64,000 nucleotides of DNA from Alphaproteobacteria bacterium. Lineage in GTDB: Bacteria; Pseudomonadota; Alphaproteobacteria; UBA2966. Under the pieces are notes generated by a model that was not told where the DNA came from, did not search any database, and saw only the letters and a list, made by a program, of their open reading frames with translations. How positions within the stretch are numbered: position 1 is the stretch's first letter; the number at the start of each line of letters is the position of its first letter. A program made the position numbers and the translations under genes. Below, piece after piece: positions 1-64,000 of this stretch. The stretch is from assembly GCA_964291395.2 (NCBI GenBank), contig OZ219856.1, positions 1,184,001 to 1,248,000 on the forward strand. The letters run 5' to 3'.

Positions 1-347
1 GGCCCTTCTCCGAATCACCGGCCTTCAAGGCACTTCAGTACGTGCCTCTAACCGAATGCCGCACGTCGGGCGATACCTCGAGCCGGTACATCCAGACGGT
101 AAAGGCGGAGGGCATGGAGATCGATCTGATTTGGGACCGGCTCGGCACGCCGACGGCGCTGGAGTTGTCGCCCGAGCACGTGGGTACGAGGTCCCACAAC
201 CTCTTCAATCTGCTCGTCGAGTCGCGCGACGCATCGATCGTGGTGAACGGAAGGCGATTGCCCGGAAAGGTGATGCCGCGCCAGCAGGCCGGTATGGATA
301 CGACGACCGGGTTCGTCTACTTCTCCGAGATCTGGATCGAACCCTAA
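1..347 (+). CDS. Hypothetical protein, 3' part (5'-truncated by window edge)
   Basis: Frame 3 is open from the window start to TAA 345-347 (...PFSESPAFKALQYVPLTEC...FVYFSEIWIEP); GC3-rich codons; co-oriented with the downstream operon; no family recognised. Confidence 0.6.
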   Translation, partial: PFSESPAFKALQYVPLTECRTSGDTSSRYIQTVKAEGMEIDLIWDRLGTPTALELSPEHVGTRSHNLFNLLVESRDASIVVNGRRLPGKVMPRQQAGMDTTTGFVYFSEIWIEP

Positions 348-401
348 GCCTCTCGACCCGGGTTGCACCGGGTTCTGGTCGTCAAAGCGGGGGACAGGAC
401 A

Positions 402-1604
402 GTGGCGAATCTCAATGCCGCCGATCAAACGGCTATCGAAAAAGTTCTTGCGGCCGAACCGGTTCTGCAGGGTCTGAAGCCCGCGTCGGAAGCGGTCGGC
501 CTCGATCGGAACACGATCCTCCACGCAGGCCCCGCTTTTGCCAAGCCTGCCGACATCACCAAGCCCATTCTGAATTCCGCCGTCGTCGCGCTCATGTTCG
601 AGGGAGTCGCCGGCGATTTCGAGGCGGCGGAGCAGATGATCCTTTCCGGCGACGTGGTTCCGCGGCCCGCCCAGGACTATGACGTCGTCACGCCGCTCGC
701 GGCTTGCGTTACCTCCTCGTTCATGCTGCAGGAAGTCACGGATGTCGCCGGATCGGGCCGCGCCGCCTACACGCCGATAAACGGCGGAAACAGTCCCGGG
801 GCCATGCGCCTCGGCGTGCGCACGGAGGAATCTCTGGAGCTCGTGCGCTGGCTCAACGGAGACTTCGCGGAAGCCCTGTCCGGCGCTCTCGGTGACCCCG
901 TGCCGACACTACCGGTGGCCAGGACGGGCATGGAGGCGGGGGACGACTGTCACGGACGGACGCCGGCGGCCACCGAGGCGCTCGCTGGAATTCTGTCTCC
1001 GAGATTGACGGGAAGCGCCGGCGCGGAGAAGGCGGCCGGCTTCGTCAAGGAGAGTCCCAGCTACTTCCTCAATCTCTGGATGGCTTCCGCGCGCTGCATG
1101 CTGGGCGCTGCGTCGGGTACCGAGGGCAGCAGCCTGGTCATCGGGGCCGGCGGCAATGGTGCCGAGGCGGGCATACAGGTTGCGGGTCTGCCCGGGCGGT
1201 GGTTCACCGCACCCGCCGATCCCCCGAAGCACGAGGCGCCGGAAGACGTCCCGGAAGGCCGGGCGTTGGGTGCCATCGGGGACTCGGCGATCGTCGACGC
1301 CATGGGGTTCGGCGCCATGGCCATGAACCTGGCGCCGGAGCAGAAGAAGGGGATGCACCGCTTGATGCCCGAGGGCGGTCTCGAGTTGCCGGCGATGCTT
1401 CTGGCGTCCGAACATCCGGGATTCGGCGGCCTCGGCCTGTGCGTCGGCATGGCGGCGCGCACCGTCGTCGATGCGGAGCGCCGGCCCGTGGTCAGTCTCG
1501 GCGTGCTCGACAACGAGGGCGAACTGGGTCGTCTGACGGGGGGTATCTTCGAAACTCCGATGAGCGTCTTCCGGGATGCCGTGGCGGCTCTGGAGGCCGC
1601 GTGA
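402..1604 (+). CDS. DUF1116 family protein (YlbE/YahG, AllG-like)
   Basis: Motifs ILHAGP, GDDCHGR and IGDSAIVDAMGFGAMAM resemble DUF1116; GTG 402 follows a purine-rich GGGGACAGGA; stop overlaps the next start (TGATG). Confidence 0.75.
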   Translation: MANLNAADQTAIEKVLAAEPVLQGLKPASEAVGLDRNTILHAGPAFAKPADITKPILNSAVVALMFEGVAGDFEAAEQMILSGDVVPRPAQDYDVVTPLAACVTSSFMLQEVTDVAGSGRAAYTPINGGNSPGAMRLGVRTEESLELVRWLNGDFAEALSGALGDPVPTLPVARTGMEAGDDCHGRTPAATEALAGILSPRLTGSAGAEKAAGFVKESPSYFLNLWMASARCMLGAASGTEGSSLVIGAGGNGAEAGIQVAGLPGRWFTAPADPPKHEAPEDVPEGRALGAIGDSAIVDAMGFGAMAMNLAPEQKKGMHRLMPEGGLELPAMLLASEHPGFGGLGLCVGMAARTVVDAERRPVVSLGVLDNEGELGRLTGGIFETPMSVFRDAVAALEAA

Positions 1605-2881
1605 TGACCGAGCTCAACAGGCTCGGAGCCAAAGAGGTCGCCGACCTGATCGCGTCGAGGGAGGCCGGCGCCGAGGAAGTCGTCAAAGCGTGTATCGCCC
1701 GGATCGAGGAACGCGAGCCGGACGTCGGCGCCTTTCAGTACTTCGATGCGGATTACGCTCTCGAGCAGGCAAGGACCTTGGACAACGGCCCTTCCAAGGG
1801 CGTCCTCCACGGCGTGCCTCTTGGCATCAAGGACATCATCGACACGAAGGACATGCCGACAGGAAATGGCTCGCGCATCTATCAAGGCCGCCGACCCATC
1901 TCCGATGCGAGTTGCGTCGCGCTCTCGCGCGAGGCCGGCGCCATCATCCTGGGCAAGACGGTGACCACGGAATTCGCCTATTTCTTTCCGGGAAAGACCA
2001 GGAATCCACATAACCTGAGTCACACGACCGGCGGGTCGTCCATGGGGTCGGCGGCCGGTGCGGCCGACCACATGTTTCCCATCGGTTTCGGGTCGCAGAC
2101 TGCCGCCTCCGTCACGCGGCCGGCCGCCTACTGCGGTGCGCTCGGTTACAAGGCGACGACAGGGGACTTCGATCTGCAGGGCGTGTGCGGTCTCGCAGCC
2201 TCGTACGACACGCTCGGATTCCTGTGCCGCGATCTCGAGGACATCTCTCTGATGCGCCAGGCGCTGATCGGCGACCGGCCGGTGCCGCCGCGCGCCGACG
2301 GCGCGCCGCCACGGGTGGGCTTCGTCCGTACGCCCTGGTGGGACGAGGCGGATACCGCCACCCATCACGCCCTCGGGTGGGCCGCCGAGAAATTGGCGGG
2401 CGAGGGGGCGGATGTAACGGAACCGACGTTGCCGTCGGAATTCGGCGAGCTGATCGAGACGCACAAACTGGTGATGGCGTTCGACGCTGCCCGCGCTCGC
2501 GCGTACGAATACGTCAATCATCCGGACGAGCTCAGTCCGCAGTTCACCGCTCTGATGGAGGAAGGCCGCGCCGTGTCTTACGCAGACTATCGGGCCGCGC
2601 AGACGCGGTCGGTCGCTTGCCGAAAGCAGGTCGCGGACCTGATGTCCGACGTCGACGTCTTGTTGGCGCCAAGCGCGCCGGGCGAAGCCCCCGAAGGACA
2701 TGCCGCAACCGGCGATCCCATCTTCAGCCGCATGTGGACATTGCTCCACGTTCCTTCCGTGACCCTGCCCGTGGCGACGGGTGATTCCGGACTGCCCATC
2801 GGCGTGCAGATTATCGGCAAGGCCCATGGCGACGGTACGTTGATCAGCGACGCGCGGTGGATTTACGACCGGCTCGAGTAG
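1604..2881 (+). CDS. Amidase-signature family amidase (copy 1)
   Basis: HGVPLGIKD (catalytic Lys), GKTVTTEFA, GGSSMGSAA, GSQTAASVTRPAAYCG, GLPIGVQ; ATG 1604 overlaps the upstream stop. Confidence 0.92.
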   Translation: MTELNRLGAKEVADLIASREAGAEEVVKACIARIEEREPDVGAFQYFDADYALEQARTLDNGPSKGVLHGVPLGIKDIIDTKDMPTGNGSRIYQGRRPISDASCVALSREAGAIILGKTVTTEFAYFFPGKTRNPHNLSHTTGGSSMGSAAGAADHMFPIGFGSQTAASVTRPAAYCGALGYKATTGDFDLQGVCGLAASYDTLGFLCRDLEDISLMRQALIGDRPVPPRADGAPPRVGFVRTPWWDEADTATHHALGWAAEKLAGEGADVTEPTLPSEFGELIETHKLVMAFDAARARAYEYVNHPDELSPQFTALMEEGRAVSYADYRAAQTRSVACRKQVADLMSDVDVLLAPSAPGEAPEGHAATGDPIFSRMWTLLHVPSVTLPVATGDSGLPIGVQIIGKAHGDGTLISDARWIYDRLE

Positions 2882-2908
2882 CGTCGGCATCGAGACGCGA
2901 TTTCGGCG

Positions 2909-4210
2909 ATGGTGAACCTCATGCATCTCGATGTCCGCGAGGCCGCGCATGCCGTCGCCTCGGGAGAGGTGAGCGCCGAGGAGCTGGTGCAGGCCTGCCT
3001 CGACCGGATCTCCGCGCGCGAGGACGAGGTCCGGGCTTTCGAATACCTCGACCCCGGGTACGCCCTCGATCAGGCCCGAAATCTGGACAACGGGCCGCGG
3101 CTCGGCCCCCTCCACGGCGTGCCCATCGGCATCAAGGATACCTATGACACGGCCGATATGACGTCGGCCTATGGCTCGCCGATCCATGAAGGCAACCGGC
3201 CCCGCGCGGATGCCAGCGCCGTCGCGCTATGCCGCGCAGCCGGGGCGGTGATCGTCGGGAAGACGGTCTCGACGGAGTTCGCCTATTGGAGCCCGGGCAA
3301 GACGCGGAACCCCCGCAATCTCGATCATACCCCCGGCGGTTCGTCGAGCGGTTCGGCGGCCGCGGTCGCCGACAACATGCTGCCGTTGGCGTTCGGTTCG
3401 CAGACGGCGGCGTCGGTCATTCGGCCGGCGGCGTTCTGCGGCGTGTTCGGCTACAAGGCGACCCGTGGCGGTATCGATTCCCGTGGTCTTCTTCCCTTGG
3501 CCCCGACGCTGGACTCGCCAGGGTTCTTCACGCGCGCGCTCGGTGACATCAATCTTGTGCGTTCCGTGCTCGTCGGCGATGACCCGAATCCCGCGCCTCG
3601 GCCCGACGATTCGCCGCCCCGGATCGGCCTCGTGCGGACCGTGCATTGGGACGAGGCCGATCCTGCCAGCCGTGACCTCGTGGAGGATTCAGCGCACCGT
3701 CTCGCCGGCGCGGGTGCCCCGGTCTCGGAGCCGGTGATGCCGGACGGGTTCCAGCACCTCGCGGAGATTCAGAACACGATCATGGCGTTCGAGATCGCCC
3801 GCGGGTTCGCCTGGGAATACGCCAATCACCGCGACAAGCTCAGCGACACCTTCCGCGAGATCGTGGAGACGGGGCTGTCGACGCCTTACGATGACTATGT
3901 TTCGGCCATCACCGCGGCGGATCGCTGTCGTGCCGGCCTTGCCGCCGTCATGGAGGACTACGACGTCCTCATCGCGCCGAGCGCGGTGGGCGAGGCGCCG
4001 GCGGGAACAGGGTCGACGGGAGACCCCCTGTTCAGCCGGATGTGGACGCTGATGTACCTGCCGTCCGTCCATCTGCCGACGGGCTCCGGACCGAACGGCC
4101 TGCCCGTGGGGATTCAGGTGATGGGACGTTGCCATCGCGACAGCCGGTTGGTGATCGACGCCCAGTGGATGTGGGATCGCCTGGTCTCGTCCGGAACGCG
4201 CGCGGCATGA
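2909..4210 (+). CDS. Amidase-signature family amidase (copy 2)
   Basis: HGVPIGIKD, PGGSSSGSAAAVA, GSQTAASVIRPAAFCG, GLPVGIQ. Confidence 0.92.
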   Translation: MVNLMHLDVREAAHAVASGEVSAEELVQACLDRISAREDEVRAFEYLDPGYALDQARNLDNGPRLGPLHGVPIGIKDTYDTADMTSAYGSPIHEGNRPRADASAVALCRAAGAVIVGKTVSTEFAYWSPGKTRNPRNLDHTPGGSSSGSAAAVADNMLPLAFGSQTAASVIRPAAFCGVFGYKATRGGIDSRGLLPLAPTLDSPGFFTRALGDINLVRSVLVGDDPNPAPRPDDSPPRIGLVRTVHWDEADPASRDLVEDSAHRLAGAGAPVSEPVMPDGFQHLAEIQNTIMAFEIARGFAWEYANHRDKLSDTFREIVETGLSTPYDDYVSAITAADRCRAGLAAVMEDYDVLIAPSAVGEAPAGTGSTGDPLFSRMWTLMYLPSVHLPTGSGPNGLPVGIQVMGRCHRDSRLVIDAQWMWDRLVSSGTRAA

Positions 4211-5481
4211 CGCCTCGCAACGAGCTGGCCGCCCATGAGGTCGTCAGCCTGATCGCGTCCGGCGAAACCAGCGCCGAGGAGGTGACGCGCGCATGCCTCG
4301 CGCGGATCGAGGCGCGCGAACCGGTCGTCGGGGCTTTCGAGTACCTCGATCCGGCTTACGCGATCGCGCAGGCGAGAGCGCTCGACGACGGTCCCCTGCG
4401 CGGACCGCTGCACGGGCTCCCCATCGGCGTCAAGGACTGTTTCGAGACCTTCGACATGCCGACGGGTTATGGCAGCGAGATCTACGGCGGCAACAACACC
4501 GGGCGGGATGCGGCGATCGTCACCCTGATGCGCAATGCCGGCGCGGTCATCTTGGGCAAGACCGTGACCAGCGAATTCATCGCGTTCTGGCCCGGCAAGA
4601 CTCGAAACCCGCACAACCCGGAACACACGACCGGCGTATCGTCGATGGGTTCGGCGGCGGGCGTCGCGGACATGATGGCGCCTGTCGGTTTGGCGACCCA
4701 GTCGGGCGGCTCGACGATCCGTCCCGCGGCCCACTGCGGGGTGATCGGATACAAGTCGAGCTACGGCGAGATGCCGACGGATGGGCTCATGCCCATGCAG
4801 GCGAGCACGGACACCGTCGGGTTCATGGTCCGTCATGTCGAGGACGCCGTCCTCATGCGGAAGGCGCTGCTGGGGGCCGAGCCGGCGCCGTCGCGCCCGG
4901 CCGGGAGTCCGCCCCGCGTGGCGCTCATCCGCACGAGCCACTGGGAGGAGGCCGAGCCGATCACCCACGAGGTCATCGAGCGCGTCGCCGGGAAGCTGCG
5001 GGCCGCCGGCGCCGTCGTGGAGGAACCCGCCATGGCGGGCCGTCTCGACGGGTTCACGGACGTCGCCGTTGCGATCCAGCGGTTCGAGTTCGCGCACTGG
5101 CGGGCCTATGAATGGACGCACCATCGCGAGGAGATCAGCGCACCCCTGCGGGAGTTCATGGAGGAGGGCTGGAAAACGAGCTTCGAGGACTACAACCGGG
5201 CGCAGATCACGGCTGCGGAAATGCGGGCCGCGTTCGATACCCTTTTCGACGACTACGATCTGGTGTTGACGCCGAGCGCCGCGGGCGAGGCGCTCAAGCT
5301 CGGGTATCCGACCGGCAGTTCGAACTTCAACCGCATGTGGTCCTTGCTGCACGGTCCGGGCATCAATTTGCCGGCCGGCAGGGGGCCGCAAGGCCTGCCT
5401 GTCGGCGTGCAGCTCATCGGCCGCAAATACGGTGACGACAGATTTCTCGCCGACGCGGCCTGGGTCCACGAGCGGATCTGA
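4207..5481 (+). CDS. Amidase-signature family amidase (copy 3)
   Basis: HGLPIGVKD, TGVSSMGSAA, ATQSGGSTIRPAAHCG, GLPVGVQ; ATGA overlap with copy 2. Confidence 0.9.
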   Translation: MTPRNELAAHEVVSLIASGETSAEEVTRACLARIEAREPVVGAFEYLDPAYAIAQARALDDGPLRGPLHGLPIGVKDCFETFDMPTGYGSEIYGGNNTGRDAAIVTLMRNAGAVILGKTVTSEFIAFWPGKTRNPHNPEHTTGVSSMGSAAGVADMMAPVGLATQSGGSTIRPAAHCGVIGYKSSYGEMPTDGLMPMQASTDTVGFMVRHVEDAVLMRKALLGAEPAPSRPAGSPPRVALIRTSHWEEAEPITHEVIERVAGKLRAAGAVVEEPAMAGRLDGFTDVAVAIQRFEFAHWRAYEWTHHREEISAPLREFMEEGWKTSFEDYNRAQITAAEMRAAFDTLFDDYDLVLTPSAAGEALKLGYPTGSSNFNRMWSLLHGPGINLPAGRGPQGLPVGVQLIGRKYGDDRFLADAAWVHERI

Positions 5482-5917
5482 AACCTTCTACGTCTTCTAC
5501 GTCGACGTCGGGCGGGTTCCGTTCCTCGACGATCAGGGGGCGTAGAACCCCCTGGCCGCCTGTTCCCATTACCGGTGGCGGGGGTGCCGGCAGGTGCCGG
5601 GATGCGGGACGGGACCGCATCGACATGACGCCGGCGGGTCGGCACGCAAGCGGTGCAAGGCATCCGCCGGTGGAGTTTCATGGATAAGCAGGTTGAAGTT
5701 TGCCGAAGTGTTTCCTTGCAGCAATTCTCATTATGGCGTTGATCAATCCCTCCCCCGTCAGGGAGAGGAACGCGGGTTGGCACCGCCGCGGCTCCTTCCC
5801 CGACAGAAGACGGAACCTGCAAGAATCCCGACCATGATCCGCAAGCCCCCGATGACCTCGAAACCCCACAATGGGAATTGCTGGTTTCCTTGACGGCGAT
5901 GGGTGCGAACGGGCCTC

Positions 5918-5947
5918 TTACCCTACAATTTAAATTTAGTAGGGTAA
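5918..5947. promoter_or_regulatory. Palindromic operator-like site containing a TACAAT -10-like hexamer
   Basis: TTACCCTAC-AATTTAAATTTA-GTAGGGTAA: perfect 9-bp arms, ending 4 nt before ATG 5952. Confidence 0.6.
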
Positions 5948-5951
5948 TTCC

Positions 5952-6983
5952 ATGAACGGCCTCCGCTATCACTCCCACACGGCGCAGGCGGCGTACCACG
6001 ACCTGCTGCGCCTGCTCCGTGACGAGGCGGTCTCGGACCTACGCGGCAAGCCCGTACTGAAGGAGGTCAACGGGCGATCGTACTGGTATGACCGGTACCG
6101 GCTCGGGATACGAATCGTCGATCGCTATATCGGTGAGGACAGCGCCGGCTTGAAAGCGCGCATCGATCGACATGCCGAGATCAAGGCGGCGGCAAAGGAG
6201 GCGGAGCGCGAGCGTTCGCGCCTGGTGCGGTTGTTGCGCGCCGAGGGGTATCTGCCGATCGACGTGATGAGCGGCCAGCTCCTGACGGCACTTGCGCGGG
6301 CCGGGGTGTTCCGGCTCGGCGGGACCCTGGTCGGCACCCAGGCCTTCCGGCTCTACGAGGGCGAACTAGGCGTCTGGATCAGCGCCGACCAGTCGGCGAT
6401 GACGATGGACATCGACATTACGAGCTTCGAGCGATTGTCGTTGGCGCTCGACGATGAGGTAGACTCGGCACTACCGGAGATATTTTCCGAATTCGCCTTC
6501 GATCCGGTACCGGGGATCGATCAGCAAGGCGATGTCTGGAAATGGCGCCAGACCAACCAGCAAACCCTGATCGAGTTCCTGACCCCCTCCTTCGAAGCCA
6601 ATGAAGGAATCCGGCACCTGCCGGCGCTCGGGGTAAAGGCGCGCGCGCTTCATCATCTGAACTATCTGCTCGCGGAGCCCATCCAGGCTACGGTCCTTTA
6701 CCGGCGCGGCGCGATCGTACAGATTCCGCGACCCGAACGCTTTGCGATCCACAAGCTGATTGTCGCCGACCGGCGCCGCGATGGTCCCGATGCCCGCAAA
6801 TCCGCGAAGGATCGCGCACAGGCGGCATTCCTGATCCGAGTCCTGGCGGAGAACCAGCCCGACGCGCTGGCCGAGGCCTACGAGGACGCGAGATCGCGTG
6901 GACCGGTTTGGTGCGCCCGGATCACGAGAAGTCTGGAACGCATGGCGGGGACGGCGAGCATCCTCGACGGGCTCTCGTCGTGA
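5952..6983 (+). CDS. GSU2403-family nucleotidyltransferase-fold protein
   Basis: N-terminal YWY...RYIG segment; GGTLVGTQAF...TMDIDI NTase motif; IEFLTP; P.PERFAIHKLIVA...KDRAQA tail. Confidence 0.8.
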   Translation: MNGLRYHSHTAQAAYHDLLRLLRDEAVSDLRGKPVLKEVNGRSYWYDRYRLGIRIVDRYIGEDSAGLKARIDRHAEIKAAAKEAERERSRLVRLLRAEGYLPIDVMSGQLLTALARAGVFRLGGTLVGTQAFRLYEGELGVWISADQSAMTMDIDITSFERLSLALDDEVDSALPEIFSEFAFDPVPGIDQQGDVWKWRQTNQQTLIEFLTPSFEANEGIRHLPALGVKARALHHLNYLLAEPIQATVLYRRGAIVQIPRPERFAIHKLIVADRRRDGPDARKSAKDRAQAAFLIRVLAENQPDALAEAYEDARSRGPVWCARITRSLERMAGTASILDGLSS

Positions 6984-7163
6984 CCGCTGCGCGAGTCCCG
7001 ACCCGGTAGTCACACCACGATCGTTGACATGGCATTCGGCCGATAGGGCGATACGAGACCGCGGGCTCACGCGGCCTGTGCGGCACCGGACGAATTGGAT
7101 CCGGCGGCGGGATCAACCCCGGATGTGCCGGTCCACCCAGCCTGCGTGTCCGAGCAGGACTTC

Positions 7164-7380
7164 GTCATCGAACGCGTCGTCGGGAAACTGCGGGTCGCCG
7201 TCGCCGTCACGATCCGGCGATTCGAGTCCGCACACCGCCGCCGATGGCCCGCGCCTGTCGCGATGAGGATGCGGTCTACCGGATCACCGTTCGCGATCCG
7301 GATCACCGCGCAGGAAAACGGGCATCCTGTCAATCAAAATTTGCCGGCACCCGCAGAATATTGAACGACCAAGATTTCGT
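7164..7380 (+). pseudogene. Eroded relic of an amidase resembling copy 3
   Basis: 7164-7200 matches 4972-5008 (33/37 nt); 7200-7235 matches 5062-5097 (30/36 nt); further short collinear matches (ITA.E, NLPA) downstream. Confidence 0.7.
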
Positions 7381-7431
7381 GATCCCCTGCTCCCCGCAGG
7401 GCGGTTGCACGGCGGCCGTCCAAGGAATTGG

Positions 7432-8386
7432 TCAGGCGATGTCGGACCGGATGGTCTTCGATGAAACGTCGGGGCGCGCTTTTCCCGGTGTCGGCCGGTT
7501 GCCCGAGGAGGACTCTTCGAATTCATCCAGCGCCCGCGCCAGCGCGCAGAATGTCGGCACGTCGAGGTCTTCGGGGCGCATGGTCGGAGCGGCCCGGGCC
7601 CGCGCCAACAGTTGGCCGACGTCGACGTCGAGGGATTTCAAGCTGGACCTCAGCATCTTGCGGCGCTGTCCGAATGCCGCGGACGTGACGCGCTCCAGGG
7701 ACAGGCGATTGGCTGGCGCCAACGGCGGGCTCAGCGGTGTGAGGCCGATAACCGCCGACGTCACCTTCGGCGGCGGGACGAAAGGCTGCGGGGGGAACGT
7801 CAAAGTGCGAGGTGGGCCTAGCCGCCCACTGAACGAGGACCGACAGGCGGCCGTACGACTTCGTGCCGGGCCGGGCGACGAGACGTTCCGCGACTTCCTT
7901 TTGAAACATGAGAGTCAGCCCGTCGAAACGGTCTAAATCGGCAATCCAGCGAATCAGAAGCGCCGTGGCGATGTTGTAAGGCAGATTTGCAATGATCTTT
8001 GCCGGGCCCGAAACGTGCGCGGCAAGATCCGTTTCGAGCGCGTCCTCATTCACAATGACCAGCCTTTCGGGATAGGCAGCGGCGAGCTCCTCGAGTGCGC
8101 TCACGCAGCGCGTGTCCCGCTCAATCGCCACCACGCGCCGTGCATCGGATTCCAGGATCGCACGCGTCAGGCCTCCGGGGCCCGGGCCGACCTCTATGAC
8201 CTCCATGCCCCGAAGGCTGCCGGCCGCCCGGACGATTCGCCGCGTCAGATTGAGATCCAGAAGGAAATTTTGCCCAAGGCCCTTCCGCGCGCTCAGTTTG
8301 TGCCTTGCAATGACATCCCTGAGAGGCGGCAGAGACCGCGGGCGGGTGTGGTCGGCCGAGCCTTCCCGTTTTCGCGGGTCAGCCAT
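7432..8386 (-). CDS. rsmA: 16S rRNA dimethyladenosine methyltransferase (frameshift near 7782, probably a sequencing error)
   Basis: [39 protein letters not shown]; [11 protein letters not shown] and [10 protein letters not shown] lie in the adjacent frame; removing one T (minus strand) restores the ORF. Confidence 0.92.
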
Positions 8387-9437
8387 GCGCCGACAAGGAG
8401 AGACCTTCGTGCGTCACGACCCGCCGTGCCATTCGGGCTGCCAGCTTGAGAGCGTTGAGCATGCTCGTCTCGTCCGCGGTGCCTCGACCAGCAATATCGA
8501 GCGCCGTTCCGTGATCGGGAGACGTGCGGACGAAGGGCAGGCCGAGCGTCACGTTAACGCCTCCCATGAAATCGATGGCTTTCAAGGGGATGAGCGCCTG
8601 GTCGTGATACATGCAAATCGCCGCATCGTACGTGGCGCGCGCGCCGGCGTGGAAAAGTGAGTCGGCCGGCAGCGGTCCTCGTACGTCGAGCCCGTCGGCT
8701 TGCAGCAACTCGATGGCGGGTCGAATGATCGTTCGCTCCTCCTCACCGAAAAGACCATCATCCCCGGCGTGAGGATTGAGAGACGCGACGACAAGGCGCG
8801 GTCGATCGATGCCGAAATAGGTGACAAGGGCATCGTTTGACACCTTGGAGACTTCTACGATGGCTGTTGGAGTCAACGCCATGATGGCGTCCTTCAAGGC
8901 CATGTGGCCGGTTACGGGAACGACCCGCAGCTCGTCGCTGACGAGCATCATCACCGGCTTCGACACTTCGGCGAGAACACCCAGGTACTCCGTATGGCCG
9001 GGATAGGGAAACTCCGCCCGCGACAACGTTGACTTGTGAATCGGGTTCGTCACCACTGCCGCGGCCTCCCTACGACGCACCGCGGCCACGGCGTCGTCGA
9101 TGGAACGGACGACGGCCCCGGAGTTGGATGAATCGGGTTGCCCTGGGGTGACGTCGACGGAAATTTGGATCGGCATGACCGGCAATGCGTCCCGAAACAC
9201 CTGAGGGACTTCGGCAGTGGATTCGATCCGGCGGATCGGAACCTCCAGGCCGAGATCGCGACGCAGCGAGTCCAGGCGGGCAGGACCATCGACCGCGAAG
9301 AACGGGCTCAAATCTTCGGCCTCTCGCCGAAGCCAGCACTTCAATGTCAGCTCACCCCCAACCCCCGCAGGCTCACCCATCGTAACGGCAAGCGGACCGC
9401 TCCCGGACCGCGGATGTTGGCGACCCCTGGACGTCAT
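8379..9437 (-). CDS. pdxA: 4-hydroxythreonine-4-phosphate dehydrogenase
   Basis: [46 protein letters not shown]. Confidence 0.96.
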
Positions 9438-10702
9438 CGGGTCTCGATGACGGCGTCGCGTCGCAGGTCGCGCAGATAGCGGCGGGCCATCATGTCCAAC
9501 CGTTGCCGGGCAAGACGCTCGCGTATCGCCTCCCGACTCGGCAGCGCAGCGGTCGCTACGTTCCGGTCACACACCACGAGGATGCGGATTCCTTGATCCA
9601 TCCGCAGCGGCTCGCTGGCTTGGCCGACTTCCAGATTGCCGATCGCATCTCGGATGTGCTGGGGGACGTCGCCCAGCCGCACCGTGCCGAGGTCGCCCGG
9701 CTGACCTATTTCAAGGGATTGGCCGTAGCTATCGAACGTATCGCACCCACGGATTTGCTCGCTGATCCGACGGGCATCCGCCATTCTCGCTTCCACGATC
9801 CGTTGCGGAGTCGATGGTGGCAGAGGGATCAGTATCTGCTTCAGACTGACGCGAGTATCGAGTGCGCTGGCTTCGCCCATCCGGCGCTGGTCACGCAGAT
9901 GGAGAATATAATATCCGCCCGGGCTCGAGATGGGCTCGGAGACTTCCCCGGTACTCAAGCCAGCGAGTACCCGTTCGAGTTCAGCCGGTAACTCGCCTTC
10001 GCCAATCCAGCCGACATCGCCGCCCGACCGCGACGTCACGCCCTGGGAGAACTGCCGGGCGACGGCGGTGAACGGCGACCCGTTCCGCAGCTGGCCGACG
10101 AGTCGCAGCGCCAGTTGGTGAACGTCCTCAGATTGCTCGGGCCTGTCGATAGCAAGGAATATCTCCGACACGAGGCGCTGCTGGGTGCCGTGCCGCGATT
10201 GCAAGCGCGCGTAGACCTCCTCGACTTCTTCATCGCTGATGTCGATGCGGGGCAGGATGCGCCTGCGGATCACTTTTCCCCATGCAATTTCAGCCTCGAT
10301 CCTTGCCATGAGTGTGATTTCGTCCAGTCCACGCGACCGCAGGAATTCAACCAAACCACCGCTGGGAAGATTGTTTTGTGCTTCCAGAATGCGCTCGGCT
10401 TCCTCGATTTCACTCTTTTCGATCGAGATGTTCAGCCGCCGAGCCTCCTGCATCTGCAGTTTCTCGTCCACGAGTGACTGGAGGACTTGTGGCTTCAGTC
10501 GACGGCGCGTCTGGCTGTTGTCCCGCAGGTTGGCCGACATCAGGTTGAAGCGGAGCCTGTTCTCCACATCGAGGGCCGAGATGACTTCCTCGTTCACGAC
10601 AGCTTCGATGCCGACAACCTGGGCATTGGCGGGCGTCATCGGGGCGGAGAGCGACGCCACCAAAAACAAGGAACCCGCCAACTTTCTCAAGCCGAGACTC
10701 AT
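9434..10702 (-). CDS. surA: Periplasmic chaperone/peptidyl-prolyl isomerase SurA
   Basis: Signal peptide, AVVNEEVIS N-domain, two parvulin-like domains, RRYLRDLRRDAVIE end; lptD-surA-pdxA-rsmA order. Confidence 0.88.
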   Translation of the reverse strand: MSLGLRKLAGSLFLVASLSAPMTPANAQVVGIEAVVNEEVISALDVENRLRFNLMSANLRDNSQTRRRLKPQVLQSLVDEKLQMQEARRLNISIEKSEIEEAERILEAQNNLPSGGLVEFLRSRGLDEITLMARIEAEIAWGKVIRRRILPRIDISDEEVEEVYARLQSRHGTQQRLVSEIFLAIDRPEQSEDVHQLALRLVGQLRNGSPFTAVARQFSQGVTSRSGGDVGWIGEGELPAELERVLAGLSTGEVSEPISSPGGYYILHLRDQRRMGEASALDTRVSLKQILIPLPPSTPQRIVEARMADARRISEQIRGCDTFDSYGQSLEIGQPGDLGTVRLGDVPQHIRDAIGNLEVGQASEPLRMDQGIRILVVCDRNVATAALPSREAIRERLARQRLDMMARRYLRDLRRDAVIETR

Positions 10703-10817
10703 CGAATTGCACTCAATGCTTCAAGTCAACAAAACCGGAGAACGCGTTGCCGCGCCGAGAACACATACTCTACGTCAACTTGCACCGGAATGGCATGCCG
10801 GACCGGCGGAGGCGTGG

Positions 10818-12964
10818 TCAGCCAAGGTTTCTCAGCTTCACGCGCAGTGAAAAGTCTGTAAAAGGTTGTACGTCCCGATCCTCGGTAAAGCTGCGGTCGA
10901 GTTGTATTCGAAGTTCGATGCATTCATCCATGTAAGCGGCACCGAAGCTCCAGGAAATTGTGTCGCCCTCGCCGGTCAGGTCTCGTCTCGTGCTGGCGGT
11001 AGCAGACCAATAGTCGGTTATTCGGACACGACCGCCAATCGCACCTCTTCCCGACTGGTCAATTCATCCGAGGTCAACTCGCGGCTGAGAGCAACGTAGC
11101 CGACCTTGCCCCGGATCTCCGGTGGGCCGAACGCCAAGTCGAACTCGTTCCGGCGGATGGACAATCGGTCTCTGTCGAGACGAAAACGATGCGTGTAATC
11201 GACAAACCGATTGGGAGATATGTTTACCCGGCCGACATAGTCCGATCGACGGCCCTCGAGGCCGGTCTTGTCCGCAAAAGTCCCGTCTCCCCGCCAGCGG
11301 AGCGACTGCCCGATCAGCGCTGTGGAATGACCGCCCCGCGCGCCGTAGGCGCTAACCTTGAGCCCGTAGTTGACCCGATGGCCGCCTTCCCAGCGATCGA
11401 GCCCTGCAAACCTGTTGGTGCTGAAGAGGTTGGTATCGTCGAATTCGAAACTCTGTGAATCCTCGTTCGGGATTTCGTCTGAATTGCCGCCAAAGGGTGC
11501 CGCGATAACGGCGACCACCGGCTCGACGATCTGACTGATGTTTCCTTGCTTCCGAATGAAAGGATATCTCCAGTGGAGGGCCAATCTCGGTAGCAGTCGT
11601 CCCTTGAACCCGTCCATCGAATTGCCCGGGTTCGAGGGATCCGTGAGGTCATTGACGTGGTACAAATCGCCCCGCACAGACGCGAGAAGATTGTAGACTT
11701 GGCCGCTCGTCGACGTGTACGGCAATTGCCAGTCGAGTCCGAGGGACAGCCGGCGGCTATCGGTGCTGCCGCTCCGGTTCAATACAAGGGCGTTGGCGTC
11801 CACTCCCCAGAGTTGTCCGAAGGAACCCGGTTGGCCCACGAAGTTGTAGTTGAGCTCGGGCAGGATCAGCGGTGCCTCACCAGGTTTGTCCTCGCGGCGA
11901 AGACCTTGAAAGGCATAAACATTCGCAGACGCATGGGTCCTGCCTCGAAATCCTTCTACATAGGCGTTGCTGGTGAGCGTGTCCTCGTTCGAGAAATCGT
12001 ATCGACGCAAATAGGTGTCATCCGTTGACCGCTCCGCCGTAAACCCCCAACGCCAGGTGTCATCGATGCCGAACGCTCCGGCTGCTTCAACATGGCCGCG
12101 GGTTTTCTTCCTTCCGGTCCTCGCGTTGTTCTCATCGCGCTCGTCGGTATGGGTGACGCTGCCTTGGAGTTGCAATCGCCCCGTGCGGGTTCGTTCCCGG
12201 TACTCGCCGGTCACGACAATGCCTTCCTTGCTCGTAAACAGGGGTGAGAACGTGGCGTCGCGGTGCGGCGCCAGGTTGAAGTAGTACGGCACCTGAAGCT
12301 TTGCCCCGAGTTCGCTGGAACGCCCATATGTGGGCACCAGAAAGCCGCTCTTGCGTTTGACCGTCGGGTCGGGATGGGAAATGAAGGGGGTGTACGCGAC
12401 CGGGACGCCAAACACTTCCAGGAAGGCGTCCCGATAATCCATGCGCCGTGTATTCTGATTGTGCGTAACCCGAAGAGCCTTGATCTGCCATAGAGGAGGG
12501 CGGTTCGGATGGTCCGGACACGACCGACATGCGGAGAACACGGCTTTCGACAAGTCGGTTCGGTTTCCGTTCGTACGAGTCGCCGACCTTGCGGCAAGTC
12601 GGGCGTCATCCGTCATCAGCACCCGGACTTCCGATACGAATCCGTCTCGCAGTCCGTCTGACAGCTCCGCGTATTCCGCGAACAGCACTTCCCCGGACGG
12701 CTCCAGCATGGCGACGTTGCCGCGCGCGGCGACCAAGTCGCGCTGCTCGTCGTAGCTCACGGTATCGGCGCGGAGAATCCGCTTTCCCGACACCAGTTCG
12801 ACGTTGCCGACGGCCGTCATGACGCCGGGTTCGTGGTCGTAAGTGATGGAGTCTGCGCTCAGGAGTACCGGGCCTTCTCCGAGCTCCTCGGCAACCTGAG
12901 CTGAAACCGAAGTGGCACAGGCAAGCGTAGCGGCGAGAACAGCCGTGGCGCAGCGCGTCATCAT
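10818..12964 (-). CDS. lptD: LPS assembly beta-barrel LptD (frameshift near 11033, probably a sequencing error)
   Basis: OstA-like N-terminus, FSAC..C, HPDPTVKRKSGFL, PNEDS.SFEFDDTNLFS.NRFAGLDR; after the apparent stop at 11018 another frame continues ...YMDECIEL...RVKLRNLG to TGA 10820-10818. Confidence 0.92.
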
Positions 12965-12970
12965 GCGCGC

Positions 12971-14065
12971 CTAGCCGTCCTCCAGGTGGAATAGAGTCGC
13001 GAGTCCCAGAAGGGCGCAGATTACGGCAGGGGCCCAAGCCGCGAGCATGACGGGGACAGCGCCGGACAGACCTATCGCGTAGACGACGTCCGACAGGAAG
13101 TACAGAACAAAGCCTACGAACACGCCTCCCGCCACAAGAAGTCCCGCACCGCCACGGCGCGTCAGGCGAATGGAAAAGGTCGCGGCGATGAGAACCATGG
13201 CGCAGAGGAGCAATGGTCCTGCCAGTATCGAATGCCAATGCAGCCGATGCCGAAGAGCTGAAAACCCGGTCTTCTCCAGCGTTTCGATGAAACCGGGCAA
13301 TGACCAGAACGACAGCGTCTCGGGCGGCGCGAAGCTGTCCTGTATTTGCTCCAGCGTGAGAGTAGTGGGGAGGCGGTAGTCTCCCTCACGCTTCACCGGT
13401 CCATCGGGCCTGGTGCGAAGCGCATCCGAGAGCTGCCAGTAACCCTCCTCAAGCGTTGCGTTGCTGGCGTCGATGCGTCCGGTGAACCGGTCGGCCTCGT
13501 CGTAGAGAAATACGATGACATCACTCAATTCAGTTCCATGCCGAGACGCGCCCCTGGCATGGATCACGGACTGACCGGTTTCATCGGCCTGCCGCAGCCA
13601 AAGGCCTGACCGCGAGACCGCGAGCAAGCTGGACTGCCCTCGCAGGTGTTTGGATTCCAGGGCCTCGTAGAGAGACGTCGTGGCCGAAGCCAGTGGATTG
13701 AACAGGGTCACTACGAACAATCCCGCCAGCAGGGCAATTGCGATCGTCGGAAACAGAAACTGCCAGACTGACAAACCTGCGGCACGCGCGACGATGAGCT
13801 GATTCGTTCGCGTGAGACGAACAAATGCCAACATGCCGCCGAACAGTGCGGCGAACGGGAGAATCTTTTGAACCATGAAGGGGGCTCGAAGGACGGCCAT
13901 CTGAATGACGATCAGAAACGAGACGTTCTCTCGTCCCCAGGACCGTCGGAACAGCTCGGCAAGATCGATCAGGAACACCAAGCCGAGCAGGATGCCCATC
14001 ATTGTTGCGATGCCGGAGATGAAATGGCGCCCAAGATACGCCGAGAGGATCGGGGGTGGCCTCAT
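12971..14065 (-). CDS. lptG: LPS export ABC transporter permease LptG
   Basis: YjgP/YjgQ-type TM pattern, NQLIVARAAGLSVWQFL, GLWLRQ, LAAWAP; start overlaps the lptF stop. Confidence 0.9.
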   Translation of the reverse strand: MRPPPILSAYLGRHFISGIATMMGILLGLVFLIDLAELFRRSWGRENVSFLIVIQMAVLRAPFMVQKILPFAALFGGMLAFVRLTRTNQLIVARAAGLSVWQFLFPTIAIALLAGLFVVTLFNPLASATTSLYEALESKHLRGQSSLLAVSRSGLWLRQADETGQSVIHARGASRHGTELSDVIVFLYDEADRFTGRIDASNATLEEGYWQLSDALRTRPDGPVKREGDYRLPTTLTLEQIQDSFAPPETLSFWSLPGFIETLEKTGFSALRHRLHWHSILAGPLLLCAMVLIAATFSIRLTRRGGAGLLVAGGVFVGFVLYFLSDVVYAIGLSGAVPVMLAAWAPAVICALLGLATLFHLEDG

Positions 14066-15189
14066 CCGGCACCTTCCGGTATCGCCGGTTGGTCGAGTCC
14101 CGAATGACGTCGGCGTCGAACGGTCAGCAAGATCCAGATCGCGCCGGTGCTGACCAGGAGGATATTCAAGTACAGCAGGGGCGTCAGTGCCGGCGTCGTG
14201 GCGACGACGGGGACGAGGCTGATTCCGATGACTTGGACGGCCACCGCGCCCACGGCAGCGTAGACGATTCGGCGCCATTCATAGCGCCGATCGAATTGGC
14301 CCGAGAGGACCGCCGCAAGCGCCATCAGCACGAACGCGATGCTGTACAACGGTGTAACGAACCGTTTGTGCGCTTCCGCTCGAAGTTCGTCACGGTGGTG
14401 GTTCGCGGCTTCCGAGTTTCCCGGGAAGAGCAGTTCGTCGATGTATCGTTCACCGGGTTCGCGCCAACGCGTAGCGGGAGATTCTGCGATCAATGCCAAA
14501 TCGAGCGTGTATCGATCAAAATAGAGCAGTGACAAATGGTTGCTGTTTCGGTGCCGTTCTTGTCTGTTCCCGTTTTCCATGACGAACCGCGGGCCGGCAG
14601 GCGTCTGAACAAGAACGCCCCGCTCCGCCATCACGGTAACCGGCTTGTCCGGTTCTCGATTGTCATGAACCAGGATTCCGAGCAGTTCACCGCGACGCCG
14701 TTCCCGAACGTACACGGTGACATCTTTGATGATGTTGTTAAACGTGCCCTCGCGCATGAGCACGGTCGCGTAGTTGTGGCGAATCGTAAACTGCTGGTCC
14801 TTGAAGGTTCTAAATCCCAACGGCTGCAGATAGAGAGTCAACCCATAGGTTGCGACGGTGATGAGCAACGCCATGATGACGGCTGGAATGGCCAGCGCGA
14901 ACTGACTCAGTCCCGCCGCTTTCATGACGATGATTTCACTGTCAAAGCTGAGTCGGTGGTAGGTGTACAGGACTCCGCAAAGCAGCGCGACGGGCAATAT
15001 GATGGCAAGAATGCCCGGCAACAGCAGAACGGTGAAGTAGAGGAAATGACTTGCAGAGAGCCCGCGATTTACGATCAGATCAACGAACCGCAGGCTCTGG
15101 GTCAGCCAGACAACGCCCACCAGCGCCACCGAGATAAACAAGATGGGCAGGGTGAGTTGGCGCAAGATGTAACGCGTCAGGCGGTTCAT
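14062..15189 (-). CDS. lptF: LPS export ABC transporter permease LptF
   Basis: MNRLTRYILRQ, VWLTQSLRFVDLIVNRG, DSEIIVMKAAGLS. Confidence 0.9.
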   Translation of the reverse strand: MNRLTRYILRQLTLPILFISVALVGVVWLTQSLRFVDLIVNRGLSASHFLYFTVLLLPGILAIILPVALLCGVLYTYHRLSFDSEIIVMKAAGLSQFALAIPAVIMALLITVATYGLTLYLQPLGFRTFKDQQFTIRHNYATVLMREGTFNNIIKDVTVYVRERRRGELLGILVHDNREPDKPVTVMAERGVLVQTPAGPRFVMENGNRQERHRNSNHLSLLYFDRYTLDLALIAESPATRWREPGERYIDELLFPGNSEAANHHRDELRAEAHKRFVTPLYSIAFVLMALAAVLSGQFDRRYEWRRIVYAAVGAVAVQVIGISLVPVVATTPALTPLLYLNILLVSTGAIWILLTVRRRRHSGLDQPAIPEGAG

Positions 15190-15488
15190 ATGTACACCAT
15201 ACCTGAGTGAGGACGGCTTCACCTATTTCCTTTGACGTGAGCGGGTATGCGCTTATGCCTCGAGCGTTTCAGGGTGATGCCGAGCATTCATCGCGTCTCC
15301 GGCCACCCGTCCGGTTTCCTTGCGTTGCCTCGTTCGTCGGTTGGGCGGAAGGGGTTCATTTCCAGCGTTGGCCGGCTAATATGCCCACGTCCGCCGACTC
15401 AATGGTGTATCACTTCGACGATCGTCGTGGGAGCCGAAGAATGCGGACGCCGGTTCACTAGATCTCATCCCGGAGCGAGACGACTTTC

Positions 15489-16991
15489 ATGCGCATCTCT
15501 TTTGCAAACATTTCGAGTTCACGCCGAGGCGCCCTCGTCGTAACGGCGACCGTTGATAGCGAGCTTTCGCGTACGGGAACGGCTGTCGACAAATCGATGG
15601 GCGGGGCAATCCGGAAAGCGATGGGATCGGGCAGGTTCTCCGGCAAGAAGGGGCAGGTCTTGGAATTCCCCGCGCCCGCCGGATTGAAAAGCAGTCGGGT
15701 GCTCGTCGTCGGTTTGGGCAAAGCGGCAGATGTTGCCGCCCTTACCATGGAGGCGGCGGGCGGCACCGTGGTGGGACGTCTCGCGATCAGCGGAGAAACC
15801 GAAGTTGCCGTGGCCATCGATCCGATCAAGGGTTCGAAGATAAGCGCGGCCGAGGCCGCCGCGCGTTTCGCCTATGGCGCGAACCTGGGTAGTTACAGAT
15901 TTGACCGGTATCGCACCAAGCTCGAGGAGGACAAGAAGCCGAGCCTCGGATCCGTCGTGGTCATGTCCCGCGACGCTGCCGGCGCGAAGAAGGCCTATAT
16001 GCCCCTGGATCGAATTGCGTCGGGCGTATACATGACGCGCGATCTGGTGAGCGAGCCGGCGAACGTCAAGTATGCGGAGACCATCGCCGCCGACGCGCGC
16101 GGATTGCGGAAGCTTGGGGTGAAAGTGGAAGTGCTCGGTGAGCGCCGCATGCAACAGATGGGCATGGGAGCTCTCCTAGGCGTCAATCAAGGCAGCGAAC
16201 GTGAAGCGAAGCTGCTGGTCATGCAATGGAACGGAGCGCCACAACGGGCCGGACAGCGCCCCGTCGCCTTCATCGGCAAAGGCGTGACCTTCGATACCGG
16301 GGGTATCTCCATCAAGCCGTCCGGGGGCATGGAGGACATGAAGTGGGACATGGCGGGTGCCGGCGCCGTGATTGGCGCGATGCAAGCTCTCGCCGCGAGA
16401 AAGGCGCGGGCGAACGTCGTCGGCGTCTGCGGTTTGGTTGAGAACATGCCGTCGGGTACGGCACAGCGGCCGGGCGACGTCGTGAAATCGATGTCGGGTC
16501 AAACCGTCGAGGTGATCAACACCGATGCCGAGGGGCGTCTGGTTCTGGCGGATGCGCTCTGGTACACCCAAAAGAGATTCCGGCCGCAGGCGATGATCGA
16601 TCTTGCGACCCTGACCGGGGCCATTATCGTCTCGTTGGGGCACGTTCACGCCGGGCTGTTCTCCGACAACGACGAATTGGCAAACACGCTGACCGAGGCC
16701 GGCAAGGCGGAAGGCGAGACGGTGTGGCGCCTTCCCATCGGCGACCAGTATGACAAGGACATCAACTCGGATATCGCCGACATGAAGAATGTCGGTGCGG
16801 GACGGGCCGCCGGCAGCATTACCGCGGCACAGTTCCTCAAGCGGTTCGCCAACAATGTCCCCTGGGCCCATCTGGACATTGCCGGAATGGCGTGGTCCAA
16901 CAAGGCAAGGCCGACCGTGCCGAAAGGCGGCACGGGTTTCGGCGTTCGTCTGCTCAACCGGTGGGTCGCCGACAACCACGAGGTTGCGTGA
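15489..16991 (+). CDS. pepA: Leucyl aminopeptidase (M17)
   Basis: GKGVTFDTGGISIK, MKWDMAG, NTDAEGRLVLAD, WAHLDIAG. Confidence 0.96.
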   Translation: MRISFANISSSRRGALVVTATVDSELSRTGTAVDKSMGGAIRKAMGSGRFSGKKGQVLEFPAPAGLKSSRVLVVGLGKAADVAALTMEAAGGTVVGRLAISGETEVAVAIDPIKGSKISAAEAAARFAYGANLGSYRFDRYRTKLEEDKKPSLGSVVVMSRDAAGAKKAYMPLDRIASGVYMTRDLVSEPANVKYAETIAADARGLRKLGVKVEVLGERRMQQMGMGALLGVNQGSEREAKLLVMQWNGAPQRAGQRPVAFIGKGVTFDTGGISIKPSGGMEDMKWDMAGAGAVIGAMQALAARKARANVVGVCGLVENMPSGTAQRPGDVVKSMSGQTVEVINTDAEGRLVLADALWYTQKRFRPQAMIDLATLTGAIIVSLGHVHAGLFSDNDELANTLTEAGKAEGETVWRLPIGDQYDKDINSDIADMKNVGAGRAAGSITAAQFLKRFANNVPWAHLDIAGMAWSNKARPTVPKGGTGFGVRLLNRWVADNHEVA

Positions 16992-17013
16992 CGGGCGCAA
17001 TTACGCGGCTTGC

Positions 17014-17463
17014 ATGACGGCGATCAGCTTCTACCATCTCGAGCGGACGTCGCTGGACCGGGCGCTGCCAAGGCTCCTCGAGAAGGTATTGGAGCGCGGA
17101 CATCGGGCCGTGGTGATCGCCGGCTCCGAAGAGCGGGTGGAAGCACTCAATACGGCGCTTTGGACCTATGAGCAGCGGTCGTTCCTGCCGCACGGCTCGG
17201 CCGCGGATGGGCATGCTGATCGCCAGCCCGTTTACCTGACCGCCGAAGACGAGAATCCCAACGGATCGGACGTGCTGGTGCTCGTGGACGGCGTCACCTC
17301 GGCGAACCTGGAGACGTTCGCCAGGGTTCTCGACATGTTCGACGGCCATGATTCCGAAGCGGTGGAAGCCGCACGGGCCCGCTGGCGCGATCTCAAGGAT
17401 GCCGGCCACGAGTTGACATATTGGCAGCAAACGGCGCAGGGCGGCTGGGAGCAGAAAGGGTGA
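17014..17463 (+). CDS. holC: DNA polymerase III chi subunit
   Basis: FYHL, LWTY...SFLPHG, AARARW, YWQQ...GGW; follows pepA. Confidence 0.93.
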   Translation: MTAISFYHLERTSLDRALPRLLEKVLERGHRAVVIAGSEERVEALNTALWTYEQRSFLPHGSAADGHADRQPVYLTAEDENPNGSDVLVLVDGVTSANLETFARVLDMFDGHDSEAVEAARARWRDLKDAGHELTYWQQTAQGGWEQKG

Positions 17464-17623
17464 CGAGCAAGTCTGCCGGCGGGTGTTCACCCTCTGGTGT
17501 TCGTTCTGCAGCATCGATCGTCGAATGGGCCGATCTGACGGGGCAACCGGCGAATGCGGTTGCGGCTCTGCCGCGCTATGGCTATAAGGCGCGCCATCCC
17601 CGGTTTCGAGAGGACGAGCGTTC

Positions 17624-18046
17624 ATGGCGCTGGAGCGAACACTGTCCATCATCAAGCCCGACGCGACCCGGCGGAACCTGACGGGTCGTATCAATGCCAA
17701 ATTCGAGGAGGCCGGACTGCGCATCGTCGCGCAGAAGCGGGTCCGGCTCACGCGCGAGCGCGCCGAGGGTTTTTACGCCGTTCACCGCGAACGTCCCTTC
17801 TTCGACTCGCTGTGTACATTCATGACGTCGGGACCGGTCGTGGTCCAGGTGCTGGAAGGCGATGATGCGATCCGGCGCAACCGGGATATCATGGGCGCAA
17901 CAAACCCCGAGGAAGCGGTACCCGGCACGATCCGAGCGGAATTCGCCGAGTCGATTGAAGCCAACAGCGTGCATGGCTCCGACTCGCCCGACACGGCGAT
18001 GGACGAGGTCGCCTATTTCTTCAGTGAAGAGGAAATCGTCGGTTAG
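17624..18046 (+). CDS. ndk: Nucleoside diphosphate kinase
   Basis: [29 protein letters not shown]. Confidence 0.97.
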
Positions 18047-18696
18047 CCTGCGATCGAAGGATTGGTCACCACGTCGGTGGTGCCGTCCGCTTCTTCGATC
18101 CGGACGATCTCGTCGACGACGCGAACTCGGCCCTCAGCGATCCATCGAACCGCCTGGGGTAAGCACTTGTGCTCGCTCTCGAGGACGCGCGCGGCGAGGT
18201 CCTCGGGTGTATCGGTCGGAAGTACCGGCACAACGGACTGGATGATGATGGGTCCTGCGTCCAAGGCGGCGCGAATAAAATGGACGGTACATCCGCTGAA
18301 CCTGACCCCTGACCGGATCGCCCGCTCGTGGGTATTCAAACCCGTGAACGCGGGCAAAAGGGAAGGATGGATGTTGATGGCGCGATCGTGCCAGGTATCG
18401 ACGAATGTCCCGGTCAGAATTCGCATGAAGCCGGCATTGCACACCAGTTCGACGCCGGCGCGTTGGAGGGAACTCGTGAGAGCTGCCTCGAACGCGGATC
18501 GGTCCGTAAACGCACGGTGCTCGATGATCTTTGTCGGGATTCGCGCATCTTGCGCACGCTCCAGACCCTTGGCGTCGGGCTCGTTGGAAATCACCATCGC
18601 GATCTCTGCGGGGTACGTCGGTTCCGCGCAGGCGTCGATCAATGCCTGGAGGTTGGTACCGCGCCCCGAAATCAGTACGCCGATTCGTAGGGTCAA
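18043..18696 (-). CDS. purN: Phosphoribosylglycinamide formyltransferase
   Basis: [38 protein letters not shown]. Confidence 0.96.
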
Positions 18697-19820
18697 AGCT
18701 TGATGTCTCCGTCGATCGCAACGCTCGGGCCTTCTTCCGCCTTGTCCAAGATCGAGCCAATTCGAAAGACCGTTTCGCCCTGATCTTCAAAGAAGCGGAT
18801 GGCTTCCCCTTCTTGCCGAGCGGCAACGACAACGGTCATCCCCACGCCCATGTTGAATGTCTGCAGGGCGTCGGACAGCGGAACGTTCCCTTCGTTCACC
18901 AGCCATCCGAACACTGAGGGCACGGGCCAAGACGTGGCATCGATTTCGGCGCGAACGTCTTCAGGCAACACGCGAGCGAGATTGCCGGCTAGTCCGCCTC
19001 CCGTGATGTGCGCCAGTGCATGCACGAGATTTGACCGAACCGCGGCAAGGCAGGACTTGACGTATAGTCGCGTGGGTTCGAGGAGTGCATGCCCAAGGGA
19101 CCGTCCGGGATCGAAGGGCGCCGGATCCGCGTAGCTCAGCGACACTTGGGCAACGATCGACCTTACGAGGGAGAATCCGTTTGAATGAAGCCCGTTCGAG
19201 GCGAGTCCAAGGACGACATCGCCGGGCCGCACACGTTCGCCGGTGATTTGCGTGCCGCGCTCCACCGCGCCCACCGCAAATCCCGCCAGGTCATACTCGG
19301 ACTTCGTGTAGAGGCCGGGCAGTTCGGCTGTTTCCCCTCCGATGAGCGCGCAACCGGCCTCGACGCAGGCGTCTGCGATGCCGTTGACGACCGCTTCCCC
19401 TGCGACCGGATCAAGTTTTCCCGTTGCCAGGTAGTCGAGAAAGAAGAGCGGTTCGGCGCCTTGAACGACGAGGTCGTTCACGCACATGGCGACCAGATCC
19501 ATCCCGACCGTGTGATGTCGATTGACGTCGCGCGCAATCAGCAGTTTCGTGCCGACACCGTCCGTAGCGGCAACAAGGATCGGATCTTGGTAGCCGGCGT
19601 CCTTGAGGTCGAAGAACGCGCCGAATCCGCCGATCTCAACGTCGCCGCCGGGTCTTCGCGTGGCTGCGGCGAGGGGTGCGATCCTGCGAACAAACTGGTT
19701 GCCGGCATCGATGTCGACGCCGGCCTCGCGATAGGTATTCCTGGAAGGGGTCGGGTTCCGGGGGGCCTTGTTGATGGTGATTCCGATCCCAAGTATGCTG
19801 CTGCGACGTCCGCCGAACAT
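18693..19820 (-). CDS. purM: AIR synthetase (start uncertain)
   Basis: YREAGVDIDAGN, TDGVGTK, DLVAMCVND, GGETAE, GLHSNGFSL, AHITGGG, TFNMGVG. Confidence 0.93.
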   Translation of the reverse strand: MFGGRRSSILGIGITINKAPRNPTPSRNTYREAGVDIDAGNQFVRRIAPLAAATRRPGGDVEIGGFGAFFDLKDAGYQDPILVAATDGVGTKLLIARDVNRHHTVGMDLVAMCVNDLVVQGAEPLFFLDYLATGKLDPVAGEAVVNGIADACVEAGCALIGGETAELPGLYTKSEYDLAGFAVGAVERGTQITGERVRPGDVVLGLASNGLHSNGFSLVRSIVAQVSLSYADPAPFDPGRSLGHALLEPTRLYVKSCLAAVRSNLVHALAHITGGGLAGNLARVLPEDVRAEIDATSWPVPSVFGWLVNEGNVPLSDALQTFNMGVGMTVVVAARQEGEAIRFFEDQGETVFRIGSILDKAEEGPSVAIDGDIKL

Positions 19821-19842
19821 ACTCAATCTAGGCTCGTTTGCA

Positions 19843-21000
19843 ATGATCCTCGCCGTGGGCAACGGGGCATTTCGAATTGCCCTTGTCTGTATGTTCCCGT
19901 ATGTGGCCGTTTTCGCCGGAGATTCGATAGCCCGCGCACAGTCCTCGGACTCCTTTTCCGTTTCGGATGTCGGTGTCGATGCGGTCGCGGAGACAGCCAT
20001 CGAAGCTCGCGAGATCGCTCTTGCGTCGGGGCAACGAGAGGCTTTGGATCGTTTGATTCGCCGTCTCACCTTGCGCGAGCACCGTCTGCAGATACCCGAG
20101 CTTGCGGATGCCGCAATTGCCCCACTGGTTCGAGGAATCGAGATCGAAGAGGAAAAAACCTCTTCGAAGCGTTACCTGGCCAACCTGACGGTCAGCTTCA
20201 AGAAGAATGAGATCAGGACGTTGCTTCGGGGAAACGGCATTCCGTTCAGTGAAACGCCCAGCAAACCGCTGCTTGTGCTGCCGGTTTACGAGGCGGCCGG
20301 CGCGCGCAACCTGTGGGACGATCCGAATCCCTGGTTGGTAGCCTGGCAGGCGCGGTCGGAACGGGATTCATTGGTGCCGCTCGTCATTCCGGTCGGCGAT
20401 CTGACCGATATCGCGACCATCGGCGCGCAGCAAGCTCTTTCCGGCGACGACAAGCCGCTGGCGGTGATCGCCAGGAGATATGGGGCTGCGGACGTGCTGG
20501 TTGCCCATGCCATCCTGCGTCACGATCTCGCCGCCGGAATTCCGCGCCTTTCCGTCACGTTGCATCGACACGGACCGGAGAGCAATTCAATCGTCGTCGA
20601 GAGCTTTAGCGGCGTGTCCCGAACGATGGTTGATGGGCTCCTGGAACGGGCTGCCGAGGAGGCCGCGTCGCAAATCGAGGAGAATTGGAAACGCCTGACG
20701 CTGTTGCGCTTCGAGGACGAGGGAATGCTCAGTGCACGAGTGCCGCTCTCGGGCCTCGTCGACTGGGTAGAGGTTCGATCTCGACTGTCCCGGGCACCCG
20801 AGGTCAGCAGAGTGGAGATACTCCAGGTAAATCGAGAGGCGGCGCAGGTCGCGCTGCACTATTTCGGATCGCCACAGCAGTTGGCCGTAACCCTCGCACA
20901 ACGCGATCTCGACTTGGTTGGGGAAGAAGGATCCTGGTCCGTGCGCTTGCGCGAGAAGCGAGGCGCCTTGGCCGGTGGAAGTCGGGCCGCAGACGAGTGA
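19843..21000 (+). CDS. DUF2066 family exported protein
   Basis: Signal-like N-terminus, LLVLPVY, LWDDPNPWL.AW, P.GDL.D; usual position divergent from purM. Confidence 0.75.
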   Translation: MILAVGNGAFRIALVCMFPYVAVFAGDSIARAQSSDSFSVSDVGVDAVAETAIEAREIALASGQREALDRLIRRLTLREHRLQIPELADAAIAPLVRGIEIEEEKTSSKRYLANLTVSFKKNEIRTLLRGNGIPFSETPSKPLLVLPVYEAAGARNLWDDPNPWLVAWQARSERDSLVPLVIPVGDLTDIATIGAQQALSGDDKPLAVIARRYGAADVLVAHAILRHDLAAGIPRLSVTLHRHGPESNSIVVESFSGVSRTMVDGLLERAAEEAASQIEENWKRLTLLRFEDEGMLSARVPLSGLVDWVEVRSRLSRAPEVSRVEILQVNREAAQVALHYFGSPQQLAVTLAQRDLDLVGEEGSWSVRLREKRGALAGGSRAADE

Positions 21001-21539
21001 ACCTTCCCAACGCTCTGTCCCTGGGACGTCTCCTCGCCGTTCCCATCGTTGTCTGGCTTCTCCTGCAGGAAGCGTACGTCGGCGCGTTTCTGATATTCGT
21101 GCTTGCCGGGGTGTCCGATGCGATTGACGGCTACCTCGCCAAGCAATTCGGGATGGATACCGAAATCGGCAGGTTTCTGGATCCGATCGCCGACAAGACA
21201 CTCCTCGTATCGGTATACATCACGCTCGGACACCAAGAGATTTTGCCGGTCTGGCTGGTGATTCTCGTGGTGTCTCGCGATCTCCTGATCGTCGGCGGGG
21301 CATTGCTCGCATACACCATGTCCCAATCCATGCGGCCGACGCCGTTGTTCATCAGCAAGGTAAATACGGTTCTGCAGATTTCTCTGGCGGCGACGGCACT
21401 GGGGGATATTGCCTTTCAAGTGGGATTGACGGGACTCGTCACGCTGCTGGTGTTCGCCGTTGCGGCGAGTACTGCGCTGTCGGGCGCTCGGTACCTGGGC
21501 AACTGGATACGAGACAGCGGCATGGAACAACCCCGATGA
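20997..21539 (+). CDS. CDP-alcohol phosphatidyltransferase (PgsA-like)
   Basis: NLPNALSLGR, SDAIDGYLAK...GRFLDPIADK motif. Confidence 0.9.
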   Translation: MNLPNALSLGRLLAVPIVVWLLLQEAYVGAFLIFVLAGVSDAIDGYLAKQFGMDTEIGRFLDPIADKTLLVSVYITLGHQEILPVWLVILVVSRDLLIVGGALLAYTMSQSMRPTPLFISKVNTVLQISLAATALGDIAFQVGLTGLVTLLVFAVAASTALSGARYLGNWIRDSGMEQPR

Positions 21540-22609
21540 CCCGGCGTGATCGGATTCTCCTCTGGGTTATGGGAATCGTCGTATCAGTGCTTGTGCTGTT
21601 TTTTCTGCGGACCATTCTGTTGCCGTTTGTCGTCGGATTCGCGGTTGCCTATCTGCTCGATCCAGCCGCGGACCGCTTGGAAGCGGCCGGTCTCTCGCGG
21701 ACGCTCGCGACCACGACGATTACCGCCGGCTTTTTTGCGCTCGTCGTTTTATCGATTCTCATTCTTTTTCCGCTACTCGAGACCCAGACCACAGGCTTCT
21801 TGACGCGGGTTCCCGAATATGCGGAGCGGATTCGCGGGGCCGCCCTTCTTTTCGTGGAGGGTCGGATTCCCGGGTTCGACGCCGAGGATCTCGAAGGGAT
21901 GAGCAGCGTGGCGGCAGGATTCGCCGCGCAGTCGGTCGCTTGGCTGGCGGACGCGTTGACGGGTATCTGGCGCGGAGGGATCGCTCTATTCAACTTCCTC
22001 TCATTGACGTTCGTCACGCCGGTTGTGGCCTTTTATTTGATCCGTGATTGGGACCGCATCGTAGCCAAGGTTGACGCTCTCCTGCCGAGGCGGAACGCGG
22101 AAGCGATCCGTGAGCAGATGCGCCTCGTTGACGAGGCGCTTTCGGGCTTCATTCGCGGTCAGGGCTCGGTTGCCCTCATCCTGGGCGTGATCTTCGCCGT
22201 CGGATGGTCGCTGGCCGGACTGGAGTTCGGCTTGCTCATCGGCCTCGGTGCCGGATTGCTCGCGTTCATTCCGTACGTCGGCGCCATAATCGGTTTCGGA
22301 ACCGCATTCATCGTGGCCCTGGTGCAGTTCGGATTCGATCCGTTGTCCCTCGGCCTCGTCGTACTGGTGTTCGTGATCGGACAGACTTTGGACGGGCTGT
22401 ACTTGACGCCCAACCTTGTCGGCGGGCGAGTCGGGCTTCATCCGGTTTGGGTGATGTTCGCGCTCATGGCGGGCGGCGCCCTGTTCGGATTCGTCGGCAT
22501 CTTTCTGGCTGTGCCCGCAGCCGCGGTAATTGCGGTCCTCGTCCGCTTCTCGATCGAGCGTTATCGCCGGAGCGCCTATTTCCTCGAAGAGGGACGGGGC
22601 GAATCGTGA
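21536..22609 (+). CDS. AI-2E (PerM) family transporter
   Basis: LLPFVVGFAVAYLLDP, GFIRGQ, FIPYVG, P.LVGGRVGLHPVWVMFAL. Confidence 0.9.
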   Translation: MTRRDRILLWVMGIVVSVLVLFFLRTILLPFVVGFAVAYLLDPAADRLEAAGLSRTLATTTITAGFFALVVLSILILFPLLETQTTGFLTRVPEYAERIRGAALLFVEGRIPGFDAEDLEGMSSVAAGFAAQSVAWLADALTGIWRGGIALFNFLSLTFVTPVVAFYLIRDWDRIVAKVDALLPRRNAEAIREQMRLVDEALSGFIRGQGSVALILGVIFAVGWSLAGLEFGLLIGLGAGLLAFIPYVGAIIGFGTAFIVALVQFGFDPLSLGLVVLVFVIGQTLDGLYLTPNLVGGRVGLHPVWVMFALMAGGALFGFVGIFLAVPAAAVIAVLVRFSIERYRRSAYFLEEGRGES

Positions 22610-23286
22610 ATCACGCTCAGAGCCAGCTCGCCTTGGATTTCGGCCTGCGACAAGCCCTCGGCCGGGATGATTTCCTCGTCACCCCGTGCAATGGGGAAGT
22701 CGTGGCGTGGCTCGACCGCTGGCCCCACTGGCCTGGCCGCGGCCTCATCGTTCACGGTCCCGCCGGGTGCGGAAAGACGCACCTGGCGCACGTCTTTCAA
22801 GCACGTTCCGGTGCCCAAATCGTGCATGCATCCGATGTTGCGGGGTCGGGCGCACGTACGCTATTCGCCGATCTGGTCGTCGAGGATGTCGATTCGGGCG
22901 TCGACTCGCGGGCCCTTCTTCATATCTACAATACGGCGGTCGAGCGAGGCGGCAGTCTGTTGATGACGAGCCGGAATCCACCCCGATCCTGGGATGTGGG
23001 TCTACCCGACCTTCGTTCCCGAATTAATGCGGTGGGGTCGGTCGCGGTCGGGCTGCCGGACGACGCGCTGCTTGCAGCGGTATTGGTCAAACTGCTTTCG
23101 GATCGGCAACTCCGGGTCGGGCACGAGGTCGTGACTTATTTGGTGCGACACATGGAGCGCTCGTTCCGCGCGGCGCGCGACATCGTCACGGCGCTCGATG
23201 AAGGTTCGCTTGCGGATCGACGGGAAATAACGATTCCGCTCGCGCGGCGGATATTGGCTCATCATCAAGACGTGGAAGGAGACTAG
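22606..23286 (+). CDS. hdaA: DnaA regulatory inactivator HdaA
   Basis: QLALDF clamp-binding motif, Walker A GPAGCGKTHL, LPDLRSR, MERS. Confidence 0.88.
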   Translation: MNHAQSQLALDFGLRQALGRDDFLVTPCNGEVVAWLDRWPHWPGRGLIVHGPAGCGKTHLAHVFQARSGAQIVHASDVAGSGARTLFADLVVEDVDSGVDSRALLHIYNTAVERGGSLLMTSRNPPRSWDVGLPDLRSRINAVGSVAVGLPDDALLAAVLVKLLSDRQLRVGHEVVTYLVRHMERSFRAARDIVTALDEGSLADRREITIPLARRILAHHQDVEGD

Positions 23287-23288
23287 GC

Positions 23289-24068
23289 ATGGACCTCGGT
23301 ATTTCGGGGAAGAAGGCCATTGTTTGCGCTTCGAGCCGGGGACTCGGCAGGGCCTGCGCGTTTTCCCTGGCCCGCGAGGGCGTGGACGTGACCATAACCG
23401 GACGTACGTCGGAAGCTCTCGAGGCTACGGCCGAAGAAATCCGCAAGGCGACGGGTGTCACCGTTACCGCCGTGGTCGGCGACATTTCTACCGCAGAGGG
23501 GCGTGACGGTGCGCTCACGGCTTGCCCGGATCCCGATATTCTCGTCAACAACGCCGGGGGGCCGCCGCCCGGGAACTTCCGCGATTTCAGGCGCGAAGAC
23601 TGGATCAAGGCGCTGGATGCGAACATGCTGACCGCGATCGAGCTGATCAAGGCGACGGTCGACGGCATGATCGAGCGGCAGTGGGGCCGCATCGTCAACA
23701 TCACGTCCGGTTCCGTGAAAGCGCCCATCGACATTCTGGTGCTGTCGAATGGCGCGAGAACGGGCCTCACGGGTGCGGTCGGCACTATTGCCCGTGAAGT
23801 CGCCAAACACAACGTGACGATCAATAACTTGCTTCCCGGAGAGATCTTGACCGATCGTCTTCGCACCACGACCGAGGCCGTCGCCAAGCGAGAGGGGGTG
23901 AGTCCGGAGGAGGCCGTGGACCGCCGGATTGCGCGAATTCCGGTCGGCCGATTCGGCAAGCCTGAAGAATTCGGAGAAGCCTGCGCGTTCCTGTGCAGCG
24001 ATCAAGCGGGCTACATCACCGCCCAGAGCATTCTGCTGGATGGCGGGCTGAACCCCGCGCTGTTCTGA
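23289..24068 (+). CDS. SDR family oxidoreductase
   Basis: ASSRGLG Rossmann motif, ILVNNAGGPPPG, WGRIVNITS, LSNGAR. Confidence 0.88.
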   Translation: MDLGISGKKAIVCASSRGLGRACAFSLAREGVDVTITGRTSEALEATAEEIRKATGVTVTAVVGDISTAEGRDGALTACPDPDILVNNAGGPPPGNFRDFRREDWIKALDANMLTAIELIKATVDGMIERQWGRIVNITSGSVKAPIDILVLSNGARTGLTGAVGTIAREVAKHNVTINNLLPGEILTDRLRTTTEAVAKREGVSPEEAVDRRIARIPVGRFGKPEEFGEACAFLCSDQAGYITAQSILLDGGLNPALF

Positions 24069-24076
24069 CGGCAATA

Positions 24077-25627
24077 TCAGGTCAGCCTGAGATCCCGGGA
24101 CCAGGATTCATACCGCTCGAGTTTGCGTGTGATCTCGGTATAGGCGGCCATATGAACGAGTTCTGAAATCTCCCCGGTGTCGCTGGGTTCGATCTGAATC
24201 AGGCCGTCGCGTGCATAAGGATAGCGATTGGCATCGCTCGGTCGGTCGACCACGGACGTATTCACCGCCACGACCGTCCCCGACAAAGGAGCAATCAGGT
24301 CGAAAGGCTTGCGATAGGCGTCGAACCAGCCGAACGGCGATCCTCGGACGATGCGGTTACCCGGCGTCGGCAATTCCACGAACAGCATTTCGCCGAGGTC
24401 CCGCTGTGCGAAGTCAGTCAATCCGATCGTGGCTCGCCCACCGGGCTCCGTCCCCACCCATAGATGATCTTCGCTGTAGCGCAGTCCGTAAGGAGACATG
24501 GTGTTCACCCTGGCGTCGTCCCGAACCCGCCGTTCACGGAAGGGGTAGGCGATGATGCTGGCGTCGTAGTGCGCGTCGCGCACTCCGATCTGGATGACGT
24601 TGCCGTCTTGGGCATGGGGGCTCGCGACGAAGCCCAACCCCAGGCTCGAGGCGCCGCCCAGCAGATCAGGAGACAACGGACCGCTCGTAACTTGTCCGAT
24701 CCGTTCGCCGTCCTTGAAGATGGGGTATCCGTGGCGGATCGTGCGACAGCCGTCCGCTGCAAGTCCCACCAATTTCCGTGGTGTTCCCTGTTCGGCGACG
24801 GCGGCCAGCGCATCGCGGCCAATGAAATCCTTGTAAAGCTTCACCACCCATCCAAGGCCGACCTCGTACGGGTAAGTCCGGTCATCCATGTCATTGCCGT
24901 TGAGCAGGTAGCCGGCTTCGGTGCGCGCGCTTTCGCGGGCGGCCACTCCGTGCGGCACGATCCCCAGCGGACGCCCGGCGCGTATCAATGCCTCCCACAC
25001 GCAAGGGGCCAGGTCTCGGGAAACGCAGATCTCGTACCCCCTTTCGCCGGTATACCCGATGCGGCTGATAATGCAGCGAACCTCCAGTTCGCGGGTCATG
25101 ACGGAGGCCTCCGCAAGCCGATAGTAAGCCATCTCCGAAAGGTCGGCCTCGGTGATCTTTTGCAGGACCTCGCTTGAATACGGACCCTGGAGGGCGATGA
25201 GGGCCAGATCCGTCGACAGATTCCGCACGTGCACGTCGAGACCTTCGGCGTGCTTCAGGACCCAGCGATAATCTTCGTCGGTCTTGGTGACGTTGACGAC
25301 CCAGATGAACCGGTCTTCCGCCAGTCGGAGGCAAACCAGGTCGTCGATGACGTGACCGTTTTCGTCACACATGACGGTATAAAGGGCTTGGTTGGCGTCC
25401 AAGCGGGCGGCATCGTTGGTGATCAGCCTGTCCACAAGCGTCAACGCGTCCCTGCCGGTAAATTCGAGCTCTCCCATGTGGGAAACGTCACAGAGGCTGA
25501 CCCGTTCCCGTATGGCCCGATGTTCCTCGGCATGGCCGACATATTCGACAGGGCGGGCGAAGCCTTTGAGATTGATGATGCGTGCCGCCGACGCCATGTG
25601 GATATCGAACAACGGTGTTTTTTTCAT
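24077..25627 (-). CDS. Fused GcvT-like aminomethyltransferase plus GcvH-like domain with Arg at the lipoyl-Lys position
   Basis: About aa 1-367: KTPL, DVSHMG, IDDL, ALQGP, SRIGYTGE, RTEAG, G.VTSG. About aa 380-500: LRYSEDHLWV, IGLTDFAQRDLGEMLFVELP, FGWFDAYRKPFDLIAPLSGTVVAVN. Confidence 0.85.
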   Translation of the reverse strand: MKKTPLFDIHMASAARIINLKGFARPVEYVGHAEEHRAIRERVSLCDVSHMGELEFTGRDALTLVDRLITNDAARLDANQALYTVMCDENGHVIDDLVCLRLAEDRFIWVVNVTKTDEDYRWVLKHAEGLDVHVRNLSTDLALIALQGPYSSEVLQKITEADLSEMAYYRLAEASVMTRELEVRCIISRIGYTGERGYEICVSRDLAPCVWEALIRAGRPLGIVPHGVAARESARTEAGYLLNGNDMDDRTYPYEVGLGWVVKLYKDFIGRDALAAVAEQGTPRKLVGLAADGCRTIRHGYPIFKDGERIGQVTSGPLSPDLLGGASSLGLGFVASPHAQDGNVIQIGVRDAHYDASIIAYPFRERRVRDDARVNTMSPYGLRYSEDHLWVGTEPGGRATIGLTDFAQRDLGEMLFVELPTPGNRIVRGSPFGWFDAYRKPFDLIAPLSGTVVAVNTSVVDRPSDANRYPYARDGLIQIEPSDTGEISELVHMAAYTEITRKLERYESWSRDLRLT

Positions 25628-25894
25628 GGCTTCCTGCTCGGCGTTTCAATCGGTGGGGGGACACGCGGAAGGTTCGTCGGCGACATTCTTCGGAGACCAG
25701 CGCACGTCGTTCTCACTACCGCAGGGTACGACAAACGAAGGCTTGCGACGCTGAGCCGCCACCCGATCGTAGAATACGGGAATCTTGAAGGCCCGCCGAG
25801 CGACACCGACCGGAAATTGTGTCAACGGCTTCTTGGCCTGCGAATTCCCGGCCAACCACTCCGTGTTCGCGGCGACGCAGTATTGGGGGATTGA

Positions 25895-26308
25895 CTAGTC
25901 CGAAGCCGGCAAGCCGCCCAAATCGTTGGAGTCGATGATCTTCCAGAACGTGTCCTTGTGGCTGATCTTTCCACCCTTGAAGTCGTACAGGTCGCAGCCC
26001 CGGTAATTGAATACTTCTCCGTTCACGCTTTGTCCGGTGACGGTCCATACGGTGACCGCCCGGTTCTCCGTCACGTACTTGTAGTCGTGCACCCATTTCA
26101 TATCGGGCACCACCTCGAATCTCTCGGCCAGGAATTCGCGTATGTTATCGCGTCCCTGGATGCGATAACCCCAGGGATCGGGGCCGCGCGCCGTCGCGAA
26201 TATTCCGTCCTCCGCGAAATAGGATGCAATACGATCCGGATCGCGACTGTCGAAAGCCGCGTTGATCTCGTCGATCAGTTCGATCGTCACTTTTCCGTCA
26301 CCCGACAT
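25895..26308 (-). CDS. NTF2/SnoaL-like protein (TauX-like)
   Basis: AF..RD.D.I..YFAED.IF...RGP.P.G...G, PD..W, RAV..WT..G, GCDLY.F..GKI..KDTFWK; GGGAGGG RBS upstream. Confidence 0.8.
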   Translation of the reverse strand: MSGDGKVTIELIDEINAAFDSRDPDRIASYFAEDGIFATARGPDPWGYRIQGRDNIREFLAERFEVVPDMKWVHDYKYVTENRAVTVWTVTGQSVNGEVFNYRGCDLYDFKGGKISHKDTFWKIIDSNDLGGLPASD

Positions 26309-26667
26309 CGCACCCTCCCATTTCTTCCTGAACGAGACGGCGCGGAGATCTGTCCCGCGCCCGTGGCGGATGTTCGGGTGGTATACTATTTGCTCCTCGG
26401 TTCGTTCAACACGGTGCGACGCGGCGTCTGCGCGCTTGTCGGGTCAAGCGGGTGCACAGCGTGCACGACCATCCAAGAACGGCGGAGTTGATACCATCGG
26501 CTCCAATCACGAGATTCGCCGGAAATGTCTTGCCTTTGGCGTTCACCAATTCACCTTTCGGGCCCGTCATTCAAGGACCCATGACGATTTGCTAGTATGG
26601 AATGCACCTGCTTGCCTGCGCCGCTTGTCCGCCAGACTGGTTGTGGGAGATCGGAAGGGGCCGCCGC

Positions 26668-28854
26668 GTGACGACCGCTGAAACGCAACTTCACGAGACG
26701 ACGGAATCCGAAGCGTCCGCGGGAGAGACACGCCTGGATGAGAGACTAGCCGGGTCGAGCGAGCGTTTCATCAACCGGGAGTTGTCGTGGTTGGCCTTCA
26801 ACGAGCGGGTTCTCGGAGAGACCGAGAACAACTCCCACCCGCTGCTGGAGCGGCTCCGGTTCCTGTCGATCTCCGCGGTCAATCTGGACGAGTTCTATAC
26901 GGTTCGTGTGGCAGGCATACGCGGGCAGATCGCGGCGGGCGTTCGCGAGCTCAGTCAGGACGGGCTGTCTCCGGAAGAACAGTTGGTCGAGATCAACACC
27001 CGGGCCAACAGGCTGATGGCCGACCAGGCGCGCGTCTGGTCGACGCTCGTGCACCAGCTCCGCGGGAAGGGCATCGTCGTTCTCGAGCCCGCCGATCTGA
27101 CCGACGATGACAGGGAGTTCATCGGCCGGCTCTTTCTCGAGCGGATATTTCCCGTTCTGACGCCAATCGCGGTCGATCCGGCTCACCCCTTTCCGTTCCT
27201 TCAGAACCGCGGGTTTGCGATGGTGCTCCAGCTATCCCGCCGGACCGACGGTCACACGCTGCAAGCCCTCATCCCGCTGTCGCATCAGGTCGAAAGATTC
27301 TTTCGGTTACCGGGAAACGTCACCCGGTTCCTTTCGCTCGAAAACATCGTGCGGATGTTTGTCGACGAACTGTTTCCCGACTACGACGTCCTGGGAGAGG
27401 GGCTCGTTCGGGTACTTCGCGATTCAGACATACAGATCGAGGACGAGTCGGAGGATCTGGTCCGATTTTACGAGTCCGCGATCAAGCGTCGCCGTCGGGG
27501 CAGCGTGACGTTGTTGCTCGTCGACTCGGGAATGCCGGACGATCTGCGTCGCTTTGTCGCGACGGAGATCGGAGCGCCGGACGATGCGGTGACGGTGGTG
27601 GACGGAATCCTCGGCTTGGGAGACACGAGCGAGCTCATTTTGAGGCAGCGCAGCGAACTGTTGTTCACGCCATACAATCCGCGGCACCCGGAACGCGTCA
27701 GGGAAGCCGGGGGAAATCTGTACGCCGCAATTCAAGAAAAGGCTTTCGTGGTTCACCATCCTTACGAGAGCTTCGACGTCGTCGTGCAGTTCATCGATCA
27801 GGCGGCCGCGGACCCCGACGTGATCGCGATCAAGCAGACCCTCTATCGCACGAGCGATGACTCGCCGATCGTCTCGGCGCTGATTGATGCGGCCGAATCC
27901 GGAAAGTCGGTGACGGCCCTGGTGGAACTCAAGGCGAGGTTCGACGAAGAAGCCAACCTTCGGTGGGCGCGAAACCTCGAGCGCGCCGGCGTCCAGGTCG
28001 TCTACGGATTCGTCTCGCTGAAGACGCACGCCAAGGTCTCGCTCGTCGTTCGGCGAGAGAAAAACGGTCTCAGGACTTACGTGCATTTGGGAACCGGGAA
28101 TTACCACCCGGTGACCGCGAAGGTGTACACGGACCTCTCGTTCTTCACATCCGATCCGGTTATCGGCCGCGATGCCGCGGATATCTTCAACTACATGACG
28201 GGTACGGCGCCGCCCCGTCATCTGGACAAGCTCGTGAATTCGCCCCAGAACCTGCGGGACACTCTGATCGACATGGTGGATCGAGAGATCGCGCATGCTC
28301 GGGCGGGACGCCCGGCCGAGATCTGGGCGAAGATGAACGCCTTGGTGGATGGAAAGATCATCGATGCTCTGTATCGGGCGAGTCAGGCCGGCGTGCAGAT
28401 CGACCTCGTCGTGCGAGGAGTCTGTTGTTTGCGTCCCGGTGTCGCCGGCCTTTCGGACAATATTCGTGTGAAGAGCGTTATCGGCCGCTTTCTGGAGCAC
28501 TCCCGCATCGTATGCTTCGGCGCGGGGCACGGCTTGCCGTCGCCCGGTGCCAAGGTCTTCATTTCGTCTGCCGACTGGATGCCAAGGAATTTCGACTGGC
28601 GGGTCGAGCTATTGACGCCCCTGGAGAACCCGACGGTTCATGAGCAGGTCCTCGATCAGATCATGATGGCGAACCTGAAAGACAAGGCCCAGAGTTGGGT
28701 GCTCAAGTCCGACGGAACGTACGTGAGATCGGAACTGGACGACGAGGCATTTTCAGCGCATACGTACTTCATGACCAATCCCAGTCTTTCCGGTCGCGGT
28801 AAGGCGTTAGAAAAGTCTGCCCCCAGTCCGCATCTTGTCCTCGACAACGATTGA
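26668..28854 (+). CDS. ppk1: Polyphosphate kinase 1
   Basis: [51 protein letters not shown]. Confidence 0.96.
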
Positions 28855-30367
28855 CCCGGCTCCCGACGCCCACGTTCGGGAATTGCCGTCTGGAATTGCC
28901 GACGCCTGGCGGCGGCAGGCCGTCATCGACATCGGGTCGAACTCGGTTCGGCTGGTCGTCTTCGAAGGTCTGGTGCGAGCCCCGCTTCCTATCTTCAACG
29001 AGCGTGTCTTGTGCGGCATCGGCAGAGACCTTGCGGATACCGGTGCGTTGCACGAGGACGGTGTTGACCTGGCCCTCTCCACGATCGAGCGGTTCGTCGC
29101 AATATCACGCGAGATCGGCGCGGGCTTTCCCGAAGCGGTTGCGACCGCGGCGGTGAGGGAGGCGGCGAACGGGCGGGAATTCGTTGCCCGCGTGCGCGAA
29201 ACGTGCGGTTTGGAGGTACGCGTTCTGTCCGGGATTGATGAAGCGCGCCTGTCGGCATTGGGGGCCATGTCGGCAATCCCCGATGCTGACGGGGTCATGG
29301 GTGATCTGGGAGGCGGCAGCCTGGAACTGGTCGTGCTGAATTCGGGCGAGATAGGGGACAGCGTGACGCTGCCGCTGGGGGCGCTGCGGTTGATGGGTCT
29401 CACGCCCGAAGAGCGCATCGCCGTGATCGATCAAGCCCTCGACGAAGTAACTTGGCTTAACAAACTGAAAAAAAGGAATTTTTACGGAGTGGGCGGTGCT
29501 TGGCGCTCACTGGCGCGCATTCACATGGCGCAGCGTGAGTATCCGCTGCGAATCGTTCACCAGTACCAGATCACTCGGGGGGAAGCGAACACCCTGGCGG
29601 GGGTGATTTCCGGCTTGAGCCTCGACTCTCTGGCAAGAATCGAAGGCGTGAACAGGCGCCGGCTGGAGTCGCTTCCCGGTGCCGCCGCCGTCCTCTCCAG
29701 AACCTTGCGCCGCTTACGACCGGGACGGGTCATGTTCCTGGCTGGCGGACTTCGCGAGGGTTTGCTGCAGCAACATCTGTCGGAAGAGGTTCGGGGCGAA
29801 GATCCATTGATCAGTCAGTGCAGGGCGTTCGCGGTTCGCACCTCGCGGTTCGGGGATACGGGAGACGAGCTGGCAGACTGGATGGCTCCCTTGTTCGATG
29901 AAGAAAGCCCGGAAGATGGCCGGTTGCGCCTGGCGGCCTGCCTGCTGTCCGACGTCGCTTGGCGCGCGCACCCCAGCTACCGCGCGGCGCGGGCATTCGA
30001 AGAGGTGTTTCAAGCGCCCGTTGTCGGAATAGACCACGCCGGACGCGCATTCATCGCGCTCGCCATTCACGCGCGATACAACGGCACGGGCGACGCGCCG
30101 GTTACGGAACCCGCGCGGACTCTTGTCGAACAGGCGATTGTCGAGCAGGCGAAGCTCGTCGGGGTCTCGCTCCGTCTGGGGCTCACGCTTTCCGGCGGCG
30201 CCCCCGGCGTTTTGGCGCGAACGAGACTGGAAAGGAGTGCCGGCGAAGTGACGCTTCATATGCGCCGCGAGGATTCGCATCTCAACAGCGAACTTGTCGA
30301 GAGAAGGTTGGCTTCCGTCGCGCGGTGTCTGGACCTGGCTCCACGGTGCCGGATTAGAGGTCGTTAG
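28835..30367 (+). CDS. ppx: Ppx/GppA exopolyphosphatase
   Basis: [33 protein letters not shown]. Confidence 0.93.
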
Positions 30368-30404
30368 CAGGCTGTTGCAGCGAACGGTAGCATCGGAACC
30401 TTCT

Positions 30405-31574
30405 CTATGCCGAGCTGCCGTCCGGGTCCGTGCTGATCAACCGGACACCGTTCGAATCGGCCGTCAAGGCCACCTCGCCTCGTTTCAGTCGTAGCGCGTC
30501 TTTTCCGAAGATCTCGTGACGCCAACCCGTCAGAGGCGGGATCTCGCGCTCGCCGCCCGCTGCAATGCGCTCGAGATCGTCGACTGTCGCGACCAGTTTC
30601 TGTGCCACGCCGTGTTCTTCGCACTTCGCCTTGAGAAGCACCTTGAGAAGGTCGACGATCGGACCCTTGCCCTTGTTGGGGCGAGACCGGGCTTGCGGTC
30701 TCGGGAGCTCTTCTTCGGGCATCGACATGACTTCCGACACGATACGCAGGATTGCCTGACCGTTCGCTTGCGTTGCCGCACCTCTCGGGAAATTGCGCAA
30801 GCGCTGGAAGTCCGCAATGTTCTTTGGAGGATGCGCGGCGATCTCCGTGAGAGCCTGGTCGCGAAGTATTCGATTCCGTGGAATGTTTCGTGATTGCGCT
30901 TCGCGTTCACGCCAGGCCGCGATTTCCCGCAGCATGGCCATGTGGCGCGGCTTGGCGCTGCGACTTCTAAGTCTCCGCCAAGCCTCCTCCGGCAGATTGG
31001 CGTAGGTGTTCGGGTTGATGAGCACTGCAAGTTCTTCGGTGAGCCATTGTTCGCGGCCCGACTCCCGCACCCGCCGCTCGAGTTCAGTGTAAACGTCGCG
31101 GAGGTGAACCACGTCGTCGAGGGCATACTGAATCTGTCGCCTGGTCAAAGGGCGGCGGGACCAGTTGGAGAGCCGGGATGATTTGTCGATGGTGTGGCCG
31201 AGCAGTCGCTGGACGAGGGTGTCATATCCCACGGCGTCGCCGAAACCGCAGACCATCGCGGCAAGCTGGGTGTCGAAAAGGGGCGACGGCATGGCTTCCC
31301 CAAGTTGGTAGAAGATCTCGACATCTTGGCGTGCGGCATGGAACACCTTGAGCACGTTCTCGTCCGTCAGAATCTCAAGAAAGGGTTTCAGCTCGAGATC
31401 CTGGCTTAACGGATCGATCGCGATCGCCTCGTCCTCGCTGGCCACCTGTATGAGGCAGATCTGGGGCCAGTAGGTGTTGTCTCGTATGAACTCGGTATCG
31501 ACTGTGATGTAGTCGACGCCCCGAAGCCGTTGACAAGCGGATACCAAATCGGAGGTGCGGGTGACTACGTTCAT
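30405..31574 (-). CDS. rnd: Ribonuclease D
   Basis: VDTEF, KVFHAARQD, LFDTQ, YALDDV, HRDC domain, GWR.EIFG. Confidence 0.94.
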   Translation of the reverse strand: MNVVTRTSDLVSACQRLRGVDYITVDTEFIRDNTYWPQICLIQVASEDEAIAIDPLSQDLELKPFLEILTDENVLKVFHAARQDVEIFYQLGEAMPSPLFDTQLAAMVCGFGDAVGYDTLVQRLLGHTIDKSSRLSNWSRRPLTRRQIQYALDDVVHLRDVYTELERRVRESGREQWLTEELAVLINPNTYANLPEEAWRRLRSRSAKPRHMAMLREIAAWREREAQSRNIPRNRILRDQALTEIAAHPPKNIADFQRLRNFPRGAATQANGQAILRIVSEVMSMPEEELPRPQARSRPNKGKGPIVDLLKVLLKAKCEEHGVAQKLVATVDDLERIAAGGEREIPPLTGWRHEIFGKDALRLKRGEVALTADSNGVRLISTDPDGSSA

Positions 31575-31802
31575 GACCAAATCAATGTCCTTTGACATAC
31601 CGGTATCGGAAGCATAGAGAGATTTACGCGTCTGCGCCCGCACACACCGATATTTGCCGCAGCCTTGACAGGTCTGGTTGTCCATGCGCTTTTGCGCCGC
31701 GCCAACCGATTCCTGCGGTTTTCCCGTACGTCGGGGTCACATGGGCCGTGCCGCGATGTGATCCTGTCCCGATGCGCTCATTGGACGGCCTGAAGAATTT
31801 GA

Positions 31803-33614
31803 ATGCACAGATACCGGACACATACTTGCGGAGAACTTCGGGAGTCCGACGTCGGAACGACGACGAGAGTTTCCGGCTGGGTTCATCGAAAACGAGACCA
31901 TGGGAACCTGCTGTTCATCGATTTGCGGGACCACTACGGGATTACCCAGTGCGTCGTGGAGACCGGTGAGAAAGCGTTTGGCGCCGCCGACGGAGTCCGA
32001 CCGGAAAGCGTTCTGACGGTCACCGGCCCCGTCGTCGCCCGCAGCGCCGACACCGTCAATCCCAGGTTGCCGACGGGACATGTCGAGGTGCGTATCGAGT
32101 CTCTGGAAATACAGTCGGCGGCCGAGGAGCTACCTCTGCAGGTGTTCGGCGAGCAGGAATATCCGGAGGAAACCCGGCTCCGTTATCGCTTTCTGGATCT
32201 TCGCCGCGAGCGCATCCATCACAACATCGCATTGCGGTCGAATGTGATTACGAGCATTCGTCGGCGCATGGTCGAGCAGGGCTTTTCGGAGTACCAGACC
32301 CCGATACTTACGGCCAGCTCACCGGAGGGCGCTCGCGATTTTCTGGTCCCAAGCCGGTTGCATCCCGGAAAGTTTTACGCGCTTCCACAGGCACCCCAGC
32401 AGTTCAAACAGCTGTATATGGTCGCGGGTTTCGATCGGTACTTTCAGATCGCGCCATGCTTCCGCGACGAGGACGCGCGCGCGGACCGGTCGCCGGGCGA
32501 GTTCTATCAACTCGACATGGAGATGTCCTTCGTCGAACAGGAGGACGTCTTCGACGTCATAGAGCCGGTCATGCACGGCGTGTTCGAGGAGTTCACGAAC
32601 TGGGAGATCACCCCCCGGCCGTTTCCCAGGATCCCGTTTGCGGAGGCGATGCTGAAGTACGGCACGGACAAGCCCGACCTGCGCAACCCCCTCCAGGTCA
32701 GCGATTGCACGGGGCCGTTCGAAGGGGGTGGATTCGGACTCTTCAGCCGGGCCATTGAGAAGGGCGCCGTCGTTCGCGCGATTCCTGCTCCGGGCGCCGG
32801 TGGTCGGCCGCGCAGCTTCTTTGACAAGCTCAACGATTGGGCGCGCGACGACGGTTGGCCGGGCCTCGGTTACATCGTGTTCGAGGAAGGCGGCGGCAAG
32901 GGGCCCATCGCCAACAACCTCGAAGCGGAGCGCGTGGAACAAATCAAGGCGATCGCGGGCGCCGCAGACGGCGACGCCGTGTTTTTCGCCTGCGATCGGC
33001 CTGATCGTGCGGCCACGCTCGCCGGGCTCGCACGGACCCGGTTGGCGGAAGAACTCCAGCTCTCGGAACGGAAAGCATACCGGTTCTGCTGGATCGTGGA
33101 CTACCCGATGTATGAATGGGACGAGACCGAACGCAAGATCGAGTTCAGCCATAACCCCTTCTCCATGCCGCAGGGGGGTCTGGATGCCCTCAACTCTCGG
33201 GATCCGCTGGACGTCCTGGCCTATCAGTACGACATCGTGTGCAATGGGGTTGAATTGTCGTCGGGCGCCATCCGGAACCATGATCCGGAGATCATGTACA
33301 AGGCCTTCGAGATCGCGGGATACGCCCGCGACGAATTGGAGACCCAGTTCGGAGGCATGTTGCGCGCGCTCAAATTTGGTGCGCCGCCCCACGGCGGATT
33401 GGCGCCGGGCATCGATCGCATCGTCATGCTCATCGCGGACGAGCCGAACATCCGCGAGGTCGTGACGTTTCCGATGAACCAGCAGGCAGAAGACCTGCTG
33501 ATGGGCGCACCTGCGGACGCCGCCGCCCGCCATCTCCGTGAACTACACATCAGGGTCGTCCCGCCGGAGGCAGGAAAACCGGCCCACGGTGCGGAAGAGA
33601 AGAAATCCGGGTAA
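31803..33614 (+). CDS. aspS: Aspartate-tRNA ligase (probably non-discriminating)
   Basis: [52 protein letters not shown]. Confidence 0.97.
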
Positions 33615-33638
33615 AATCTCCGTTCTCAAGTCCTCGAG

Positions 33639-33674
33639 AAAAAAGGCGCGCCGCATGGACGAAGGCGACGCGCC
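33639..33674 (-). terminator. Rho-independent terminator downstream of nrdJ
   Basis: Minus strand GGCGCGUCGC, 10-nt loop, GCGGCGCGCC, then U6. Confidence 0.75.
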
Positions 33675-33705
33675 GAATCAACAGGGAGGACTAGTGTTGG
33701 TCACA
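33639..33705 (-). ncRNA. Candidate small RNA with an anti-SD UCCUCCC loop
   Basis: CAACA/UGUUG stem presenting CUAGUCCUCCC, immediately followed by the terminator. Confidence 0.45.
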
Positions 33706-33781
33706 TACTACTCACCACGCATATCCCTACCGGGCTTTACGATGGGACGGGGCCCGGTAGGCTGTCCCGAGGCCTTGCACC

Positions 33782-36700
33782 TCAGGAACACCCGCTGGTG
33801 GCGCCGCAGGTCACGCATTTCAAGCATGTCCCGTTGCGCACCAGAGTGAAGTTTCCGCATTCGCCGCACGCATCTCCTTCGTATCCCTTAATTCGGGCTT
33901 CGCGAATCTGTTCGGACCGGCTGTCGATCTCTTCGGTCACGTCCGCCGAAATGCCGATCATGGTGTCGGTCTCGGCGCTGGCACCGACCTCCGCGGCAAG
34001 CGCATGGGCAGTGGCGACACCCGAACCCATCACCTGGGCTTCGGCACTCGCCCCCTCGACCGTGTCGCCCACGACGTACAGATTGCTACGCACGTACCCA
34101 TTGCTGGCCAAGCTCACGGCACCTTCCGCGGTGCCGTCGCCTGGCGGTGCATAGGCTTCCCCGACACTGTCGGGCCGCAGGTCGTCAGGTTCGACATGGG
34201 CCAGGTCGTTGCGACCCAGATAGGAAATCGCGATTTCGCGGAAGACGTAGTCGAGGATCGATGTCGCCATCTTTATGGCGTCATTGCCCTCGACGATGCC
34301 CTGGGGCTCGAACCGCGTAAACGTGAACGCTTCCACGAACTCGTCCAGCGGAACGCCGTATTGCAGACCGATGGAGATGGCGATGGCGAAGTTGTTCATC
34401 AGACTGCGGAACGCCGCACCTTCCTTGTGCATGTCGATGAAGATCTCGCCGAGCGACCCATCGTCGTACTCACCCGTTCGGAGGTACACCTTGTGACCAC
34501 CGACCGAAGCCTTTTGCGTATACCCCTTTCTCCGCCCCGGAAGCCGTCGCCGCTCTGCCGTCACGATCTGGTGGACGATTCTCTCCGCGACGACCTGGGT
34601 CGGTCTCTCCACGGCCAAGGGTTCCGATTCTTCGTAGATGTCATCGTCCTCGGCGAGGGAAGACGCCAACGGCTGCGACAGCTTGGATCCGTCGCGGTAG
34701 AGCGCATTGGCTTTCAATCCAAGCCTCCACGACCTCAGATAGGCGTCCTTGCAATCTTCGACCGTTGCGGAATTCGGCATGTTGATGGTCTTGGAGATGG
34801 CGCCCGAGATGAACGGCTGCGCCGCCGCCATCATCCGGATGTGACTTTCCGTCGGCAGGCACCGTGTTCCTTTGGGGCCGCAAGGATTCGCGCAATCGAA
34901 CACGGACAGATGGGCTTCCTCAAGGTGCGGGGCGCCCTCCAGTGTCATCGCGCCACAGCAATAGGTATTGGCGGCGTCGACTTGGTCAGGCGTGAAGCCC
35001 AAGGCTTCGAGTATGTCGAAGGACACGTCCGCGAGCTGGTCGGCCGTGAAACCCAACACCTCGGAACAGAAGTCCACACCCAACGTCCATTTGTTGAACG
35101 CAAATTTTATGTCGAACGCGTTGGCCAGCGCGCCTTCGAGGGCCTCTAACGCGCCATCGGTAAAGCCCGCCGCCGAAAGGGTCTCGTGATTGATTGCGGG
35201 CGCGTCCTTCAGTGTCCCGTGGCCGACGGCATGGACGATGATGTCGTCGATCTCGGACTCGGAGTAGCCGAGCTTCATGAGGGCGCGCGGCACGCATCGG
35301 TTGATTATCCGAAAGTACCCTCCGCCGGCCAGTTTCTTGAACTTGACCAGAGCGAAATCCGGCTCGATGCCCGTGGTATCGCAGTCCATGACGAGCCCGA
35401 TAGTGCCCGTCGGTGCGATGACGGTGACTTGGGCGTTGCGGTAGCCGTGTGCCCGTCCTTTCTCGACAGCTTCGCGCCAGGAACGCGTCGCGGCTTCCGC
35501 GAGCCCCTGGTCGGGGCAGGATTCGGGATGAAACACGACGGGTAGTGTCGAAAGGTCCTCGAACCGACCGGAAAGTGCCCCGGCGGCACGGGCATGATTG
35601 CGCATGACCCGCTGCATCGCCTTTCGATTTCGCACGTAGCCCGGAAACGCTCCCAATTCCGCCGACATTTCTGCGGACGTCGCGTAGGCGGTTCCCGTCA
35701 TCAGCGCCGTGATTCCGGCGCACAGTGAGCGGCCTTCGTCGCTGTCGTAGGAGAGGCCGCTCGCCATCAGCAGGCCGCCGATATTCGCGTATCCCAGACC
35801 CAGGGTCCGGTACACGTACGAAAGCTCGGCGATCCGGCGCGACGGGAACTGCGCCATCATCACCGAGATTTCCAGGACGATGGTCCACAGCCTTACCGCA
35901 TGCTCGAAGGCTTCGGTGTCGAACGTGCTGTCCTCTCGGACGAAGGCCAGCAAGTTGAGCGACGCGAGGTTGCAGGCCGTGTCGTCGAGGAACATGTACT
36001 CCGAACATGGGTTCGACGCCCGGATGGGCCCGCCTTCCGGACACGTGTGCCAGTCGTTGATCGTCGTATGGTATTGCACCCCGGGATCTGCCGAGGCCCA
36101 GGCGGCATGCGCGATCTCATCCCACAATTCCCGTGCGGGAAGGGTCTTGGAGATCTTGCCGTCGGTCCGGCGGGTCAGGTTCCAGTCCGCGTCTTCCTCG
36201 ACCGCTTTGAGGAACTCGTCGGTAACTCGGACGGTGTTGTTGGCGTTCTGCCCGGACACGGTGCCATAGGCGTCACCATCCCAGTCGGTGTCGTAGGTCT
36301 TGAATTCGATCTCGGTGAAACCCTGTTGGGCGAACTGAATCACGCGCTTGACGTAGCCTTCGGGCACCAGAGCCCGGCCGGCTTCCTTGATGGCCCTCTT
36401 CAATTCCGGATTGTCGGACGTGCTGAACCGGTTTTCACCTTCGACCGCATGACAGGCCTTCATGACCGCGTTGAGGTGTTTCGCATTGACCTTCGATCCG
36501 GTGACCAACGCGGCGACCTTCTGTTCCTCGGCGACCTTCCAGTTGATGAATTCTTCGATGTCCGGGTGATCGACGTCGACGACGACCATCTTCGCCGCGC
36601 GCCGTGTCGTGCCACCCGACTTGATGGCGCCCGCCGCACGGTCCCCCACTTTGAGGAAGCTCATGAGCCCCGAGGACTTGCCGCCGCCGGAAAGGTTTTC

Positions 36701-37426
36701 GTTCGCCGCCCGCACGGCGGAGAAGTTGGAGCCCGTGCCCGAGCCGTACTTGAACAGGCGCGCCTCACGGACCCACAGATCCATGATGCCGCCTTGGTTC
36801 ACCAGATCGTCGGCGATGCCCTGGATAAAGCAGGCATGCGGCTGGGGATGCTCGTACGCGGTTTCCGATGCGCGGCATTCGCCCGTCCGATAATCGACGT
36901 AATAATGACCCTGAGACGGACCATCGACGCCATAAGCCCAATGCAGGCCCGTGTTGAACCACTGCGGCGAGTTGGGGGCGCCCATCTGACGGGCCAGCAT
37001 GTAGCGCATTTCATCGAAGAAGGCCCGGGCGTCCGAATCGGAATCAAAGTAACCGCCCTTCCAGCCCCAGTAGGCCCAGGTACCCGCCAAGCGATCGAAG
37101 ACGCTCTTGGCGCTGGTTTCGCCTATCTCTCGCTGGTCTTCGGGCAGTCCGGCGAGCGCCTCTTCGTCGGCAACCTTACGCCAAAGGAATGAGGGAACGT
37201 CGTTCTCCTCGACCGTTTTCAGACATGCCGGCACACCCGCCTTGCGAAAGTACTTCTGAGCAATGATGTCGCAGGCCACTTGCGACCAGTCTTCGGGAAC
37301 CTCGAAGCGTTCAAGACGGAAGACGACGGTTCCATCCGGATTACGGATTTCACTGGTCGCGTTTCGGAACGGAATCCCCCCGTAGGGTGACTTTCCTTCC
37401 TCCGTGAACCGACGACGTACCCGCAT
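33782..37426 (-). CDS. nrdJ: Class II (adenosylcobalamin-dependent) ribonucleotide reductase
   Basis: [38 protein letters not shown]-terminal TSCPD-like domain and CGEC...CVTC...GCS tail. Confidence 0.96.
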
Positions 37427-37499
37427 CTTGCCCCCACTTGAACCACGACGCATGGAGCTTCTTGCGCCCCGTTTCCGCCTCCCGAACCACTCCAGTTGT

Positions 37500-37611
37500 T
37501 CTCAAGATATTGCGATTGGTCGTGATACGGGGCACAAAATGTGTCACTAGCGGGCGAAGTCTGTCAACCAGATTTTGTGTGTTGGGAGGCAGAAATATCA
37601 ATATGCGGTGG
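37500..37611. promoter_or_regulatory. NrdR-box-like array and TTGACA -35 upstream of nrdJ
   Basis: 16-mers at 37500, 37532, 37565 and 37596 share C-x-A-x-AT-x-(T)-x-(G); TTGACA on the minus strand at 37567-37562. Confidence 0.7.
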
Positions 37612-37796
37612 GCAGTCTTCACCGGGGACACCAGATCGAAATACAAAAAAGGGATGCTGCTCAATACCTTGGGGGTCTGAATTCAGGGTCGAGACCAAGG
37701 CGTTTTTTTGAGGTCCGCCGGTCGGGATCGGCGGGATCTGCCGGGGAGGCTGGACGCGAAACCCGGTTGGTGCAATAGTCGCGCGCGCTTTGAGTG

Positions 37797-37846
37797 GGGA
37801 ATCATACCGCAAAGTCACAATCCACGCTGGCCAGGCGGATCGATGA
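37797..37846 (+). repeat. Left arm of a 50-bp imperfect inverted repeat
   Basis: 45/50 identical to the reverse complement of 38442-38491. Confidence 0.85.
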
Positions 37847-37970
37847 TCGGCTCCAGGCATTGTGCCAGGCTCTGCGGTCCCGTGAGCGGGGAGCCCCGTG
37901 TGGATGACAAGCCCGTTGTCGTCATCCGCCCCTCCAGCTGCCAGCCGATGTCGAGAACGGAGAAACGATC

Positions 37971-38437
37971 ATGACGATGATCCACCGTCTTCGGGGCCTT
38001 GCCGCCGCGCTGCTTCTGACGTTCGCGGCGCCGGCCGCAGCAGGCGACGACCGGGGCACGGCCGAGGAAGCTCAGGACATGGTGGCGCGCGCCATCGCCC
38101 ACTACGACGAGATGCCGGGGCCGGGGCGGCGCTGGAGAAAATCAACACCGACCCGCGCCGGAGTTCCTGGACCGCGATCTCTATATCTTCGTCTTTGGAC
38201 ACGACCGGGACCATCGTGGCCCACGCCGTCGATCCTTCCCTGATGGGGAGGCACTTCACGTCCTTTGTGGCCGACGGCAAGCCCTTCGGCGGCGAGATGG
38301 AGGACAATACCTCACCGGACGGGGTCTGGGTCGACTACAAGTGGAAGAACCCGGAAACCGGGGAGATCGAACAGAAGTCGAGCTGGACCGTGTTGCACGA
38401 CGGCTATGTCTTCGGCGTGGGCATCTACAAGCCGTGA
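37971..38437 (+). CDS. Secreted single-Cache domain protein, multiply frameshifted (errors or pseudogene)
   Basis: Signal peptide, RGTAEEAQDMVARAIAHY, EFLDRDLYIFV (third frame), ADGKPF, WVDYKWKNP.TG.IE.KSS, VFGVGIY; frame changes near 38110, 38154 and 38195. Confidence 0.8.
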
Positions 38438-38441
38438 GAGG

Positions 38442-38491
38442 TCATCGATCCGCTTGGGCAGCGTCGATTGTGACTTTGCGATATAATTCCC
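38442..38491 (-). repeat. Right arm of the 50-bp imperfect inverted repeat
   Basis: Partner of 37797-37846; contains TATAAT at 38482-38487. Confidence 0.85.
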
Positions 38492-38561
38492 TTCAATTGA
38501 TGGCAGCCCCGTTTCGTGGGCGGAGGCGAACCGACTGTCGGGGAGTGGAGCGAGCGAAGGT

Positions 38562-38948
38562 ATGGGGGTTCTGGACTTTCTGACCTGGTGGAAACGGGAG
38601 ACTCTGGGAACGGCGCTGTTCACCTGGCGAAAAGGAGAATTCGTAGGCACCGACGCCTACGGGAACAGGTATTTTCAAGAGAAGAATCCCAGGGCGAGAC
38701 GCCGCCGCCGCTGGGTTCTCTACCGTGGCGAGGTCGAGGGTTCGAAGGTGCCGGCGGAATGGCACGCGTGGCTGCACCACACGTCCGACCAGGTGCCGTC
38801 CGACTCGGCGTCCCGCCGGGACTGGGAGAAACCTCACGTTGCCAATCTCACCGGCACTCCGGCGGCGTACCAACCGCCTGGAGCGGTGACGAAGGGCAGT
38901 CGACGGGATCCAACGACCGGAGACTACGAACCGTGGCGTCCGAACTGA
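38562..38948 (+). CDS. NADH:ubiquinone oxidoreductase subunit NDUFA12 family protein
   Basis: VGTDAYGNRYF, RRWVLY.G..E.SKVP.EWH.WLH, W.KPH..NLTGT, DYEPW.P. Confidence 0.92.
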   Translation: MGVLDFLTWWKRETLGTALFTWRKGEFVGTDAYGNRYFQEKNPRARRRRRWVLYRGEVEGSKVPAEWHAWLHHTSDQVPSDSASRRDWEKPHVANLTGTPAAYQPPGAVTKGSRRDPTTGDYEPWRPN

Positions 38949-39280
38949 GGCGCGACGCCGCGGGGCGCAGGCCACTCATCGCGATCCATTGAGCGCCGCG
39001 GCTGGACCGGGGGTGCGTTCCGGCGCGAGAATCACGCGCCGAAGGGCGTCCTGATCGCGCTTCCTGACCGCTCAAACCGTTGGGCGATGAAAGCCGTTGT
39101 GCAACCGGCGTTTAGCCCGAGCGGCGTTTGAGCGGCGCGAGCCGCCACGCTTGCTCTCTCACGGACGAGCCGAGCGGTGTCGATGCTGCCAGTCACCACC
39201 GGCGTCACCGTGCGGACGCTTTCGAGGTTTGGGCCGGAGACCATGAGGGGACACGGGCGCCTGCCGGCTGTTTGGCGGTT

Positions 39281-39316
39281 GGAGTCCTTTACGGACTCCG
39301 TAACAGAAGGTACAGT
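39281..39316 (+). promoter_or_regulatory. higBA promoter/operator
   Basis: TTTACG 39288-93, 17-nt spacer, TACAGT 39311-16; palindromes TTACGGA-C-TCCGTAA and GGAGTCC-TTTAC-GGACTCC overlap the -35. Confidence 0.65.
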
Positions 39317-39324
39317 CGGCGCGC

Positions 39325-39603
39325 ATGATACGAAGCTTCGGAGACCGGGAGACGAGACGCTTCTTCGAGGGTCAGCGCATCGCGGCATTTCAGAGCTTCG
39401 CCAGACAGGCGGCGCGTCGTCTGGTCCTGCTGGACAGCACGGAGACGCTCGGCGACCTTGCCGCGCTGCCGAGCAATCGGCTGGAAGCACTGCGGGGCGA
39501 CCGCGCCGGTCAGCACAGCATTCGGATCAACGCGCAATGGCGCGTCTGCTTCCGCTGGACGGACGACGGGCCGCACGATGTGGAGATCGTCGATTATCAC
39601 TGA
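39325..39603 (+). CDS. higB: HigB (RelE-family, killer-type) toxin
   Basis: MIRSF, P.NRLEAL.GDRAGQHSIRIN.QWRVCFRW, VEIVDYH. Confidence 0.92.
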   Translation: MIRSFGDRETRRFFEGQRIAAFQSFARQAARRLVLLDSTETLGDLAALPSNRLEALRGDRAGQHSIRINAQWRVCFRWTDDGPHDVEIVDYH

Positions 39604-39614
39604 AGGCATCTGAC

Positions 39615-39943
39615 ATGAACATGAAGAACGGAATGAGGCCGGTGCATCCGGGCGAGGTCCTGCGCGACGAACTCGACGAGCTCGGGCTGTCGGCCAACGC
39701 GCTTGCGAAGGCGCTGAGCGTACCGGCGAACCGGGTGACGATGATTTTGAACGGCCAGCGCGGCGTGAGCGCTGACACCGCGCTGCGGCTGGCGCGCTAT
39801 TTCGGGACGACGCCGCAACTCTGGATGAACTTGCCGGGTGAGTTGGGAATGATGGGCAGAAGACTTGGGAGCTTCGCCAAGCGGAGATCGTGGCCGGCCG
39901 CGGGATCGACGAGAAGGTGACGCCCCGGCAATCGGCGGCGTAA
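39615..39943 (+). pseudogene. higA: HigA (XRE-HTH) antitoxin interrupted by a 23-bp insertion
   Basis: PVHPGEVL, ADTALRLARYFGTTPQLWMNL; canonical-looking tail QKTWELRQAE... resumes out of frame at 39857 and ends at TAA 39941-43. Confidence 0.8.
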
Positions 39944-39976
39944 AGGGCACCATCGGTGCGTTCGGTGAAAGACCAC

Positions 39977-40758
39977 GTGTCGCCAGTCGAGGCGGCTCGG
40001 GCGGAGGCAAGCGCCCGGCAGGACTGGAATGCCGAGTGTTACGCGCGCAACGCCCGGTTCGTGTCGGATCTCGGTGGACCCGTGGTGGAACTTCTGAGGC
40101 CGATCTCCGGCCTGCGGGTCCTGGACCTCGGGTGTGGCGACGGCGCCTTGACCGAGCAGCTCGCCGCCGAGGGCGCCGACATTGTGGCCATCGATGCGAG
40201 CGAGTCTCAAGTTTCGGCGGCGCGGGCCCGCGGACTCGACGCCCGGATCGGGGACGCCCGCCGACTCGACTTCGAGAACGAGTTCGACGCAGTGTTCTCC
40301 AATGCGGCCCTGCACTGGATCAGCCCTCCCGAGGCTGTCGTCGAGGGGGTCGCCCGGGCACTCAAACCGGGGGGACGGTTCGTCGGGGAATTCGGCGGGG
40401 AAGGCAACGTCGAGACGGTTCGCAGGGCGCTGATCTCCGCACTGGACGCTCGTGGATATGATGGGGCGGCGGCCGACCCATGGTTTTTCCTTCGGACGAG
40501 GGCTACCGGGACATGCTCCAAGCGGGCGGGTTTGCGGTGGAGTCCATGGGACTCATCCCGCGTCCCACCCCCATTCCGGGTGACCTGGGCGACTGGATCA
40601 GGACATTGGCGGGCAGCTTCCTCGCGGTCGCGTCCGAAGCGCAGCGGGACGCCGTGATTTCGGACGTGCGGAGCGCCGTGCGAGACTCTCTCCAACGGCC
40701 GGATGGCGGTTGGTCGGTCGATTACGTCCGGCTTCGCTTTGCGGCGCGTCTGGCCTGA
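39977..40758 (+). CDS. Class I SAM-dependent methyltransferase (Tam-like; frameshift near 40490)
   Basis: VLDLGCGDG, FDAVFSNAALHW, LKPGGRFV.E.GG.GN; FPS..Y, IPRPT and DYVRLRF.A in the next frame. Confidence 0.85.
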
Positions 40759-40774
40759 AGTGGAGTCACGGCCG

Positions 40775-41182
40775 ATGATCTTCCGGCGCGCGCCGGTCGC
40801 CCTTGTCTTCATGGCGGTCTGCGCCGTTTTCTGGACGCCCCGTGCGGACGCACAGTCCGTGAAGATGGCCGTGCTCCAAGGGCTCGACAAGGTCACGGCC
40901 CGCATCTCCACGATTCGGGCGCCGATCGGCGAGGGGGTGAAGTTCGGAACCCTGGTCGTCACCGCGCGAACGTGTAGCAAGCGCCCGCCCGAGGAGACGC
41001 CCGAAACCACGGCGTTTCTCGAAATCGTCGACGACAAGCCCGGTGAGTCGCCACGCCTGGTGTTCAGCGGCTGGATGTTCGCTTCGAGTCCCGCGCTCTC
41101 TGCGATGGAGCACGCGGTTTACGACCTCTGGGTGATCGACTGCAGGATCGCCGCCGGGTCCGGCGGGTCGGGCAATGAATAG
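40775..41182 (+). CDS. DUF2155 exported protein
   Basis: [46 protein letters not shown]. Confidence 0.88.
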
Positions 41183-41769
41183 AAATCGCCGTCCACGCTC
41201 AGGGCGCTTGCGAGAAGGTCCCGATAGTCGGCCCGCGGTATCTCAACGGCACCGAAACGTTTGAGGTGCGCGGTCACGAACTGTACGTCCAGAAGCCGGT
41301 AGCCGCCGGACCTCAGGCGCGCGACGAGGTGGACAAGGGCCACTTTGCTCGCGTCGCGTTCGTGGCTGAACATGCTTTCACCGAAGAAGGCGCCTTGAAT
41401 GGAAATACCGTAGAGGCCCCCGATCAGTCGGGCCCCGTTCCAGCACTCGACACTGTGGGCGAATCCCATCTCGTGAAGTTCCGCGTAGAGGGTGACGATC
41501 TCGTCGTTGATCCACGTATTTCGACGACCGCTGCCCGGTTCCGCGCAAGCCTCGATGACGGCGCGGAAATCCCGATCGATGTATACGGGATCCGCCCAGT
41601 GCCGAATGGTTCGCGCCAGTCGTCTCGGTACGTGGAACGCGTCGAGGGGAATGACACCGCGCATCTCGGGATCGATCCAATAGAGAGTCGGGTCATGCCG
41701 GCTCTCGGCCATCGGAAAGACGCCGCGCATGTAGGCATGCAGCACGATCTCGGGTGTCAGACGCGGCAT
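41119..41769 (-). CDS. aat: Leucyl/phenylalanyl-tRNA-protein transferase
   Basis: AY..GVFPMA, TWIN, AHSVECW, GGLYG, FFGESMF, DASKVAL. Confidence 0.95.
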
Positions 41770-41774
41770 TCCAT

Positions 41775-43112
41775 CTATCGTCCCATGAACTCCTCCAGCC
41801 AGTGGATATTGTAGTCACCGGTGACGAAGTCATCGTCGTTCGTCAATTCCCGATGAAGCGGGATCGTCGTTTGGATGCCCCCGATGACGTATTCGTCGAG
41901 CGAGCGCTTCAGTCTCATCAGGCACTCCTGGCGGGTGACGCCATGCACGACGAGTTTGGCGATGAGGCTGTCGTAGTAGGGTGGCACGCAATATCCGGCA
42001 TATGCGCCGGAGTCCACGCGAACGCCGAGGCCGCCGGGAGGATGGTAGTCCGTGATCGTTCCCGGTGCAGGCGTGAAGTTCCAGGGATCTTCCGCATTGA
42101 TGCGGCATTCGATGGCGTGTCCGGCGAACCTGATGTCGTCCTGCCCGTATCCCAGGGTCTCGCCCGCCGCCACACGAATTTGCTCCTCGACGATGTCGAT
42201 GCCGGTGACCATCTCCGTGACCGGGTGTTCGACCTGCAGGCGCGTGTTCATCTCGATGAAATAGAACGCGCCACTCGAATAGAGGAACTCGACGGTACCG
42301 GCACCCCTGTACCCCAACGTCTGCATCGCGGACGTCACGCGCTGGCCGATCTCGTCCCGTTCTTCCGCCTGCAACCGTGGGGAAGGGGATTCCTCGAGGA
42401 TCTTCTGATGTCGCCGTTGCAATGAGCAATCGCGTTCGCCGAGGTGCACGACGTTGCCATGGGCGTCCGCCATGATCTGCACTTCAATATGCCGAGGCGC
42501 GGCCACGAACTTTTCGATGTAGACGGAATCGTCTCCAAAGGCGGCCCGGGCTTCGGCGCGCGCCGTTTGAAACGCCTGATCGAGGTCTGCGGACGTTTCG
42601 GCGGTCTTCATGCCACGCCCGCCGCCTCCGGCGGATGCCTTGATCAGCACGGGAAATCCGGTGTCCATCGCGACGGCGTGGGCGTCTTCGATCGTATCCA
42701 CCGTGCCGTCCGAACCGGGGACCACGGGAACGCCCAGCTTCTGCATCGTGGTTTTGGCCAGAACCTTGTCGCCCATGGCGCGGATGTGCTCGGACTTGGG
42801 GCCGATGAACGTGATCCCATGCTCTTCGACGATCGACGCAAAGCGTGCGTTCTCGGAGAGGAATCCGTACCCCGGGTGAATGGCGTCGGCACCCGCGACC
42901 TCGGCCGCCGATATGATGGCGGGAATGTTCAGATAGCTCTTGCTCGCTTCGGGCGGGCCGATGCAGACCGTCTCGTCAGCGAGACGGACGTGCATCGCCT
43001 CCGAGTCCGCGGTCGAATGCACGGCGACCGTGCTGATGCCCATCTCGCGGCAGGCACGGTGAATGCGGAGTGCGATTTCTCCACGATTCGCGATCAGGAC
43101 CTTGTCGAACAT
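41775..43112 (-). CDS. accC: Biotin carboxylase
   Basis: [52 protein letters not shown]. Confidence 0.97.
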
Positions 43113-43130
43113 CTTCGATGGGTCCGGTCG

Positions 43131-43577
43131 CTACTCGATGATCATCAGGACTTCGCCATATTCGACGGGCACGCCGTCGGAAACGAAAATCTGCCGGATG
43201 GTTCCGCTCCTGGGCGCAGGGATCGGATTCATCGTCTTCATGGCTTCGACGATCAGGACCGTCTGGCCCTCCGAAATCTGGGAGCCTACCTGAACGAACG
43301 GAGCGGCGCCCGGTTCGGATGCCACGTAGGCGGTGCCCACCATGGGGGACAGAACCGCGCCCGGATGGCTCGTGCGATCCGACGTCGGGGGCGTGACCTC
43401 GGCCGGAGCCGCCGCGGGCGCGGCGGCGACCGCGCCTGCGACCACGGGGCCCGACTGCCGCGCCACGCGGACCGTCCGCTCTCCGTGAGTCCATTCGATC
43501 TCCGTCAATCCCGTCTCGTCCAGGAGTCCCGCCAGCTCCCGTATCAGGTCTTTGTCGAGATCTGAACTCGCGACCAT
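43131..43577 (-). CDS. accB: Biotin carboxyl carrier protein
   Basis: Ala/Pro linker, SPMVGT, EAMKTMN biotinyl-Lys motif. Confidence 0.96.
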   Translation of the reverse strand: MVASSDLDKDLIRELAGLLDETGLTEIEWTHGERTVRVARQSGPVVAGAVAAAPAAAPAEVTPPTSDRTSHPGAVLSPMVGTAYVASEPGAAPFVQVGSQISEGQTVLIVEAMKTMNPIPAPRSGTIRQIFVSDGVPVEYGEVLMIIE

Positions 43578-43587
43578 CAGGTAGCTG

Positions 43588-44058
43588 CTACGTCGAACCG
43601 TGCGACGTCGACGCGGCCAGAATCGAGGACATGGCTTCCAGGGCGAGCGGGTACCCCTGCGGGCCAAATCCCGTGATCAGGCCCGCGGCGACCGGAGAGA
43701 TGTAGGAATGGTGCCGGAACGCCTCGCGCTTGAACAGGTTCGAAAGATGTACTTCGACGACGGGCAGCTCGGTGGCCACGAGAGCGTCCAGGATGGCGAC
43801 GGAAGTATGCGTATAGGCCCCGGCATTGATGACGATCCCGTCCGCCGACTCCCTGGCTTCCTGGATCCAGTCGACCAGCTCGCCCTCAGAGTTGCTCTGC
43901 CGGAAGTCGATCTCGAGACCGAGTTCGGCGGCCCGCGCCTGGGTGAGGCTCTTGAGGTCGTCGAGGGTATCGCTCCCGTAAATGTGCGGTTCGCGAGTTC
44001 CCAGCAAATTCAGGTTCGGTCCATTCAGGACGAATATCTTTGCTCTCATGGCACTCAT
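43588..44058 (-). CDS. aroQ: Type II 3-dehydroquinate dehydratase
   Basis: [40 protein letters not shown]. Confidence 0.96.
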
Positions 44059-44293
44059 CGAACTGCCGAGGGAAAACGCTGAGCCGCACGGTTATAGCAC
44101 GGGCGACCATCCGCGCAATGACGCCCCGAACGGGTCGGCCCGATCGCTCCGGTCGACTTTCCCCGTGGCCCGGACCAGACCGATACGGGCGCGGACTTCG
44201 AAGCAAGGGCGTCGGCGCGCGTGCAGGTTGAAAGCGCCATTGAGTGAACCCATACTTGCTTCAGTTCCGTAGCCGTAGAGGAATGGGGGCGCG

Positions 44294-45292
44294 ATGCTTT
44301 TGACCGTAAACGGCGAGGAGCGAGAGTTCGACCGCTCCTTGACCGTCTCGCAGTTTCTCACCGAGCTCGGGGTCGATCCCCGAAAGGTCGCGCTCGAGCG
44401 GAACCTCGAGATCGTGCCCCGCTCTGCTTACGAAGTCACCGAGCTCAGCGACGGTGACCGCCTGGAGGTCGTCCACTTCATCGGCGGCGGAAGCGTGGCC
44501 GCGGAGACGTCGCCGTCCGGCGGCGAGGACGTGTTCACCGTCGCCGGTCGTGAATTCCGTTCGCGCCTGATCGTGGGTACCGGCAAGTACGAGGATTTCG
44601 AGGAGACGCGACGGGCCATCGAGGCGTCCGGCGCCGAAATCGTCACGGTGGCCGTTCGCCGGGTCAACGTGACGAATCCCGACCAGGAGATGCTGATCGA
44701 TTTCGTCGATCCCAAGAAGTACACGTACCTTCCCAACACGTCCGGGTGCTACACGGCGGAAGAGGCGCTTCGGACCTTGCGTCTCGCGCGCGAGGCGGGT
44801 GGTTGGAACCTCGTGAAGCTGGAGGTATTCGGCGAGGACAAGACTCTCTATCCCGACATGATCGAAACCCTCAAGGGAACGGAACTCCTCGTCCGGGAGG
44901 GATTCGACGTCATGGTTTACTGTTCGGACGATCCGCTCTATGCGAGGCGTCTCGAGGACGCCGGAGCCGCCGCCATCATGCCGCTGGGGGCGCCCATCGG
45001 ATCCGGACTGGGATTGCAGAACCCCGTCAATATCCGTTTGATCGTCGAGCAGGCGGACGTGCCCGTGCTGGTCGATGCGGGTGTGGGAACGGCGTCGGAC
45101 GCGACGTTCGCGATGGAGCTCGGCTGCGACGGGGTCCTGATGAACACGGCCATCGCCCACGCCGACGATCCGATCGCCATGGCGCGCGCCATGAAGCTTG
45201 CGGTGGAGTCCGGTCGTCTCGCTCATCTGGCCGGGCGCATGCCCAAGAAGATGGTTGCCGATCCCTCGTCTCCGTCGGGCGGCCTCATTTGA
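44294..45292 (+). CDS. thiG: ThiS-ThiG fusion (sulfur carrier plus thiazole synthase)
   Basis: N-terminal ThiS ending VHFIGGG, short linker, then [40 protein letters not shown]. Confidence 0.93.
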
Positions 45293-45310
45293 GGCAACCC
45301 AAGAGCCGCC

Positions 45311-46099
45311 GTGCCCGATGACGTCGCGTCAGTGCCCGCGCGGCCGCGCCGGTTTGGTTGGTGGGCAGTGACTCTCTGGATCGTCCTTGGGCTGTTCGTC
45401 GCGCCGATTTTGATCTCGGCCGCGCACCTCTCCCTCAAGGAGCATCCGCATTGGAGCAGGGCGAGTCACGTGTCGACCGGGCAGGCGCCCGACCCGGCCA
45501 CGACGCCGGAACCCGTGGTGCAGGTCTACGCCGCGCGGACCTGGGGCCTTCGCGGCTCGGTCGCCGTGCATACCTGGATCTCCAGCAAGCGTGCGAACGC
45601 CGATCATTACGTTCGCCACGAGATCATTGGCTGGCATCTGTACCGCGGTGGGACGGCGCTGGTCCGGGGGCCTGGCCGTCCCGACGCGATGTGGTTTTCC
45701 AATTACCCTGAACTGCTCGTCTATCTGCGCGGCGAGGATGTGGAAGACATCATCGACAAGGTCGAAGCGGCGGCTGCGGCTTATCCCTACGCGGCGACCT
45801 ATCGGACCTGGCCGGGTCCCAACAGCAACACGTTCACCGCTTTCGTCGGCCGCCAGGTGCCGGAGCTCGGGATCGATCTGCCGCCGACGGCCGTCGGCAA
45901 GGACTATCTGACGAACGGAGCCGTCATCGGACCGTCCCCCAGCGGGACGGGATACCAGGTTTCGCTTTGGGGGCTCGTGGGCGCCATGGCTGCGCTGAAG
46001 GAAGGAATCGAACTGAACCTTCTCGGGCTGGTCGTGGGGATCGATTTTCAGCCCTTCGCGCTCAAGTTGCCGGGTCTCGGGCGGCTCGGTCTGAAGTAG
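45311..46099 (+). CDS. DUF3750 family protein
   Basis: VQVYAARTWG.RG..AVHTWI, YRTWPGPNSNTF, LPPTAVGKDY. Confidence 0.8.
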   Translation: MPDDVASVPARPRRFGWWAVTLWIVLGLFVAPILISAAHLSLKEHPHWSRASHVSTGQAPDPATTPEPVVQVYAARTWGLRGSVAVHTWISSKRANADHYVRHEIIGWHLYRGGTALVRGPGRPDAMWFSNYPELLVYLRGEDVEDIIDKVEAAAAAYPYAATYRTWPGPNSNTFTAFVGRQVPELGIDLPPTAVGKDYLTNGAVIGPSPSGTGYQVSLWGLVGAMAALKEGIELNLLGLVVGIDFQPFALKLPGLGRLGLK

Positions 46100-46557
46100 G
46101 GCGGGGCCGCGGGTGTCCCGCGCGCCCGAACTCGTCCGGATCGGACCTCGGGTCCGACCGCATGTCGCGGTCGAACCGGAGCCGCTTCAGTCACGCGTCG
46201 CGCCCATCTCTTCGATGCGTCGTTGAAGTGCCAGGCGGTCGAGCGATTCGAAGGGGAGGTTCACGAAAATGGAAATCCGATTGTAGATGCGGCCATAGAC
46301 ATCGGCGAACATCGCCTTGGGCCGAGTTCCGCATGGAAAGAAATAGTACGTTGCGGACAAAGTGGTTGAGATTTGATTACGCTTCCGCCATCGAATCCGA
46401 TCCTTGCCGCCTGGAATCCTCTCGGTGCGGCGAAGCTGGGATCGGGTTGTTTCGATTACGTGTCCGTTTTGTGTCGTCTCCGGTTCGGCCGAAAAACGTA
46501 GTTCCGTGCGGGTTTTGCGGTCACCGATGGCAGACGGGCGAGGCTCGGACGCGGTTC

Positions 46558-47331
46558 CTAGCAGGTGAGGCAGCTCTCGCGCGCTTCTTCGATAAGCGCC
46601 GCCAGCTGTTCGCCGTTGACATACCCCGGAATCACCCGATCGCCGATCACGAACGCGGGGGTGCCCCGGATGCCGAGGGCCTCGGCCTGCTCGTGGTTGC
46701 GGGAGATGATGGCCTCGATCTCCGGGGAGGACATATCGCGTTTGAGCCGGTCGGGATCGAGTCCGACGTCGTTCGCGATATCAAGGACCCGGCGCTCCGA
46801 GAATGTCCCCCGCGACTCCATCAGCGCGTTGTGGAACGGCATGTAGAGGTCCCTGTTCTGCATGCGGGCGGCGAGCGCCGCGCGCGAGGCCCTGACGGAA
46901 TCGGGACCGAGGATGGGGTATTCCTTGAACACGATGCGAACGTTCGTGTCCCTGCGCAAGAGTTCGACGAGGTTGGGAAGGAACCGCTTGCAGTACGTGC
47001 ACCGGTAGTCGAAGAACTCCACTACGGCAACGTCTCCATCCGGATTGCCGCCGACGTGCGAACCGGGGTCGCGCTCCAGGCTCGGGCGAAGGTCGGTCAG
47101 GGCTTGGCGCTGCTTTTCCCGGTTTGCCGCTTGCTCGCGCGCGTTCTTGCGCTGGACACTCTCCAGAATGACTTCCGGATTGTTGATGATGTAATCGCGA
47201 ATCATCCGCTCGATGGCGCGGCGCTCCGGATCCGTGAACGAAGCCTGGGCCTGGGAAGGAGCAATCCAGTGACCCGAGCCGACGATCATTGAAAGGATCA
47301 CGGTGCCCTGAAGAGCCGTACGCAGTTTCAT
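46558..47331 (-). CDS. DsbA-family (Com1-like) thiol-disulfide oxidoreductase
   Basis: IRDYIINNPEVI, GNPDGDV, FFDYRCTYCK, KEYPIL, GTPAF. Confidence 0.92.
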   Translation of the reverse strand: MKLRTALQGTVILSMIVGSGHWIAPSQAQASFTDPERRAIERMIRDYIINNPEVILESVQRKNAREQAANREKQRQALTDLRPSLERDPGSHVGGNPDGDVAVVEFFDYRCTYCKRFLPNLVELLRRDTNVRIVFKEYPILGPDSVRASRAALAARMQNRDLYMPFHNALMESRGTFSERRVLDIANDVGLDPDRLKRDMSSPEIEAIISRNHEQAEALGIRGTPAFVIGDRVIPGYVNGEQLAALIEEARESCLTC

Positions 47332-47538
47332 CGGGCGGCTGGTCCTGCCAAGTCTCGGTCGCGGGCCCGTGTTCCGCACGGGGCGTCACGACGCTCGGTC
47401 ACGTTCGTCTCGCGCGCATTAAGAGCATAAGAGCGGGCGCACAGGTAGAGGGAACCGGGCCGTTCACCAAGAATTGACAATGTTTCCGTGCATCGTTGGG
47501 ACGAGCCGGACGGGCCGTTTCGATCCACCCCGCGTCGG

Positions 47539-48921
47539 CTATTTCCTCCTTTTGGCGGCCGTGTTCGCGGCATCCTTGAGGTCCTGGGACCTCAGGTGGG
47601 CGGGAGTTCCTTTCGGAAGCAGTTGTTCCGCCTTGGTGGCGAAGCGCATGGCGTCCCGAGGCCGTCCGATCAACAGGTTGTACTCGGCGCTGGCCAGAGA
47701 GGAGAGTCCGATGTCGCCGTTTCGTCCGTGCGCGATCGCAAGCTGCCGCCACGCCAGGGAGACTTGTCGGTCGCGTCGCGTGGCTTCCTCCAGGTGCTTG
47801 ATAGCAGCCGGCAAGAGACTCGCCTCGTTCGCCTCGATCTGGGCCTGGGCGAGGCCGATCCTGAGAAGCGGTGCCTCGGGCAACAGGTTCACGGCGGCTT
47901 GATACGGGGCGACCGCTTCTCTCACCTTGCCGCTCTCGAACAGGATCTGCCCCTTCAATTCATTGAAGAACGGATCGTCCGGGTTCCGGGCGATCAGACT
48001 GTCTGCCTCCGCAAGCGCCTTTTCCAATAGGCCCTGACGATGATAGGCGGCGGCGCGAGCGTAGCGCGCCGGGATGGATTGGTCCGACTCGGGATACCGT
48101 CTGAGTGCTTTCTGCGGCGACCCGAGAAATCCATGGATCTTTGCCTGCATGCGCTGAAGCGTCCGCGCGGACGCGGGATCGGGAGCGCGGGGAGGGGCGG
48201 GGAAACGGGCAATCTGGTCCTTCAGAAAGCGAAGGCGGTCCCGTGTCAGCGGGTGGCTCCGCACGTAGGGGTCTTGTCGCGACGTGGCCAGGGCTTCCTG
48301 GTCCTTGATACGGTCGAGGAACGTGTAAAGGCCCTGTGAGCTCTGTCCGGCCGCGGCCAGAATCTTGACTGCGGCTTGATCCGCCGACGCTTCCTGAGAA
48401 CGGCTGTAGCTGAGGAACGAGCGCTCCGCGACCTGCTGCCCGCCCGCGATGATGGCGCTCCCCGCCTGGCCCTGACCTCCGAGGATTGCCGCCGCTCCGA
48501 GCGCCATGGCCAGGATACTGGTTGCGGAGGCGTTGCGAATCGCATCGTGGGTTCTGGCGAGATGTCCGCCGGATATGTGTCCCGTCTCGTGTGCGATGAC
48601 TCCCGCGATTTCGTTGATGTCCTCGACCATGAGGAGCAGACCGGTGTTGATGAATATCCTCTGCCCCCCGGCGACGAAGGCGTTGAGGGTGCGGTCGTTG
48701 ACGATGTGGACCTGCACCGCGCGTGCATCGAGCCCCGCCGCCGAGAAGAGTGGCGCGGCGATTTGGTGGATGATATGTTCGGTTTCCGCATCGCGGATGA
48801 GCGATATTCCCCTGGCACTGGCAGGATCGGCAGCGCCGAACGCAAGCGCGCAAACGGCCGTCCCGCACAAGGCCGTCAGACACGTCCGGGTGATGAGGTT
48901 CGGCAAATTGCTGGTTCCCAT
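47539..48921 (-). CDS. M48 metalloprotease with TPRs (BepA/YfgC-like)
   Basis: IRDAE.E, NAF, HETGH zinc motif, QE..AD, SHP, C-terminal TPRs; start uncertain. Confidence 0.9.
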   Translation of the reverse strand: MGTSNLPNLITRTCLTALCGTAVCALAFGAADPASARGISLIRDAETEHIIHQIAAPLFSAAGLDARAVQVHIVNDRTLNAFVAGGQRIFINTGLLLMVEDINEIAGVIAHETGHISGGHLARTHDAIRNASATSILAMALGAAAILGGQGQAGSAIIAGGQQVAERSFLSYSRSQEASADQAAVKILAAAGQSSQGLYTFLDRIKDQEALATSRQDPYVRSHPLTRDRLRFLKDQIARFPAPPRAPDPASARTLQRMQAKIHGFLGSPQKALRRYPESDQSIPARYARAAAYHRQGLLEKALAEADSLIARNPDDPFFNELKGQILFESGKVREAVAPYQAAVNLLPEAPLLRIGLAQAQIEANEASLLPAAIKHLEEATRRDRQVSLAWRQLAIAHGRNGDIGLSSLASAEYNLLIGRPRDAMRFATKAEQLLPKGTPAHLRSQDLKDAANTAAKRRK

Positions 48922-50521
48922 CTTCGAATCGAAAGGTAGGTGGGGGCCCGCATGCCGTCAATCGGCATGGGCGCTGACGTGCGTCGCGGTCCTCTCCGCG
49001 TGTGACGTGGCGCCCAAATCACGGGTCATCGAACCGGGCCAGGCCATCGAAGGGTTCGTCGGCGGCGTCAGCGCCGACGAACCGCGGGCCGCCGTCGAAG
49101 CCCAAGAGATTCTGGGAAGCGGAGGCACGGCCGTCGACGCGGCGGTCGCGCTTACGTTTGCGCTGTCGGTCACCTACCCGATCGCAGCCGGCCTTGGCGG
49201 TGGCGGCGCGTGCCTCGTTTACGACGCGCCCACGGGAAAGGTGGAGGCGGTCGACTTTCTGCCGCGCGCGCCGGTCGGCGGCGGCGTCATCGCCATTCCC
49301 GGCACCGTGCGTGGAATGGCGGCGTTGCATGACCGCTATGGCCGTCTGCCGTGGGGCGAACTGGTTGCGCCCGCCGAGGCCTTGGCGCGGCGCGGTCATC
49401 CGGTGTCCCGGGCCCTGGCGCGTCGGCTCGAAGGCGCTCGCGACACGGTACTCGGAAACGCCGGCCTCGGAGCGACGTTCGGCGCGGACAATGACCGCGG
49501 AGTCGTCCGGGAGGGGGACCAGCTAACTCAGATCGCGTTGTCGGCCGTGTTGGCGCAAATTCGCCTGCGCGGTCCAGGGGAGTTCTACGCCGGCCAGGCG
49601 GGTGTGAATTTGATCGACGGCGCCCGAGAGAACGGCGGCGCGTTGACCCTCGCCGACATGCGCTCAAGCCTTTCGACTTGGCGCGATTCGGTGTCCTTGC
49701 GCGTTGGCCGGTTGACCGTTCATGCCACGCCCGCGCCCCTCGTGGGCGGCGTGATCGCCGGGCAGATCTGGGCGATGACGTTGGACGAAAACAGGCTCCG
49801 AAGCGCCGACCTCGACGAGCGGCCTCACCTGTTTGCGGAGGCGTCGTCGCGGGCCTACCTGGATCGCCGCAACGCCGCGGCGCGCCCGCTGTCCGGTTTT
49901 CGCGCTCATGCGCTGATGCGGAACTACCGTTCCGACCGGCACACGCCGCTCGTCGTTGAAGGCGTGCCTCCCGTCGATGTCGACAGGTTGGACAGGGGAA
50001 CCACGAGCTTCGTGGTAGGTGACCGTGAAGGTTCGGCGGTGGCGTGCTCGCTTACCATGGGGCGGGAACTCGGAGCCGGAAGACTAGATCCGGTAACCGG
50101 AATCGTGCTGGTTCCGCCTCTCACCGAGGACGATCTGGCTTTTCTCGCCACCATGATCGTCGTGGACGAGGATTTGTCGGAGACGGTTCTCGCGATCTCG
50201 GCCTCCGGCCACGCCGCGGGACCGGCGGCGATCGCTCAGGCGCTGATCGGCCTCTCCGCTGAGGATCTGCATGTTCGCCGGCAGTTGAATCGACCGCGAA
50301 TCCTTCTCTCGGGGCAGCCCGATGCGGCCGTGGTTGAGCCCGGTATCGGCGAGAAGGTCGCGGGCGCACTGACCAGGAGGGGCCATACGCTCAAGGAGGT
50401 ACCCTTCCTGGGGCGGGTCAACGCGATCCACTGCCGGGATGGTCTGTCCAGCGGTCAGGAGACGTGCGAGTTCATGAATGATCGGCGCGGCTTCGGTCTG
50501 GCATTGGGCGAAGGGTTTTAG
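48893..50521 (+). CDS. Gamma-glutamyltransferase-family lipoprotein (start uncertain)
   Basis: Lipobox LSAC, GGTAVDAAVA, AGLGGGG, PGTVRG, GRLPW, GTTSFVV.D..G.AV. Confidence 0.82.
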   Translation: MRFGKLLVPIFESKGRWGPACRQSAWALTCVAVLSACDVAPKSRVIEPGQAIEGFVGGVSADEPRAAVEAQEILGSGGTAVDAAVALTFALSVTYPIAAGLGGGGACLVYDAPTGKVEAVDFLPRAPVGGGVIAIPGTVRGMAALHDRYGRLPWGELVAPAEALARRGHPVSRALARRLEGARDTVLGNAGLGATFGADNDRGVVREGDQLTQIALSAVLAQIRLRGPGEFYAGQAGVNLIDGARENGGALTLADMRSSLSTWRDSVSLRVGRLTVHATPAPLVGGVIAGQIWAMTLDENRLRSADLDERPHLFAEASSRAYLDRRNAAARPLSGFRAHALMRNYRSDRHTPLVVEGVPPVDVDRLDRGTTSFVVGDREGSAVACSLTMGRELGAGRLDPVTGIVLVPPLTEDDLAFLATMIVVDEDLSETVLAISASGHAAGPAAIAQALIGLSAEDLHVRRQLNRPRILLSGQPDAAVVEPGIGEKVAGALTRRGHTLKEVPFLGRVNAIHCRDGLSSGQETCEFMNDRRGFGLALGEGF

Positions 50522-50531
50522 GGTGGGCGGC

Positions 50532-51677
50532 ATGAAGATCGCGAACCGGGGCGCCGAGATTGCACCCTTCTACGCCATGGAAGTGCTGAAGGCGGCAAAC
50601 GACCGCGAGGCGGCCGGCGACGACGTGTTGCACATGGAGGTCGGGGAGCCGGGCGGCGGTTCTCCGCGCCTGGTCCTCGAGGCGGCAGAGAAGGCCCTGC
50701 GGTCCTCGCGGATCGGATATACGGAAGCGCTTGGAGTCCGCCCTCTGCGTGAGCGCATAGCCCGATACTATGAGGAGGTTCACGATACCGTCGTGGACCC
50801 CTCCCAGATCGCGATTACCACGGGGTCGTCGGGCGCGTTCGTGCTGGCATTCCTGGCCGCGTTCGATCCCGGAGATCGGGTGCTCCTGACGACACCGGGC
50901 TATCCCGCCTATCCGAACATCCTGAAATCGGTCGGTGTCGCGCCGGTGATTCTGGAAACGGGACCGGAGACCCGGTTTCAGCCGACCCCCCGACTGATTG
51001 CCGCTGCGGGTCCCGCGCCCGACGGGTTGCTGGTGGCGAGTCCCGCCAATCCGACCGGCACGATGCTCGATCGAGAAGCCATGTCGGGGCTTGCCGACCA
51101 TTGCGCCGAAAACGGTATCCGCCTGATATCCGACGAGGTCTATCACGGCATCACGTATGGGAAGCCCGCGGTGAGCGCGCTGGAGTTCAGCGAATCCGCG
51201 ATCGTCGTCAACAGCTTCTCCAAGTACTATTCCATGACGGGCTGGCGCGTGGGTTGGATGGTCGTACCGCGGGAATTGGTGCGTTCGGTGGAAATGCTGG
51301 GCCAAAGCATCGCCATTTCGGCCCCCGCCCTTTCGCAATATGCGGCGTTGGCGGCGTTCGACGCCGGCGCTGAACTCGATGCCAAAGTCGCGGGCTATGC
51401 CCGTAGTCGAGAGCTCCTGCTCAGGGAGCTGCCGCTCGCCGGATTCGATAAGCTGGCGCCGGCTGACGGCGCCTTCTACGTCTTCGCGGACGTCACCAGG
51501 CTGACCAACGACAGCATGGACTTCTGCCGCAGGATGTTGGCGGAAATCGGCGTGGCGACGACCCCCGGAATCGACTTCGATCCGGACCGCGGTCACGCCT
51601 TTGTCCGCTTTTCCTTTGCGGGCGATTACGATGACGTGGCGGAGGCGGCACGCCGTATCAAGAAATGGCTGAGCTGA
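50532..51677 (+). CDS. PLP-dependent class I/II aminotransferase
   Basis: SPANPTG, SDEVYHG, NSFSKYYSMTGWRVGW. Confidence 0.93.
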   Translation: MKIANRGAEIAPFYAMEVLKAANDREAAGDDVLHMEVGEPGGGSPRLVLEAAEKALRSSRIGYTEALGVRPLRERIARYYEEVHDTVVDPSQIAITTGSSGAFVLAFLAAFDPGDRVLLTTPGYPAYPNILKSVGVAPVILETGPETRFQPTPRLIAAAGPAPDGLLVASPANPTGTMLDREAMSGLADHCAENGIRLISDEVYHGITYGKPAVSALEFSESAIVVNSFSKYYSMTGWRVGWMVVPRELVRSVEMLGQSIAISAPALSQYAALAAFDAGAELDAKVAGYARSRELLLRELPLAGFDKLAPADGAFYVFADVTRLTNDSMDFCRRMLAEIGVATTPGIDFDPDRGHAFVRFSFAGDYDDVAEAARRIKKWLS

Positions 51678-51692
51678 GGCGGGCTGCCGGAA

Positions 51693-54158
51693 TCACGGAT
51701 CCGTGCGTTGCCACCAGCCGCGCCGCCTGGGTCTGGCCTCCGACTCCTCGCCGGCGTCATCCCGAGAGACCATGGTCGAAGGCAGACCCTCGCTCGACGC
51801 TTCGAAGACCGGCTCGCCGGCGCCCGAATCGCTCACCACGTCCATCGGCTCGACGAGGATTGCTTCATCGTCAAACAGATCGGCCCGCGGCGCCATGCTG
51901 CCGCTCCCTTCCTCTTCATGCGAATCATCCGCCGCCTCGTCTTCGACGTAGGATTCCCGCGAACCGGATTGCTCTTCCATGGCGGCGTCTTCGCCTTCGA
52001 CCGTTCCCGGCACGGGCTTGTCGGCTTCTGCCGCAATGGCTTCGCGAGAGCCGTCCTTTGACACCTGTGTTGACGTCTCGGCGTCCTCTGGAGGTTGCTC
52101 CTCGGTAATGTCGGGATCCGCGGCCTCCGTTTCCGCACTCGCGCCGGCCTCTTCCTTCCGCCGCCGCCGCCGGCCACCGCGTCTTCCCCGGCGTCGGCGC
52201 TTCTTGGGGGCGTCCTCGGCGGTCTCTTCGTCTTCGACGACGGGGGACGACGGTCTGCTCTCGAGTTTCTCCTCCCCTTCTTCTTTGGCAGGGGCCGACC
52301 GGGTCGCGATGCGTTCGAGGCGATACTCCGGCGGACTCAGCGACTCATCGCTCTCCATGTTAACTCGGAGGTCGAAGCGTTCCTCCAGCGCAATGAGCGA
52401 TGGGCGTTTTTGATTGAGGATGTAAAGCGCCACCGCCGTGGCGACGTACACGGTGACCTCCGACGAACGGCCTTGAATGCCTTCCTCTTCGATGGCGTGC
52501 AGGACGTGCAGCGCCGACGATTCCGTCGACCTGATGACGCCTGCACCCTGACAGTGGGGGCAGGTTTCCGTGCTCGTCTCGACGAGGCTGGGTCGCAGGC
52601 GTTGTCGCGACATCTCCAGGAGCCCGAACGAGCTTATCCGTCCCACTTGAATGCGCGCTCGGTCCGACTTGAGGCAATCTTTGAGGCAGCGCTCAACCTT
52701 GCGCGCGTTGCGGTTCTCGTCCATGTCGATGAAATCGATGACGACCAAACCCGCGAGGTCTCGAAGGCGAAGTTGCCGCGCGATTTCCTCGGCAGCCTCC
52801 AGATTGGTCTTGAAGGCCGTTTCCTCGATGTTGCGCTCCCGCGTCGAGCGGCCGGAGTTCACGTCTACGGCGACCAGGGCCTCTGTCGTATTGATGACGA
52901 TATAGCCCCCCGATTTGAGCTGTACCGTCGGGCTATGCATCGACGAGAACTGTTCCTCGATCCGGTATCGCTGGAACAGCGGAATGCGGTCTTGATACGG
53001 CTGAACCCGCTTGGCGTGACTCGGCATCAGCATCTTCATGAAGGCCTTCGCCGACTTGTGGCTTTCGGCGCCGTCGACGAGGACCTCCGAGATGTCTTTC
53101 GTGTAGAGGTCGCGGATCGACCGCTTGATGATGTTGGCGTCTTCGTAGATGAGGCTGGGAGCCGTGCTGTTGAGGGTCAGGTCCCGTATGCTGCTCCAAA
53201 GGCGCAGCAGATATTCGAAGTCTCGCCTGATTTCCGCTTTGTTCCGGTTCTGACCGGCCGTGCGTACGATCAGGCGCATGCCGTCGGGCACATCCAGTCC
53301 CTCGATGATGCTACGCAGCTTCTTTCGGTCCGCGGCGTTCGTGATCTTGCGACTGATTCCTCCGCCGCGAGTCGAATTGGGCATCAGCACGCAGTACCGC
53401 CCGGCCAGCGAGAGATAGGTGGTGAGGGCGGCGCCCTTGTTGCCGCGCTCTTCCTTGACGACTTGCACCAACAGGATTTGTCGTCGCTTGATGACTTCCT
53501 GGACCTTGTAGCGTCGTGTCAGCTGCCTGCGCCACTCGTCCAGGTCCGCGATGCCTTCGTATCCCGTTCGCTCGGAGACATCATCATCATCGTCGTCTTC
53601 GTCGGCGGGCGCCCCGTAGTCCGCTTCGTCCTCGGCGGGCTCGGCGTCGTCCAAATCTTCTTCCGGGGCGGCGAGTTCCGCGCCTTCACCCTCGGGACCC
53701 GCCGCCTCTTCGGGGTCTTCGGCCGGTGCGGTTTCGTCCCCGGATTCACCTTCGTCGTCTTCGGTGCCGGCGTCCAGCTCGGCGTCGTCGCCCGCGTCAG
53801 CATCTTCATCCGCTTCGGATGCGCCGTCCGACTCGTCGGCCTCTTCATCGACACGATCCTGCGCGGTCTGGATGGCTGCCTGTTGTGCGAGGAGCGCCTC
53901 GCGGTCGGCGATCGGGATCTGGTAGTAGTCGGGATGAATGTCGCTGAATGCCAGGAAGCCGTGGCGGTTTCCGCCGTAGTCGACGAACGCGGCCTGCAGC
54001 GACGGTTCGACCCGCGTCACTTTGGCCAGATAGATGTTGCCTCTGAGCAGTTTCCGGGTCGCCGACTCCATATCGAATTCTTCGAGTCGTGACCCTTTCA
54101 CGACGACAACCCGGGTCTCCTCGGGGTGCGCCGCGTCGATGAGCATGCGCGTGGTCAT
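51693..54158 (-). CDS. rne: Ribonuclease E
   Basis: EETRV, GNIYLAKVTRVEPSLQAAF, acidic insert in S1 domain, DVNSG, LRLRDLAGL.VIDFIDM, CPHC, Arg-rich patch, RRGWW tail. Confidence 0.96.
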   Translation of the reverse strand: MTTRMLIDAAHPEETRVVVVKGSRLEEFDMESATRKLLRGNIYLAKVTRVEPSLQAAFVDYGGNRHGFLAFSDIHPDYYQIPIADREALLAQQAAIQTAQDRVDEEADESDGASEADEDADAGDDAELDAGTEDDEGESGDETAPAEDPEEAAGPEGEGAELAAPEEDLDDAEPAEDEADYGAPADEDDDDDDVSERTGYEGIADLDEWRRQLTRRYKVQEVIKRRQILLVQVVKEERGNKGAALTTYLSLAGRYCVLMPNSTRGGGISRKITNAADRKKLRSIIEGLDVPDGMRLIVRTAGQNRNKAEIRRDFEYLLRLWSSIRDLTLNSTAPSLIYEDANIIKRSIRDLYTKDISEVLVDGAESHKSAKAFMKMLMPSHAKRVQPYQDRIPLFQRYRIEEQFSSMHSPTVQLKSGGYIVINTTEALVAVDVNSGRSTRERNIEETAFKTNLEAAEEIARQLRLRDLAGLVVIDFIDMDENRNARKVERCLKDCLKSDRARIQVGRISSFGLLEMSRQRLRPSLVETSTETCPHCQGAGVIRSTESSALHVLHAIEEEGIQGRSSEVTVYVATAVALYILNQKRPSLIALEERFDLRVNMESDESLSPPEYRLERIATRSAPAKEEGEEKLESRPSSPVVEDEETAEDAPKKRRRRGRRGGRRRRRKEEAGASAETEAADPDITEEQPPEDAETSTQVSKDGSREAIAAEADKPVPGTVEGEDAAMEEQSGSRESYVEDEAADDSHEEEGSGSMAPRADLFDDEAILVEPMDVVSDSGAGEPVFEASSEGLPSTMVSRDDAGEESEARPRRRGWWQRTDP

Positions 54159-54586
54159 GGGACCAACTCCGGGGCGGGGCGCCGTCGGCGCGAACGACAG
54201 CGCTTGCCGCCACTGTTTCGGGCGCCATCGGTCCGTCTCTTTCTACTCGCCTCGTGGTTCAGCGAGGAAATCTGCGGCCGCCGCCAATCACGGCTAGCCG
54301 GGGCCGGTGACGCGGTTTCCACTCGCCACCGCTTTGTCGTAAGCGCGGTCCGCCACAACCGAATCGAGCAATGCTGGTTTCGAATCCTGACGAGCTGCGC
54401 CGTCCACACCCTGGTCGGATGGGACCTCGACTGCGGTGTGTCGCGCGCGGTCATAATAGTCACAGGTTTGCGGTGGCGGGAAGAAAATTCGTGCGTGTTT
54501 CGTTGATACGATGGTTCTGCCTTTCAATGATGCGGCCGTACATGCCAATGTATAGATGTAGATGCCGTCTATCGGGATGTGACTAA

Positions 54587-55765
54587 ATGTTGGGCAGGAA
54601 AGCCTTCATATCGTTCTTGGCCGGTGTTTTGCTCAAATGCCATATCGCCGCTGCGGCGCAGCCCGCGGTGACGGCCGTAAGGATCGGAGAGCACGTCGGT
54701 CTCACCCGATTGGTTCTCGACGTGACCGAAAAGGTCGATTTTCACACGTTCACGCTGGCGGATCCCTATCGCGTGGTTGTCGACTTGTCTTCGCTCGATT
54801 GGCAGGTGGCGCCCAGTGAAGATGACCGAAAGGGCGTGATCGTAAGGCTCCGGTTCGGGCAGTTCAGGCGGGACACGTCCCGCATGGTGATCGAGGCGCT
54901 TGGTCCGGTGGAAGTCAAGCAGGCGTTCCTGCTTCCGCCTCAGGGAAACTGGACCTATCGCTTTGTCGTCGATCTTGCGCCCGTCGACGAGGCATCGTTC
55001 GTGAACTCGGTGGGCGCGCCGAAGAGGTTGGCCAGGCCGTTGGCCAAGCCATCTCCGTCGGAACCATCGCGGAAACCGGCCGTCAAGCGCATCGTCGTTC
55101 TCGATCCAGGCCACGGCGGAGTCGATCCTGGAGCCATTGGCGTGTCCGGAGTGTTCGAAAAGACCGTGACACTTTCCGCTGCCCGGGAATTAAGAAAAAT
55201 TCTCGAAAAAACAAATAGATATAAAGTCATCTTAACTCGGAATAGTGATAAATTCCTGCGCCTTCGTGATCGTGTGGCCGTTGCCCGCGACGTCGGCGCC
55301 GAGCTCTTCGTGTCCTTGCATGCGGACGCGATAAGGAGGCGGGGAGTCCGTGGCGCAAGTGTCTATACGCTGTCGGAAAAGGCATCCGACGCCGAAGCGG
55401 CCGAATTGGCCGCAAAGGAGAACAAGGCCGATCTCTTGGGCGGTGTGCAGCTGGAGGGTGAGAGCGAGGAGGTAACGTCCATTCTGATCGACCTCGTCCA
55501 GCGCGAGACCAAGAACCTGTCGGCCGGATTCGCGAACATCGTGCTGCCGGAGTTCCGCAAACGCGTGAGAACATTGCGCAACGGCCATCGGTTTGCGGGC
55601 TTCGCCGTCCTGAAGGCGCCGGACGTGCCTTCGGTGCTGGTGGAAATGGGTTATCTGTCCAATCGTCAGGACGAGCGCATGCTGTCGACGGCGCAAGGCC
55701 GGCGCCCCGTCCTGGAGGCGTTGGGCAAGGCGATTGATCGGTATTTTGCTGAAAACGGCGGTTGA
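54587..55765 (+). CDS. amiC: N-acetylmuramoyl-L-alanine amidase (AMIN plus Amidase_3)
   Basis: TRLVLD/PYRVVVD AMIN domain, LDPGHGG.DPGA, EK, SLHAD, VLVEMG. Confidence 0.92.
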   Translation: MLGRKAFISFLAGVLLKCHIAAAAQPAVTAVRIGEHVGLTRLVLDVTEKVDFHTFTLADPYRVVVDLSSLDWQVAPSEDDRKGVIVRLRFGQFRRDTSRMVIEALGPVEVKQAFLLPPQGNWTYRFVVDLAPVDEASFVNSVGAPKRLARPLAKPSPSEPSRKPAVKRIVVLDPGHGGVDPGAIGVSGVFEKTVTLSAARELRKILEKTNRYKVILTRNSDKFLRLRDRVAVARDVGAELFVSLHADAIRRRGVRGASVYTLSEKASDAEAAELAAKENKADLLGGVQLEGESEEVTSILIDLVQRETKNLSAGFANIVLPEFRKRVRTLRNGHRFAGFAVLKAPDVPSVLVEMGYLSNRQDERMLSTAQGRRPVLEALGKAIDRYFAENGG

Positions 55766-55873
55766 AATAGCCATATACGCGCCACAATTGCTGGCTACCG
55801 TCGGAATGACGTCGTCTATCGGTGGTCGTGGCGCCGAATGGGTTGAGTGGTCTGACGCGGGGGACCTCGGATC

Positions 55874-58279
55874 GTGACAAGGGCGATCGCCGCATTATTT
55901 ACCGGGTTGGTTCTGCTCGCCATCACCGGTGCGGGTGGGGTTCTGCTGGTGCTTTACCACTTCGGCCGGGGTCTCCCCGATTATCAGCAGTTGGCACACT
56001 ACGAGCCGCCGACCGTTACCAGGGTTCACGCCGGCGACGGCTCGCTGCTCGCCGAATACGCCCGCGAGAAGCGTGTGTTCGTGCCCGTTGCGGCCATCCC
56101 GAAACGGGTCATCCAGGCGTTTCTGGCGGCGGAAGACAAGACGTTCTACCGGCATTCCGGCGTCGACCTGCCCGGTATCCTCCGAGCCGTCGTCACGAAC
56201 GTCGTGAACTACACGACGAACCGGCGCCCCGTTGGCGCGTCGACCATCACCCAGCAGGTGGCGAAGAATTTCCTGCTGTCGAATGAACTCTCGGTCGAGC
56301 GCAAGATCAGGGAAGCGATCCTCGCCTTCCGCATCGAGCGGGCGTTCACCAAGGATCAAATCCTGGAGCTCTACCTCAACGAGATTTACCTGGGTTTCGG
56401 CTCTTACGGCGTGGCGGCCGCGGCGCTGAACTATTTCGACAGGCCGCTCGACGAGCTGACGCTGGCGGAAACTGCGTTCTTGGCTGCACTGCCAAAGGCA
56501 CCCAACAACTATCATCCGGTTCGCAACCGCAAGGCTGCGACCGCCCGTCGAAATTGGGTCCTCGGGCGAATGGCGGCCGACGGATTCATCGGTCCGACCG
56601 ACGCTGAATTCGCTGCGTCCCAGCCGCTGACCGTCCGCACGCGCAGCGAAACGCGGTTCGTGAGCGCCGAGTATTTCGCGGAAGAAGTGCGGCGGGTTCT
56701 CATGGCACGTTACGGGGAAGCCGGACTGTACGAGGGAGGTCTTTCCGTTCGCACGACTTTGAATCCCAGACTTCAGGATATCGCGCAAAAGGCCCTCCGC
56801 AGGGGCATCGAGGACTACGACCGTCGGCACGGATGGCGGGGACCGATTGATCATTTCAGGCCGCGTTTCGACTGGGCCGAACGGCTCGCCCGGGTCGAAC
56901 GGCCCTCCTATCCCGGAGATCATGAACTCGCGCTGGTTCTGGCTCACGACGAGCTGGGGGCGGATATCGGCTTCGCCTCGGGCGCACGCGGATACATCCC
57001 GATGGATGAGATGGCCTGGGCGCGCCCCTGGCGCGACGGGCAGCGCGTAGGCAAGAAGCCGGCCCGGCCCGGTCAGGTTGTCGGGGTCGGTGATGTCATT
57101 CCGGTGGTGCCGGCCGGCGACGGCTCTCCCGGGATCTATTCCCTGTCGCAGGTGCCTGACGTTGACGGTGCCATTATCGTCCTCGATCCGCATACCGGCC
57201 GGATTCTCGCCCTGGTCGGCGGCTACAGCTTCGAGGGGAGCGAATTCAATCGCGCGACGCAGGCGAGGCGCCAACCGGGTTCCGCGTTCAAGCCGTTCGT
57301 CTATGGGGCGGCGCTGGAGAACGGCTTTACGCCGTCGAGTCTGGTGCTCGACGCGCCGTTCGTGATCGATCAGGGGCCTGGTCGGGCTAAGTGGAAGCCC
57401 GCCAACTACACCAAGAGGTTTTACGGACCCAGTACCCTGCGTCTGGGTATCGAGAAGTCGAGGAACCTGATGACGGTTCGCTTGGCGCAGTTCATCGGCA
57501 TGGAGAGGGTCGTCGACTACGCCAGGCGGTTCGGGATCGTCGATGAGATGCCGGAGCTGTTGTCGATGGCGTTGGGCGCTGGTGAAACCACGCTTCTCCA
57601 GCTTACGACGGCATACGCGATGTTCGTGAACGGCGGCAAGAGGATCGTTCCGACGGTGCTCGACCGAATCCAGGACCGATACGGCAAAACCGTCTTTCGG
57701 CACGATACCCGGCCCTGCCCGGACTGTCGGAATGTCCGCTGGCACCGCCAGGCGGAGCCTGAGATTCCGGACACGCGGCCCCAGGTGATCGAGGCGTCAA
57801 CGGCGTACCAGGTGGTTTCAATGCTGCAAGGTGTCGTGCAGCGCGGTACCGGGCGCCGGCTCCGGGACGTGGGACGGCCGCTGGCGGGCAAGACGGGTAC
57901 CACCGACGACGCGTTCGACACGTGGTTCATTGGCTTCTCCCCCGACCTGGCCGTCGGGGTCTACGTGGGGTTCGACAGGCCGAAGTCTCTTGGCCCGCGT
58001 GAGCAAGGGGCGAGTGTCGCCGCACCCATTTTCAAGCAGTTCGTGTCGGAAGCGCTTGCCGGAGAACCCGTCATTCCCTTCCGCGTGCCACCGGGCATTC
58101 GTCTGGTGCGCGTCAACGCCCAAAGCGGTCTTCCGGCGCGCCCGGGCGAACGGAACGTCATTCTGGAAGCGTTCAGACCCGGTTCCGAGCCTGTCGGCCA
58201 GGGACCCGTTTTGGATGGTCCCGGTAGCTACGTGACGGATGAAGCCACGTTGCAGGCCGGCACGGGCGGCCTGTATTGA
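55874..58279 (+). CDS. mrcA: Penicillin-binding protein 1A
   Basis: AAEDK.FY.H.G, GASTITQQ, RKI.E, SAFK, SRN and KTG motifs. Confidence 0.94.
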   Translation: MTRAIAALFTGLVLLAITGAGGVLLVLYHFGRGLPDYQQLAHYEPPTVTRVHAGDGSLLAEYAREKRVFVPVAAIPKRVIQAFLAAEDKTFYRHSGVDLPGILRAVVTNVVNYTTNRRPVGASTITQQVAKNFLLSNELSVERKIREAILAFRIERAFTKDQILELYLNEIYLGFGSYGVAAAALNYFDRPLDELTLAETAFLAALPKAPNNYHPVRNRKAATARRNWVLGRMAADGFIGPTDAEFAASQPLTVRTRSETRFVSAEYFAEEVRRVLMARYGEAGLYEGGLSVRTTLNPRLQDIAQKALRRGIEDYDRRHGWRGPIDHFRPRFDWAERLARVERPSYPGDHELALVLAHDELGADIGFASGARGYIPMDEMAWARPWRDGQRVGKKPARPGQVVGVGDVIPVVPAGDGSPGIYSLSQVPDVDGAIIVLDPHTGRILALVGGYSFEGSEFNRATQARRQPGSAFKPFVYGAALENGFTPSSLVLDAPFVIDQGPGRAKWKPANYTKRFYGPSTLRLGIEKSRNLMTVRLAQFIGMERVVDYARRFGIVDEMPELLSMALGAGETTLLQLTTAYAMFVNGGKRIVPTVLDRIQDRYGKTVFRHDTRPCPDCRNVRWHRQAEPEIPDTRPQVIEASTAYQVVSMLQGVVQRGTGRRLRDVGRPLAGKTGTTDDAFDTWFIGFSPDLAVGVYVGFDRPKSLGPREQGASVAAPIFKQFVSEALAGEPVIPFRVPPGIRLVRVNAQSGLPARPGERNVILEAFRPGSEPVGQGPVLDGPGSYVTDEATLQAGTGGLY

Positions 58280-58354
58280 CCCGATAAGCGAGCCGGCGTA
58301 GCGTCGAATTCGCGTCATTCCGGCGCAAGCAAGTCTTGCCTTCACGAGGGTCCC

Positions 58355-59483
58355 GTGCGCGCTGACATGCAGGTCATGGTCGATCAGATCAAGCAGTCCA
58401 TGGAACTGCTGAGGAGGCGCCTTTGACTGGGACGCATCGCTAAAGCGCCTGGAGGAACTGAACGCGCTCGCCGAAGACGCGTCGCTGTGGGATGATCCCG
58501 AGCGCGCCCAGGCCACCATGCGTGAGCGGACTCGCCTGGACAACGCCATATCCCACTACCGGGCCCTCGAAACCGAACTCGCAGACGGTGTCGAACTGAT
58601 CGAGTTGGGTGAGGCGGAAGGTGATGATGACGTCGTCGCCGACGCCGAGTCGTCGATCTCGGAGCTGGCCGAGAAGGCCGATCGACTGCGCCTCGAAAGT
58701 TTGCTGTCGGGAGAGGCGGACGCCAACGACTCGTTCCTGGAGGTGCATGCCGGCGCCGGCGGGACGGAGTCGCAGGACTGGGCCGACATGCTCATGCGCA
58801 TGTACACGCGTTGGGCGGAAGCGCACGGCTACGAAGTCGAGTGGATCGAAGAGAGCCCGGGAGAGGAAGCGGGCATCAAGTCAGCCACCATCAGGGTGAC
58901 CGGCAGCAATGCGTTTGGATGGCTCAAGACGGAAAGCGGCGTGCATCGCCTGGTCCGGATATCGCCGTTCGATTCGAGCAGTCGCCGCCACACCAGTTTC
59001 GCAAGCGTCGGCGCTTATCCCGTCATCGACAAGGAGATCAGCGTCGAGGTCGAAGACAAGGATCTGAGGATCGATACCTACCGGGCCTCGGGGGCCGGCG
59101 GCCAGCACGTGAACCGCACGGACAGTGCCGTGCGCATCACGCACTTGCCGACGGGAATCGTCGTGCAATGCCAGAATGACCGCTCACAGCACAAGAATCG
59201 TGCCGCGGCCATGAAAATGCTCAAGGCCCGGCTCTACGAGCTCGAACTGCGCCGGCGCGAGGAGGAACGCCAGGCTGTCCATGACGCCAAGTCGGAGATC
59301 GGGTGGGGTCACCAGATCCGTTCCTACGTCTTGCAGCCCTACCAGATGGTCAAGGACTTGAGGACGGGCGTCGAAACCAGCAACACGAGTGCGGTTCTCG
59401 ATGGCGACCTCAACGAGTTCATGGCTGCGGCGCTGGCGGCGAAGCTTGGTGAAGCGACGCCTGCAGGAGAAGACCGGACGTGA
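58355..59483 (+). CDS. prfB: Peptide chain release factor 2 with programmed +1 frameshift
   Basis: GTG 58355, 23 codons to CTT-TGA-C (58421-58427) preceded by internal SD AGGAGG; SPF and GGQ motifs in the +1 frame. Confidence 0.96.
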
Positions 59484-59566
59484 CTGGCGGCCTTCGGTTT
59501 CGGGGATGGCGAGTTTTGTCGATAGACGTTCGCGCTGGCTGATTTGGTGACGGGAGGTTTGTCCTG

Positions 59567-60430
59567 ATGGCAAAAGGCATCGTCGATATGCGGTTCCGCC
59601 CGCCCATTCCTGAATGGGTCTCCGGCCCCACGTTTCGCACTGCCATGTGGTATCCGCGCAATACCACGACCATGCCGGGAGCAAGATCGGCCTGGGAAGA
59701 GTCGATGGATCTGCTGTTCGACGAAATGGACGAGGCCGGCGTGACGTGGGGCGTCATCATGGGCCGGGCGGCTTCCGGCCATCTGGGCGGGGTCGGCAAC
59801 GACGCAGTCGTTCGCGCGGTTGAAACCTGGTCCGACAGGTTCGTGGCGTTCCCGGGGGTCGATCTCGAGAATATCGAGTCGTCGCTCGCGGAAGCGCGGG
59901 AATTGGCCGGCCATCCGGGGATCAAGGGTCTGTCGATCGAGCCCGGCTCGAGCAAGACCCCGCGCTATTCGGATGATCCGGCGCTCGATCCCGTCTACGA
60001 GGCCTGTCTGGATTTGGGGTTGCCCGTGTCAATCTCGTTGAGCGGCCTGTTGAGCGCGCTCGCGGGGCACGACATCACCTGGTGCAGCCCGGTGCCCATC
60101 CAGCGCCTCGCGATGCGGCATCCCGATCTCAAGATCATCGTCTCGCACGCCTCCTGGCCCTACGCACACGAGATGGTGGCGATCGCCCTGTTTTGCCCGA
60201 ACGTCTACGTGTCTCCCGACCTGTACGTCGCGACCGCCAACATGCCGTGTCGCCAGACCTACGTCGACGCGGCGAACCTCTTTCTCGCCGGCCGGACGTT
60301 GTTCGGAACGGCCTATCCGACCCGGCCGCACCTCGAGGCCGTGCGCGACTTCCGTGATATGGGCTGGCGTCCGGAGATTGTCGCGGACCGCATTCTCTAC
60401 GACAACGCGGCGGAGCTTCTGGGACTCTGA
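59567..60430 (+). CDS. Amidohydrolase_2-family protein with atypical metal site
   Basis: GGGAGG RBS; IVDMRFRPP, MDEAGV, DD..L.PVY, HP.LKII.SH, NVY, LFGTAYP, ILYDNAA.LL. Confidence 0.8.
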   Translation: MAKGIVDMRFRPPIPEWVSGPTFRTAMWYPRNTTTMPGARSAWEESMDLLFDEMDEAGVTWGVIMGRAASGHLGGVGNDAVVRAVETWSDRFVAFPGVDLENIESSLAEARELAGHPGIKGLSIEPGSSKTPRYSDDPALDPVYEACLDLGLPVSISLSGLLSALAGHDITWCSPVPIQRLAMRHPDLKIIVSHASWPYAHEMVAIALFCPNVYVSPDLYVATANMPCRQTYVDAANLFLAGRTLFGTAYPTRPHLEAVRDFRDMGWRPEIVADRILYDNAAELLGL

Positions 60431-60501
60431 CGTCCGGACGACCGCGAGCCAAGACGGGTCGGCCGTTCGACGACGCGATCGGTCTGGGAACGGAGGCTCT
60501 C

Positions 60502-61194
60502 TCAGGCGTCCGTCGCGTCGATGGCGTAGCCGACCGAGCGCACGGTGCGGATCAGTTCGGGATCGTCGGGTCCGTTCAGCGCCTTGCGCAGCCGCCGGAT
60601 GTGGACGTCGACCGTCCGCGGCTCGACCTCTTTGTCGATTCCCCATGCCATGTCGAGCAGTTGCTCGCGGGAATACACCCGTCGGGGACGTTCCATCAGG
60701 ACCCGCAGGAGGCGGAACTCCGTTGGGCCGAGCCGGATCTGGCGGCCGTCCCGCGTCACCCGATGTATCGTCAGATCCATCTCGACGCCGCCGTAGCGCA
60801 GAACCTCTTCGACCAGCGTCGGGGAGGAACGGCGCAACACGGCCCGCACGCGGGCGACGAGTTCGCTCGGTGAGAAGGGCTTGATCACATAGTCGTCGGC
60901 GCCGCTTTCCAGTCCCCGGATGCGGTCGCCCTCTTCGCCCCGGGCGGTAAGCATGACGATGGGAATACCACGGGTCTCCTTGCGGCGTCTCATCCGCCGG
61001 CAGATTTCGAGGCCCGACACGTGCGGCAGCATCCAATCGAGGATCACGAGGTCCGGAGACCGTTCGTCCAGCGCCAGAAGCGCTTCTTCGCCGTCAATGG
61101 CGATTTCCGTGCGAAACCCCTCTTTCTCGAGGTTGTACTTCAGAATTTCGACGAGGGCGTTTTCGTCCTCGACGATCAGAACGAGAGGATTCAT
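60502..61194 (-). CDS. phoB: Phosphate regulon response regulator
   Basis: VEDE, LDWMLP, GADDY..KPF, GPTEFRLL, RTVDVHIRRLRK. Confidence 0.95.
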   Translation of the reverse strand: MNPLVLIVEDENALVEILKYNLEKEGFRTEIAIDGEEALLALDERSPDLVILDWMLPHVSGLEICRRMRRRKETRGIPIVMLTARGEEGDRIRGLESGADDYVIKPFSPSELVARVRAVLRRSSPTLVEEVLRYGGVEMDLTIHRVTRDGRQIRLGPTEFRLLRVLMERPRRVYSREQLLDMAWGIDKEVEPRTVDVHIRRLRKALNGPDDPELIRTVRSVGYAIDATDA

Positions 61195-61925
61195 TTGCTC
61201 CCTTCTGCGCCGGCCGTCTTGGGCTCGACGACCACGACGCTCGACTCGTCGCCCTTTGGCCGTTCATCGGTGAACGTCTCGCCGGAAACCAGGAACTGAA
61301 CGTTCTCCGCGATATTCGTGGCGTGATCGCCGCAGCGCTCGATGTTTTTCGCCGCAAACAGCAGGTGGGTGCACGGGGTGATGTTTCTGGCGTCTTCCAT
61401 CATGTAGGTCAGCAGCTCGCGGAACAGGCTGGTATGGAGGGCGTCGACCTCTTCGTCACGTGCGATCACGTCACCCGCTTTCTCCAGGTCGCGCTCCACG
61501 TAGGCGTCGAGAACCGTCTTGATCATGGCCTGCACGAGCGCGGCCATGCGCCTCAGAGTGTGGACGGGTTCGAGCGGCGGGGTCTGCGTGAGCGGCCCGA
61601 TCCGCTTGGCGAGGTTCTTCGCGTGATCGCCGATGCGCTCGAGGTCCGAGGAGATCTTCAGAGCGACCACGATGGCTCGCAGGTCCTCGGCCATGGGCTG
61701 GCGCAGGGCAAGCAGCCGCACCGTCTGGGAGTCGACGTCATGCTCCAGCGAGTCGATGCGTTTGTCTTCCGCGATGACTCTGGCCGCCGCATCGACGTCG
61801 CGTCTGACGAGGGCCTGAATCGCTTCGGCCATCTGCGCCTCCGCGAGTCCGCCCATCTGCGCGATGGTGTTGTTCAGGAGGTTCAACTCCTCATCGAACG
61901 ACTTGACGATGTGTTCCGACGTCAT
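61191..61925 (-). CDS. phoU: Phosphate signalling protein PhoU
   Basis: EHIVKSFDEEL, RQPMA.DLR, DLERIGD, KNIER.GDHATNIAE. Confidence 0.95.
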   Translation of the reverse strand: MTSEHIVKSFDEELNLLNNTIAQMGGLAEAQMAEAIQALVRRDVDAAARVIAEDKRIDSLEHDVDSQTVRLLALRQPMAEDLRAIVVALKISSDLERIGDHAKNLAKRIGPLTQTPPLEPVHTLRRMAALVQAMIKTVLDAYVERDLEKAGDVIARDEEVDALHTSLFRELLTYMMEDARNITPCTHLLFAAKNIERCGDHATNIAENVQFLVSGETFTDERPKGDESSVVVVEPKTAGAEGSK

Positions 61926-61954
61926 GGATGGATCCTCCGCTCTCCGCCGCGCCG

Positions 61955-62770
61955 TTATCCGATCCGACCCGTGATGTAGGACTGGGTACGCTGGTCGTCG
62001 GGTGCCGTGAAGATCTGCTCGGTGTCCCCGAATTCCACGAGATCGCCCAGGTGGAAAAAGGCCGTTCGCTGCGAAACACGGGCGGCCTGTTGCATGGAGT
62101 GCGTAACGATGACGATCGTGAAGTTGTCACGCAGCTCGTCCATCAACTCCTCGATGCGGGCCGTCGCGATGGGGTCGAGGGCCGAGCATGGCTCGTCCAT
62201 CAGGATCACTTCGGGCTGCACCGCGATCGCCCGGGCGATGCAGAGCCGCTGCTGCTGACCGCCGGAGAGGCCCGTGCCCGGTTCGGACAATCGGTCCTTG
62301 ACCTCTCCGAGGAGTCCGGCCTTCTCCAGGCTGGTCATGACGATCTCGTCCAGTTCGTCGCGGCTGCTCGCCATTCCGTGGATCCTCGGTCCGTACGCGA
62401 CGTTGTCGTAGATCGACTTGGGAAACGGGTTCGGCTTCTGGAACACCATGCCGACGCGTGCGCGCAACTGCACGACGTCCATTTCATCGTCATAGATGTC
62501 TTCGCCATCCAGCAGGATACTGCCCGAGATGCGGCAGATATCGATCGTGTCGTTCATCCGGTTGAGGCACCGAATGAACGTGGACTTGCCGCACCCGGAC
62601 GGCCCGATGAGGGCAGTCACCCGATTGGTCTCGACAACGAGCGATACGGAATTCAGGGCCTGCTTCTCGCCGTAGAAGACATCGACGTTCCGGGAGACGA
62701 CCTTTGCATCCCGCTTGGCTCCGACCGGAGCGGTTTCCTTGGCTGTCACGGTATCTGTCGTGATGGACAT
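61955..62770 (-). CDS. pstB: Phosphate ABC transporter ATPase
   Basis: [44 protein letters not shown]. Confidence 0.96.
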
Positions 62771-62773
62771 GAA

Positions 62774-64000
62774 TCACCAGCGTCGTTCGAATCTCTTTCT
62801 CAGGTAGATGGCTGCGGCGTTCATCAACACGAGGAAAACCAGCAGAACCACGATCGCCGCGGACAGCCGTTCGACGAAGGCCCGCTCGGGGCTGTCGGCC
62901 CACAGGAACACCTGCACCGGCAGCACGGTTGCGGGATCGAAGGGTCCCTTGGGAATGTCCACGATGAATGCGACCATCCCTATCATCAGCAGCGGCGCCG
63001 TCTCGCCAAGCGCCCGGGCCATGCCGATGATCGTCCCCGAGAGAATTCCGGGCATCGCCAGCGGGAGCACGTGATGGAACGTCGCCTGCATGCGTGATGC
63101 TCCGATACCGAGAGCCGCTTCCCGGATCGATGGCGGCACGGCGCCCAGAGCCGCGCGTCCCGCGATGATGATGGTAGGCAGCGTCATCAGAGCCAGGACA
63201 ACGCCGCCGACCACGGGTGCGGAACGCGGCAGGTGCAGGACATTGAGGAATACTGCCAGACCCAGAAGCCCGAACACGATCGAAGGGACAGCCGCGAGAT
63301 TGTTGATGTTCACCTCGACGAGATCCGTCCAGCGGTTCTTCGGCGCGAACTCCTGCATGTATACCGCAGTAGCGACGCCCAGCGGAAAGGCGAGGATCAG
63401 CGTCACCGCCATCGTGAAGAAGGAACCCGCGACGGCTCCCAAGATGCCCGCGAGCTCCGGCTCGCGGGAGTCTCCAGCCGTGAAGAAGCGGGTGTTGAAC
63501 TTCTTTTCGACGGCCCCTTCCGCGATCAAGGCGTCGACCCAGGCAATTTGCTTGTCGTTGATGCGGCGGTCGGACTCGGGCACGTCGCGCGGAATGAACC
63601 CTTTAAGCAGCATGTCGACGTCATCGCTGGCTACCAGCCAGATTTCCCGGCCGGTGCCTACCAGTCCGGGATTCGAAATCGCCAGTTTCTGCAGGTCGAA
63701 GGCCGCGCCCGGGCTGACGATGGCGTACAGCGAACGTCTGTCGCGGCGGCCCTTGACGTCGGGGAAACGCTCTCGCAGCGCCGACTTGACGACTCCGCCG
63801 AAATCACCCGCCAGTATGACTTCCGGGTCCCCGGTGCCGTGCGGATCGATTCGTCCAGCGTCGAAGTCGACCTTCAGACGGATGTGGGTCTGGACCAACG
63901 CCGTGTAGGCGTTGGAGGCAATGGTCGTAAATAGAAGCAGCAGGAAAGCGATCGAGAGCGCGATCGCGACGACCCCATAGGCACGGAACCGCCGCTCCGC
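62774..64000 (-). CDS. pstA: Phosphate ABC transporter permease (5'-truncated by window edge)
   Basis: Frame open to the window end; NINNLAAVPSIVFG, REAALGIGAS, ARALGETAP. Confidence 0.94.
   Translation of the reverse strand, partial: AERRFRAYGVVAIALSIAFLLLLFTTIASNAYTALVQTHIRLKVDFDAGRIDPHGTGDPEVILAGDFGGVVKSALRERFPDVKGRRDRRSLYAIVSPGAAFDLQKLAISNPGLVGTGREIWLVASDDVDMLLKGFIPRDVPESDRRINDKQIAWVDALIAEGAVEKKFNTRFFTAGDSREPELAGILGAVAGSFFTMAVTLILAFPLGVATAVYMQEFAPKNRWTDLVEVNINNLAAVPSIVFGLLGLAVFLNVLHLPRSAPVVGGVVLALMTLPTIIIAGRAALGAVPPSIREAALGIGASRMQATFHHVLPLAMPGILSGTIIGMARALGETAPLLMIGMVAFIVDIPKGPFDPATVLPVQVFLWADSPERAFVERLSAAIVVLLVFLVLMNAAAIYLRKRFERRW

Follow-up and report, generated by a model that had tools for sequence, protein, structure and literature searches.

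The glycine cleavage system is the textbook case of a swinging-arm carrier. What, then, is the function of a protein in which the T-protein and its carrier are joined in a single chain, and in which the lipoyl-lysine of the carrier has become an arginine? We addressed this question for one such gene in a window of 64,000 nucleotides of alphaproteobacterial DNA, starting from an initial annotation made from the sequence.

Architecture of the fusion gene

An open reading frame of 516 aa with an ATG start was confirmed at positions 24077..25627 of the window (minus strand). In agreement with the initial annotation, which had described a T-protein-like and an H-protein-like domain in this single frame, Pfam detected GCV_T at residues 7–261 (273.2 bits), GCV_T_C at residues 284–363 (56.1 bits) and GCV_H (PF01597) at residues 382–501 (84.1 bits against a cut-off of 22.2). 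We refer to the fusion as T–H* and to its H-protein-like domain as H*. As also described earlier for the window, no gcvP adjoins the fusion, the neighbours of which are hdaA, an SDR gene, a SnoaL-like gene and ppk/ppx. The features are listed below.

24077..25627, minus strand: whole T–H* fusion ORF, 516 aa plus stop (Pfam; homologues; bridging contigs)
24524..25627, minus strand: GcvT-type domain, residues 1–368 (GCV_T 7–261, GCV_T_C 284–363; GcvT equivalogs)
24494..24538, minus strand: linker, residues 364–378, ending at T376-x-S378-P379 (invariant residues; confident model)
24113..24493, minus strand: H* domain, residues 379–505, with the GcvH fold minus the carrier residues (GCV_H, 84.1 bits)
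24311..24322, minus strand: predicted hairpin-tip motif D436-A437-Y438-R439, in place of E-S-V-K (conservation; model)
24077..24112, minus strand: C-terminal tail, residues 506–516 plus stop (past the canonical GcvH end in the alignment)
23289..24068, plus strand: SDR gene, convergent with the fusion, context only (adh_short_C2, 135.5 bits)
25895..26308, minus strand: SnoaL-like gene, co-oriented with the fusion and upstream of it, context only (SnoaL_2, 68.9 bits)

Integrity of the domain junction

The initial annotation had raised the possibility that a stop, or an internal start at Met377, separates the two domains. The junction was spanned without gaps by contigs of two independent DNA runs (X2 record 8, 23900–25327, and X3 record 19, 24207–25631), in which neither a stop nor any listed insertion or deletion was found at this site. 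A metatranscriptome contig (X19, 24468–24601) also crosses the junction; this RNA run covered 4 of 30 bins and may contain DNA carry-over, and the contig is not proof of transcription. Contigs of a further run (X11) end at 24498 and 24526 without bridging the junction, a break that is an assembly gap and carries no evidential weight. The 57 homologous fusions described below are uninterrupted single frames, in all of which T376, S378 and P379 at the junction are invariant. Residue 377 is Met in the window protein and Leu in most homologues, and a T>G change at 24499, present in X2, X3 and X19, likewise gives Leu; an internal start at Met377 therefore fails. These observations refute the proposed split of the two domains.

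Loss of the carrier residues in the H* domain

The H* domain was aligned with the GcvH of its own genome by BLASTP (34% identity, E 7e-26) and with pea 1DXM and E. coli 3A8I chain E by phmmer (88.1 and 81.2 bits, respectively); H-proteins of the PDB match it at 63–88 bits. Without gaps in the hairpin, the alignments set ...FDAYRKPFD... over ...VESVKA(T/A)SD..., with R439 (nt 24311–24313) in the lipoyl-lysine column, and the placement of Arg439 in the initial annotation was thus recovered in the same register by both methods. This column holds Arg in 56/57 fusions and His in 1/57, against Lys in 16/16 canonical GcvH. Likewise, D436 and Y438 are invariant in the fusions, where the 16 GcvH have E and V/N/T; the Trp of 16/16 GcvH is replaced by G475, and the Glu of HEW by V/L/M389. 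The fold residues common to H* and GcvH include H388, W390, G402, G412, P447, G450 and N467. Conservation of DAYRK, which had been proposed for checking, was found family-wide in the form D-x-Y-R, present in 53/54 metagenome loci covering the hairpin, with D-A-Y-H in the remaining one (L119). Residue 440 varies among K/R/T/G/Q/A across the fusions, so that Lys440, judged from this variability, is not a shifted acceptor.

H* missed the GcvH equivalogs TIGR00527 (88.3 against 115.85) and NF002270 (96.4 against 117), for which the true GcvH of the genome scored 155.5 and 175.8. Beyond the end of canonical GcvH, the tail residues Y506, W509 and R514 are invariant in the 57 fusions. Based on these alignments, H* has kept the GcvH fold, has lost the lipoyl Lys and is predicted not to carry lipoate.

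The T–H* family and its distribution

Homologues of the GCV_T + GCV_T_C + GCV_H fusion, for which a search had been suggested with the initial annotation, comprise 57 aligned full-length fusions of 49–84% identity. Their T domains formed one clade with a support of 100 on a long stem (FastTree, SH-like support), in a tree the backbone of which is unresolved. By its alignment and tree, T–H* is a real, conserved family of single origin. Members come from soil and rhizosphere metagenomes and from sponge-associated bacteria. In a scan of genome contigs with a single-protein query (the metagenome search used the full-length alignment), the fusion was found in only one of 33 loci (L024), a separate Lys-bearing GcvH in 31, and no H match in L042. 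No further H* was detected in a 400-genome sample of the phylum, in which five matches of ~110 bits were ordinary GcvH. A word-index protein search recovered just 6 fusions and understates the family size.

An atlas search with H* returned generic GcvH clusters only, and the cluster look-up gave no database name for the family. A literature search for natural fusions of T with H, or for fused H domains without the lysine, found no paper; the matches were instead papers on gcvTHP operons and on GcvH-L. In these literature and database searches, T–H* is thus a family without paper or name, and is unstudied.

Conservation and divergence of the T domain

The T domain passed the GcvT equivalogs TIGR00528 (295.7 against 235.85) and NF001567 (357.6 against 300), and did not reach the cut-off of the alpha-type GcvT model NF010093 (249.2 against 459). 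Among solved structures, the nearest in sequence to the T domain were 1WOO (298 bits) and 1YX2 (262 bits). M51 is conserved in at least 90% of the 57 fusions and D95, D96, E195 and R231 are invariant. In human GcvT, an excerpt of PMC9551070 names Met56, Asp101, Glu204 and the GcvT-specific Arg233 as tetrahydrofolate (THF)-binding or catalytic residues, which M51, D95/D96, E195 and R231 appear to match; this numbering correspondence is a motif-level mapping via alignments to 1WOO, 1YX2 and 3A8I. With SHM, DD, GYTGE and GxxAR also retained, the T domain seems to possess the motifs for folate binding and catalysis still, the GcvT-specific Arg among them.

The deviations GYTGERGYE and GVAARESAR, pointed out in the initial annotation, are present and family-wide. 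Compared with 71 standalone GcvT, the 57 fusions showed further changes from Phe (97%) to L20, Met (79%) to R25, Phe (97%) to C46, Ala (100%) to V113, Leu (96%) to V228, Asp (96%) to E232 and Tyr (87%) to N243. All six of the residues that are near-invariant in GcvT (F20, F46, A113, L228, D232 and Y243) were swapped for residues fixed in the family. Many of the T-domain substitutions fall within the N-terminal segment, which is essential for H binding by T-protein according to an excerpt of a preprint (10.1101/2020.03.16.993188).

Predicted structure of the fusion protein

An AF2 model built on 144 alignment rows showed one compact body (pLDDT 94.9, pTM 0.92), superseding an earlier run on 10 rows (pLDDT 60.6, pTM 0.38). 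The linker blocks at residues 361–380 had a pLDDT of 93–95, H* was also modelled with confidence, and the C-terminal tail was less confident (block pLDDT 80 and 57). As to which residue tips the hairpin, the model places the turn at residues 438–440, including R439, between strands 431–437 and 441–445. Foldseek matched the model to 1WOO (TM-target 0.96, rmsd 1.3 Å); the matches cover the T part only, with a query TM-score of at most 0.68 for every match, and so say nothing on the docking of H*.

Docking of T and H* as split domains gave a score of 0.45 (runs 0.45, 0.30 and 0.45), against 0.00 for the best of three controls, with contacts agreeing to at least 24% and a partner pLDDT of at least 84. 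The mark used was reached by 116/157 solved complexes and 2/215 mismatched pairs; scores of at most 0.60 at the mark include only 18/157 solved complexes and both passing mismatches. The input was an alignment built by us, and the pass may reflect memory, because a like complex (T–H, 3A8I) is already solved. Taken together, the docking lends weak support to intramolecular contact between T and H* in the predicted structure.

Gene neighbourhoods

A gene for a PanB-like protein lies within 5 kb of the fusion at 22/53 loci, and a TauE-like permease near it at 21/53. In the subset of 33 non-marine loci that have 3 kb or more of flanking sequence to one side, the PanB-like gene was found at 21 and not found within 5 kb at 11. 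Five soil loci (L070, L072, L074, L079 and L087) have the order panB-like, tauE, T–H*, with gaps of 40–70 nt. A sigma-54 two-component system adjoins the panB-like–tauE–T–H* arrangement in soil bacteria. In L024, from a betaproteobacterial MAG, a LysR gene is followed by T–H*, purU, a gene for an unknown protein and an ABC transporter.

The PanB-like neighbour belongs to the PF02548 family of methylene-THF-dependent hydroxymethyltransferases (262–274 bits), scoring 211–225 against 207.55 bits for TIGR00222 and 241–253 against 272 for NF001452. With 37–40% identity to the housekeeping panB (C1:1628806), it is, by sequence comparison, a diverged paralogue of PanB. An orthologue (92–93% identity) was found in 5/6 genomes of the window's genus and in 0/35 other relatives, a co-occurrence with the fusion that counts as one lineage and not as independent events. 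In this genus, the PanB-like/TauE pair is on a different contig from the fusion, which has no operon partner.

Two neighbours in the window were considered as partners. The SDR gene adjoins the fusion in 5/5 genus loci and is doubtful in this role: a homologue (53% identity) lies upstream of ppk in 2/6 relatives of the family that lack the fusion, so the arrangement is probably old synteny. The SnoaL-like gene was rejected, being not conserved in the 5 genus loci, which gave no SnoaL match; in L013, the distance between the fusion and the start of ppk is 268 nt. A search of Rfam around the fusion gene gave nothing at E up to 1, and no glycine riboswitch nearby.

Proposed function

We lean, by a little, towards T–H* being a folate C1 transferase that works without lipoate and contains a pseudo-H domain in its own chain, favoured by the loss of the carrier residues, the retention of the T motifs and the recurrence of folate-C1 genes as neighbours. 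What the analysis shows is the architecture, the carrier-residue loss, the conservation, the single origin, the folate motifs, the compact predicted structure and the neighbourhoods; the activity, the substrate, the direction of C1 flow, the docking site of H* and the role of Arg439 are what we infer. It corresponds to the first alternative of the initial annotation, a lipoate-independent folate enzyme with a pseudo-carrier, which is the best supported and left a role in glycine cleavage out of account.

In the proposed mechanism, a catalytically intact GcvT-type domain would be joined permanently to a degenerate H-protein domain, forming a self-contained THF-dependent C1 (aminomethyl or methylene) transferase that needs no lipoate. 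H* would pack rigidly on the T domain at a putative docking site, as H-protein does on T-protein, stabilize the T fold and present the invariant D-x-Y-R tip at the usual entry of the lipoyl-lysine arm. There, Arg439 might plug or line the substrate tunnel and possibly bind a small anionic substrate. The enzyme would interconvert THF and 5,10-methylene-THF using a free small-molecule C1 donor, with C1 flow in either direction conceivable, and in many bacteria it would work with the PanB-like methylene-THF-dependent hydroxymethyltransferase and the TauE-type permease.

A more specific version is possible, if rather doubtful: the Arg-tipped hairpin may be part of the active site, with H* closing the lipoyl tunnel and Arg439, D436 and Y438 binding an anionic donor, in an undescribed lipoate-free PanB-like/TauE pathway. 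If so, an enzyme acting on a protein substrate would have become one acting on a small molecule, and THF would relay the C1 unit to or from a 2-oxo acid; for the genus of the window, the same protein might also serve a glycine cleavage system without gcvT.

Alternative explanations

The strongest rival arises from the glycine cleavage genes of this genus. About 1.08 Mb from the fusion, on the same contig, a tandem glycine riboswitch precedes an intact gcvH-gcvP operon that lacks gcvT. An alpha-type gcvT scoring over the NF010093 cut-off was found in 0/6 genus genomes against 27/35 other relatives. Some paralogue must supply T activity to gcvH-gcvP, and the fusion could be that protein, so that a glycine-cleavage role is open to it: T–H* would be the working T-protein of the genus, a foreign-type replacement of the lost alpha-type gcvT, with H* as chaperone or solubilizer. 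H* would then perhaps dock free GcvH, the canonical lipoylated form of which would deliver the aminomethyl group in trans. Consistent with this, the fusion is the top match to TIGR00528 in the genome (G000; 296.9 bits), ahead of a T-SHMT fusion (252.1) and C1:1018621 (233.2, below the cut-off), and C1:1018615 groups, with weak support in the tree, with DMGDH/Sox-type paralogues and not with the GcvT radiation. The retained motifs, including the GcvT-specific Arg, and the closest solved relatives, which are bona fide T-proteins and not demethylases, point in the same direction. According to an excerpt of 10.1101/2020.03.16.993188, T-proteins form aggregates when H-protein is missing, complexes still assemble with apo-H, and H-protein multimerizes, which would fit a chaperone role.

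Nevertheless, we regard this as unlikely, if with a real chance of being right. The betaproteobacterial MAG that carries L024 (G041) has the fusion as well as a complete gcvT-gcvH-gcvP operon, so the conserved function of the family is not simply that of GcvT. Moreover, the fusion has no riboswitch, positions near-invariant in GcvT are altered in it, and the soil members are found in PanB-like/TauE operons and not in gcv operons. Free GcvH would be shut out if H* rigidly occupies the H-binding face at the presumed site, as the model suggests (pTM 0.92). Finally, the T-SHMT fusion, also genus-specific among 41 genomes, is an alternative source of T activity.

The second alternative of the initial annotation, that H* is still a swinging-arm carrier, in which Arg439 (or Tyr438) is covalently modified in some other way to bear a C1 unit or a regulatory group, is very improbable. 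Strict conservation of D-x-Y-R at the exposed hairpin tip of the model speaks for it. Among the neighbours at 53 loci, however, no transferase, ligase or kinase recurs, which leaves a modified carrier without support; L119 carries His for Arg, and the domain is predicted to be rigidly packed and not mobile. To our knowledge, there is no arginine-based C1 carrier chemistry.

There is practically no chance that the fusion results from misassembly or from read-through of neighbouring gcvT and gcvH in decay: outside the genus, 10 genome matches (~residues 1–500) are adjacent gcvT-gcvH pairs with 1–2 stops between, which show the origin of the fusion, and the reading is refuted by the indel-free bridging contigs and by 57 intact fusions of 49–84% identity with invariant junction residues, which share one long-stemmed clade.

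Significance

If T–H* is a lipoate-independent C1 transferase, a carrier domain fused to its enzyme, with arginine for lipoyl-lysine, would show how an enzyme with a protein substrate evolves into something else, the former carrier persisting as a structural or active-site module in a family linked to folate-C1 genes (PanB-like, purU). Because no name or paper was found, automatic annotation probably labels these proteins plain GcvT and would thereby probably misjudge glycine and C1 metabolism. The genus also raises the question of where T activity comes from when riboswitch and gcvH-gcvP are kept without a canonical gcvT.

Comparison with known systems

GcvT/AMT of the Thermotoga maritima and Bacillus subtilis type (1WOO, 1YX2) has the same three-domain fold as the fusion, and in the E. 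coli T–H complex (3A8I) an H-fold partner lies beside T, as predicted for T–H*. Unlike in GcvT, the H partner is covalent and without lipoyl-lysine, the substitutions F20L, M25R, F46C, A113V, L228V, D232E and Y243N are present, and the gene is outside gcv operons and without a glycine riboswitch.

With GcvH (pea 1DXM, E. coli 3A8I chain E), H* shares the fold, the length and an ungapped hairpin. It differs in the change of K to R, of E-S-V-K to D-x-Y-R, and in the loss of the HEW Glu and of the Trp (G475); the fusion bears an extra conserved C-terminal tail and is below the GcvH equivalog cut-offs.

The T domain also matches the fold of DmdA (3TFH), LigM (5X1I), the folate domains of DMGDH/DMGO and sarcosine oxidase, and TMAO demethylase (9Q59). 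They provide precedents for GcvT folds that need no H-protein and have small molecules, or iminium/formaldehyde, as substrates. Membership of the fusion in DmdA (153 against 410 bits), LigM (81.7 against 580), TMAO demethylase (236.9 against 1100) or SoxA (184.8 against 1164) was ruled out by the curated cut-offs, and none of the DmdA, LigM, TMAO demethylase or SoxA-type chains spans the H-like domain of the fusion.

PanB (3-methyl-2-oxobutanoate hydroxymethyltransferase) relates to T–H* as the family of its putative pathway partner and not as a homologue of the fusion; its chemistry is reversible, and some variants take free formaldehyde, according to part of PMC7073904.

The fused reading frame

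The initial annotation had described a GcvT and a GcvH domain joined in one ORF, and this arrangement was recovered: window 24077–25627 (−) encodes an uninterrupted protein of 516 aa, hereafter T-H*, H* being its GcvH-like part.

Pfam domains of T-H*
Residues 7–261: GCV_T, 273.2 bits
Residues 284–363: GCV_T_C, 56.1 bits
Residues 382–501: GCV_H, 84.1 bits

The T part scored over the cut-offs of the GcvT models TIGR00528 (295.7 vs 235.85) and NF001567 (357.6 vs 300) and below that of the alphaproteobacterial GcvT equivalog NF010093 (249.2 vs 459), and the H part fell under the cut-offs of both GcvH models (88.3 vs 115.85; 96.4 vs 117). The proposed position of Arg439 on the lipoyl-lysine column (DAYRK vs ESVKA) held in BLASTP alignment to the GcvH of the window's genome, in which the hairpin was ungapped, and phmmer comparison with the pea and E. 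coli H-proteins, also gap-free in the hairpin, again placed Arg439 there.

Extent and origin of the family

Each of the six genomes from the window's genus carried the intact fusion (70–84% identity). Outside the genus, ten matches extended over about residues 1–500, each with one or two internal stops, indicating ordinary adjacent gcvT–gcvH pairs. A search of 1.84 billion representatives added two full-length fusions, at 55% and 49% identity, as well as some fragments, the next matches being standalone GcvT of approximately 365 aa. The metagenome scan retained 80 loci, of which 21 are truncated short of the hairpin and a further 5 hold unfused genes. Scanning of genome contigs added one fusion, L024, in a betaproteobacterial MAG; in 31 other loci the GcvH is separate and Lys-bearing, and in one there was no H match. 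Frame changes in L024 (8280–9488) interrupt the fusion, within H*, as well as the purU gene downstream of it; these are probably assembly errors of that MAG and not real breaks. Sampling 400 genomes from the phylum yielded no other H*. With so few fusions in sequenced genomes, the family is rare among sequenced species, yet it recurs in metagenomes from soil, rhizosphere and marine sites. Near-identical copies of the gene occurred in runs from more than 10 studies, mostly sponge metagenomes.

In a FastTree analysis of 87 T domains, the fusions formed one clade (support 100, stem 0.5) nested in the bona fide GcvT radiation, which is itself poorly resolved. This single clade points to one old fusion event at the origin of the family. 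Neither a description of the family in the literature searched nor a database name for it was found.

Genomic neighbourhood

The gene order in the window is hdaA (+), SDR (+), T-H* (−), SnoaL (−), ppk (+), ppx (+). In the five genus loci examined, the adjoining SDR gene was kept in all and SnoaL was unmatched in all; an SDR homolog also lies 5′ of ppk in two of six family relatives without the fusion. Because SnoaL is not conserved and SDR occurs near ppk without the fusion, we read the latter as a probable insertion into an older hdaA–SDR–ppk region, without a local partner.

Neighbours of the fusion (53 fusion loci, ≤5 kb on either side)
PanB-like (PF02548): 22/53
TauE/SafE: 21/53
Histidine kinase: 14/53
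Sigma-54 response regulator: 13/53
ABC ATPase: 12/53
SDR: 8/53
TctC: 7/53
AA_synth: 7/53

The PanB-like gene, which encodes a diverged paralog, was present in 21 of the 33 non-marine loci with a flank of ≥3 kb on one side. Two layouts were usual: panB-like > tauE > T-H*, with gaps of 40–70 nt, and < tauE < panB-like < response regulator < histidine kinase, divergent from T-H* > AA_synth > ... SDR >. In some soil loci, a further gene is inserted between tauE and the fusion, as in L083, and comparable gaps of ~1.1 kb were seen in L064, L080, L085, L088 and L093.

L083:2983–4125 (+): second, standalone diverged gcvT-like gene (GCV_T + GCV_T_C; NF001567 194 bits)

In the betaproteobacterial L024, purU and a NitT/TauT-type ABC transporter lie downstream of the fusion, and a LysR regulator gene is divergent.

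In the window's genome, the PanB-like ortholog, 70–75% identical to the soil proteins, lies on contig 3.

L143:9124–12842 (+), contig 3, ~516.1–519.8 kb: panB-like > tauE > HpcH/HpaI aldolase > D-2-hydroxyacid dehydrogenase

Genes for a HAD hydrolase, FMN reductase, GST, TPP-dependent E1 alpha/beta, cupin and OpuA-type ABC transporter are divergent from this cluster, which looks like an uncharacterised 2-oxo-acid/C1 pathway. The ortholog was detected in 5/6 genus genomes vs 0/35 other relatives, which counts as one lineage. On contig 1 (~1,022.6 kb), a tRNA-Sec gene (RF01852, 70.7 bits; L022:10645–10735, −) adjoins a luciferase-like monooxygenase gene.

Sequence changes and predicted structure

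Comparison of 57 fusions with 16 GcvH indicated that H* retains the GcvH fold residues, while the lipoyl lysine is replaced by R439 (56 R, 1 H). The other replacements were E to D436, V to Y438, W to G475, and V, L or M for the Glu of HEW. Invariant residues mark the junction (T376-x-S378-P379) and an extra C-terminal tail (Y506, W509, R514). In the T domain, M51, D95/D96, E195 and R231 were kept in the 57 fusions, and fusion-type L20, R25, C46, V113, V228, E232 and N243 occupy sites 79–100% conserved in 71 standalone GcvT. Several changed positions fall in the N-terminal segment, which is needed for H binding according to a passage of 10.1101/2020.03.16.993188 citing Lee et al. 2004.

The AF2 model (144-row alignment) reached pLDDT 94.9 and pTM 0.92 across all 516 residues, linker included, with the hairpin turn at residues 438–440. 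The high pTM suggests that H* may be packed on T at a fixed position. Folded as separate chains, the domains scored 0.45 vs 0.00 for the best control ('weak support'), a pass that may represent memory, since the T–H complex is already solved.

We lean towards T-H* being a lipoate-independent folate C1 transferase, in which the former carrier, with Arg439 at its tip, would serve as a fixed module of structural or active-site function, coupled to the PanB-like protein in many bacteria.

Glycine cleavage genes and alternative readings

In the window's genome, the one true gcvH (155.5 bits) stands immediately ahead of gcvP (1452 bits), and this operon contains no gcvT.

L021:4325–8052 (−), contig 1, ~126.3–130.1 kb: tandem glycine riboswitch (69 and 42.5 bits) > gcvH > gcvP

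The 15 TIGR00528 matches in this genome include no alpha-type GcvT; T-H*, a GcvT-SHMT-like fusion and, slightly below the cut-off, a standalone paralog rank highest. Among 41 genomes, alpha-type GcvT over the cut-off (495–571 bits) occurred in 27 of 35 outside the genus vs 0/6 within it; therefore, some paralog must supply T activity in the genus. T-H* is one candidate, and the GcvT-SHMT-like fusion, found among these 41 genomes only in the six of the genus, is an alternative one.

L023:4935–7613 (+), contig 1, ~1,772,934–1,775,612: GcvT-SHMT-like fusion, 892 aa

Its GCV_T domain (17–253) scored over the TIGR00528 cut-off (251 bits), and its SHMT-like part is diverged (PF00464 106 bits; NF000586 223.8 vs 335). 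The genome has 16 GCV_T-domain matches in 4.16 Mb, many in 800–1100-aa frames of the DMGDH/sarcosine-oxidase type, an unusually large folate-C1 demethylase set.

The retention of gcvH–gcvP without alpha-type GcvT in all six genus genomes would fit T-H* as the T-protein of the genus, with H* as a built-in chaperone; however, the betaproteobacterial MAG carries T-H* alongside a complete gcvT–gcvH–gcvP operon, and no riboswitch was found at T-H*, and we consider this role, the main alternative, rather unlikely. Far less probable is an H* hairpin bearing another modification. Of the DAYRK motif, D-x-Y-R was conserved in 53 of the 54 metagenome loci whose match covers the hairpin, and residue 440 was variable (K/R/T/G/Q/A); thus Lys440, raised earlier as a possible lipoylation site, is not a shifted acceptor. 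The exception, L119:1242–2789 (+), is the sole family member with His at the lipoyl column (DAYHK).

An artefactual fusion, of negligible likelihood, was rejected on gapless contigs of two independent DNA runs that bridge the junction with no indels listed, leaving no place for the stop once suspected between the domains. One metatranscriptome contig also crosses the junction. Met377, formerly a possible start, is not a conserved one, since the common variant 24499 T>G converts it to Leu, the residue in most homologs.

Comparison with known systems

PanB uses 5,10-methylene-THF, reversibly, according to PMC7073904. Foldseek detected no solved chain spanning both T and H*; the T part matched 1WOO (TM-target 0.96), with H* outside the match. 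For human GcvT, PMC9551070 describes THF and catalytic residues, including a GcvT-specific Arg, and M51, D95/D96, E195 and R231 of the fusion match these at the motif level.
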